From NCBI GenBank assembly GCA_964057225.1, contig OZ059897.1, positions 6,014,001 through 6,078,000 on the forward strand: a DNA stretch of 64,000 nucleotides, written 5' to 3'. The DNA comes from Auanema rhodensis (lineage: Eukaryota; Animalia; Nematoda). Within the stretch, counting starts at the first letter, position 1, and every line of letters starts with the position of its first letter. This document shows positions 1-64,000 of this stretch, piece by piece. Under the pieces are notes generated by a model that made no database searches, was not told the origin of the DNA, and worked only from the letters and a program-made list of their open reading frames with translations. The position numbers were made by a program, and so were the translations under genes.

Positions 1-1223
1 TTTGTAAAAACATAGGAAAATGGTGTATCAGTCATGTTGAGCCCTCTCGCTTGTTGAAGTAAATTATATAAAGTTGTTATATTGTATGAATGAATTATCT
101 AAAAAAACATGAAATTTCAAGTATTATTTGAAAATAAAATCTTTTCAAACATCATCTTCAAACTTACAATATTTGTTTGCTTCAATTTATTTTTTATATA
201 TTTCAAAAATGGCTCGTAATCGTGAGTGTTGTTGGGAAGTTTACGAACTCGAATAGTTGGTCGACGTATTTCACCTTCTGATCTTGTATATATAAGGGGA
301 GCTAACTCTTCCAAATCTTAGATATATCATATTCAATTAAATTTATTTAAATTTTCATATTTTTAAACCTGAATCTTGTTGATAAGCTAATAAAAATGAT
401 GTCCATCTAAGATCTTCTAAAAACTGGCTAGTTGCTTGAGCGGCTAAACCTCTGGCTGGTCCCAAAGAGGTCACAAAATCGGTGACTGAAAGATTTTCTC
501 TTTTTTTACAACAGATTCAATAAAAATCAGAATCTTCTCTACCTGCATGTTCGTTATTTTTAGAGAATACGGATAAACAAGGGATTTTAAAATGATAGCA
601 CATTGATTTAGCTAATGTGTCATCGAGTTTTGATATGTGGGGTGGTAGAACGATAGCAACCACACCATGTTGTAGAAGTTCACAAACTTAAAATAATTAA
701 TATTACATATAGTTAGTTAGATTATATATATATATACATATAGTTAATCTTACATTTATCTTCAAAAAATTGAGAATGAGCCGGGGATACTATACGAAGT
801 TCAATATCAGTATGAGCAGAATTTTCACTGTTCCACCTATCAATAGCATATCGTAAATTTTCATATGGTAGAGATCCCTGTAGCACTGTTGTTCCTAAAA
901 TAAAAAATGAAAAAAACTTTATTAATATTTATTATAATCATAGAAGATTATTATTATTTTAAATTCATATTTCTAAGTATTTTCTCATACGAGCTTAATA
1001 TTTGATTGCCCATTCATGATGAATGACAAAAAAAAAGTGGCTTTTTTCGATTAAATCTTAACGACTTTTTGAACGAAAAACATTATTTTCAAAAAATTTT
1101 CTTTTAAAAAGAAATTATGGTGAAAAATAAAAATTTTAAATTCTTCTTACCAATATTGTACGTGATTAGAGCCAAGAGAGGCTGAATAAAAAATAAAAAA
1201 AATGATACACATCTCCAAATCAT
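1..1223 (-). CDS. Ionotropic glutamate receptor (non-NMDA, glr family), 5' part only: signal peptide and amino-terminal domain; gene runs off the window's left edge
   Basis: Spliced exons read MIWRCVSFFLFFIQPLLALITYNI|GTTVLQGSLPYENLRYAIDRWNSENS..., FCELLQHGVVAIVLPP...SMCYHFKIPCL, ...AAQATSQFLEDLRWTSFLLAYQQDS|DLEELAPLI. The C-x-L-L-x-x-G-V-V-A-I, C-x-x-x-x-I-P and W-x-x-F-x-x-x-Y patterns are typical of iGluR ATDs. Paralog not determined; glr-4 is a candidate from remembered synteny. Confidence 0.75.
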
Positions 1224-4200
1224 ATCAATATCTCCAATTTAACATCTAAAATTATATAAAAATTTAAAATAATTGTAATATTATAAAGATAATAATGAGG
1301 AAAAATTAACAAATAGTATTAAAATAATCATAATAATCAACAATTTATATGAATTTAACAAAAATAAAAATAAATAGAACGAGTGGTCATGGAATTAGGT
1401 TTGGAGTAGATCAAACAGAAATTTTGATCATATATCATAATATTATATGTAATATAGATAATTTTATAAATAATTTTAATAGAAATGATGTTACATCTAC
1501 TTTTTCCTTTTTTTTTCATTTTGAATGACTAAGCTCAAGTGAAAGAGTATTACTGAGAATGTGAAAGATAGATGAGAAAGACAAAGAAGAGAGGTGGAAG
1601 AAAAAAAAAGTTTTAGCAGAGTTCTGACTGGAAAAAGTTATAACGGTACGACGTAAACACAAAAAAATTAAGGATGCAATTAGGAAAAAAAGAACGAAAT
1701 AGCAGGAAAAGCTAATAGGAACGAAGTGAGCCAAACGCACTGAAAAATAATGAAACTAGTGGTGAAAGGCTATTCCACGAGTTTGCTGGTAATGTGTGCT
1801 GCTGGCAACTAAACTAGGAACCTGTAAAGCTGTAGTTTAGTCTTGAGCTATATGAATACATAAGTACTTTTTCGTTTTTTTTTGTGAAAAAGTTGTGAGT
1901 GAAGCTGTTTTTAAAGTTTTATTTCTTTCTGGAAACTTATGAAAACAAAATTAAAAGGAAAAACACTTTTGAATGCTTAACAGGTGGCATGGGCTAGATG
2001 GAAATTAAAGTTTGATTTTGAGCTTCGGAAATTTTTTTCTTTCAAAAAGGAATGAATGACAAACCGTTCAAGTTGAGTCTAGGAAATGAAAAATGAAAGG
2101 TCACGTGAATAATTTGAATTTCACGTAATCGAAAAACTACAAGTCGTAAGCTATTATTCTAATTAAAACATCGTTTAGAGCAAATTGATTTTCAGAAGAT
2201 GAAAAGAAGTGGGAGAAAAAAAAGTTTATTAGCTTGAGATAATGCTGCTGAATAATGCTGAATATGATATAGTTGTTAGAAAAAAAATATGACTATAAGA
2301 TATTGGATTCAAATAAAAGTTTTGAAGAAAAGCATATAAAGATGAAAGAAGATAGCAAGAAATATTTGAACGATTTCAAGTAAAAAAAGAATTTCAAAAA
2401 CTAAAATATATAGAAAGATTATAAATCATATAGTATAATATTATAGCTAATTATATGATAAATATAACAGAAAAAGATTGAAAATTCGTTAGTAGCTTCT
2501 GTCTCATCTGAAGTTATAATTCTATAAACTATTAGCAGTTTGATTGAATAGAAAATATTTACTTAAATAAATAAATAAGAAAAGAAAAATATGTGACACA
2601 AACTAAGATTAATATAATAAAATTTTAAAAAATTGCACAGAATATGCCTAAGGGCATATATCATCATATCCTTTTTGAATAAGCTCGAAAATAAAAGATA
2701 TGAGATGAGAGATAGATAACGATGAAGCTTGAATGTTAAAAGCAATCATTCAATTTGATCCGCAAAAGCTCATTCTTGCCAATGAAATAAAGTTGAAGGA
2801 TAAGAGTCGGATGTAGTAGTAGAACTTGATTTGAATGTAGAGCTTTAGATAAAAAAAGGAAATCGTCTGAATCAAATTCACTCATCATCTCGTCTTCCTT
2901 TGCACATCAGCAGCATGTGTCCCGCTTTTATATAATCATCAAATTGAACCGAAGAACATTTAATCAAAATATTTTTATTCTCACACACTAATTTGGTTTT
3001 GCGCGAAATGAAATTTTATAATAACTTTTGTGCTATAACACAGAAGCTTAAGCTATTTGGGAAGGAAAGCATAGGCTTATGACTAATCCTTACTTATTTA
3101 AATTTTTGTTGAAAGGAAAAGAAAGAGAAATTTCATTGTATTTTAAACATTTTTGTTAATCTATCACTAAAACTCTATAACAAGAAATTTGAAAAACAAA
3201 ACAAAAATAAAGACAAAAAGCATTGATAATGAGTCGAATTAAAGCATTTTAAAGCTTAAAGCTTGAAGAAAAAATGATTGAAAATAGAGAGAGTTTCATT
3301 TGGAAAGAAAAGGTTCAAACATATTCTGGTCGTGCTTGGTGTGTGCTCAAACTTTTTTTTGTATATTTCTCTGTTTCATTATTAAAATTATTGATAAAGT
3401 ACATGAATATATAGAGAATAAATTGAATAAAAAATTTTTAAATCCAATCCGAACTTCGATGACTTTGAATATTTGAAATCTGAAAAATTATGGAATATAC
3501 ATGTATATAAGTGTAGTCTCCAGATGAGTTTCGAGAGGCCATGAAGCATGGAGCTGGAACAAGAAGTTCGAGCTAAAGGGGGATAACGATGTTACGAAGG
3601 GTGGGCCCGCGACCCCGAATTTGGACTCGAGCTCTTCCTCATGATGGTGGTCGTTTTATCTTTCTCACTCTCTTTTTCGCTCTCTCACTTTTTCTCTCGC
3701 CCTTCTCTCTCTTTCGCTTTCTATCTATCCATTTTCTCTCTGAAAATTTTGTTCTTTCTTCGCCTCTTTATAGAGTCTAGTCTACGTCTTCACTTCAACA
3801 CATTATAACTATGAAGTTCTTCGTACAAGGCAATGAAGTAGGAAGTGCGAATTGGACAATGTGTCCCATATGCCCCTAACGGGGCACTGGTGAGAGATAG
3901 GCAGAAAATTGGAATGCTAAATCATGAAAGTTGGCTTAAAATAGTATGAGCAGAGCTTGTGTTGGGTATATGTGTTCACTTGTTATTGGAACTCTGTGAT
4001 TTTCTTTGGGAATAATACTGGTTATAGGATACAGAGGAGTGAGAATTCATTAAGAATTATGAATCATAAATGAAGAATATCTATTGGAAAAAACAAAAAT
4101 AAATAGAAAGATTTGAATTCAATCAAAGAATGAATAAGATTTACTCAAAAGAGGATAAATAACCAAAGTGTTAAGCATTGTTTTCGAAATAAAAAAATAA

Positions 4201-5887
4201 ATTTCGAGTGAGAGTTGATGTGAAATGATGATAGAAGATTGAAGATAGGAAAACGCTGAGAGAAAGCTGTCTGGAATAGGCCAGACTCTGAAGGGAATGG
4301 ATAGAATTCAGAAACTCGTCAACTAGCTTTCAAATTGTTGATGAGGTTATTATGATAGAGCAGATGTCCGCAACAGATTCTGCGGACATGGCTATGAATG
4401 ATGCGGCCTGATGTCTGTGGCGATGGACCAGATATCCATATGTAAATAAGCTGGTCAACCCCCACATTCTGGATAAGAAGGTTACTATTTCTGAAGAAAG
4501 TTTTGTTCTCTCTTGGTTAGTTTTTGAGTTAAAACATTCGATAACATTGTCTTTCTTCTCAACTCCTTTGCTTCAATTCTCTTTATCTTCCTACTCCTCC
4601 ACAAATATTGTCTCTCGTTGTTGGCCATGCTGAAGAAAACAGCTTGAATAGATTTCGAAGGTGTCTCTGCTCATTTGATTTTCACTCAGTTTTTCTTTGG
4701 GCTTTTCATCCATCCTTTCATTTCAAGAGCAGAAGAGGCGAGTAAAAGTTCAAAATGGATAGATTGAACATCGGAAGTTTGAAAAGAAACGGACGACTGC
4801 CGACAACTGCAACAGCAGCGATTATAAAGCTTTAGAAAATGCTGATGGAGCTGATGGCTGATGACTAAGCTCGATACAACCAAAAAAAAAGTTTTTGTAT
4901 AGGCTGTGATGATTATGCTAACATGTTCCCACATCGCTAGGTTTAAGCTAATAATGATATAAGAAAGCTTAAAACTGATTTTTAATACTTAAAAATATGT
5001 GAATTCTGATTGAGAAAGCACAGTGTTTTTCAGAAATGTAAGAGAAAATGCTGTGAATAGTTGAATGAAATCCTAGTTAAGTTGACGAATTTATTGGCAA
5101 GAAGGGCAAATTATCTTTCTTTGTGAGTCCCTCTTCTGAATATATCAGAATCATTTGGCACTGCAAGAGTAAATAGGTGTCGTTGACGCCACTTTCTCTT
5201 AACAAATGACGTTTTGAGTATCGGAAAGTTCAAGAAAAGTAAGAAAGAAAGAGTTTTGTTGTGAGAGGTGTTGTATAATTGATGAAACCTATTCACTATC
5301 CGGATGATCATGCGCGAAATCAGATGAAAACTTTGAGCTTGACAAACCTAAAAGAGTTAACCGAACATGTGAAGGTCAATCAAACAAACTCTTAAACAGA
5401 TTCAATATGTAGATTAAAGTTGAGACTATCTAACATAATAAATATAGTAGATAGTATACAGATGTAATTTTCAGGTGAGTTGAAACAACAAAAAGAGAGA
5501 AACTTGGAGAGAGAGAGAGGGGGGAGGGGAGAAAAGGCGCGTAGGAGTTAATTAAGGTATTCAACAAGAATTGGGAAGACAACTTGTATGAGCTTTTGCC
5601 AATATTCAGTAAGTATTCAGGTCATATTTCCTCTTTCTGATCATTTCAGAGTCATTTGCTCATTTTTCTTTTTTATGCTCTCCTAGTTTATAATGGAAAT
5701 TAGCTTTATTTCCACATTTTCTTATATGATATGCATGAGAGAACAAGTTTCTGTGAAATTATATTGATCTATATATTAAAACCTTGTCACCTGTATGACG
5801 TTTGAACTCGATATATGTATGTATTTTCATGAAAATTCAATGAACAAGTCATAATGAATGAAATACAAACTTATTGACATCAACCAC

Positions 5888-5908
5888 ATAGATAGATAGA
5901 TAGATAGA
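5888..5908. repeat. (TAGA)n microsatellite
   Basis: atagatagatagatagataga seen directly. Confidence 0.85.
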
Positions 5909-6095
5909 TGCATCTATGTATTCTAGTTGGTAGATACATCACGAATAATCAAAAATCTATCTATGAAAAATAAAATTAATATTAACTATATGTATATAAT
6001 TAATTTAATTAAATATTCAAAAATATTAAATGTTCAAAAACCGAAGATGTTCCCTTTTGGTTTTAGTTCAACGTAGTTCGTTTATTTTCAATATA

Positions 6096-6154
6096 ATCAT
6101 CATCAGCAGCAATAGCAGTAGCAGCAGCAGCAGCATAATCATCATCATCATCAT
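6096..6154. repeat. Compound (ATC)n/(AGC)n microsatellite
   Basis: atcatcatcagcagcaatagcagtagcagcagcagcagcataatcatcatcatcatcat; explains the poly-Ile/poly-Ser ORF 6030..6212. Confidence 0.85.
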
Positions 6155-9100
6155 GACTGTTTTTGGAGAATCATGGGGTTCAGAAGAAAATATATTTCAA
6201 ATGAGGAAATAGTTTCCATCTTAGTCACTCAATATACTTAAATTTAATTTATTTATGTTGTTTGATGCTCAAAGATATATATGAAAATCATATTTAAATG
6301 TCGAAAAGTCCAAATTTTAGCTTGTCATATATGCATAAGTCAATTTTAAATATTCCTTCTTTCTTCCCGTCTCGTCGCACTCTTCGACTCTTTTTTCCTT
6401 CGCTTTCTCAACATTCCAGACTTCCTATCCCTCGTTCAATTTGGAAAATGAAATTTTTCAATTGTTTTAGGAATTTTATGAAATCCTCAAACCATTCCAA
6501 TCTATCTGAGTGAACGCTGGAAGTTTTGTGTGAAAATGCTATTTGCTTACCGATATCATCAGCAGACGTTTTTTGCACAGTTTCGGAGATTTTACGAAAC
6601 CAACGCCTAAAGGAGAAATAAACCTAACAATCTTAATAAGAATATGGCGAAATCATGAGGCCGACCTTCATATTCATCTTTACCTCGTCTTTTCTTGTGT
6701 TTCACCCAGTTTTTTTTTGCTTTTGTACCTCCTTTTCATCTGAAAAATGATTCGAAAAAAAAAAAAAGATTGGAATGCACTACCTAATCCGGAAGATTTT
6801 GGAAAAAAAAGCTGAAAAGCTATTGCTATTGGTATACCGCAAATATATTTCTAGACGTTTTGTAAGATAAAGATTTTTGCCGACAGTAATGTCTTGTAAA
6901 GACCACCTGGGATTTAAAACACATGTCTTTTATGGTGATTTGAAACTAAAAAAAAATGAACAATTAAAGAAAAAAGAAGACCAAAAAGATGAATATACAT
7001 GGACATATGCATGTATTTGCCCTACATGCACATCCATCAATCCTATTTTTTCAGGTTAGGCCACCTAGGAACGTTTTTTCTTGAAGAAATAAAGTTACTA
7101 TATCCCTTTCTATACCATACATAATTCTTGGCGTTTTTGTGGAACTTGCAATCTATGAGAAAATGCTTGAATTCCTACCATTAAGAGAAATCCTTCTAGC
7201 ATTTTGAACCCTTTCCCTCTCATCCTCTCTCTCTATCTCTCTCATCCTCTCTATCTCTCTCACTGTCCCTCACTTTGCTATCAATGTGATAGAATTATTT
7301 GCAAAATCTTAATGATCCAATGAGTTTTATATGAATATATACATACATATATAGATGTTGATTCATGGAATGGAACGCTTGAACACCTGAACAGTTACCG
7401 TAATCCATTCATCGAGGCTAATTCAATAAAATGTTCTGACACATATGATAGAAGAACTGTCAAATACAATTAAAAAAAAAATTTTTATGGACGATTTCAG
7501 CGTTCGAAAGTTCATTTTTCCATCAAAAAATAAATTTTTTATGTTCTAGACTACCGAACTTGATTGAAATAGTCTTAGAATTCTGAATATAATATACTGT
7601 AGTTGAAATTTTAAAGAAAGAAAATACAAAAATGTGAATATTCTTGGTGTATTTAGGAAAAATGCTCAAAATAAACGAATTTTTGAATGAGATTTTAACG
7701 GAAATTGATACAAAACCGGTCTAATGACTATAGACATATATCCTCTTCCCATAATACATCTTTGTGAATTTTCTTTTTTGTACTTTAGACAAAGTACAAA
7801 ACAGTTACGATCGTTTGAGCTGTCAGAGATTTGTCAATCTGTGGCTAATTGAAGTCAATTGTCGGTAAAAGGAGGTAAAATTCATGTTTGTTTGCAGACA
7901 TTGCAACTAATGCTGATGCTGAATGAGCCTGAAGATTGTGTAGAAGAAGAAGAGGACGACGACATGTTGTAGCATGATGAAGAAGACAAGAGATGAAGTT
8001 GTCATCTGAATCTCATCGTACTTTATCTCTGTGTCTCCTTTCAACATGCAATCTCATTGTAGATAGATAGACAAATAGTAGTAATGATGAGAATAATGTT
8101 GAAAGCGTGAAGAATCTTTTGAACAGAGCATTACGGTAAGCTATCAACATTCTCATCCTTGGATTTGACCTTTTTTTTTGTTGAAAAATAGAATAGAAGT
8201 ACAGAATGTGGCATAATTCGATTATATAGGAAAGAAACTGTATAATTCTCTCATGTTTAATCATACCATTACCTTTTTTTTTCTTTCAAATTTCTCGAAT
8301 AAAGAAGTCATTTGAATATTTAGACCATTTAAACTATTTTTTATATTCTATATAAACAATAATTTCGTATAGTTTCTCACTATAAGTCGTGAGATATATG
8401 TATAATCTATTCAATATTTTGCCTTATTCATTCAATCAACACCAAAAAAAAATCTTTTCAAACATAAACCACGGCATGAGAGCTACTGCTTGTCTCATAT
8501 AATACATCGAATCTACTTCTAAAAACTTAACAAAACTTGTAAATAATCTGAAGAAAAAAGAATTTTCTCTGATAAAATTTCAAGATAAATGATGTTTTCC
8601 TCTTCTTTTTATTCTTTTATTATGTTTTGTTCATCATGACGATAGCACCAGTCATCTAAAAAAAAAGGGAAAAACTGAACCAAATACGATAAGGACCTTT
8701 TACCAAAATCAAAAGAAATTTAATGTTTTAATCATATTTCTTGTTTCTATTTTCTTTTTATAATCTTCATATATGAACGTTTATTTAACAATTATTTCGC
8801 GCGCATTCATAAAATTTAAAAATGTTTCAGGTTTAATTGATAAGTAGAAATCATAATCGCAATGTTACAACTTTAAATTTTTAATTTCAACGTTAATTTC
8901 TCTTCTGCTCTCACTCACTTTCAGCTTTCCTTCTTTGAAGTTTTTTTTTGGCCCAAAAAAAAGATGAAAAAAAGCTTTATTAGTATCTTAGAGTATTAAT
9001 CTAAGATAGTTTCGAAGAAGCAGAAAAAAAAAAGAGTTGAAACCATTTCGGTGTTTTGATATAAATCTCTTTAATCTTCATTTTCACTTTCATTTACGTT

Positions 9101-12100
9101 TTTTTTCTATCTTGTATCATAAACCAATAGTTTTCATTTTTAATGACTCAAACACGAAAGAAAAAAAATCTGGACAGAAGATGACTGCCTTTACTACTGA
9201 ATCCGATACGGATCTGTATGTCGGCTATAATCCATTTAACGTTCTTTTTTCTCAAAAAAAAAGATTTTGTAAAATCAAAATATGATTGAATTAAATAAAA
9301 GTTTATTAAATATTTTAAAAGAAAACATAATAATAATAATGAGAGTGAAATGAGAGAAAGTAGAATCTGATAACATGATGTCTTTTTATGAATGAATGAA
9401 CGCTTGCTTCAATTGTTCATCTTACACATCTCATTTAATTGGAATTTTAATAATATTTTGAAAACAATTATATATTTAAAACATTATTATCTATCATATA
9501 TATATAGCAATATGACTAAAAGTTATAAAAAACTAAAAAATGATAAGATAAATGTTTGATGGAGTAAAGAATCAACGAAAAAAAAACTTTGAATGTCATT
9601 CAGAGTTATAAATGAGATTGACACTTTACTTTTGAGCTTATATCTTTTCATTTCTTTCTTATTTTATTGATTATTACTTTTAGTTTCATTATTTTTCTAA
9701 TAATTTGTCTTCTAAATAACAGTTTCACATCAAAAACAAAATAATTCATGAGCTGTAACAGCATTTTAGGTGTTTATCTCTTATATCTTTGATAATATTT
9801 TTATTTTTCATTTCACGAGTCAACACTTTTGATTTAATTTCTTAGTTATAACTCAGCAACAATGAAATAGTTCTTCTTTATTTGTCTACATTTTCATATA
9901 ACCATTTCATTTTATGTGACATCTTTACTCATTTTTAAGGTTTAACTTACTCTCTCTCTCTCTCTCCCTCTCTCTCCTCTTCCCTCTCTATCTATCTATT
10001 TCATTCTCTCTTTCTTCCTCTCTGAACATTAGGCTGTAAGGAATGAATTTCAACTATATTGATCACAATCTTCGGTTCCATGCCTCACGGTCTATGTACC
10101 GTCGGTGCCGGTATGCTCATCAACATGTTGGCGACAGCATTAGTTGACGGCATCAATCTGCCGATGTCAATGTCGTCGTCTACTAACTGCCATCGTCGTA
10201 GTCGACGCCGTTGTTAGTAGACTTCATTCCCGATGTTATCGCTAATTAAACGACCTTATGTTCTCTTTTGAATTTTTTTTCATCTCATATCTCTATCCTT
10301 CCACTTCATTAGTCCGACCATGATGCATGATACATCGGCAGCCATGTTAAAGAGTTTGTAAAGGATCGTCGAAGGTTGAGAAGTTCATTTCATGTTATAA
10401 GTCAACTCTGTCATACGTCGCTTCATTAACATTTCCTTCAACATTGATGTTTCCTTCAAATTATATTTGAATAAAGAGCCTTGAAAACTATAGATATAAC
10501 GAGAACAATTAGAACACTATAGTAGAAAATTTAACATCAAAAAATTAGAAGACTGATGACTATACCAAATAAACTTTTTCGTTTTTTTCGTCATTCGCAT
10601 CCCTCTCAATCGTCCTCGATAGTTTATTTCTCTTCAACTACTGTCATTCATGTCATTTTTGAATTTCAAAGTAATTTATCAGTTAAAACTTTGATATAGA
10701 TGTTAGCTATTCATCATGAAACTATCTTTTTATCATCAACAACCGTATTTTTGATCACAAAATTCAAATTTTGTCCTTGACCATAGGTAATGATCATCGT
10801 TTTCGTCTAGTCTATCAGTTGCTATCATCATAATTCAAATTTTCTTACAAACTCTTATCTTCATATCATCAAACTAAATGATGAGATTATCACCATTATA
10901 CAGAACTATATAATTATATTTCTATATTATAATTAGGAAATACTATATAAATAAATATAAATTTAAAATAAATGAAAACTTAATGCACTATGTTAGTTAG
11001 ATAGATAAATTTATTTTTATCTCTTATCGTCATCTTTCGTTTTTAAATAAAACTATTTGCTTCCATTTTCCCTCGATCCCCTAGGCATAATTACGGTTCA
11101 CTCATCTTAAAAACCTTTTATACACTGAAATTGCAAATGCTTTCATACAATGTTTTTACATTTATAAAGTTAAATAAAGTCACTAATGTAAATGAATTTG
11201 CACGTTTGTGCACAGTTCACGTGAACAATTTCACGTCTAACATTTTACGTGCAAATTGAGTTCATTTCAATCAATTCAATACACAAATCGGTTGCATTCA
11301 AATTATTATTTATTTATTATAAATATAAAATAGTAGATCAATATACAAGAAATGTTATAATTAGTTATTTATAGTTTGATATCAGGTACGGAGATAGAGA
11401 TGAGGGAGGGATAGGCGGTATATGCTCGATTATTCGTATAAATTTATAAATATTATTATAATATTATTTATATAAATTATATTTTTTTTTATAACCTATA
11501 TTTTCTTTTTTGTAATATTTTGTAATCCCTTTATTTGTAAATCATCAAATTTCGTTTCAAACAACTAAAATAACTGAACTTCTTGAGTATGAATATGAAA
11601 TGAAGGCAATTTCGCTATTCGTTTAACTAAATGCCAAAACTAATTAGCGATATGTATTCCGAGTTCTTTTGCGGTCGGTCAGTAATCTGAAGGCTACGAC
11701 CTCGTCCTCCTATCGGCATGTCTAATCAAGCTTTGCCTCTCTTTTCAACTTATTTCATTGCTTTCCGACCATGAAATCGACCCTTCAACCTCTCTTTTGT
11801 CGTCTTCTCTTGAAATACACCTCATCAGATATGATCGCAAGATTTTGTCATCGATGTTATTGGAACCCATGCCATTGCATTCATTTGAATTCATCGTCTA
11901 ATGAATGGAACATGCATTCCTAAACTGAACTGTTCTTCCTCAGAAAAGCTTCAGAATTCACACCTTTTGCCTTCGTTTTTGTGTTTTTTTCACCAATCTA
12001 ATGGCATGACCATGAATATGTTCTTCTATAACCTTAGCTCGTTTCCATTTTAATCTTCTTACCAGCATAATAGCATCGTCGCCAAAGTTTTTAACCAAAT

Positions 12101-15100
12101 GTATTTTCTACTATTTTCAAATTAATCTTCTAATGATAACATTGACACTATTTTCTGTTTTTAAGTCGATTAATTATTTCTGAAAGTTGTATAGCTATAG
12201 TCAGTCAACGAAATGAGCAAATAAAACTATTTGCTAGTAGCCATTTCATGATGTTTTTCATCGGATATTACGTTCTGAGATGGGAGGTAGAAGCTAGTAG
12301 ACTGAAAGAGAAGTATGTGTTGTCTATAAATGGTTTATAATTTTAAACTAGGTTAGTAAGTTTATATAGATGAACTGTCTGAAAGTATTCAAAAAACTAG
12401 GAAATTAGGTAGAAGATGGCGCCAAGATAGACCATGTAGTATTCCTTGATTTTGCCTTATACAAGATCGCTCCTCAACCTCCTCTGAGACGGAGTCAACC
12501 ACACTCTTGACTGCTTGAAATCAGATGACCGATGCGTGAATCTTAGCTTGTTTCCAGCGATTTTCTTAGACAGTCCGGCCGGCATCCGTTTCTTCATATA
12601 ACAAGGAAATTAACGAAAAACTTGAAAACATGGAATCTTTGATCTCACATATATTCTATTTGTGCTATATATGTATCTATGTATATACTCATGATTTTGA
12701 GAATTTCAGTCTTATATTTCACTCTCCCCCCTCCCACTCCCCTCTTTTCAACCATTATGCAGGTTCCCTGCACTTGTACGTCAAATGTGCTTGTGGCGGG
12801 GTTCGTTCATTTTGTATTGCCATCACCCCACATCCTACTCGATGAAAGAACGGCAACATGATTTCATCGGACACTTGCCCTTTACCCACGTCACTCACAA
12901 GCTGGACAGGCCCGTTCAGAAATGTTTTTCCTGAAATTAATGACTATTGACCATCAGAAACCTTGTCGTTGTTTCATTCTTCTACTATTCAACTTCAGTC
13001 GGCTTTCGCGCTCAAAATGCCTGAAGACGACGTGTGGCCATTTTGATGATGCAAATAGTACCAAAATACAGCATCATCACCACAGCAACCACATGATAAT
13101 GGCACCCGCGCGCGCCAAAAAACCGCTTCTGGCGCCACCCGTTTTACCGGCTTAACTGTCGTAACATCTTTCACTCCTAGTGTAGGAAGAGGAAGAGAGA
13201 TAGCTAGCTGGCAGAGGGTTTCCCCGAAGACTAAGATTCTCCGTTGCCGAATCATAACCATGTCATATCTCTCATTCTCACATTTCTTTTTGCCCCTCAC
13301 TGTTTTTCCTTTCCTCTAGCACTATCCCTTTCAATTCATTTCACATGTTTCGCGCGTTGTTAAAGAGGATACATTGAGGAAAATTAAGAGAAATTGACAT
13401 AAAGAAACAACCGGATGATGCTATATTCAGCTGTTGTTTACAAGTCTAAACCGGATTTTTATAAGAATCGAATGGCGCGAGAACAGAAAAAGATTGGCAC
13501 GCGAGTCATTTGACCACATGTCTAGGTATGCTGTGAATGATGTGTGGCTTGAAGCTGTTGACATATTCTATCAGTACTAAACAGTACAAAATATTTTTTT
13601 TCTCTATTCTATTGGCTTTTAAGCTGTTTCAAGGTTTTGTCCTCAGTTTAATATATGAAGATAGCTTCAAATCATTATTGTAATGCGATGTACAGATTGT
13701 CGGATTAGATGAAAAGCATCTGAATCTATCTCGATGTTACTGCTCCATTACATGTTAAAATCAAAACATATTCCTATATCATCTTCATTTCATGACATTT
13801 CTCAATATAATTTGACATTTAACATGAGAATGCTATGAATTTCCATCAAAAACGTTCATAACATCTTTATTTTCTAAAAGACTTTTTAAAAAAAAAACAA
13901 TGTTTTTCTATATTTAGCAAGTATAACAAGAACTTCTTCTTCTTCTCCCTCTGTTCACATTAAACATCTTTAATTTGAAGTGCATTAAGAGTTCAGCTGT
14001 ATGATTCATCTACTTCCAAGATTTTCTTCTCATTTTCCTTTATCTTCCATCCACAAATATCCTTTTTTCTTTCTTTTTTTTTCATGGAAAAGAGAATAAC
14101 ATCGAAGAAAATAGTCGCCAACTGGCGCCAAAAATATGTTCTAGCTCTTCTGATTCTCTTTTACTCAGATGACGCATATTGATGGTCACTCGAAATTGAT
14201 TACCGGAACAAACAAAACAATCTGTTTTGGTTTTGTTGTTGATTTGTCTGTACCTCAGGCATCTCCCTGTCTCTCTCTCTCTCTCACATCAATCACCCTC
14301 AACCTGTGTGACTTCAATGGCTTTATCGTAATTGAAATTCTTATTGTTCCCAAGTCTTTAGAGTGTATAGTTTAGTGAGCAAATTATTTCCTTCCTTTTC
14401 ACCTGATTCATTCACAATATCATTTGATCAAGAACTTTTGGGTCTGTGTGTGCTCATGATGATTGATTTTAAACGACAAAAACTCCTAAAGCTTTCCATT
14501 TCATTATATTATTACAAAGGTTCAGCACTAATATATGATCCTTTCTTTCTTTTTCTTCCATTTTTCATGTTGATTGTCAAATTATTATCATTGATATTTC
14601 AGTTTGAATGCGGTAAACTTGTGTGATAGTAAGAGATGAAGAGATAGAAAAGAAAGCTTTTTCATCCAATTCTCGACGCCAAATGGTCTGTATTTGAAAA
14701 AAAAGAACACAACTTCTAGCCATATTGATGTCTCTATCTATCATCCAATTGTCTTTAAATTAGAAAAAACTATTTGAAACCATCTGATAGAGCCTTTTCA
14801 TGTTTAATTCAGTTCTATCAGTTTGCTCTTTGAAGAAAAGACATGTGGTTGATCAAAAGGTGCTCAATGATCACCTAAACTATTCAGAAATTATTCAAAT
14901 TTCTTCATTTCTTTCAGAAAAACACTTGAAAAGAATTTTTTTCGTTTGTGAATCTCTTCCACTAACTAGATTACCTGCTCATAGCTTCAGGCAATAATCT
15001 CTCTTAGCCTATATCCTATTATTCAAATTTTCTATTTTATTTCTTTCTTTGACTTAAGAATTAGGTCAATTTCAAATGTTTTTCCCTCCTACTTCCCACT

Positions 15101-17994
15101 CTTGCCTGTCAACGATTATTGCCATTCGAAGTTCCGAGGGTCCTAAACCTTATTGGTCAGTCAAGTTTCTTTCAGACAATAGTTTCAGTTGGTTTAGTAA
15201 TAGGTTCAGGGTCAGTCTTCAACTTTATGTATAATCTGCATAACTCACAAATTTCGTTTATACTATATGTATACTATGTTTATATAATTTCATATGTAGA
15301 AATATATATGTATATATACCTCAAATCTTTCTTTTTCTCAATCACAAACATCAATGTTCTAACTACCGTATTCTATTTTAGGAGTTAAGATACTATCATC
15401 ATCATCAGCACTGTCACAAGTTGTTCCAAATTGTACTTTCAGCTATCAACATATGCTCTTTCCAGTAATTTTTTCATTTTTATCTTGTCTTTCAAGACAA
15501 TCTATCTAACTATCTCACAGACACTCTTTCTCGCTTCCTTTATTTTCGGTATTATCCTCTTTTCATCACTTGAGAGTTAAAATTTGGCGCGAAATACTCG
15601 CACTTCGCATAGTTCGAACATCTCTCTCTCTCTTCATCTCCCTCGTTCCCTCTCATTCATCCAACTTCAATTCTTATTCCCTTACATATCATTCGTTCAT
15701 TACCTATCGTAATGCTGGAAGAATGAATGAATTCGCAATTCCGATAGGCCTTCCTCATCCGTCTTCTTGGTATTGCCGTCAAAAGACTTCTGACCCCATG
15801 GCTGCCTGTCTCATCATCTCATCATCGTCCGTTCCCAACTATTTCCTGAGATCTTTCTGTAGTTGAAACCAAACATTAAACTCCGTTGATTGTTGGCTTA
15901 ATTTGAACCATTATAAGCTGTGAAGGTACCTAAGCTCTATATCATGTGTATATGCATGACCAATTTCTTATCATTTTGAATCCATACCAAAGGGGAGGAG
16001 CTTATTCGTCATTCTGCACAAGCAATGATTTTCTGCCGCTCACCCGGTCACCAAGAGATGGGGGCGGTCGAAACCCTAGCCGTCAACAAGGGGCGGAACC
16101 ACTGATCGTCGGCTGTCGAGTTAGTCGTTTGGCATACGAGAGCTGACGACATAGGCGACTGGTCTTTCGGTGTTCTCATCGGCTTATCTATTAAGGATTC
16201 TATGGTTTTTCAACTTCTTCTTCCTAATATATTTCGGTTTATTATTGGTAAACATTGAGTAATCTTATTGTATTTCTCTTGCTTAACTTCAATTCCTTCT
16301 ACCTCTTTCTAATATCTAAAAACTACACATTCTTGTTTTATTTCTTTTCATTGATTGATTATTTCTCAAAATGTTGCTCCAATACTCAACGTTTTGTATG
16401 CTGAATGTCATGGTAACCGGCTGCCTTAATTCGTTAGCACGCAAACCTTTCTCCAGATGACAGCTTGACCTTTGTCAAGCCGATCTGCCATCTGCCCATA
16501 AACAGCTTTTGCTGGCAAATTTATGTAATTTTCTGTTATTTCTAACATAAAATTATATAATATGATCGTGAACTATGCTTATAGTTTATTTTTTCCTAGA
16601 AATAGAAATATATTTCCTTTTTCTTACTATCTTGAAACTATTTTTATAATCGAAAATTCCAAAATAAAAACTATTGGCTTCTCTCTTATCGACTAAAAAT
16701 GTTCAGATTATTAGTACATTTTTGAATAATTGTAACCTTTAAAAGTATTTTTTATTCAAAATTTCTTTTTGTTTTCAATCGGAAGTTAAAGTTTTTACTA
16801 TTCCTAACTATACTATATAGATTAAATCTAAATCTATATATGTTATACTCGATGAATACAACTATATAGTATATACAATCACCTTCTTCTATTCATATAT
16901 GATAGTCTGATCGTCGAAAATTTTGATGACGAATGATCCTGAGTCAGATTGAAATGCATTGAGCGTCAATGACCCGGAGATCTTGAACCATTTCATTTCG
17001 ATCCATCTTCACATAGCTTATTCAAATGTTATATAGAGTCTAGATGTGCATCAATGATTTCAAATTGTCTGACTAATTCTTTAAACTTGAGTTTGTTATA
17101 ATTCAAAAGCATATTTCCGTTTGTAAGTATTACTTACGGCTGGTTACTCCTTTTGGTTCTTTTAGCAATGCTTAGAGCCAGCAGCAACGCCGATTGATTT
17201 ACAATATGAGCTTGTTACTATCTGCCTTCTCCCTTTCTCTCTTCTCTCCCTCGCCCTGTCTCTTTCTCTCTCTCTCTCTATGTAGGCTATATATTTTTCT
17301 CTCATCCTCTTCAATATGCATTATGACTAAACGAGTGATCGATTGTACCAAACGCTACAGACGGCTTCATCTGGTCTCGATGGGACTATATAAATATCCA
17401 TTTAGCCTCCGGCACAACAAATCAATATATTTGTTTGCCATCTAATTAGCATATGAATTCAATTGACGCTCTGTTTATCCTAATGACGTGACTTAAATAA
17501 GCGTTTATTGCGTGAGAAGGTAATCATTCGTAACTAGCTGATCATGCAGAACGGTTGAATTCTCTTGTTTTTCAAATACTTCGTTCTTGTTTTTTTCTAA
17601 TAATTAATATAGGTTAAACTTAAGATATTTAATGTTTATATAGATGTATCAACATCAAAGCTATCTAGCAGAATTCGGTCAATGAAAGTATCACTAAGTA
17701 ACTGGATATCCAGCATAGATGACCGGTATTAACCCAGTAAGAGTTCCAAAAAACGATCGTTTTCGGTCCCCTTAGTACTCTTGTGTATCTTTCTTTTCAT
17801 TCTTTACTTTATATCTCTCGTTCTCTCCCTTTTGCCCTTGTCTTTGTTTTTTCTGTTCTTTTAGCTCGGCTCGAACGGCCTTTTGACCTTGCCAGCTCTC
17901 GTCTCGGCTCTGCAATTACCCCGGTCACTATTTGAATACAGTTCTCTGCTCTCTCTTCTATATGCCTGCTGTCTTATATGCTACAGCAAATGTA

Positions 17995-18045
17995 GCTAGG
18001 CTGACTAGGGGCGGACGCCTCGCCCCCCCCTAGCCTGACGACTCC
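17995..18045 (+). promoter_or_regulatory. GC-box-containing proximal promoter candidate of cki-1
   Basis: GC island with GGGGCGG (~18008) and a C-run, about 450 nt upstream of the TTTTCCAG acceptor (ends 18470) that precedes the cki-1 ATG. Confidence 0.4.
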
Positions 18046-18497
18046 ACCCATCGCGCTAACCACCACCACCAGTCATAACCCACCCAGTTGACCATATACA
18101 GCTCGTCGTCGGAGCGATCCGACGATGACCTGGAAGATTGGTTGCCTGAATCCCTCTATACATAACCTTGGATAGCCTTGGCTATCACCCAGAGTCTGAC
18201 CGCAGTGTTCCGGTTTTCTGGATACGGTCGAAAAGCCCATTCATTGTTCAGAACACCAAAGCCCCATCATCATTTCATCTCATTTACATCTCATTCAATT
18301 CAAAACGATGCTTCTTCACTATTCATACTGACTGAGCTCACTGTGGGATATCAATGATTCATAGTGACGATAGGCAGACCATCTCATGTTTTTCCCACTT
18401 TTTTCGTGTCTTTCTTGTAATTCGTTGTAAACATCATCTGTTCGCTTTAGTAATTTTTATTATTTTCCAGATCAATCTCACTTTCTCAACACCGACA

Positions 18498-19274
18498 ATG
18501 TCTTCTGCCAGTATTTCTACCAAGAAACGTACCGCTCGTCGCTGTCTTTTCGGTCGCTCTGATTCTCAAGCCACTAACCAATGGCTTAGCGAGAAAATCA
18601 ATGAAAACATGATTCGTTTCCAAAAGGAGTATGGCTTTGACATCTTGAAAGATTGTCCTATTCCTGGAACATCTGACTACGAATACTATCCAATGATTGC
18701 TACCAGCGTTCCTGAGTTTTATCGCAGCAAGTTCATCAGCTCACCATCAAACATGAACACACCAACAAAGGAAAACGACTGTCTTAACACCTCCACTGGC
18801 TCTGTTATCTCTTCTTCTTCGTCTTCCGACGAGAGTGATATGAGCATGGACTATACTCTCTCACCTATTGAGCCAGCCAAGCGTACCTGTGCTACTCCTA
18901 AGAAAAGACAAGGAAAAGTCACCGGTAAGCATATGAAAACTTTTAAATCAAATTCTTCAATTATAATAATCTTTATGAATTTTTGAAATAACTTTTGACC
19001 TTTCGACTCAATTGCGCCGCCGCAACTGTTTTGCTTATTCATCTCTAGCAAGTTATGTGCGATAAACACAGCACCGACTTCACCACATGTTGACTAATCT
19101 CAATCAAAATCAAAATATATAAACATAAATTCAAAAATCTTCATAAACATTGACTTATTTTCTAATTTTTCAGACATGTTCCAAGTCCAACGCAAGAAAC
19201 GTCTTCAAAGATCTCCAAAAACCGTGGACATTGTGCTGCCAGCTCGCCGCACCTCAATCGAAGCTCGCATCTGA
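18498..19274 (+). CDS. cki-1: Cip/Kip cyclin-dependent kinase inhibitor, CKI-1-like (exons 18498-18924, 19174-19274)
   Basis: MSSASISTKKRTARRCLFGR (RxLFG cyclin docking), EYGFDILKDCPI and VPEFYR (CDK-inhibitory domain), C-terminal KKRQGKVT|DMFQVQRKKR PIP degron. Canonical G|gtaagc...tttttcag intron. The ORF-track start at 18354 lies upstream of the acceptor. Confidence 0.93.
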
Positions 19275-21169
19275 GTTAATCACTTCAAATGGAATCTGGA
19301 GCCAGTCCTCACATAACTATAATCTAGTCAATATTCATTTCAATTCTCATCTCCTAATAGATTATTTATTTTCTGTTTCCTTTCTCATTCTTCTATTATA
19401 TTTTCCAAACGTCTTCAGATCCCTGTGATAGCAAAGTGAGATAGATTTGTCATCTCCAGCCAACAAAACAAAGCAAATACATGGTACATTCTATCTATCT
19501 GCTCTGCTCTGCTCTTCACGTGTATTAACTATTATTTTTATAATTTTATTTTAATTTGTTTTTCACATAAATGGAAATAATCAAACTGACGAAATATTGA
19601 TTAATAAGGCTTTCTTAACAAAGCAAATTCTTCTTCAATTTCATCAGTTTGAATATTTGCAAGAATTTCGATTCTTTATACATATATATATATAGTTATA
19701 TGTATATATATATATATATAAACCTATACATACTTGTTTTCTTTTTCATAATTTTCTTCATTTTATACGTAAATTTCTTTATTTGAAAAACAAAAAATAA
19801 TAAAATTTCTAAATCAATCAACAACTTATATCTTATACATCTACATATACATTTCAAATATATATTACAGTCAAGTCAAATCATCTAAACGATACACTTC
19901 ATTCGGTATTATATGAATTTCAATCTATTCTCTTATTTTTCTTCCGAAAAAAGAGCCGAATTGTCGTTTGTCGAGGTCTTCTAAACCTCGTTTTTCTACT
20001 GGCTCTATATGGTACCACACAACAATCATCCAAAATGACCATACTACCATTCATTGTCCCGATTGAAAAAAAGAAAAAAAACAACAACAACAGAATATCT
20101 TCTGTTTTGAAGGCCATATTCCTTCAATGCTTCTACCCATAGATCAGATTTAAGGAGTTATGTTCAATTCTAGACCATCTCAGATACAAGCTATAAAGAA
20201 GAAAGCAATGCTGATGATCTCATCGCTATTTCATCGTATCCTTCTTATCGTCTTCACTTTGCTATCTGGCAATAAACTTGAGAGAAAAACAGTAATTTTC
20301 TGATGATATATGAAGACTATCATCAGAAACAAAAAAACATATTAATAAAGAAATTCCAAGTTATCGAAAAAATTGAAAGATTTTCATGCAATTTCTTTGA
20401 AAATTACTAAACCAATCACTAGAATTTTGCACCTGTCTCTCGTGAAAACTCTTTTTTATATTGCTCATCTACATTCTTTATACAAAGAATTAGTTCTAAA
20501 AAAGGAATAAAATGATTCAGTTCCGACAAATCATTAGAACAACTCAGACAGCCTGCCAGCTGCTTCTTTACATCATATTGAACATCTGGATTACAGTGAA
20601 GGACTTAAATGATCTGGTAAAATCTGTGAGAAGGATAAGCTGTCCCAAATGGCATCATCGTCATCATCATCAACATCAGCAGCAGCAGTGGCAACATAGC
20701 TTTTCCAATCGAACTAACGGAAAATCATCTATGCATCCGAAAGAACTCACAGCTTTCACAGCCTTTCAGAATCTCTCCTTTCGCATTTTAAACGGGTTTG
20801 CAGCAGTAAAAATTCATTTTGTAGATTACAGTCACAAGCTATTCCGAAAGATCGGCCATGCTGGTCTTATTGAAGACTTTGCTAGTGTATGCGGTCAAAA
20901 GGCAAGGTAGCCGAGTTTTTTTTGGGTGGAAACAAGCCATTTGATGGTCTCTTTCCCATAATCATCTGAATCGGCAAGGCAATAATCTAGTTTTGTCTAT
21001 ATACTACTGAATGAGAGCCCATTGATTTGAAAGAAAAAACATCTAAGTGAAGGTTTCAATTGAGGTTGAAGGCTGTTATTGTCCATGTTTTTCAACGAAT
21101 AACCATGTCCATATAAATCTTCCTAACCTAAAAGTATTAAAGTTACATAAGCAAAAGATTGATAAGATT

Positions 21170-21214
21170 GAGAGAGAGAGCAAGAGAGATAGAGAGAGAT
21201 AGAGAGAGAGAGAG
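21170..21214. repeat. Imperfect (GA)n microsatellite
   Basis: gagagagagagcaagagagatagagagagatagagagagagagag seen directly. Confidence 0.85.
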
Positions 21215-21930
21215 TAAATGGCCTTAACCATTAACATATAATAATTGTATCATTAATGATTGAACAATGTAGTTAATCATATTTCTCAATTTATTATATA
21301 TAGTTAATCAATATTATCTACGAAACTATATACATATAGTTACGTAAAATAATCATTAATATATGTATATATATCATGTAAATATAGTTAAGAGCCATAC
21401 AATTATTCATAAATTCTCATACGAGTGTAGAGAAATCAGTCATTGACCCTGCTCAAATGGAATCTTAATATGATGCCTGACGAATCACAAGAAGGCGATG
21501 ACTTGACCTCTACGAAAACCTTTGGCAATGGATTATCTAATAATATGGATGGTTTAGGTCGAGAGAAAATACAAAAAAATGGATGATTCTTATGTATATT
21601 CGGATTGACCTCTACTTCACCCTTGTCTCTTTATATCCTTTTCCCTCTCTCTCTATCTTTCTCTCTCTTTAATTCTGTTTCTATCTAAATATAGATTTCT
21701 CTGATCTCTGTAATTCATGCTATGGTTTAGAAAAATTAGATTGGGGCATGTTAGATTACTTCTTATGACGTAATTCTCATAATCTTCAATCTTTTAACTA
21801 CTAGTTTTATCCAAAAGGAGAAGGTTATCAGATTGAATATATTCAAGTTTAGACTAATCAAATATCTAAAGTACAACATGTAGATGATGAATCTGAATAC
21901 GGAATACTTTGTAGTTTAACCCTTATAAGT

Positions 21931-21933
<3 letters not shown>

Positions 21934-21978
<45 letters not shown>
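21934..21978. repeat. Perfect (CT)n microsatellite, ~22 units
   Basis: Uninterrupted ctctct... run. Confidence 0.95.
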
Positions 21979-21982
<4 letters not shown>

Positions 21983-24900
21983 CCATTTCTTAGGAGTTAT
22001 AGCTTGAAGAGTTGAATGATAAACACATTAAGCAACTGGAAAATCCTAAAGAAGCTTCTTGTCAGCAGAAATTTATGTCTATTCATCTTCATTTTTCTGT
22101 CTATTCTGCATGAAAATACATTTATCAGTCAAAAGAATTAAAAAAGATAATTATCACGAAACCAATGTAAATCAATCAATTGTTGAAAGAAATGTAAACT
22201 GTTGAACAGGAATATGATCCACAATATTTAGGTAGTTATCATTATTTCAAAGTTTTTTTTTATATGATTTATATGATATAATTATTATATTTTATATATA
22301 AAACTCTTTTATTTTTGAATAGTTAAAGATAGTATATTATACTATTATACTGATAATAACTATATCAAATTTGAAACATTCTATCAAGTTGTAGGACACA
22401 GCATATTATATGATTATCAGTATACATACAAGGTGTTATATTTCTTTGTAAAACCTGTTAATGAACTACTCATTAAAGTTTTAATGAGGCTGTTAAATGG
22501 TCTTCCTGTACCATCTAGTCATGATAGATATTATAACCTTCTTATCATTATGCTCAATAGCAAGCTGGAAGCAAGTATAAGAATAGATAAAGCATACACT
22601 ATAACATATTATTTCGTTTTTGTTTATATCAGGCTACTTCTTCCGACACATAAAAAGTTCCATTGAAATGAACACATCTGCTACAGCTTTTCGGCTTTAT
22701 GATTGTTTGTTAGTTTATTACTAATGAAGCGCTGAAGCTTTATGCTTATTAGAGCCGACTGACAAGCTTTTTCACAATGCCGCTAGGGTGATGATGGGTG
22801 GCCATATTAGGAGGATAAAAGGTTAACCGGGGTCATCTGGAGGTCTTGTTGTATTCAGCAGTTTTCCTTCTTTTTTTTTCTCTTCTAACTGGCATATTGT
22901 TTAATTTATGTATATCCACTAGAAAGGGATGTGCCGTTACTATTTGAATAATAATAAGCTGTTGACCGACTAAGGACTATTGTAAACAAAACAATGGAAA
23001 GAACCCTTTTACCCTTATCCTATACCCATAGACATTCATGTCTCTTACATGTATCATATAGTCTCGAACTGTCTCTCTTCTTAGCCTCATATCTCTAGAC
23101 TCTCTTGTATTTCTTCTGACTCTTGTATCATCCGCTTGGCATCTGTTCATCATACCCCCATCCTCTATGCCGGTCTCATCTTCTATTTCATGTCTGAACC
23201 TCTTACCTATGATACTCTCTGTGTCTCAGTCTCGTTCTAGTTCTCTCACTTTGCCATGTATTTCCTTCATCTATTATGCATGGAAGCGACAAGCGTCGGC
23301 ATGAGCAACTATGATCGAGCATGATGATGAACAGTTAATTAAACATCCAACCTATGCTCCAAAAGACTCTTACCGCTTTGACAGCACTTAGTGGCAAACA
23401 CGGTTACCGAAAATGTTGAACATGCGATGATTAATGAAGGAGAAAAGCCGGCTGCGGATGAGCACAATACAAAGCTTTGCTGCCCTTTGTACAAGAAATC
23501 GACAGCCGAATATGGCTAATGAATGACAAATGTGATTTTAAAAGCGGAAGCGAAATGTACTACAAGGAGAGGAGCAAAGAGGAGGTGAGGGATGTTCAAA
23601 AGGGTATCTGACTAATGAAGGGTTTTGTCTGTTTTGATATGAAAATCATTCAATTCCTATCGGCAATAATCAATCAAACATGACATCCCTCAGGCGACAA
23701 AGCCGAGTTCATAGGAAATGACAGACAATGCTGATGTATACAGTGTTCCAAAAACTGATGACAGTCTATCATTGTGTCGTCTGGCATCAAACAATCTTTC
23801 AGAGAAAAGCGGAAATATTCATTTGAATATGTGTCAGTTATACATCAACATCCAGCTGAGATTGTCCCATTTTCATTTATGTTTCCAGCTTTGTAAATTT
23901 CCATTAATGAACTGAATAACATATGTATATAAGATGAGAAAAAACTGTAGGTAAACTATGCTAACCATGCTAACTATGCCAACTATATGTATTTGTTTGT
24001 GGTCTCTCCTAATACCTCTGAACTCATCCGATTTTTATCAGATTATGGGAAATATAAAGAGTACCTGCTACTTAGTGCGCTGTGATAAAAGTAGCAAAGT
24101 GAAGCGTTTTCTGGTTATTTTAGGTTGTAAGCTAGTTAGTGATATGTTCTGCTATATGACCTTATCAAATGATTTTGATTAGGAAATCATGATTAGTCCT
24201 ATATGCATTATCAGCAAACAATTACGATGCAATGCTTATACATACAATGGGTTATAATCATTTTTATTTGGAACGATACACAATATTGAGGAAATTCATG
24301 TCATATAATCAAGAAAAATAATCAAATTTGATAAAGTTTGTTAGGAGGGAAGTGTTCATGATAAAACTTTAACAAGCATATTCTGATAGCTATGGAGAAA
24401 TAGACACAAAGATATCTAAGTTGAACAAGGAAATAGGACCTGACGCATGGGGAACATTACTCATCAAAGATTCAAAAACAACATCTTCTGAAACTTTTTT
24501 TCTAAAATAAACATTATGATCAATTTGAAATTCTTATAGTTATGTAGTTCTTGATATAGAATATAGTAAAAGGTTCCCGACAGACAAATTAAAGTTAGTG
24601 GATAGTCAGCTGTGCTGAGTAGTGAACGCTATGTTTCTTTGATTCTGATGAAAAACAGACAAAAAGTTTCATTGAGCAACAGTGTGCTTCAATTGTTTCG
24701 CCGAAACAAATCAAAGAGAATCAGCTGCTGTGGAAGACAGTTTGAACTGTGTGAAAACTATTGTGTCGGAAAGATGGTAAGAGTTTCGTTGATGTTCCTC
24801 CATCTATTCGATTCGGAAAGAGATGTGAGGGGCTCTCCTGCCGTTTAGTACCACTGTCCTCACCTCTTCCTATCCCATCTAAACCTTTCAAGAGACGGCT

Positions 24901-27900
24901 TTCAGTTTCTTTCTTTCTCTACCATTCACTTTCTCTCGTTCCAATCATTTATCTCGTCTTCTCATTTCTCCCATTGAACTCCAATGAAACCATCAGCAGG
25001 ACTCATTGCGGTATCTTCTGTGTGAAGCCCGAAGTCCTTTCGGCAGATTGAGGGGAAAGTCATTTCGTGAACCACAACTAGAGCAGAACGAGTATAATAT
25101 GTTCTTCTTTCAACTGTTGAAAGAACAAGATGAAGCCAATAAAATCTTTAAAAGAAATATTTGATCCATTTCAACCACATCACCACATCCAAATTTACAT
25201 TTCACCGTTGCGAGGGAACCCATGCTTTCAGCTCAGCTTCACTCTCCATTTCACAACCTTTTTAGAAAAAAAAATTTTTACAACTTCATATCAGTGTTAC
25301 TGGCTTTATTCGTCTTATTTGTCTATTCATATTCTATACGAAAAGTTTTTTCTTCGATAAGAACAAATCATACGAACACTTTGGCAATCGATAAGAAAAA
25401 TTTTTTTTGTTAATTTTCATTAGGAACGTTCCATTTCCATGATTCTTATCATGAAAAATCCAAAAATCTATTTCTCAATCTCATTTCCAAAGGGCATTAT
25501 GATGAGTTTAAGTTAGAATGAAAAAATGAATTCAAAATTGGCATTCATAGAAACTCAGTATGGCAGCTGGGGAGGTTCATATAAGGTTTTTTTCTAATTT
25601 TCAACATAACAATAGGTTCAAATAGAGTATAGAACAGTTGGTTGTGAATAAGAATAAAAAAGATTTTTAAGTATAAAGAAAAGAAGAGAAGTTCATTTTA
25701 TGTATTTCTTCTCGATGTCTAAAGTTGACATTTGGATGTGATCAATAGGTTGAATGAGTTATGAAGATGGGCTAAGTGGTAGGTTTATATCTTCATCACC
25801 TAGTTACGGTAATGAAGGGGGGGGGGGGCACAACACACATGTTATTGAAGAGCATTTGCTTGAAATAAGAATAAAAATGCTGGAAAAAAAGGAATATTTG
25901 GTGAAATATAATGTGTTTTAAGGAAAAAATATTAGTAGAATCTAGTATAGAAAAGAAAATTGTTGAACATACTAGTGCTCGGGAGTTGCTGGGTTTGAAA
26001 TGAAATCTAAAATACTCCAAGCAGTGCGGGAAACGTCTGATAAATGAATAGTCTTTATCATGACATCTTTAAAAAATAATAAAAAATATTAATAAATAAC
26101 ATAACAAATTCAAAAAATTATAATAATTATAATAAGTTTAGCATTTGAGCTTTTTATCGGGTTCAGTTAGCTGAAATTTGAGCAGAATGATGTTTCTTGT
26201 CCTTATATGCTATATAAAACTTAATTATATATAAGAAAACTATTGTAAATTGATATTTTAATATTTGAATTAGTATATCTATATGTAAAATTGATTATAA
26301 TCCTTTTTAAAATCTTGAATATATTCAGTCTCTATACACTATAATTATAATTGACCTTGTAGTAATACTTTTCGCATTCATCTTTCTATACCAATATCAT
26401 TATATATTGTATTTTTTCTTTAATTTATACTAATTATAATATTTATTATTCATAATTGGATTTATTTTTAATAAATCCTTATCATATCTTGTACCAAGTT
26501 CTTTGGCGTCCTTGGCTATTTGCCAATCTACCTTATCACAAAAACTATATGCATATTCTTCTTATCAACTAACACATTTCGTGCGTAATGAATAAAACAT
26601 TTTCACCAAAAGACAGTAAAAAACAGAAGAAAATACTTTTTTTTATTTAAAAAACATGAAAAGGAAATGTTTAACTACAACGGATATATAGTGACAGAAA
26701 AACATTGTATGCAATAGCTTTAAGCTGTATAGGCTCTTGAGGTTCTAGCTCTGGATGACCACGTTTGTAGATAATACAGACTGTTGTTAGACTATTCTTT
26801 ATAATTTATAAGATATATACATATATGTTGATTGAAAGAAAACAAAAAACTGATTATGAGGATTGAATGTCAGTTGTTTCATTATTCGTTAGTACTTAGT
26901 ATAAGGGTCAATGTATTATTACAAAAGAAAAAAAAAGAGATTATCTAGTCAATTTCTCTCTCTCTCTCTCTTTCTCTCTCTATGTTCTATTCTCTTTTTA
27001 ACTTTCATTCACAGGTTCTCTTTTTGCTCTTTTAGTAAGATATATGATCTCAGATATTTTTCACAGTGTAACTGTTCCTTTTCTAAAGGATATATCAACT
27101 GAGAACTAAGTTAATATATTGTGTGAAACAAAGATTTTTACATTTTATCCAACTCTGCTATATCTATACTATCACTCATCTTTCACTCATAGACTTATAA
27201 CTTATGTGAAAATGTGATTTTCAATTTAATATATAATTGAAATCTGACATATTAAGTGGCTAAACGAACTGTCATGTCGTGCTTTTTACCGTGCAATTTC
27301 AACAGCTGTTGGCCAAAATTGTTACGTAGCTATTGTGTCGAGCTCACAACTACCATAGGAATTAGAAAGGGGGGAGCAGCAGTGATACTATGTGAACAAT
27401 TGTTCAGTTGATGGGTCTTCTGAGGCAACGGTAAAAGAGCAAGATGGTTACTCATTCATCCATTTTTCTCTTCCACTCTCCTCATTCTTTTTGTCTTTTT
27501 GTCTTCATTTTGACAGAAACGTCATCAAGCTGCAGAGGTCAGACACGGTCAGCAGGTACTTAGGTTGGCCAAGTTGAGTGTCATCTCACATTGTATTACG
27601 TAGAACGCCTGCCAAATGATGACAGATGGACTCGACGATGCAAGACTGTATAACCACTTCTACTATGATTCATTCCAATAGAAATATCTTCATATTCAAG
27701 TATATTAGAACATTGTCAATATAATGAAGAATAAGAGTATCAAGTTATGGCAAGCATTCTTACAAGCATAATTGACACTTGCTTACAGCTTAATGACTGA
27801 AGCTTACTGTCTGCTTATGCTGCCAATAGGCTGACAGATACAATGCACTATCACATATATCCTATTCTTGAGCTTAATGGGTTCGTCTGGTGACAGTCAA

Positions 27901-30150
27901 GTCATCATCTTCCAACCTTCTCGGTAGTTCTCGATTCCTAATCCGGTCATGAATTCCACAGATGGTTCAGAGCTTAATGACCAAATGCTTCCAGACCATT
28001 AAATGAATAACAGATTGTTTCCATTATACTATTCGCTAAGTGTCTTGGACTACTTCTAAGAGCTCAATCTTGCTTTTTTTCCATATAGGGATACGGAAAT
28101 ACTTTTTTCTATATATGGTTTTTTTTTTGTATATTTAACGAGGATAAAGTATATTTTATTCGAGAATAAATGAGCTGTCAATCAATTTTTATTGGATTGG
28201 AAAAGAAAAAAAATTAAATTTGAATGTATCACCTGTCTATAATCGAAAAAAAAGTTTTTTATAAGAAATATCGTTTAATATACTAGAATCATATTATAGA
28301 GGGAACACGAAAATTCAATGAAAAGGTGGAAATTTAAACAAAAAAATTCGTTATTACAAGAAAAAATAAATAGATTTTGTATTTTTAAAAATGTGGAAAA
28401 TTGAGGATACAACAATGAATCAAATTCAACCAATTCTGAGAAGATCAATGATTCCATGATTTCATTCAGTGGTAAGAAGAATAATTTATTTCTGTCACCA
28501 TTACCATCTACATGTCTTCTTCGGGATACTGTGTTTCAACTGACCAAAAACGAAGATGACTGTCGATTGTTTGAAATGGGACGACCATCATCAAACTAAC
28601 TTCTCTTTGTTCTAGTCTATAACACATTTAGTAATTTCAGATAAAATTGTCTATTATTCTATGTTATTTCAATTTTAAAAAAAGTAAATAAACCAAAATA
28701 ATGTCAAATAAAACCTTGTTATCTAGATAATATAAGTTGAAAAGATTTTTGATAGATAATGAGAGTGAGAGATTATTATAGGTTACACCTCATATCGTTG
28801 TCAATTGACCTACTAATACTATTAACTAGTAACTCAAATCATTTTTATTTTATGTTAAAGGTTGTTTAGAGAATATAAAAATGTTTTTATTTCAACTTTT
28901 TTTCTTTATTTTCGGATAAGAATTGAATTCCCTTTCATTTGTTACTGGCATCCATGCAAACCGGTCGTTTATTCAACTCATTTCAACAGTTTGCAAACAG
29001 CTGAGCGGTTGATCTCCACTTTCTCTCAATAGTTTCATTAATTTCCTTTAAAAAAAACCGTTTTTTTTATTTATTTTTATTGTTTTTTATGAATATCATC
29101 ATCAATTATATGAGGTTTTCAATATTTTTTCTATTTCTAATTGTAGTAAACGGTTGTTTAGTTAAACATGTCAATCTAAATCGAAACTATAGACATTGTG
29201 ACAGTAATTGTCCCATATTCAGTAAGTATTGACATTAAATCTCTTACAGCAGTTCAATTATTCAAATTCAAGGATTCTGTAAATGCCTGAATATCAGATG
29301 TGAACAGACATCTGAATGTTGTTACTCAACCTCAGCATTGCTTACAGTCTTTTAGCTGCCATTTTAACCACTTGCGTAGCTTAATTATGTGTTTTCTCGC
29401 TTCCTTACTCCATCACTCATCTAGCTTTCCACCAATATCCTATTCAGCCAGATGGCTATTCTATAGCCTGACCATTCAGTGGAATCAATGGCACTGTAAC
29501 ATACAATTTGTACGTAATCATAAGCACACATGCTGCCAGATCTTCATCGAAATGGTTGCTACAACCCAAATTTATCCTATTTTTCCACTTTAAAAACGAA
29601 GGGGATTTTATAGGACTTAAGTGCATAAGTCAATGGTTAGGGCCTTCTTATTCAAATTATTTCAAATATATTATAATCAATGAAGAGGGACGTTATTGAA
29701 TAGCATATAAATAGTAAAAATTCTATTAAAAATAAAATATTTTACGACATTATGTATGTTCATAACTATTCGCCTAGATCCAATTTAATCACTAAAACCT
29801 GAATAATTTTGAGCGTAAATAAGAATATGGGTGGGCCAATTTTGCTGATGGCAACTACGATAGTTACGAAAGCCGATCGTAAATTGTTATGAAATATGTC
29901 TTAAAGAATTTTGATGAGTTGACTGTAATACATTAATCTCTCATCTAATTGAACGATATCCCTATATTCAATAAGCTCTTTACTGTTCTAACACTTCGTT
30001 TTTCACTTCTTTTCGCACTCATTTGTAACAATTCTTCTGAATAGCTTTGATTGGATTTCTATGAATTCTTTCAGAAGAATTTTTTTTCTTAAACATCAAA
30101 GTTATCCAAAAATCGTCGCTGTTCACGGGTTTTATCTTGACCACTCTGCG

Positions 30151-30236
30151 GTTGTTATAAAAGATCTTTGACAAGGAAAGTCATACCGTATAAGTTGTTA
30201 TAAAAGATCTTTGACATGGAAAGTCTTACCGTTAAA
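30151..30236. repeat. 43-bp direct tandem duplication
   Basis: gttgttataaaagatctttgacaaggaaagtcataccgtataa (30151-30193) followed by gttgttataaaagatctttgacatggaaagtcttaccgttaaa (30194-30236). Confidence 0.9.
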
Positions 30237-30441
30237 TTTACGTAAATAGTTATAGGGCTATAGGAAACAAATATGTGATCGATTAGGCGATGTGAGTAGT
30301 GCAATTCATTTGACACAGATCTAGGTGAGATAGCTAGTAGTACTAGCTATCTCACCCAGATCACTCACATCGTCTACCAAATAAGTCTAATCGATCACAT
30401 ATTTGTTTCCTATAATTTTATAACTATTTACATAAATTTAA
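30232..30441. mobile_element. ~210-bp foldback/palindromic element, MITE-like
   Basis: 55-bp terminal inverted arms including a perfect 28-bp match (30259-30286 vs 30387-30414), inner 11-bp arms, and a central palindrome at 30318-30362 with 22-bp arms. Both ends read TTAA. The palindrome is seen directly; TE origin is inferred. Confidence 0.65.
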
Positions 30442-30788
30442 ACATTTATTTTGGAATTTTTATCATTTTTTTTTAGAATATTTGTTGAATTTTAATCTCT
30501 AATCATAACTGCGAGAGAACCGTGGTCTAGTGAATAATACGCGACGCGAGCCGCGCGCGGCATCACTGTAGACCATGCTGGTTCAGACTTTTGTTTCTCA
30601 AAAATACAGATGAATTTTAAAAATTCAAAACAAAATTGTCTTTTTACCTGAATTGCTTTCAAATTTTTATCATTTCTATATTATTAATTGTTTTTCAAAA
30701 TATTTAACAAAAATGTTTTTGTACTTTATACTTGAGTATTGTTGCATTTTCTTATCTTTGAGCTTTTGTTAGTTCTCAATTTCCAGGT

Positions 30789-31885
30789 ATGGAGCCTCCC
30801 GTCACCAAACGTCAATCTGTTCGTAGGTGCTTATTTGGAAAACCTAATAAGGAACAAGTAAGGCTTAGTTTTTTTCTGTATTATATAATCTTTTTCTTTA
30901 AGATTGATGCATGGTTGACAAATGAGTTAGATCAAATTAATAAGGCTAAATCTGAGAAGTGGAACTTCGACTTTGTATCCGATAAACCTTTAAATAATAA
31001 TACTGATATTGAATTTGAGAGCATTCCCGCTACTGAGGTATTTCTTAATTTTCAAAACTTTTTATTCATTGTACTATATAGGTTCCTGCATTGTATCGTC
31101 CTCGTAAAAGATGCTCTAGGTCTTTACTGGATGTAGCATCCACTTCTTCCGAGCCTACAGGTCCGATAACCAGGTGAACAAGAAGTTCCTTTCTTTTTCT
31201 TATTATCTTTTTTTCAGATCATTTTCGCGGAGAGAAAACGCCAATGAATCAACTCCACAAAAAGAAAGCACGCTTAAACAAGCCAAATTGACCAGTAGGT
31301 GTTTTGAATCTTTGTTATCTTCGTTATCATTTTTTCATTTCTATAGTAATTTTTTTACCATTTCTTGTTGTGCCTTACTAAACTAATATCAAGATTAAAG
31401 TGGCAAATGCCGCTTTGACTTTTGCGATCAGATATCTCATAACTGTTTTCATGATTACGTGCTAATTAGGGGGCATCTGCTAGGTGTTGAGTAATACTTC
31501 GACATACCGGAACCCTTTCGGCATTGTCATAAAAAATACAAAAAGAGATTTATCTCCTTTTTTTCTATGTCGGGATATTTTCAGATTATTTGACAGTTCG
31601 GAAGAGACGATCTCTGGATATCTTACCTAAACGATCACAATCAGAATTGAAAAATAAACGGGTTGAACCACCCGGCAGTCCATTTAGGTGAGCTTTTGAG
31701 CTACAACTTTAAGCTTCCAAATATAATCTGAAAACATTATAAATATTTTCAGATTTGTTTCAAAAGAAGAAGAGTCACTTTTCGATTGTTCTAGTCCTGT
31801 TAAGTCGCCTAGAAAAAGTCCTATTAAAAGACGAAATGGTAGATCTTTAGTACTAGATAGTATGGTCCATGCAAAACGGACATAA
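30789..31885 (+). CDS. cki-2: Second Cip/Kip CDK inhibitor, CKI-2-like (exons 30789-30857, 30903-31037, 31082-31173, 31218-31294, 31585-31687, 31753-31885)
   Basis: MEPPVTKRQSVRRCLFGKPNKEQ|IDAWL...SEKWNFDFVSDKPL...FESIPATE|VPALYR, PIP-like KQAKLT|NYLTVRKRR, tail SPVKSPRKSPIKRR. All introns GT-AG and phase-consistent. The exact 3' end is uncertain (possible further splicing to an acceptor near 32011). Confidence 0.9.
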
Positions 31886-34800
31886 AACTTGAGCGCGTAC
31901 ATTGTTTTAAAATGGTGAGTTATATATATCAGTTGTCCTTCGTATTGTTTTGTGGCAGCCGATGCCAAAATTGCGCAATTTCTAGATCTGTATAATTCAG
32001 TTTTTTTTCCAGAGATTCGTTTTGTCTGTGAATAACTCGTGCGCATTCTCTGGTTTTTCAAGTTTTGTAGCTTTCTGGAGAGTTCGGACGTGAAGTTGTG
32101 ATCCCGATGTGTATCTAGTTTTTCCTCCAAATTTCAACAAATTTTATAACGAGAAAGTTTCAACTTGTTAGTTTCCGTCATCTATACATATTCCTGAAAA
32201 ATTACTTGTATTACTTGCCTTGCGTATATCTCTACGTCCTAAGAATCTCTTTATATTAATAGAGAAAGAGGTACCCTCTGTTTTATACTGTTATTTGTCG
32301 TTCTGGTTACTTGGTATGTAAATAATAATAATTGAAATACTGTAATAAATTTTTTTTTTAGTTTGGGTGTTGTAAATATTTGAAACAGATAGACAGATAC
32401 AAGCTTATATTAGAAATTTAATCTTTATATCCACAAGGTCTCTTGCAGAAATCTACGAAACTATGTCATAAAATCGAAAACAGGGATATGAGCAGCTTGA
32501 AACCTCAAAGTTGCGCATATTAATTGGCCTTCAAATAGTTTCAACATTATGTTGCTTTGAAAAATTTCCGGTTTTGCTTCAATTTTCGCCATATGTGGCC
32601 TATTGCCTTGACCATTCTCACTTTCACACTTCATGTTTTTGATTTAAAGTTTAGAATTGTTGACATAGTTTCAAATGGTGGAATATTTCATATGATGTTG
32701 CTTTAACTACAGTACTGTTGTTGTTTGTTATTTGGCACATATCTATGTATATTTATGAGAAATTCAGTTGCACAATAGCTGCTTATCAGATGATAGCAAA
32801 CGCTTGAGGCCGAGGCCGCTAGTTGCGCAACTTCATCGGACTCTTTTCCATTTTTAACTCAAATCTCGAACTGTCTCGATTATAACTGATACGAGATTGA
32901 AATATCTTTAGATTACTATGTTTGATGACATCCAAACTCAGGCATTGTCATATACATAAGAGCAAATCGATTAATATGCTAAATTTTCTTGAGGAGGGGT
33001 CCGCGAATATTTAACAGTAGCATCACATATTTCTTAGATATTGTACAGAAGTGATAAATCAGTTTTAAGTTTGTGGAGCTTATTCGCTAGAGCAGAAGAA
33101 GGGAAGTAATACAGCAGGAGAAGCCTGTTTTGTGCGGTATATTGTGCCGTATCAAGTGTTTTATCTTTCAAGTTTTAAGTAGTTATTGAGCATTTCTGCT
33201 CATGAAGATAAGAAACCAAAGCCATAAAACGAAGTTAATTTTACGTTTTTGTTTCAAGCTGCTATCGTTTATGGAAGCAACTACAACTGATGATCAGAAC
33301 TATGGGGAGAAAGAAGAAGAAGAAGAGAAAGAATGAGAAGAAGATGCCAGCTGGTATATAGATTGCCATGACTAGGTCTGTTGTTTCATTGAGAACTTTT
33401 CAAAGAGATGTTGCTTAGCAAATGGTGTGAGGAGTATGTGTTGTGTATACGTGAGACCCTCAGTGACCCTACTAAATGCATTGTTCACAATGGGTCGATT
33501 GCCTGTATTGTTCACAGCCATCTGAGACTTAAGCAGGTCATGTTAAACGAAAAGAAAGAAAAAAGTAAAGAGGGAAGTGAAAGGATAAACATTGGATTTA
33601 TACGAGCTTGGTATGAGTGTCATGGACTTTTCATATATCCGCTGTAACAGGCCTCCTTTATTATTTACGGGATTGTATTGTAAATTGCCCTTTGTTGAGT
33701 AAAATATAGAAAATTCTGCAAAATCAGTCATTAGAGAAGTACTGAAGCTACGATTCTTCTCTGAACTATCTTTTCCGAAAATGAAACAAAAAATTCTGCC
33801 ATTTAAATTGAATCAGTATGTAGTGTGAAGACACTGACTGTGGCTGCCTGCATAGTTGATAAATGACTTTCAGACTGTTTCCAACTCATCCTCATTAATG
33901 TCAGAACAAGTGAATGAAGTAGAAACAATTAAATGAAATTCTGACGATGAGGTTCACAACATCAGCATCGATGATATTCACAGAATTCGAAATGTGCCTG
34001 ACGTTTACAGTTTCATAGTTTGAACGAGCAAGTCTGACGACAACAATCTTTGAGATGATACATCTGAACCAGATTTCTAAAACCATTTAAGTAGGGATTA
34101 TCGTATGGCTCATTGAAATACACGAACCAGTCACCACACACATACATTCATATTCATACAAAAATACTTTTTTTTACAGTTTTCGAGTACTTTTGACTGA
34201 AAAGTAAAATAGACTTTAGTGAATAGGCATATCCATAGAGTCGGCACACATGATCCAATATGTAACTGCAAATGCCTTTGTATAGCCATGAGAAAATAGA
34301 AAATAATGGATCGTTTTGAGAAAGTCTATACATCCAGTCATGTCCTACCGTTAAGATGTCACGAAATACGATTTTTTGATGCAAAAATAAGTTCACAAAG
34401 TTGTTTTGTACTTTGATTACAACATATCCATTTGAGTTCTATGATATTTTGATCCCTTTTTCTTTGTTTCAACTTCTTTCTTTCTGTATCAAAGTGAAAG
34501 AATAACAGTTAGAGAAATGTGAGAATAGTTTATCTACAATGCCATAGGAAATCGTTGTACCCAGCTGTGCAAACGTACTAAACTTGACAACCACCAGATG
34601 GACGACTGTAGTAGCTGTAGAGTGTTTGTGGAATCGTTTTTTTTTTATTAAAATATATGATAACATATACATATTTCTAATTTAAAATAGTTTTTATAAT
34701 AAGTAAAGTTATATTGTATAAAATATTAGAATATTTCTCTTCTTTTGTCTTTTTAATATCAGCTAATCTGCATTTGATTTGAAATATTGCTGGCTGACAG

Positions 34801-35329
34801 GTTAAACTTCAGAAAGGTTTTTTTTCTTTTTGAATTTTGACTTCGTGCCAAGAGGACAGATTCATCAAAATTAATTTTCGAATGATAGCCAAGAAGAGTA
34901 GAGGACAACGATGGACGACAGGTTATCTTCCGAAAAATCTAATTTATTTCCTTAACCTTCACTTAAATATACAACAGATTGTTAAAAACTCTTTTCAAGT
35001 TCATTCAATCTTTATTAGAAAATTGACTAATTATAATCAAAAGAATTAGAATAGAAATATATAAAAAATAATTAAATAGTAGTATTAACTTTATATTATA
35101 TTAATAATTCTTTTAACTATTCTAACTATAATATAATATATCTTTAAATACTATACGTCTACTATAATATAATATAGTTATATGTATATAATACATAATA
35201 TTCTTTTCGAAATTGACTTATTAAACTGTTTTTTTAAAATCAAATCATCGTCTATAACGATAATTAAATATTTTAATAATAATATAAGTATATATATAGT
35301 ATATATAAGTAGTATAGTTAAGAAACAAG

Positions 35330-36302
35330 TTATGAAGCTCCGAAATCGCCAAGGAGGTAATTGCCTGGAACATTGCGATCTGTTGATGTGAAGAATTCAC
35401 TCCATAACTGTACAAATCTCTTATAATCAATGCAATGGATAGGATTTCCAGCTTCATCCTGAAAGCATTTGTTTTAAGTTAAAAATGGGATGATCATCCT
35501 CATATTACCACTGCAAATTTGTCAAAACAGTATAAAGCCGTATTTTTCGGAACTCCAAAATATCCAAGAACTTGAACATATTCAGCTTGATCAACAAGCT
35601 TATCTCCTTCAAAATTGATTAATGAAAATGCTTTTTCATTATCTATTTACCTGAAGAATCCAAAAGTTTGAAAATGTAATCAATATAAGCTCTTTGCCAA
35701 GCTGTGGATTTAGATAATTTTAACGATGCTGACCACATTGAGACCCAATTCGATAATGAAATCTGAAAGTTATGACAAATGTTATTACTATACTTTAAAA
35801 CGAAAAGTTTAAACAAAACCACACAGCAAAGTTCAACCAGTCTCTTTCAATTTTAAAAGTAAAATGAAATATTACAAATGAGCTTTTACGTGAAAGAACG
35901 TGGAATAATAATTCATTTTAATTTCTAAGAAATGATTTGTCAATCTTTAGAATTATATATAATATTCCTAACTATATATATAAATAACAATTCAATTTAT
36001 AAATTTACCTTATCTTCATGATTCATGTCTAAAGCTTCAGTCATACAATCCCATACTTCTGTTAAACAAAATTTGGCTGTTAAGTATTCATCACTGTGTT
36101 TTCCACGTGCTATTCCAATTAGCTGTGTTAATGTAACAAAATCACTCCAATCAATGAAGTCATTACAATTTAAATCTTTAAATAATAAATTTTTTTTTTG
36201 TTTTTTTTTAATTTTTAAGAATTTACCGAAAAAAATATAAAATGCATGCTTCCATTTAGCTTGCAGAAAGTCATCAACATTCGAGGAGTCATCAATTTTC
36301 AT
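35330..36302 (-). CDS. Calexcitin / sarcoplasmic Ca-binding protein family EF-hand protein (cex-1/cex-2-like), 5 exons
   Basis: [25 protein letters not shown]|[13 protein letters not shown] (EF1) ... ALDMNHEDK|ISLSNW (EF2) ... YIFKLLDSS|[10 protein letters not shown] (EF3) ... [20 protein letters not shown], the typical calexcitin C-terminus. Confidence 0.9.
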
Positions 36303-39300
36303 TTTTTTTCTAATTAACTATAACATATAATTAAAAGCTTTTGATAATTTTAGAGTGAAGAAATAGAAAAATCACGAAAGTTGGATAAGAACATGAAAAA
36401 GAAACGATTTTCATTGAAATACATTAAAAAGAATCTTCATGGAATCTAAAACATTCGACAATGATGAGCTGTCGAAATGACAATGCTGTCTGCTAGCCTA
36501 AGATCAACTTATCAATACCAATGGGACTGCTTGGAAAAAATTAAGGAAAAGTGAATGTAATGAGGAAGCTCAATGTGGGAGACTGATGAGGTCAGGTAAC
36601 AGGAATTTGACGAGAACTAATAATAGCAGCAAGTAGAAAACGAATACCGAAAGAGAAGATGAGAGATTAGCTTTCTTGCCTTTTCTCTCACTGCTTACTC
36701 ATAGCTTTCTGTTTTTTTTGAGCTTAAGTAGTTGAAGAACAAGATTTCAAGGCAGTAAGCTATGGTGTCGAAGATGAATACGTCAAGCATCATAGGATAG
36801 AATCGGATTGAGCTGGAGCAATGTACAAGAAGTGAGAGCGGCTTGACGCGGGGGGAGGCCATCCCCGCAATGAATGAGAAAAAGAATGCCGCTTGCTTCA
36901 GCTTTAAATTTATGAAAGTGACAGCAGAAGTTTAAGTCGGATATTTGACCCAGCACAGCTTCAGGTCATATGAAACCAAAGAAAATAGCTGTGACAGCAT
37001 GATGACAAGAGATAATGCTTGTGAATTAAAGAAGAAATTTCAAAGAAAAAAACGCATCAGGTGATTACAACAATCATATATTTAGATAAAACTTCATGAA
37101 TATAGTTAACTAACTGATTAATAAACACCTTTTTGCACGCTATATGACCTAACTATTTTTCAAAAATAAATGACTCAAAACATATATTGATGTGTACTAA
37201 TTGAATTGAATCATTCACTAAAATATTACGGATGACAAAGAAGATTAAGTACATGATTAAGATATATTTATGGTTAGTAAATGGATGGAGAGATATGATG
37301 AATTCAATCAACTTGATAGCATTTTCTTCATCTTCTCCTTCTTGCCTGCAACAACTCACTTTTCTTATTTTTCTCCAAACTATATGATAGTTCAAATCAT
37401 AATAATTCTATTTCCTCCAATTCATTTGCCCTTTTTGTTACAAATAAAATTATTTAACTTCCTCACAATTATAATTTGTTCATTAGCTATTTCCTGGTTT
37501 TATTCATTTCAAAAGAAACTTCAAAATATCTGGATCATGTTACTAAAAGTATTCCGATCTCACGCGAACATGAGCGGTAATCTTTAAGATTTCATCAACT
37601 GTTTTCAAGAAAACATTTAAACCTATCAATATCACGATCTAACCTTACTTTCCATTTTGAGTATTTTGAGTATTGTAGTTATGCATCAACTTGATTCAAG
37701 CATCACTGCTTCCTTTAGAGCTTTTAAGAACAATAAAGTTGTCAATATCTTCTATTGGTTAGAAAACAGAGACGTGATCTCACCCTCGTAACATATGATA
37801 ACAGTTGTTGATATAGCATTCTCTTGCAAGAGGACGTTCTGTCTGGAAATTATAATAGATAGACAGATATACATGATAGATAGAAGATCTGTTGTCTAGA
37901 TTTTTGATTTCTATATCTCAGTGTTGCTAGGGGATCAAAATAATCGAAAAAACTGCTGACGATTACCAACCTACACGAGATCAAAGTTCATGCCAAAATC
38001 AGATTATCATCTCGTTTATGTTAACAAACCTAGTGGGCAGGAGAGATTATGATGATACATGCAAAGGTTGAAAAATCATTTTAGCAGATTATTATAAGTT
38101 CAATGTAATTTCTAATTGATTTCTTTTTCTTTTGCAAAAAAATAAAATGTTATTCCATCTTCAGATTAATCAAAATTTCTCTTCTTCAATATCAAAAACT
38201 TATTATTCAGATAGATTCTTAATGGCGATTGACAGATAGCGAAGAATACAGTAGCTAACAACCTTCCTAAACGACAATTTTTTTTCTTTTTTTTTGTATT
38301 TTTGAAACAAAAAAAAAGAAGAACGAAATATCATGTTTCAGGTTTCAATATTTGTTATCTGATAATATGATTATTTTCAAAAATTGCTCAGAGACACATG
38401 TCGAACGAACTGTATAAGCCTTATATGGTGTGTGCGTATACACATAATATAAACTGTATGTTTGTTCCTCGTTTATAAAAACGTCAATATTTCATATAAA
38501 TTTATTTAATATATTCATATTTATTCATTTTTTTTTGATTTTATTGATCTTATATAAATGAAAAAAAGTTTAATCAATTCATATTTTTTCTTTTCAAATA
38601 TATTATATATACATATAGTATAGTACTATAGTATTATGATATTTAACTATTATTTCTCATAATTTTTTCATTAATTTTGCTTATTAAAACTAAAATAAAT
38701 AAATTTTATTTATTACTTATAAACAATTTTCTGAGAAAAATAAATAAAACACAATATCAATATACTCTTTCCGTTCATTTTCTTCATTCAAATTGCACTA
38801 TTGTTATCAATCGTTCCATCAAATTCAAAACCATATCACGGCACAGCTATCACAACCACCTCCGGCATGTTGATTGCTTGTTTTCCTCTGAACAGTTTTT
38901 CTTCATAAAAGCTAATGCTCTTTTTATTTTATGACAGAGTAGCAGTCTTCTCACTTCCTCATCAACATCACAACCTTCTCTCCCACTCCTATTCTAAACC
39001 ATTTTTCCTCAAAATTTGCTTTTGTACTCAAACTTTTTCTTGAAGATCAAATACAAAAAAAAAGAAGTTATTTATATAAATGAAAAAAAAAAAGATTTCA
39101 GTACTGTGTACACAACCTCAGAAACTCGCTCATTTTTCTTTTTTTCATTTCATTACTTCACACTTTTTCACATTATGTTCGCTTTATTTCTCCATTCATC
39201 TTCAGTTCACACTACTCCTTCTGATCAGTCAGTTCAATCTTTCAATTGTCTTTTGTTTTTTTTTTCTTTCATAAACTTACGTAGTCTTGCGCTCTTAGAG

Positions 39301-39457
39301 AGCATCTGTTTTATTCACTTATTCACATTCTCTCTATCACATGTTTCTCTATCATTTGACATGAAGATTCTTATTTTTAGAAACTTTTGAAAATATCATT
39401 GATAATAGGATAATTTTCTTAATATTTTTTTAAAAAATATTACTTTTCTAATGCAAT

Positions 39458-42058
39458 ATGGATGAATTAAGTCCTTTAAAGGAAAGACAATTAGCAACTG
39501 GTGATGATGGTTCAGATAAGTTCACTCCAGATGATATACTTGAGGCTTTAGGTAACTATATTCATATAAATCAGAAAAATTAACTAATTCATTAACTAAG
39601 TTATATGTATATATTTGAAGGAAAACACAACAAATATCTTGTAACATGTATAGTAATAGCTGGATTAACATGGACAGTTTTATCCATGAACGGATTGAGT
39701 GCAGCTTTTGTGACTCAAAGTTGTATGAATTGTTCAGCAATGATATCAATTGTTGATGAGGTAAGTCTAATAATGATATACAGCTTTACCTATGCTAACT
39801 ATATTTTTCATTTATTTTAATTTGATTATAGTGGAATTTACGAGATTCCAAAGCATATATGGCTGATCTTACGACTACTGCATTCATGGTTGGTAATATG
39901 CTGGGAGGTATATTCGTTGCTCAATCTGCAGACAAGTTTGTTAACGTTTTGATTAGATATTAATGAATTTAACCGTATACTGTCAGTGTTATTCTCAAAA
40001 CTGAAATGATATCTTTTACGTGAATTTCACGTGAATGAACAAACAACAGTATTTTTGATTTTTTGATCTTATAAGTAGTAGTAGTTTCTTAGAAATATTT
40101 TGAAAAAAAAGTTCTTTCTTGAATTAATATAATGTATTTTATAAATTTTCCATATAGTAATCATAAAGCATGAATGAACTTAAGAACTTATTCGGAAAAA
40201 CTTCATTAGGGAATGATCAGAAACGTTTTCAGATATGGTCGACGTCCTATTCTATTGATATGTCTAGTTTTGATAGCTATTATTGGAGTTTTCGCTGCCT
40301 TTTCTCCTAATATTGAAATCTTTGCTATATGTCGTCTATTGCAAGGCGCATTTTATACGGTATAAGCTTTAAGGCATAACAGTAACAAGTTGATTAAACT
40401 TGAACAAATTTGCAGGGAGGTGCATTAGTTGGCTGGGTATTAGGATATGAATGTGCTCCTATTGAATTACGATTTTTCACAAATGGTGCAGTGTTTCTTT
40501 GTTTCAACATACTGACTTGAGAACTATGTTTGTTATAGTTTTCTTTGGTTTAACTTGGGTTTTCGGATACTGCTTAGTAGCTCCTCTAGCTTATATATCT
40601 CCTGATTGGAGATGGCTTGTCTTCTATACATCAGCACCTAATCTTCTTGTAGCAATTATATGCTATTTGTAAGATAAATGAAGAAGTAAATAGTAAAATA
40701 AATCAATTTAGCTTTGTACCAGAAAGCTTGCATTACCTCGTATCTATTGGAAAGATGGATGAAGTACAAACATGGCTGAAGAAATCAGATTCGAAGAAGA
40801 GTCGAAATGTTCACAACTTGCAGCCGAGCCAGATTATCTCTACCAAGATAGTACAAGAAAAGTAATTTTATTTTTATATAATTATGAATAGTATATTACA
40901 TATAGTTAATGAAATATATGTATTTAAACAATATGTTAACGATGAACATCAATTTCAGACCAGGAAACCTATTATCAGAGCTATGTAAATACAAAATATT
41001 TGTATTATATACAGTAATTCTTATTTATTTATGGTAAAATATTTTTTGTAATTTAAAAAAAGAAATTATTTTTAGGATATGTGATACATTTATTTATTTT
41101 GGATTATCTTTATATAGTACTCATTTTGTTGGAAATATTTATGTGAACTATCTTTTGATGGGTTTAGTTGAAGTTCCAGCATATATTCTATCACCAATGG
41201 TTATGAATAAGTAAGAATTCATTTAATTATATAATATAATTATAATTATTTTATAATATTTTTTATTTATTTTTTTATTTATAAACATTGTAAAAAAATA
41301 AATTTAGATACGGTCGAAAAGTGGTATTATCTGGAACACATATAATCGCTGCTGCTAGCTTTTTGGGATTAATATTCTGTGATGGTAATGATTATAAACA
41401 TCATTTAAAACTTTTTAACTGAAAAATCTGAGATAATTGAGTTGTTTGAAAGTAAATACACAACCGCTCTGTTAAATAACAAGTAGATAAATACATAATC
41501 ACATGAAAATACTGTACTGTGTTTATTCAAATTAGATGACGTGAAACACACGTGAAAATTAAAATTTTACAGTATTTTTACAGTAATTTGTAATTATAGA
41601 AGGAAGTACTATAACAATCTCATTATGGATGCTAGGAAAATTTTCAATTTCATGTTCATTTATGTCAATATATGTTTATGCTAGTGAAATATTTCCAACA
41701 AATATTCGCAATCTATCAATTGGTTTCTGCGAAACATTATCACGTATTGGTGGAATTCTAGCGCCATATGTGACAACATTGGTACGTTCTAAACAATCTT
41801 GTCTTGATATTCAATCACTTTACGTCTCACTTCGCTAATTTCATATGAATTGCTTAATATACAAAAAATTTGAATGAATTGTTCTACAAATGAAAAAAAT
41901 GGTTTCAGGGAAGAATATCAGCAATTTTGCCAATGATAGTGTTATGTCTGATCTCACTGATTGGTGGATGTATTATCCTTATCATGCCGGAGACATTGAA
42001 TAAGCCTCTACCATCGACGATACATGAAATATCGACGAGAGATACAGATGATGATTAG
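39458..42058 (+). CDS. SLC22/organic cation transporter-like MFS protein, copy 1
   Basis: Spliced: DDILEAL|GKHNKY..., SIVDE|WNL, GNMLGG...ADK|YGRRP, RLLQG, PESLHYL, YGRK, SEIFPTNIRNLSIG...RIGGILAP, MPETLNKPLPSTI. Confidence 0.9.
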
Positions 42059-43331
42059 GAAACAGACTCGTGTTCGATCTTCAATTGATTCAATCATCTG
42101 TCTGATATTTCGTAGTCTCAGAACACCATATATAACGATATCATTTAATCTTATAATAATTATTTTTTTCCTAATTATAATATTATTTATTTTAATAGAA
42201 AAATTATTATTTTAATTTTCAAACTTACATTTTCTTTATACTTTGGACTGATCATTGCCATCATAATTGTTTTCTTTGTGACCACTCTCTCTCTCTCTCT
42301 ATTGCTATTCATGTAGACCAGCCCATTTTTAGGTTTTTTCTTGTTTCGTTTTAATATTTTATAATTTCTTTAAAGAAATGTGATCATTTGTATTACTTCA
42401 TAGTATATTTCCTTTATGATCATCGTCATCATCATCTTCTTCTTCTCACTTTTTTCATCTTTATTCCTTATTTTTGCTCTTCTCTCTATTACTTTCAATT
42501 CACTTTTTCTGTTTTTTTTTGATTTTTTAAAATAATTTTTCCGATTTTTTTAAATATATTCAGCATAATATAATAGTAAAAATGATAAAAAAGTAGTTAT
42601 TGTTGTCATTTCTCGTTTTTTAATTAATATATCAAACTATTCAAAAGAACAAAATCAAATAACCGATGTGTGATGAACGATGGTTCTGATTATTTTTCTT
42701 GTTCGTTCACCTATATTTTCCCGTTTCTAAATAATTTTTCACCAAAAGTTCATGCTTATCAAGAGATTAATAAAGTTAAAGCAAAGTTTAAGTATATATT
42801 ATACTTTCAAATTACTAATTTCCTCTTAAACTTCAGATGATATACTCTTTTAGTTCAGAATAAAGAACTTGTTTTCAGAAAAAAGTATGATATGAACGTT
42901 GTTTTTTTTCATAATTGAGAACAAAAAAATATATATATTGTCATGAAAGTTCATTATAAACTGAGCTGTTTCATATAATTTATATATAATACATATATAT
43001 ATATTCATGATTTCTCTCAAAATTCTATTTCAAATTTCCTTTTTTTCAGTGATCAAACGATAAAAAATAATTTTTTTTTCGCATTCATTCTAAATGATCA
43101 ACTATTTATGATTTTAACGAATTTTTAATTTGGAATTATGTTGAAAAACCGGGATAGTTTACTATAATTATGCTGATTTTATGATAAATCAACACTTTCA
43201 ACTTCATTTTTTATAAATTCTTTTTTCAATATGACTCCCAGAGAGATCATTAAAATAAAATTTACGTTTTGTGTTCTTGTTCTGTGGATGAATATCAGTT
43301 TTTTTAATATTTTTGTTTATTTTTTGAAGTA

Positions 43332-45457
43332 ATGACGGCCGGAGTAAAAGGTTTAGAGGATGAATCAAGTGTATATACACCTGATGAAGTATTAGAACGG
43401 CTTGGTATCGAATTCTTCTGTTGTTTTATACTAACTATATGATTTTTAAGGGAAAAAAAGAGGTATCCTACAAACTATCATAATAGGAAGTCTTCCTATG
43501 TTATGCTATGCTACAGCTAATTTATCTTCAGCATTCATAGCTAAAGAGTGTGGAAATTGCACTGATGCTCCTCTTTCTATTATTGATGAAGTAATTTGAA
43601 TTTTGAATTTATAAATCTTTTCTCAGTTTAATTTACAAAATAGTTTGTGGACTGATGCAACCAGTACGTCTTTCATGATAGGTAACATGATCGGAGGAGT
43701 CTTTGTATCTCATGCTGCTGATAAGTAAGTTTCTGGCCAAGTTTTATTATTTACCATATCGTATGAAACCTTTTTGTTATCATTTTAGCAAAATGGTTTT
43801 CTTTTAGATACGGTAGAAGGCCTGTAACCTTCTTTACTTATCCTTTCATGGCTATTTGTGGATTTTTGTCCTCATTTTCTCCTAATATGTATGTTTTTAC
43901 TTTCCTACGTTTTCTCCAAGGAATATTTTATACAGTAAGTTCTTGTTAAGCAGATTCATTGCTTCAAATTCTTATTCAGAGTTCAGCCTTATCGCTGTGG
44001 GTATTGTGCTATGAGACAAGTCCAGTGTCACTACGATTTTTCACTAATGGTAATTTACCTTCAATCTTTTAATTTGAAATCATCCCCATCCCTTATAAGT
44101 CAGAATTCGATTATTTTTTCAATTTGAAGATAACTTCATCATAAGCACAACCGTCTTTTGTTCTGATATTCTAGTAAATAAGTTTTTCACGCTTGATTCA
44201 CGTGACCTTTTCACGTATTAGGATATCTTTATACGATTAACATTTCTAAGATTCATCAAAAGATCAAACTCTAGATGTTTGAACAATATCCCAATTGAAT
44301 ATGCTATTTACAGTAATCTTTGGAATAACTTGGGTAGCTGGTTATTGCTTAGTTGGCCCGCTTGCGTATATTTCCTCTTCATGGAGAACACTGGTAACAA
44401 TATCTGCTCTTATAAATATACCAGTTTATATTTTATGTTTTATGTGAGTTTTTGAAAGAAAATACATTCGATAATCTTAAAAATGATATTCCTTGAAGTT
44501 ATATCAAAGAGAGCTTGCATTTCCTAATTTCGAATAACCGTATGGATGAAGCTGCTAAATGGTTGAAGTATATGAAATCAGATATAACAGCAAATCAGTT
44601 AGTTAAGCCAGAAGTCATTGAAGAAAAGTAAGAAGTTGATTTGAATTTTTATTATTCTTGTATTCCATATAAGGAGAGGATTACCACTGTTCTTGGAAAT
44701 TTGGAAACACAAGAAACTGTTGTTCCATACGATTATTCTCATTTATATTTGGTTTGAGAAAACTAATTTTAGTAAAATATGTTCATGTTATTTAAGGGTT
44801 GGAGATACTTTCATCTACTTTGGTCTTTCACTGTTCAGTACCAGTTTAGCTGGAAATATTTATGTGAACTATATCTTATTAGGATTAGTTGAATTACCTG
44901 CCAGCATATGTGCACCGTTTTTGATGGAAAAGTAAATTTTACCATTCTTAGCAAGCTTATTAACTTGTTTCAGAATTGGACGCAAAAAAGCTTTGATGGC
45001 CGAGCATATTGTAGTTGCAGTGGCCTTTGCAGTTCTGCTCTTTGTACCAGGTTTTTTGAACATTTCAATAAGATTCAAGTTCCTCTTTGTTCAGAGACCT
45101 CCGTTCTTCGTTTAATACTGTGGATGATTGGTAAATTTGCGGTTAGCTGCTCTTTCTTAACTATTTTCGCTGTTGGAAGTGAGATTTTCCCTACAAATAT
45201 TAGAAACGTTTCAATCGGATTATGTGAAACAATGTCTAGAATTGGTGGAATTCTCGCCCCTCGCTTAGCTCTTCTGGTTCGTTTTAAGATGATATTTAAT
45301 GAAATAAACAAGTATGAAATTTCAGAACAGTATATCAGAGATCTTACCCAGTATTGTTATTCTCATAATTTCATTAGCTGGAGCTGTATCTATAATGGCT
45401 TTACCTGAAACGCATAAGAAGCCTTTGCCATCAACCATCAAAGAAACAGACGCATAG
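43332..45457 (+). CDS. SLC22/organic cation transporter-like MFS protein, copy 2 (tandem paralog)
   Basis: MTAGVKGLEDESSVYTPDEVLERL|G..., SIIDE|FNL, ADK|YGRRP, SEIFPTNIRNVSIG...RIGGILAP, LPETHKKPLPSTI. Introns fall at the same positions as in copy 1 where checked. Confidence 0.9.
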
Positions 45458-45773
45458 AATCAGCAATTATTTCAAAAAAGGCAATAACTATACAATACTT
45501 GATATATATACTTTACTAATTGCAACAAATTTGGGTATTGTAAATTCTTTTTGTAAAAAAGTATCATCAGTCTCTAACCTGATCTGATTAGATCAGTTTT
45601 CTAACCTTTTTTATGAAATTACTTTCCATATGTGTCAATTCAAATTTTAGAAAAAAAAGCCTGCGTTCAAAAATCAAATAAATATTTAAATTAACAGAGA
45701 AATATTTAAGATTTACAATATATAGATATACTTAGTGAGATGAAGATAATAAACATAAAAATAAAAATCAAGT

Positions 45774-47064
45774 TCAAGAACAGATATCCATGCCTTTCTC
45801 AATTTTACTTACGTGGCCATATTTAGTATTAAAAGCTTTGATGAATTCACCAGCGTTAGCATTTTCAGTGGATTGGAATCTAAAGAAAGTATGAGGAATT
45901 ATTAAATTTGGAAAGAAAAATACTTTTCTGGAATTGGAACTTTTAAGATTTCTGGTAACATCCATGGTTTTAACCATCCAATCAAAGGACTCTGGCCAGC
46001 ATCATATAAAGCTTGGGAATAGTAGAAGAGTAGTCCATCTAGATCGTAGCTGAGAAAAAAATAATTTAATTTAAAAACAAAGATTGCGATTAATACTCGT
46101 CTTTGTGTTTTTCTAATAATTGTTGCATCTCGGGTAATCTGCAATAGCATTGGGGAAGTTCAGCAAATGAAAATCTGCAATATTCCAAAGTATACTTGAA
46201 TTTTATTAAAATATATTTTACTTCTTTCCTTTAGTAGGAAGTGAATTGTCTTGAAACTTGGAAGTCAACCAAAACCGTCTTAAATCAAAAGGACTATCTG
46301 TGAAAACCTGAAAAAAATTTTTTCAAATAAATATTATAAAGATAAAGAAAGTGCCTGGCCATCCCATATAAGTAAATCTAAGCAATAAATAGTGTTATTT
46401 TTGCTTAGAATACAATCTATTGCTGTTATTCCTAAAGAAGAATTTTCATTTTCCAGAGTAAGAGAGCTCTTACCTCCTCTACTTGGCAATGAACTTTTAA
46501 ATTGTGTTACTAATCGTCCAGCTTTTGAATATACATAGGTAGATCCCTGAAAAGGAAGTTTTCTTTTAGCATTTAATATTTTTCTTACTCGAGAACAGAC
46601 TACTAAAACACGTTTCCCCACAGGAGCAAATACCATCGTCCATTCCTCAGATAGTGACTCAGGAATGTCGATAAGCCATTCGCTCAGCATTAACCAGTCG
46701 GCATACCTTAAAGCAGAACTACTTTGATACAAAATATAGTTGAAACCTACCTCCGATTGTAATATTTTTCCTTATTAGTAACTATCACTTCTGTCGCTTC
46801 TGTTTCTTCATCACTAAGTTCTTCGTTCGGATCCAACTTACGAAGTAGGCATAGATGATCATGTCTATTCTGCTTTTGTCGTTCAAGATACTGAAGTCAA
46901 GGATATATTCATATGCATTTACTTTTATTTGAAACCTCTAAACGCCTAGAAGCTTGTTGCTGAGCTGCTTTGTTAGCATTTTTGAATTTAGAAAAATGTG
47001 GATGTTCGCCAAGAGCCGTTGGGTCCACTTTGGACTCTGCCATCATGGCGGTCAGCTCATCCAT
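45774..47064 (-). CDS. SNUPN: Snurportin-1 (m3G-cap snRNP import adaptor)
   Basis: MDELTAMM...EHPHFSKFKN...QQQASRRLE|YLERQKQNR (importin-beta-binding domain), YADWLMLSEWLIDIPESLSEEW...PVGKR, IDCI, YDLDGLLFY...GQSPLIGWLKPWMLPEIL. Confidence 0.93.
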
Positions 47065-47166
47065 CTGAAGAATTACACTAATTGTATGATTTTCCCATAC
47101 ATTATAAGGAAGTAAAATAGGAAATAGACCAAATTTGGTTTTTTTTAATTGTAAATATCATTCATT
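47065..47166 (-). promoter_or_regulatory. Operon intercistronic region (poly(A) signal, Ur element, trans-splice acceptor)
   Basis: On the minus strand: AATGAA (47161-47166), palindrome ACCAAATTTGGT (47128-47139), UAUUUU (47114-47119), then a CTTCAG acceptor abutting the SNUPN ATG. Confidence 0.65.
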
Positions 47167-47240
47167 TGGATATAAAAACGAGAAAAATCAACAACAGTGA
47201 TATAACAATGATAACATCAACAACAAAAACAAAAACAAAA

Positions 47241-50200
47241 TTACAAAACAAGAATATCTTTAACTAATCCTTTTCCAATTATTTTAATTCCTTCGTAAAC
47301 TTCATCTTTATTAAGCTCTAAATGATCATCAACTACCTTTTGAAGAGTACATTTGCTTATCTGAAAACTAACATTAAAACAAAAATATAATATATAAAAC
47401 ATACAGTAGGCTCTTTAATTTCTTGATGTGGCTTGAATTTAATGTAAACTTCTTCTCCTCTGTATTTATTGTAGAAGAACATGGCAACAGTTCCGAAATG
47501 ACCTTTTAAAGTTTCAACAAGATCCGTGAGAGGATCAAAATCTACTACTGGCAAACCCTAAAAACAAAGACATGATGTTATCAAAAAACTGAATAAAACT
47601 ACTCTTTTCTGATCGGCAGCAGGTTGGTCCAACATTCTAGATATAGATTTGGGATGGAATTTAACAATAGCATCATAAGCTGAAGTATTTGGAGACAAGA
47701 GTGATTTCTAGATAAATAAAATTCGATTAGATGAACACAAGCTAACGTTTAACAACCTTGATATCGACAGCTTCAGCCTCCCCAAGATTTTCATCTAATA
47801 TCCTCAAACAGGATTGAGCTATAACAACTATCCGTTTCAAAATCACTGGATTTGGTCCATTGAATGTCCACCTGAGATATAAATAAAAAAAGAAGATGAA
47901 GCAAAAACATACTTTGATCCCATCGTATCTTGATTGGTAATGATTACCATTGGAGGTAGAACAGGCCGCATTTTTACGAATGTTCTCTCAATTTCTGCTA
48001 ATTGATCTTCTGACCAAGCTTCATCATAATCCAAAACAAGAGGACAATTAGCCCAAGGGTGTGTAGACAGTAAATTGAGAACTCGTTTAAAAGCAGCAAA
48101 AGTTGATCTAAGAATGTTAAAATATCCAATGTTATTTTCAAAATTAAACGAACAATGGAACTTCAACGGTAATATCTTGAATTGCAGCACATACGATCAT
48201 TTCCAAAGCAAAGTCATTGATATAACCTGATAATAAATGAGAAGCCAACCATCTATAAATGTCAAAATTCATTTCTTCTTAACAACAATATATATCCACA
48301 AACCTTTTAACTAACTGTACAGTTTCAGGGAAAACAGTGTACTTCCTACCGAAAGATTGAATAGAGGCAGACAAAACAGCTTCTGATACATATCTGAATA
48401 ATCATCACATGTTAAACTAAAAGAAATAGAAAAAATATACTTTTTCTCAAATTCCCTATATTGCTTTCCAATAGCAGAAGTTTCAATTCTAGATGATCCG
48501 CTAGCAATTAACTTTTTCTTTTCAGCTTCCAACATTTTTTTAATTTTATCATGAACAATAGTAATTTTGAAAACAATGTTATCCTAAATTCTATGAATTA
48601 GCAAACAGTGGTTTAGATTTTGTACCTGAACAACGTATAGCTCATCCAAGGTAGGTACAGCAATAAGTTTATAGCGTTCAAGCTGTTCAGCAATTTTGAT
48701 ATAGAAAGCAGCAGTTAATCGCCGTATTCCTTCAAAATCTTGTCCCCATTTACCAGAATATTCAAGCTTAACCAGAACTGAAAACGAATCAAATCCATTA
48801 ACGTTAAGATAGAAAAATGATAATAAGAGAAAGAAACATCATTTTAATTTGAGAAATGGCAAAGAGCGGTTGTATATACTTTGCATAAAAATGACCAAAA
48901 TCAACATACTAGGGATTGAGGGTACATATTTTGGAATACGATTTTTTTGAGGAACTCTATAACCTCCCTGAAGGCTACCCCATTGGCTAGAAAACATATC
49001 AGCAGCATCAGGCTAAAGAAGTTGATTACATTAGTGATGAGGGTGCAATAAATACCTCAGAATAACGAAGATAGGGGCTAACGCCATGAATATTAGTAAT
49101 CATTAAAGGCAAATTTTTCAAATTTCTTAACACGCTCGAGAGAGAATTGAAAGCAGCATCTAAAAAATTCAAAATAGTATTTTAAATGAGCTAGCAATAT
49201 TACCTAGCTTATCATAAGAAGCTTTATCGGATCTTAAATTGTCGGAAAGAGCAGAACGCCAAGAAATAATTCTTTCAGGTAATCCAAATTTCCTGAATAA
49301 TAAACTTGTAAGCAATAAAGAGTATTTCAACTTACTGAGAAAGCAAGAACTTCAGGATTGACAGTACGACTGCATCAGAAGGAGTTTCACCCCAGACCGT
49401 ACACTCACAAATTCTGGTATCAGCGAATTTACGCAGCTGACTAGCTTTTCCCCAGAAATCTCGAAACTCTGAATATACAATATATAATTAGAACTTTATG
49501 AAGCAAACGAAAACCTTGTGCACTAGGATCATTGGCAACTGGTCCTACAGTCAATGGGCTTTGCCATTGTTTTCTAATCCTAAATCCAAAGACCAAATAT
49601 ATATCCACCGGCATAGTAGATTTCATTTCAGTTACGAGCCACTATAATTATAACCAAATAACTTTTTTTTAATTCACAAGTCTCACAGTCTTGGCAACAA
49701 ACTCAGAAGTAACATGCATGTACTCATATCTTTCTCCCATTGCTGTACGTAAAATCTAAAAGGTAAAAATTGATCATAAGAAATCTTCATAGAAAAGATA
49801 TAAAACCTTGATAAAGTGTGCTACAAAAGCATTAAGACGATCTTTCCAATCAACAACATCTTCAAGAAACTGTTTTACGGCATGCTCGAAATCATTTGTG
49901 GATAAGTATAATCTAAATATAACAATTATGTTTCGTATATTCAAACGCCAAACATACTTGTAATAGTGATCATATGAGTTTGAAAATTTCTGAGTATCAA
50001 TGAACAATTTGTCAAAGGAGTGATGGTCGCCAATAGCAGGAAGAGAAAGCTTGATCAAGCTTTTAGCCTAAAAGAATAAAAAGCATGTATTATAGACGAG
50101 CTAATAACCTTGTTCAGATCATCAAAAGATATATCGGAAGCAATATTCCAATATCCAGTTGGGTCAAGAAGAACGATATCAAAAACTTTCAAGTATTCAG

Positions 50201-51545
50201 AATTGTCAGTCTCTGTGTTTTCTTCATCTTTTAAAGTGATAGCAGTTGCTACATCCCATAAACCTATAAGTGATTTATATAATTGTAAGTCACCAAACAA
50301 AGTTCTTACGTAAAGCTTTAAGAACATTTCTGAAAATTACAAGAGTATCTTGTTTATCATTAATGACGCTCGTCTTCAACAAGTGCAGCATATACGAAGC
50401 AACAAATAATTCATCAAACTGAATAGATATGAAAAACTGGAGAGCAAAAGATGTTTACTTACTGTTTCTAATTCTCGACATTTAAACCAGGCGGTTAAAA
50501 GATTCAAAGCTTGATTCAAAGTATTTTGGCTAGTTATTTGAGACTCTATCTCAGTAACCAGTGAATGTTCTAGAAGTGATCTCAAGGCTTTCTGGTTGTA
50601 TCTAGGTGTTAATACATCGGCTGCAAAATATATAATTCAAATATTTAATCTTGTATTTCCTAACTTTTTTTGTGATAATTCTCCAGTATTGTTGTTGGGC
50701 GGATACTACCAGTAGATAGAGCAAACCGAGAAGGCTTAGCCAAAGATGGAGCTACGAATATCAGCCACACAGACAGATTTTCCTTTTTGTCTTAAACCAT
50801 TATTATTGGAAAGAGTATCAACTTTTAAAAACCTTTTACAATCAAATTTGGGAATATGAGATCTTGATTGGCACCGGATTTAAAACTAATTTCACAAGAT
50901 TTAAGACTTGCTTTGATAGCACAAATGCAACTGCAAATGTAGTGAGCTCTTTTGGTGGGATACACAACATTCACAAAATCTCTTTTTCCGAAAACGGCCT
51001 GAATTGTTATAATTATGAAAATATTTTTAATTAGTTTAACCTCTGGAATTTCCACGTATATTCTTTGGAAAACTTTTCCGTGTAACCGTTGCGACCTTAC
51101 CGACACGAAGTCCTGTAAAGCAAATTCATCATTGAAACTTCCAAGCAAGTATGACCTGTGGTTTGATCCATGTATAATCAGGCTCAGTACAAGGAGTTCG
51201 TTGAATAATACTATTAATATGGCCAAGTGGGAATTGAATACCATGTTTACCCCAGAAACTAACATCTTGGAACTTGAAAGATCTCAATTTAATTTTTGAA
51301 AACACACCATGCTTACATTTAATTTATGTTTGAATTTGGCAGATTTCAAGGAATTGATCACAGTTTTACCTAAACTTTCGCATTTTTCAGCGATAGCTTG
51401 ATGAGGAGTATGATCTACATCAAATTCTTGACACTAAATTTAAATATAAACCACTTGTATGTTATCGTTTCCCAAAAACCTGAAGTTTGAAAGTGCTTGA
51501 AATAGGCTTTTCCGCCATTTCTTCTGAAGTATAACTTTGTTTCAT
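47241..51545 (-). CDS. nol-6: Nucleolar protein 6 (NOL6/Nrap/Utp22), multi-exon
   Basis: VFGKRDFVNVVYPTKRAHY, PRYNQK, VLLDPTGYWNIA, LTVGP...FRDFWGKASQLRKFADTRICE, LPLMITNI, LEYSGKWGQD, PVVDFDP, final IKIIGKGLVKDILVL*. These are Nrap family motifs. Confidence 0.93.
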
Positions 51546-51828
51546 CCTAAAACCGTTTAATACACAATTGATATTTTTTTGTTTTTTTTTGATAGATAGC
51601 AACCGTAAAAACGAAAAAGAAAAATATGTACAGAACACAAACTTGAAATTTCATCACTTCGCTATGACAATAATAAGTATTTTGCATAAAATCACCTCTC
51701 CAGAATGATACCGGCTACAACTTTTGATAACAGTATAGCATATTTCTAACCGATAAAATTTTCTAAAAATAATTACTATGGACAAGAAAGAAAAGAAGGA
51801 GGAACAAAATCCGCACAGAATCCAAACA

Positions 51829-51879
51829 GACCTTTCTGGTCAAAGCAAAATTCCTGACCTTACTGGTCAAAGCAAAATT
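51829..51879. repeat. 27-bp-period tandem duplication (two 24-bp copies)
   Basis: gacctttctggtcaaagcaaaatt-cct-gaccttactggtcaaagcaaaatt. Confidence 0.85.
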
Positions 51880-52086
51880 AAAGTAAAACACCTCTAAAGG
51901 TTATAAACCCATATGCGCAAAAATTATCACAAATAATGAGAAATCAACACGATACTCTCACAAGATTCAAGGCACTAAAAGATCAATAGCGGCCTTTGTA
52001 CTAAGGTCAACGAATATGTTTAAACAAAACGAAGTAACTAAAATGAAGTAGAAGTAATGTACAGATTATGATTTGAAAAGATCGAT

Positions 52087-54553
52087 TTAACATCCAGGAC
52101 CATCGTTATACTCGTTGGATAATAAGCTCGTCGTATCCGAATTCTGTCGAGAATGAATTGGGGATCTAAAGTAAATTCATTAAAAACTAGTACGAAATAC
52201 TGTAATTACCTTCGGAAGTATTTGCTGGTTGGCGATATCGCTGATAATGATGAGTTACAAAGTAATGCCAATAACACTAAACATGCTCCTAACAAGAAAG
52301 GAGGACCCGGTATCAGTTGCCAATCAAAAGCAGGTTTATCCAACTTAAATATATCAAATCCAATCGACAAGTGAGATTAATCAACTAACCACACTAGTCT
52401 CGTTCCTTCTGGGAGAAAGTATCTTTTCTGTCAATGGAATAGGACGAATTCGGACAGGAGGAAACTGCGCCACACCTAGGTGACCTTCTTCGTCATCCAG
52501 GTTAACGTCAAAGAGATAGAATACGAATCCGAAAAGAGCAGGTCCAAATCCTGAAATGTATCATATCAAGGTTAATGTCAATTTTAAGGTGTTCTTACCC
52601 TGACAAAGTCCCCGGATTCCAGTTATAACTCCTTGTACAGTTCCTTGTTTGTCCTTATCAGACAAAATACTAACAAAAGCACTGATTGAAGGGTAGGTTA
52701 TACTGCTCATGGCTGCAAGAACTCCAGCAGTCCACATCATCCAATATCTGCAAAAATCTTATATGCATGCATATAATAGAAATAAGATTACCTTGTGCTT
52801 AATCCATACCAGGTTAGCTGAACCAATTGAAAAACAAGGCCGAGAGTAATGGTATGTTTTGTTCCAAAGTAATTTGTCAATAAAAGTAGCATTCCTACAT
52901 AATGAACAATAAAACAAAGATGAAATTAAAAATATCAACCTGTTTGTGCGAAAACTGAAAGAACTCCAACAAGCCCAATGAAAGCAGCAACAGCTTCGGG
53001 CGAAAATCCTACCATCTTAATAACAAAAAAAGATAAAATCAAACAAAAATATAAATCTTACCAGTTTCAAATAAACGAAGAAACAAGAAAATTGTCCTGC
53101 TTCTGGGAGATAAGAGAGAAAAACAATAAGAGCCAATTGCAAAATCTAATTATTAAATTATTAAATACAATCTCCTGCTCATATTCCTACCAATTTATCT
53201 TCCCATACAATTTTTAATGAAGCGAAAGGATCAGCAGTTTGCCAATTAAAAACTTCCACAGTTTTTTTGGCTGGAAGAGATTCCGGAACGAAGAGAACAA
53301 GAAAGAGCACATCGAGCAGTGATACAACCGTTGCCTGTAATAACTATTGAAATTTCTCGTCAAGGGATATATAAAAGAATTTTTTTCATTTCAATTCGCA
53401 GTAGCATTTTCATTAAATGTATGGATTCTTTTTTCATGAATTTCATTATATCGTAAGCTTATGCAAAGAGTGTTGGAATGCCCTCTAGGTTCTGCTTCAG
53501 ATGACATCCAATGAACCTAATTTTAATACCACGCACCAAGAAAACAACGGTTCCATCTCCATATGTTTCAGAAATATAAGCTCCAAGAGCGGGAGATGTA
53601 ACTAGGGAAGCAGCGAAAGTAGCAGAAACTACACCATATGCTGCTGAACGATCCTACAGAAAAAAAACATTTTATTAACAGTAGCGTTGATGAAGAGAAA
53701 CCTGTTTCTCAGTAATATCCGCAACATAAGCTAAGACTACGCTGAATGTGACAGAGAACAACCCGCTGATACTAAAAAGAGAAAAGTACCACCTAAAAAG
53801 TAAAATTAAGTTTATTAAAAGAAAAAAATACTAACCATGGGCTAATCTTCAAACAGGGTATAGGCATGCAGGTGAATAATACTGTGACTATCAGAAAAAT
53901 TTTTCTTCCCCATACATCAGAGAGAGCACCAACAAGAGGGGCACTCAGAAAAGACAATATACCCTAACACAGAAAGATTGAACTGATTTTAAAGTACTGA
54001 AATACCTTAATTCCCAAAACTAAACCATTCATTAAAAACTTATTAGCTGGGAAAGTTTCAGCAAGAACCTAACAAAATATGTATAAAGATAAAGTTAATA
54101 TAACTACTTACATTTATAATAGGGACAGTGAGCAAGCCCCAGGCAAAATATTCCAAGAAAATAACTACTAATGCATGAAATACCATTGCTTGCTACATAA
54201 CAAAGTACTTTTATAATCTGTGCTGTGTTGTATACTTACACTTTTTTTTCCGGCTCTTCCATCTTTTTCTTTCTGTTTTCCAAAAATTAAAGACATCAAT
54301 GATCTGCTTTTCCGTAACATTTTGGTCTGAAGATTAAAATCATCAAGGTATCAAAACTCAGAAAAACTGGAAAATATAGTTTAAAACACATACTTCTAAA
54401 CGATTAATCAAAACTCGAGTACTGGGGGAAAGTCCGTCAGCAGAATTAACTAAAACCTTTGAAAAAAACTGTTAAAATAATCAAAGAAAAGAGCATAAAT
54501 ACTTTCGGGACTCTTGAATCGATTGTTGCAGCTGTAGGGGTGACAGATCTCAT
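52087..54553 (-). CDS. MFSD14A: MFSD14/HIAT1 (hippocampus abundant transcript 1)-like MFS transporter
   Basis: HALVVIFLEYFAWGLLTVP, NKFLMNGL, GILSFLSAPLVGALSDVWGRK, FSVVLAYVADIT, ATFAASLVTSPALG, LSYLPEAGQFSCFFVYL, GPPFLLG. Two short in-frame exons (MRSVTP...VPK|VLVNSADG...RLE|TK) precede the M at 54320, so the true start may be 54553, 54320 or further upstream. Confidence 0.9.
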
Positions 54554-55170
54554 CGCAAAGCAACCGTCATCCCGCGCTATCTTGGATTGTTCTGTCGAAA
54601 AATGTTCCGACCGATATAGCCAGGCAGAGATCGATCTGAACAAAATGGAAGAACATATTAGTTATCGAAATGAACATTTCCGTTTTAGAAAAACATTAAA
54701 AAAGCTGATCCATCAGCAAGAGCTAAGGATATGACAACATTCCAAAGGTGTGACACCGTAAATGAATAAACATCTATGAAGCAAATACGTGAACAATAAT
54801 TTGTCTGATATTTCAATAATAGACACAGTAATAATAACACTGCAAGCAGTATCGATAAGGCTGACAAAAAAAAATTAAAAAATGAAAAACAAACGAACAA
54901 AAGAAATTTTCATGCATGCATACTTGCAGTTTACAACAGTGTCGGATACGCAAAAAGTCCGAACGGTCAATTGCGTCAATTTTCGTAATAAATTAAGTTT
55001 GTGAAGAGAATTAAGCAAAAACATCAAAGTTGCTTATAAGCCTTGAATAGTATCAGTACTATGATCGATATAGTAGTAAATACAGCCGCCATTAACCCGA
55101 ATTTTAAAAAATATTTCAATTCTCAATATAGTTTTAATATAAAATTGATTGTTTCAGTTTGTTACTAGTT

Positions 55171-55885
<715 letters not shown>

Positions 55886-56002
55886 AAACAAACAAAACTA
55901 TGTAGATATAATATTTATGAATAAATTTAAAAAAACACTTAGTAGATTAAGTAATATAAAAAACCATACTACATTTAAAAAATATCCCGCGCTTCTGAAA
56001 TT

Positions 56003-58126
56003 TCAAAACTGGTCTGGAATGGTATTAAAACAAATTTCTGGTAAAACAACCCAGTAATATTCCGTTTTTTTGAACAATCCTGAAAAAAAAAACACAGTAT
56101 ACAATCACAGAAGAACAAGGACGAACCTAATAAAGCTTCAAATTTACCAGATTCATTAGACGCGGCAATGTTCAAACTATCCAAAGCATTAGATACACTA
56201 AATGTGAAAATATGTAAAAAAGAATAGCATTATTATAATATACTCATCGACTTCGGGGGGATATCGAGAATCCTGATCTCCGATTCTATCGGTTTCATTG
56301 AATTCCGAAGTAGTATGACTTCTATAATCACAAATTTTGAAACAAAAAAACTAAAGACATACCCTACTGTTGAACCAACATTACCGGAACACAAGACGTA
56401 AGTTCCAGGATTATAAAACGCTTGAATTCCTAGCATATCAAATTGGTTCATATATTCAAACAATATATGGCTAAAGTAAGATGCATATTCCAAAATTAAA
56501 ACTTTAAAGATCCTACAGTCTAGAGGCAGCATAAGCTAATGGGCATAGCATATTTGGAGCAGTAGGATCTCTAGCCAGTTCAGCATGGGAATCACAATAT
56601 GAATCAACATCAAAATACAATTCTGTCTAAAAGGAATCACCTGGGTTACTTTCAATTTTAAAATTTTTGCATAACAACCTCTAAAAGATTAGCGAAAATT
56701 TCAGCGCTCATATAATTTCGAATTACTGTATTATCGGGCTCTTCCTCATTTATTTTTAAAATCGTATCAGCTAGAGCTTGAATAGAAAATAAATCTAGAA
56801 TACAAGTAATAACTTCAACTATTTTCGTTTAAAATAGATCTTACTGTTATCGAAAGTCTCTTGTGCTACAGCAATAGGATATGACAAAGCTCTCAAACAA
56901 GATTTCTATAGAACATAAAACTTGCAATAAAATATGAAACAATCCACAAACCACTAATTCTTCATCTTGTTCATCATACACAACAATAGAATGTTTATGC
57001 ACAATTTCATGATATTTGTTCCAAGCTTCTTTGACATCCATTCCATTTTCTGGATTCAGTTTGTACTTGTATGCTAAACCGGAAAAAGTTTAAAAAAACG
57101 TATCAATAACACAAACTCACAGGCCTCTTTCATCTTATCTCTCATTTGCTGCTTCATATTAAAATTTGCATTCATAAACGATTGGGGAGAAAAAGAAACT
57201 ATTAAACTTTTTTTAGATAAAACTCCTAAAATATATATTCAAAAAAGTAAAGTTGAACAAGTCCTAGTGCATGCCCTGTTCAAAGTTAAAACTAATTATA
57301 GCTAATTCACAAGGATATGTATAATACAGTCCACGATCACTTAATATCGAACATGTTGGAATAATGGACACATAATGAAACTCTGTGGAGAGACATAATT
57401 CTAAAAATATTAATAAAAAGGATGAAGAGAGTTAAGAAGTTACTTTTAGGAGCTGATAAACATCGACGATACTTTAGTATGTCATACAATAAACGCCGTT
57501 TATTCACAATTAAATTTTGTACAGTCGTTGGTGTCGGAAGATCCTGCACATTTTGTATATTGGGAAAATTTATAGATTTGAGTGATGTATTAATATTTGA
57601 TTCAGAATAAGACTGACGATTACACTGAAAAACATAAAATAAGATATTCAAAAAATATATATTACATACTACACGATTTAGATCTTTAGTAGCTTTTTTA
57701 GAGAAGTTTGAAGAAGTACTAGGTTGGGGCCTATTAGCAACAGGCGTTCCCTGAGAGTTTGATATTGTAGCTGGAAGAGATTTTCCGCACTTTTTATAGT
57801 ACGCTTCCTTTTTTGACGGAGGAATGCTCTAAAGCAAAATTAAGAATGCTGCATATTTGAACTTTAATAAACTTGAGTAGGGAAAATGAATTTTAGAGTT
57901 AGCGAATTGTTCACTCACCATCCAAATTTCAGTAATAAGCTTGTTATGTCTTTCAGAAGAATCAAAGTATTCTCCATATTTCTCAAGAAATTTTGTACTA
58001 CCTTCTTCACAAAACCACAAATAGTAAGGCTGCTGCTTACCTCTAAAATGGAAACAGGCTCAGTATGCATTATGTTCAAACTTACTTTGGTTTATTATTA
58101 TGTTGATTGCGATCTTGTTTCCTCAT
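56003..58126 (-). CDS. MAEL: Maelstrom-family protein (N-terminal HMG-box-like + MAEL domain), MAEL/RDE-10-like, roughly 500 aa, ~14 exons
   Basis: HMG-like KPKGKQQPYYLWFCEE...LITEIWM|SIPPSKKEAYYKKC. MAEL domain: EFHYVSIIPTC...YPCELAIISFNFEQG, VVYDEQDEELV|KSCLRAL, YCDSH...LCPLAYAASRL with the E-C-H-C Zn motif. The model needs one GC-AG intron (57226-57274). The stop is 56003 if the last 47-nt intron is spliced, otherwise 55975. Confidence 0.8.
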
Positions 58127-59586
58127 GTTATGCGTTTTTGCTACAATGAACCATCGTCATTACAAAACCGATAGAATCTTAAAGCGTTCAGATGAACCTA
58201 CAAACTTTAACAATGGTGGAATGTTCCAAATTCTCAACAGAGCATGCTTTCATAAAAATGTCTAACAGTGAATAAGCTTTAACCGTTTTCATGTATACTG
58301 TTCAGAATGCTGACATATGTTTATTGAATAAATGTTCCAAAGAAAATTCATTGATTGGCAGAGGATATCATTCACTTGATCCAGTTGAACAGGACATGAT
58401 CGATGGATAGATTTGGCTAGTTGTCTGCGCAGGTTGCAACCATCTCTTCCAGCCTGTCATGGCTTCTACAATCACATTGTCCAAATTGAATTAAACGGCA
58501 AAGAGTCTAGGATTATTCCATATCTAAACCTATTTGGCATAGAAAGGATTCTATGAATTCTATTTCAATCAATTTGATTGTCTTTTTCGACATGGATCAT
58601 CATCCAATTGACTTGCCATTTTGTCAACGTTGTTCATCCCGCTTTTCATCATCCGGTTTTCCGTGATCCTCATCTGTCAAAATTCAATGTTAGATTTTCA
58701 CCGGGCGATTCCATTATTTCCTCTCATTCTTCACTTTTACCTCTCGCATATTCTTTCCTCTGGAAGATTCTGTTATTGCACACGACGTCACGTGCCTTCA
58801 TCATTTTTCCATGTGTGGTTGTCGGTCAAGAATATAACCACGGTTGACATTGACTACTTGCCACCCATAGACTGAATTATTCTTGATAGTCTGTCAAGAG
58901 TGGTAATTATGCTCTTATAGGAAATAAATCGTTGCAAAAGAAGAACTGGACTCCACGGTCACCGACATCATCGACCAAACAATACCCGGCTTCACCTTTG
59001 TCTGTTCTATACGAGGAATACACTCTTTTCTTGTCTTCTTGCTAAGCATCTCCTCTTTTCATCTCTACTCACCCAAAAAAATTATGCTTCATTTTCGCTG
59101 TTTTCGTTCCAATGATGTTTCGTGCTCTGGGTGCCTGTGACAGTCGTTGTAATGCCTATATTGGTGATGGGTCGCCACGGTTGTGACGACAACCCCGAGA
59201 ACCTTCCAAACTACTTGGAACTGATGTGGTCCATTTTCGCATTAACTTCTTCGAACTTTCGGAAACAAGTAGGATTGCAGCGAATGACTTCAATACTTTT
59301 GCTCAACCAGCCTTCTCTTAAAACTGATTGATATAAGAATTAGTAAATTCCTAATAGGAGTCACTGCGACCGGCTGTACTGTGTAACATGACGTAGTTAC
59401 ACACCCACACTTTCAAATCCAATTTGGGCGTCTTGAGTTTTCTGTCAACATTATTTGTTTCATTTATTTCTCTTTATTCAATAATATTTGTTTTATAAAA
59501 GTTATACATGCAAGTGTAATTCAATCGTTTATGATTGCTTTGTTTATGATTTTTCTGGTTATTGCTAACAACAATTTATGTTGCAG

Positions 59587-61382
59587 ATGAGATGGCTTCT
59601 AGGAATTTTAGCTCTAATCCACATTGTACACAGTGAACTTGATTGTGATATATTAGACCCTGAGTGCAGAGCCAGATATAGGTGTGTTTTTCACGAAATG
59701 CTTCTAGTACATCTAATTATTCCTTTCCTTTTTAAAGAAATGGTGGACACCGCACAGATATAAAGCGGAAAATTAATTCAAGATGTAATTATCAAGATAT
59801 TTGGCTAATTCCAGGAAGAGCTGATGGTAGTTGTAGTAAGTTTCTTGTTTGTATTTGATTATTAGTTGTTTAATCGAACAAATATCATTATACCAAGCAC
59901 GTGTATCAGTAAGGAATATCTTCCACTTGAAGACCTGTTTTAGTTATTCATGATTTCTTGAGTTTGCTGATTAAGAAAAAGCATGGAGAGATAATGATAA
60001 AGCATAGTAAGATTAGGCATATATCTATCGACGGCGCAGCGGCTATGAGATAAAAAGAAAACGCGAGTATTCGACGAATAAACCATCAAATAGTGATTCA
60101 TTCAATAATATTATAGGAAAACACAAATTTTTAATTTTATAGTTTTTGTCAATCTTTCCATTTTCTAAAAAATATATATACATTGAATTTATGTTCACTC
60201 CAATCTTTTATACGTTCTGAAAGTCATTTATAATTTCAGCTAGACCGGGTGCTAAGCGGGTACTAGAAATCAATCCTGGTCAGGTACATATAAAACCGGA
60301 CGTGGTCCGTTTCCCTGGCTGTTTCACCCTCGAGATAAAAAATCTAAAGGTGAGTTGTCGCTGATCCAGTTCGTAGTCGTTAATCACCGTATGATCTTCA
60401 TCTATTTTAGGTAAAAGATGATCAAGATGCGTTAGACAATTCTTTCTTCGCAAAAGCCGAATATCAATGGTGGAATGTGAAAGATTTCTCGAACTTAAAA
60501 TGTCAAAATGCCACGAATAACGGATGTGGTGGTTATGGAAATAATTGGTATGTAGCCAGAAATTGTACAGCAGTTAAGGTTATATATATACACATATTTA
60601 AGTTATTATTGTGATGTTTGCGAATCTCTGACAGCCATTGACAGTTCGCATGAGAATCCAGATACTATTGCTTCGCAGCTTAAAGGGATTAACTGTCCTA
60701 AACGACCTGGATATTACACTTTCAGAAAGGTATTAGTAATGGAAAATTATATTCATGGAATGCATAGACCGAATATAAAATGAAATACCTGTTTAGGAGT
60801 TCTGTTTTAATGATTGGTCAGCTTTCGATGCTGATGGTGATTGTGAAATGGATTTCCTTCAGGGAGATAGAGGAGATTACAAAGGTGCTCTTTCGAGCTT
60901 ACAGCAAGTTGGATATGTGAGAAACCTATATACACGCCTTGGTGAAAAGATTTATTTAGGGATCTGTCATCGCAAAAATAAGACTTGCATTTAATGCAAC
61001 AGGTGGAATCGCCCGTAAAAGACAACTCAAAGAGTTCCAAATTGAGGAATCAGTAGCTAAGTAAGTATTTAGAATGTGAAAATATTATAAAAATATGATA
61101 CATTATTTAGGGAATTGGAAGAAAGAAGACGAACTTGGGACGTTAACAACGGGCAATTTGATAAGTTCAGCCAATGGTACACGGAGTATCGAAAAAACAT
61201 ATGGCATAGGTAGGAAAGCAACAATGATAAAGAATACAAATATTACTTTCAGAGATGATTATCTACCCTGGTTGTTGTATGAAAATGAAATTTCCTGCTT
61301 GAAACTCACTTTTGATGTTTGTGAAAAGCCACCGAGACGAATTAACTTTGGAGGAAGGACGAGATATACGTGCGAAAATTAG
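59587..61382 (+). CDS. Secreted cysteine-rich nematode protein, possibly GM2-activator/ML-like lipid-binding fold
   Basis: Signal peptide MRWLLGILALIHIVHS directly after an acceptor. Phase-consistent exons include PDVVRFPGCFTL, KCQNATNNGCGGYGNNC|YYCDVC, NCPKRPGYY and EISCLKLTF. The gene is well supported; the fold assignment is tentative. Confidence 0.75.
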
Positions 61383-61427
61383 CATTAATGTTCAACCCAA
61401 GCTTCCGACCATCGATGGAGATTGATC

Positions 61428-62173
61428 TCACCTATTGTTAGGCACTACCAGAGCACCCTTAATTCTCATTTGTGAAATTTTTACTCTGAAAATCCTTACA
61501 TGTTTCATGATAAAATTAGCTTGTTCTTTTGCCGATTGCTTCCTTTTTAAACTTCTTTCCCGTTGCTGTCTTTGGGAGTCTTTTTTCTTAACCAAATTGT
61601 AAATTGTATGAAAAAATATAAATTTCAAACCTGTACTAATTTCAAATGGGCTTCTTTGCCGCGTAAAATTGCAACTTCAGCATCAGTTCTAGTCATTGGA
61701 CGTTGTCTCCCCTAATCAAAAATATTACGTGAAAAATACAAGTGCTAGAAACATACTCTCTGCGAGGTTGGCCATTCATCCAAACTCGACTTAGACTTTG
61801 ATATAGTAGTTGATCTATTTGATATACTAGACAATGGAGCAGATCGGGAAGAAGATTTTCTAATTGATTCTACCAAAGTTTCTACTTTATTATTAATAGC
61901 CTTTTCTAAGCCAGATCTATTAAAGAAACTTCATAATATTATAATGATACCATAACCTTACCTTACTCCTTTTTCCAAAATACTTTTTTTCTTTTGCATC
62001 TCAGAAGTCTGTTTTCTAATGAATGCATCGGACTGAATTCGAACCTAAAGAATAAAGCAGGTATTCCAGCGAAATACTTTATAACCAACCTGATGTTGTC
62101 TAGCGATTTTTCGTCGTTCTCGTTCTTCATGTATCAAACGTTTTTTATCTTCTTCAGATAGATGTATACGCAT
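61428..62173 (-). CDS. Short (~190 aa) coiled-coil protein resembling the CEP295/Ana1 (SAS-7-type) N-terminal domain
   Basis: MRIHLSEEDKKRLIHEERERRKIARQHQ|VRIQS... and AEVAILRGKEAHLKL, over five phase-consistent exons. The 3' end is uncertain. Confidence 0.62.
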
Positions 62174-62823
62174 TAGTGAGTATTATCAGTAAACAAAATA
62201 GTTTAAAATTAGTAGAAATATTAAATACAAGCTTAGAAGCAATTAACCACGCTAATGTGTAATTATAATAATGTGTTTGAAAAATAGAGTTTCCCTCGCT
62301 TGCACGCTGTTTACGAATAAATAATCGTTGCGAAAAATTCATGAATTTTCAAGAACTAGTACTGTATGCCTCATGGAATTATATATATATATATATATAT
62401 ATTACAATAAATAAAAGTTTATTAAAATAAATTTTTGTTCATATAGGATTTAGAAAATACAAATACTTTGTTTGTATGATTAATACAATTTTTGTTAATT
62501 TTTAGTTTGTCTAATTCAAACTACCGACTAATAGTTTTTATTTATTCATTCCATGATAAAAAATGAAAGAATTTAATGTTCATGATTGTTTGTGAATATT
62601 TCATGATGATTCTCATAACCTGTAAGTAATACAGGAATATATTTCAGATTTTTTCATATGTGTTTTGATTTATTCACCATTTACCATTTGTGCTTCAGCG
62701 ATTCGTTCAGAATCATTCGGTGGCTTCATTTCTTTTGAGTTGAATAAGTTGTCATTAATAAAGGCTTTATTATACGTGGAATCGCGTGATTCACCCGTTA
62801 TGGGCGTTTTCATGGCTTCATGT

Positions 62824-63930
62824 CTAATAACCGGGTGGGGTACGAGGGATTGGGCAATGTTCGCAGGATCCTGGCTCTCCAGTTGGTCCACGTGGTCCTT
62901 CTTGTCCTTGTGGGCCTGGAGCTCCTTGTGGTCCTGGTCTTCCAGCATCTCCTTGAGGTCCGATTGGTCCCTCTTGGCTTCCTCCGTCAAGTCCAGCTTC
63001 TCCGCGTGGTCCTGGTGGTCCACGTGGTCCTGGTCTTCCGGCAGGTCCAGCTGGTCCGTTAACCTGAAGCAATATTATTTTATATTTTGTAGAAAATATT
63101 AAATCCTACTTGGATAACTCTTCCTGGAGCTCCACGTGGCCCGCTAACACCTTGTCTTCCTGGCATTCCCATGGTTCCTGGTGGTCCTTGCATTCCATTT
63201 TCTCCGTTCTTTCCGTCTCTTCCAGCTTCTCCGGCAGCTCCTTTAGGTCCCTAGAATCACAAAAATGAAGTTTGCAGTTTTAGTTACATTAAAAGCTCAC
63301 TTGTGGTCCCTTAGCTCCTCCCATTCCTTGTGGTCCTGGTGGTCCAGGTGGGCAGATGATGCATGGTTCGTTTTGGATGGCGGATTCAAGAAGGCTTCCG
63401 TCTCTTCCGCTGCTTCCGTCATTTCCGGGAAGACCATCTCTTCCGTCATCTCCGTTGTCTCCTGGTGGTCCTGGTGGTCCAGCTGGTCCTTGTTGGCATC
63501 CGCAGCAAGTTGGAGCAGCATCACTGTTAGCGACTGGAGCAACTCCGTATCCTATAGACAAATAATATTTACAAAGGTATTCAGAAAAGTAAGGGCACCT
63601 CCAGCTCCTCCATTAGATGGGTAAGCAGCTGGCTGTGGAGAGCTTCCATACTGTCTCTTAGCACGCTGGAAGGATGGAGCATCGATGTGATGGATTTCTG
63701 CCCACATATCACGAGCTCTGGTCTGAACAATACGATAATTAGATTCCATTTTCAGAAAGTTGATTCTGTACCTTGCAGAAATCAGTCTCAATGATGAGAT
63801 GGGACTGGAAGTTAGCTACATAGCTATAGAGCATGGGCAAAGTGACGACGGCAGCGATGACAGCTACAGTACTGACGACAATGGCGAAAAAGGCCACTCG
63901 ACGAAGCTCACGGTGCTCCGACGTCTCCAT
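62824..63930 (-). CDS. sqt-2: Nematode cuticle collagen, SQT-2-like
   Basis: Col_cuticle_N region with TM segment ([15 protein letters not shown]...), furin site RAKR, CCGC cluster, Gly-X-Y blocks, C-terminal [13 protein letters not shown]. Collagen identity is certain; the sqt-2 orthology is from memory. Confidence 0.9.
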
Positions 63931-64000
63931 CTTAAGAAGAGGATATTAGAAAAGACAGTATGGTAAAAGTTAAAATAAACAAGGGTTTAATAAGAAGAAA

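Follow-up and report, generated by a model that had tools for sequence, protein, structure and literature searches.

The 64,000-nucleotide stretch of Auanema rhodensis DNA analyzed here (the window) holds on its minus strand a gene that is real, spliced and expressed. The protein of 492 residues that it specifies is very probably related by descent to the Maelstrom (MAEL) domain family, as judged from its residues and their spacing. The best account of the whole, and a likely one, is an expressed nematode Maelstrom-family protein with an N-terminal HMG-like box, an ECHC-type MAEL domain and a role in RNA silencing. Maelstrom is a conserved, poorly understood factor of the piRNA pathway; PIWI has been lost repeatedly within the nematode phylum. 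RDE-10, which acts in siRNA amplification, is to our knowledge the only nematode relative of Maelstrom that has been studied functionally.

The gene cannot be read directly from the genome. Across the gene region, the longest open reading frame on either strand is at most 104 aa, and the initial annotation, which described a gene hidden by splicing and contained in no single ORF, saw this correctly. In three-frame translation, the coding pieces on the minus strand switch frame at short AT-rich gaps that end in ttttag or tttcag; joined, they give a 14-exon model (58126..56003; 1479 nt, 492 codons plus TGA) that keeps phase at every junction, from the ATG at 58126 to the TGA at 56003 (see the table). 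The 13 introns are 41-90 nt long, and 12 of them are GT-AG; intron 3 (45 nt) is in frame and without a stop. The odd one is intron 5 (49 nt), a GC-AG intron: its three possible registers read CA..GG, GC..AG and GG..TA, none with GT. An alternative donor in exon 5 (TTA|GTTTTA) was considered and rejected, because the transcript contigs carry the GC-AG junction instead. Upstream, in-frame stops precede the start codon at 58126, and the leader includes three further ATGs (58245, 58160 and 58154), out of frame or soon terminated; these could serve as uORFs controlling translation.

Features of the Maelstrom-like gene, in positions of the window
Feature	Position	Strand	Support
5' leader	58127..58250	-	contigs
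Exon 1, residues 1-14: start codon, basic N-terminus	58086..58126	-	model and contigs
Exon 2, residues 14-55: first two thirds of putative HMG-like box (PYYLWF ... EIW)	57919..58042	-	model and contigs; box by eye
Exon 3, residues 56-108: end of putative HMG-like box (SKKEAYYKK), then Ser/Thr/Pro/Asn-rich linker	57670..57828	-	model and contigs
Exon 4, residues 109-169: linker	57444..57624	-	model and contigs
Exon 5, residues 169-211: start of MAEL-like domain, FHYVSI, YPCELAIISF with Glu200	57275..57400	-	model, contigs, consensus
Intron 5, GC-AG, non-canonical	57226..57274	-	removed in 4/4 runs
Exons 6-7, residues 211-286: middle of MAEL-like domain	57225-57121 and 57073-56952	-	model and contigs
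Exons 8-9, residues 287-345: KSCLRAL and LFSIQAL blocks	56905-56845 and 56794-56679	-	model, contigs, alignment
Exon 10, residues 346-382: CDSH...LCPLA, Cys356/His359/Cys373	56517..56626	-	model, contigs, consensus
Exon 11, residues 382-418: last MAEL-like block DMLGIQAFYNPGTYV (human: LFGIQLTEAHVP)	56363..56470	-	model, contigs, alignment
Exons 12-14, residues 418-492 and TGA: acidic/Ser-rich tail	56321-56244, 56197-56127 and 56079-56003	-	model and contigs
3' UTR, to the reach of the longest contig	55942..56002	-	contigs

The splicing itself is observed. Four public runs each yield one spliced contig of 1591-1647 nt; aligned to 55700-58400, every one of them leaves out precisely the 13 introns of the model, shows neither mismatches nor other gaps, and runs from about 58226-58250 at the 5' end to about 55942 at the 3' end. 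Confirmation of the junctions by RNA-seq, the check proposed with the initial annotation, is thus in hand for 13/13 junctions. The four runs come from one study; therefore, they count as one independent support. Their label, ‘RNA?’, is a guess, and it is because the contigs are spliced that their source can be taken as processed RNA or cDNA. The share of 31-mers sampled from the gene's stretch that is present in the runs (49%) is close to what fully spliced mRNA would hold, as about 51% of these words lie wholly inside exons by arithmetic. No spliced-leader sequence was seen at the contig ends.

Assignment to the family starts from the published definition of the MAEL domain by Zhang et al. 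(2008; PMC2628886), which provides the complete alignment together with its 75% consensus (Additional file 1). Two blocks of this consensus were turned into residue-class patterns. The classes used for the patterns are those of Chroma. The consensus block that surrounds the conserved Glu (hPhElth.pa) was used unchanged, and YPCELAIISF in exon 5 agrees with it at 9/9 constrained positions. For a protein of this composition, a chance match is expected at 1.2e-6 per position, or 5.8e-4 per 492-aa protein, and exon 5 supplies the sole match in the window, whose six frames together comprise 128,000 residues. The consensus for the C..H...C block (CpaHpp ... hCsb) is not fully matched by exon 10; this pattern was relaxed post hoc at two positions (Cp.H.p, a loop of 5-14 residues, hCsb). 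In the relaxed form CDSH...LCPL of exon 10 is the sole match in the window's six frames, with a chance of 3.3e-4 of falling 120-200 residues past the Glu block. By themselves, the two patterns would be expected by chance about 0.1 times in a genome of ~130 Mb, and are therefore suggestive, not conclusive; for this reason, it is the further collinear blocks, recognized by eye, that must give the match its significance.

At the level of single residues, GAA (57308-57306), TGT (56596-56594), CAT (56587-56585) and TGC (56545-56543) specify E200, C356, H359 and C373 of the model. The initial annotation had named these same four codons as zinc ligands, and the peptide blocks that it quoted for the gene are likewise there: FHYVSI..YPCELAIISFNFEQG, VKSCLRAL and CDSH...LCPLA, in exons 5, 7/8 and 10. 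The ECHC residues are thus present, in order and with spacing typical of the family. Of the EHHCHC set, the two extra His cannot be recognized: at the place of F-H-x-F in other members the protein reads SLIVSF, and at that of T-H-x-I it reads SYKY. As these two His are not zinc ligands, their absence marks a variant, not an exclusion from the family. At the first strand the protein has V-S-I, where protist members keep the exonuclease D-x-E and metazoan members have L-N-I (Zhang 2008 alignment). Read from the residues, V-S-I at the former D-x-E site is the metazoan ‘active-site switch’ state; with the acidic DxE replaced, DnaQ-H-type exonuclease chemistry is not expected.

The remaining anchors fall into line with those of known Maelstrom proteins, and their spacings differ by no more than 1-3 residues from those in fly or human. 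From the Glu to the Val before x-S/W-C-L there are 86 residues (human 85, fly 88); from the Cys of the V-x-S-C-L block to the first zinc Cys, 67 (human 57, fly 66); and from the Glu to the first zinc Cys, 156 (fly 157). The loop from the His to the last Cys is longer, with 14 residues as against 8 in fly and mammals. Aligned by eye, KSCLRAL is collinear with fly KSCFRYL, and LFSIQAL with fly VFDIQYL, in a longer block that sets LFSIQALADTIL against fly VFDIQYLLFIL; LYFDVDSYCDSH lies in line with fly DFFEF-TAGIA-C-QYH, LCPLAYAASRL with insect YCPLSRCIRW, and DMLGIQAF with human LFGIQLT (LGIQ against FGIQ).

The flanks of the domain are less sharply defined. Residues ~14-75 (KPKGKQQPYYLWF ... 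ITEIWMSIPPSKKEAYYKK), interrupted by intron 2, show to the eye a pattern like that of an HMG box: the aromatics of PYYLWF, a Trp ~30-34 residues on, and K-K-E-x-Y (SKKEAYY) 11 past the Trp. This pattern seems to fit human MAEL as well, which is a lead. Exons 2 and 3 gave no HMG match when searched singly in Pfam and PDB. On balance, the by-eye pattern points to an HMG-like box at the N-terminus somewhat more than it points away from one. The full HMG plus MAEL architecture claimed for the protein in the initial annotation is supported in part: the Glu consensus is complete, C-x2-H...C is matched in relaxed form, and the box is recognized by eye, with blank searches of its two exons. Between box and domain, residues 76-170 form a linker rich in Ser, Asn, Thr and Pro, which exceeds its fly and mammalian counterparts in length. 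Beyond the domain, the tail is acidic and Ser-rich, and aromatic-hydrophobic at its very end. A C-terminal extension of ~110 aa had been noted as unassigned; the tail does lack a family match, but comes to only ~85 aa, because the alignment to the last part of the MAEL domain extends into exon 11. As the C-terminal tails of fly and mammalian Mael measure ~90-130 aa, one of this length is not unusual.

Database searches bear on the assignment less than might be supposed. Family searches were run on single exons (20-60 aa) and on a stop-free piece of 128 aa that joins exon 3, intron 3 and exon 4. In Pfam, every exon of at least 20 aa and the 128-aa piece, searched singly, gave no family match at E <= 10; InvH and CarA_N, which came up exon-wise, are noise. 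Solved structures of MAEL domains exist; phmmer against the PDB with exons 2, 3, 5, 6, 7, 9, 10 and 11, taken singly, returned no significant match, and the designed TIM barrels and gp120 that appeared did so at E > 0.1, again noise. Exhaustive phmmer with exon 5 against 1.84 billion representatives found no relative. The word search with the 128-aa piece, which reaches proteins up to 1.75 times the length of the query exon, found no public protein; ESM Atlas gave no usable match for exon 5 alone, nor JGI metagenome loci a relative for exon 4 alone. Exact-product look-ups for three ORFs of the window found none on record. The gene's own protein appears to be missing from the public protein sets searched.

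The only library matches to exon 5, P0001 and P0002, were rejected as spurious. These ‘proteins’ of 624 aa and 801 aa consist of tandem repeats of ~48 residues in which Cys, Trp and Arg abound, and look like translated satellite DNA; they illustrate the repeat artefacts that short queries draw.

HMMER filters pass at roughly P < 1e-5, and 35-41 aa taken from a domain that evolves fast fall short of this. Blank searches therefore carry little weight against the family, given the low power of 20-60 aa queries; the HMMER check against Pfam put forward at the outset, blank exon by exon, is to be read in the same way. The earlier reading of the gene as Mael is borne out in its gene model, junctions, motif residues, Glu consensus and spacings, and lacks a significant HMM, pairwise or fold match in exon-wise searches.

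The window (32.5% G+C) gave no match in tRNA and Rfam scans and no paralogue of the gene in tblastn of its exons. A 210-aa ORF with an ATG at 18354-18986 (+) matches the cyclin-dependent kinase inhibitor domain (PF02234, E 6e-10) and is by its sequence a cki-1/cki-2-like gene, for which the public collection lists no exact product. On the minus strand, ORF 46334-46732 matches the snurportin-1 m3G-cap-binding domain (PF21974, E 8e-23); two exon-sized ORFs match Nrap domain 1 (50825-51265, E 2e-6) and, below the Pfam cut-off, Vma12 (31684-32130, E 1e-4); and Gly-Pro-rich ORFs at 62824-63561, in at least two exons, are typical of a nematode cuticle collagen. None of these neighbors points to a small-RNA gene cluster. 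Another transcript is represented by contigs of 520-544 nt that reach left of 55700 and stop 70-90 nt from the 3' end of the gene (55700-55875); an ORF on the plus strand ends at 55885. As this ORF end lies there and the neighboring contigs are 70-90 nt away, the two genes may run toward each other and be separated by hardly any spacer.

Among nematode relatives, the protein might be the 1:1 orthologue of C. elegans RDE-10, with the N-terminal box simply RDE-10's own N-terminus; it would then act in RNAi with an RDE-11-like RING protein, in amplification of secondary siRNA, and not in the piRNA pathway. This has somewhat less than an even chance of being right, and leaves the family as in the preferred account, competing with it on pathway and novelty. 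The host is a nematode, and among nematode proteins with a Maelstrom domain RDE-10 is the one of known function. The length ahead of the domain also agrees: in PMC11335349, Ser228 of RDE-10 is said to be near the ECHC motif, which suggests ~200 residues before the RDE-10 Glu, as here (E200), compared with ~130 in fly. Against the orthology, the exon 5 search gave no Caenorhabditis protein at E <= 0.001. The map adds a weak argument on the same side: the neighbors here are the CDK-inhibitor gene and, just past the window, cactin. In C. elegans the CDK-inhibitor and cactin genes lie on chromosome II, and rde-10 on I. A different nematode lineage is also on record, as MAEL-domain proteins were listed by Zhang et al. 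(2008; PMC2628886) for C. elegans (gi 3873737, domain at 525-803), C. briggsae (gi 39591559) and Brugia malayi (gi 170586486). Nematode proteins with the domain have thus been known since 2008; the premise that C. elegans has RDE-10 as its MAEL-domain RNAi factor is incomplete in omitting gi 3873737. That lineage is conserved across distant nematodes, and its Brugia domain starts at residue 160, near the start here. Nevertheless, orthology of the present gene to it is very unlikely: its three members share SVQTYGNIDG, whereas FHYVSI...YPCEL of the gene is closer to insect and vertebrate sequences; the Glu is missing in the two Caenorhabditis sequences; and the C. elegans protein exceeds 800 residues, with the domain C-terminal.

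The more radical alternative is that the gene encodes a lineage-restricted nematode protein unrelated to Maelstrom, with motifs that are chance resemblances picked out of a genome-wide reading. The blank exon-wise searches would fit this, as would the genome-wide expectation of ~0.1 for two patterns, one of them relaxed post hoc. The blanks, however, are expected of 20-60 aa queries; the Glu consensus was taken unchanged from the 2008 paper and matched completely; and five more blocks follow in the same order, at most 1-3 residues off the spacing in fly or human. Chance resemblance is improbable on this evidence, and a Maelstrom-family protein is the reading carried forward here.

What such a protein might do can be sketched by analogy. 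A short basic N-terminus and an HMG-like box (~14-75), putatively of three helices, would be followed by the low-complexity linker and by a MAEL domain (~172-405) of the metazoan type, in which the DEDDh exonuclease residues appear to be gone; the acidic tail of ~85 residues would close the protein. By its relatives the domain would take an RNase H-like fold, with E200, C356, H359 and C373 seemingly in place to hold a zinc ion through the ECHC motif. By analogy with relatives in fly, silkworm, mouse and C. elegans, the domain may bind, or weakly cleave, single-stranded RNA: ssRNA endonuclease activity of insect MAEL is cited in PMC11335349, as is RDE-10 as a Maelstrom-domain factor for secondary siRNA. 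The HMG-like box might add affinity for structured RNA, which the HMG box of mouse MAEL binds according to the title of PMC4373776. Within a complex for small-RNA silencing, the protein could then serve as a scaffold, or it could have weak endoribonuclease activity. For a nematode the most likely setting would be an RDE-10-like role, in amplification of secondary siRNA on target transcripts; silencing of transposons by piRNA is conceivable, if the species keeps PIWI.

At present these results amount to an unannotated gene with good support and a probable family assignment, and to no new mechanism. If true, a nematode protein with the full HMG plus MAEL layout would link Maelstrom and RDE-10 and would give a handle on the rewiring of a piRNA-pathway module in nematodes. 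Two evolutionary readings may be put forward together, quite tentatively and as less likely than not: the gene might be an ancestral, canonical-type Mael (HMG-like box plus ECHC MAEL domain), of a kind not described from model nematodes, retained in a PIWI-independent silencing branch, or an RDE-10 orthologue showing that RDE-10 descends from an HMG-Mael. The literature searched contains no mention that was found of an HMG box in RDE-10, or of an HMG-MAEL protein in nematodes; this is an absence of mention. RDE-10 itself has been described since 2012 (PMC11335349).

The comparison with known systems can be drawn at several distances. Farthest off are the DnaQ-H 3'-5' exonucleases, such as ERI-1, the fold proposed as ancestral to the MAEL domain in PMC2628886; these have an acidic DxE at the first strand, where the gene has V-S-I. 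The nematode proteins gi 3873737, gi 39591559 and gi 170586486 share the MAEL domain and the C..H...C block with the gene, but differ in the first block (SVQTYGNIDG), in loss of the Glu in Caenorhabditis and, in C. elegans, in a domain placed at 525-803. The Maelstrom proteins themselves (Drosophila mael, mouse and human MAEL, Bombyx Mael) have the same layout of N-terminal HMG-type box (by eye in the present case), MAEL domain and C-terminal tail; the Glu-Cys-His-Cys order is alike, there is collinearity of the KSC[LF]R.L, F.IQ.L, C..H and C[PA]L[AS] blocks, and both lack the DEDDh residues. The present protein departs from them in a linker between box and domain that is ~60 residues longer, in the loop of 14 instead of 8 residues before the last Cys, and in the missing pair of additional His from EHHCHC. 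C. elegans RDE-10 (PF13017) likewise comes from a nematode and combines a Maelstrom domain with an ECHC motif, and about as many residues seem to precede its domain; by analogy, it is the most plausible functional counterpart.
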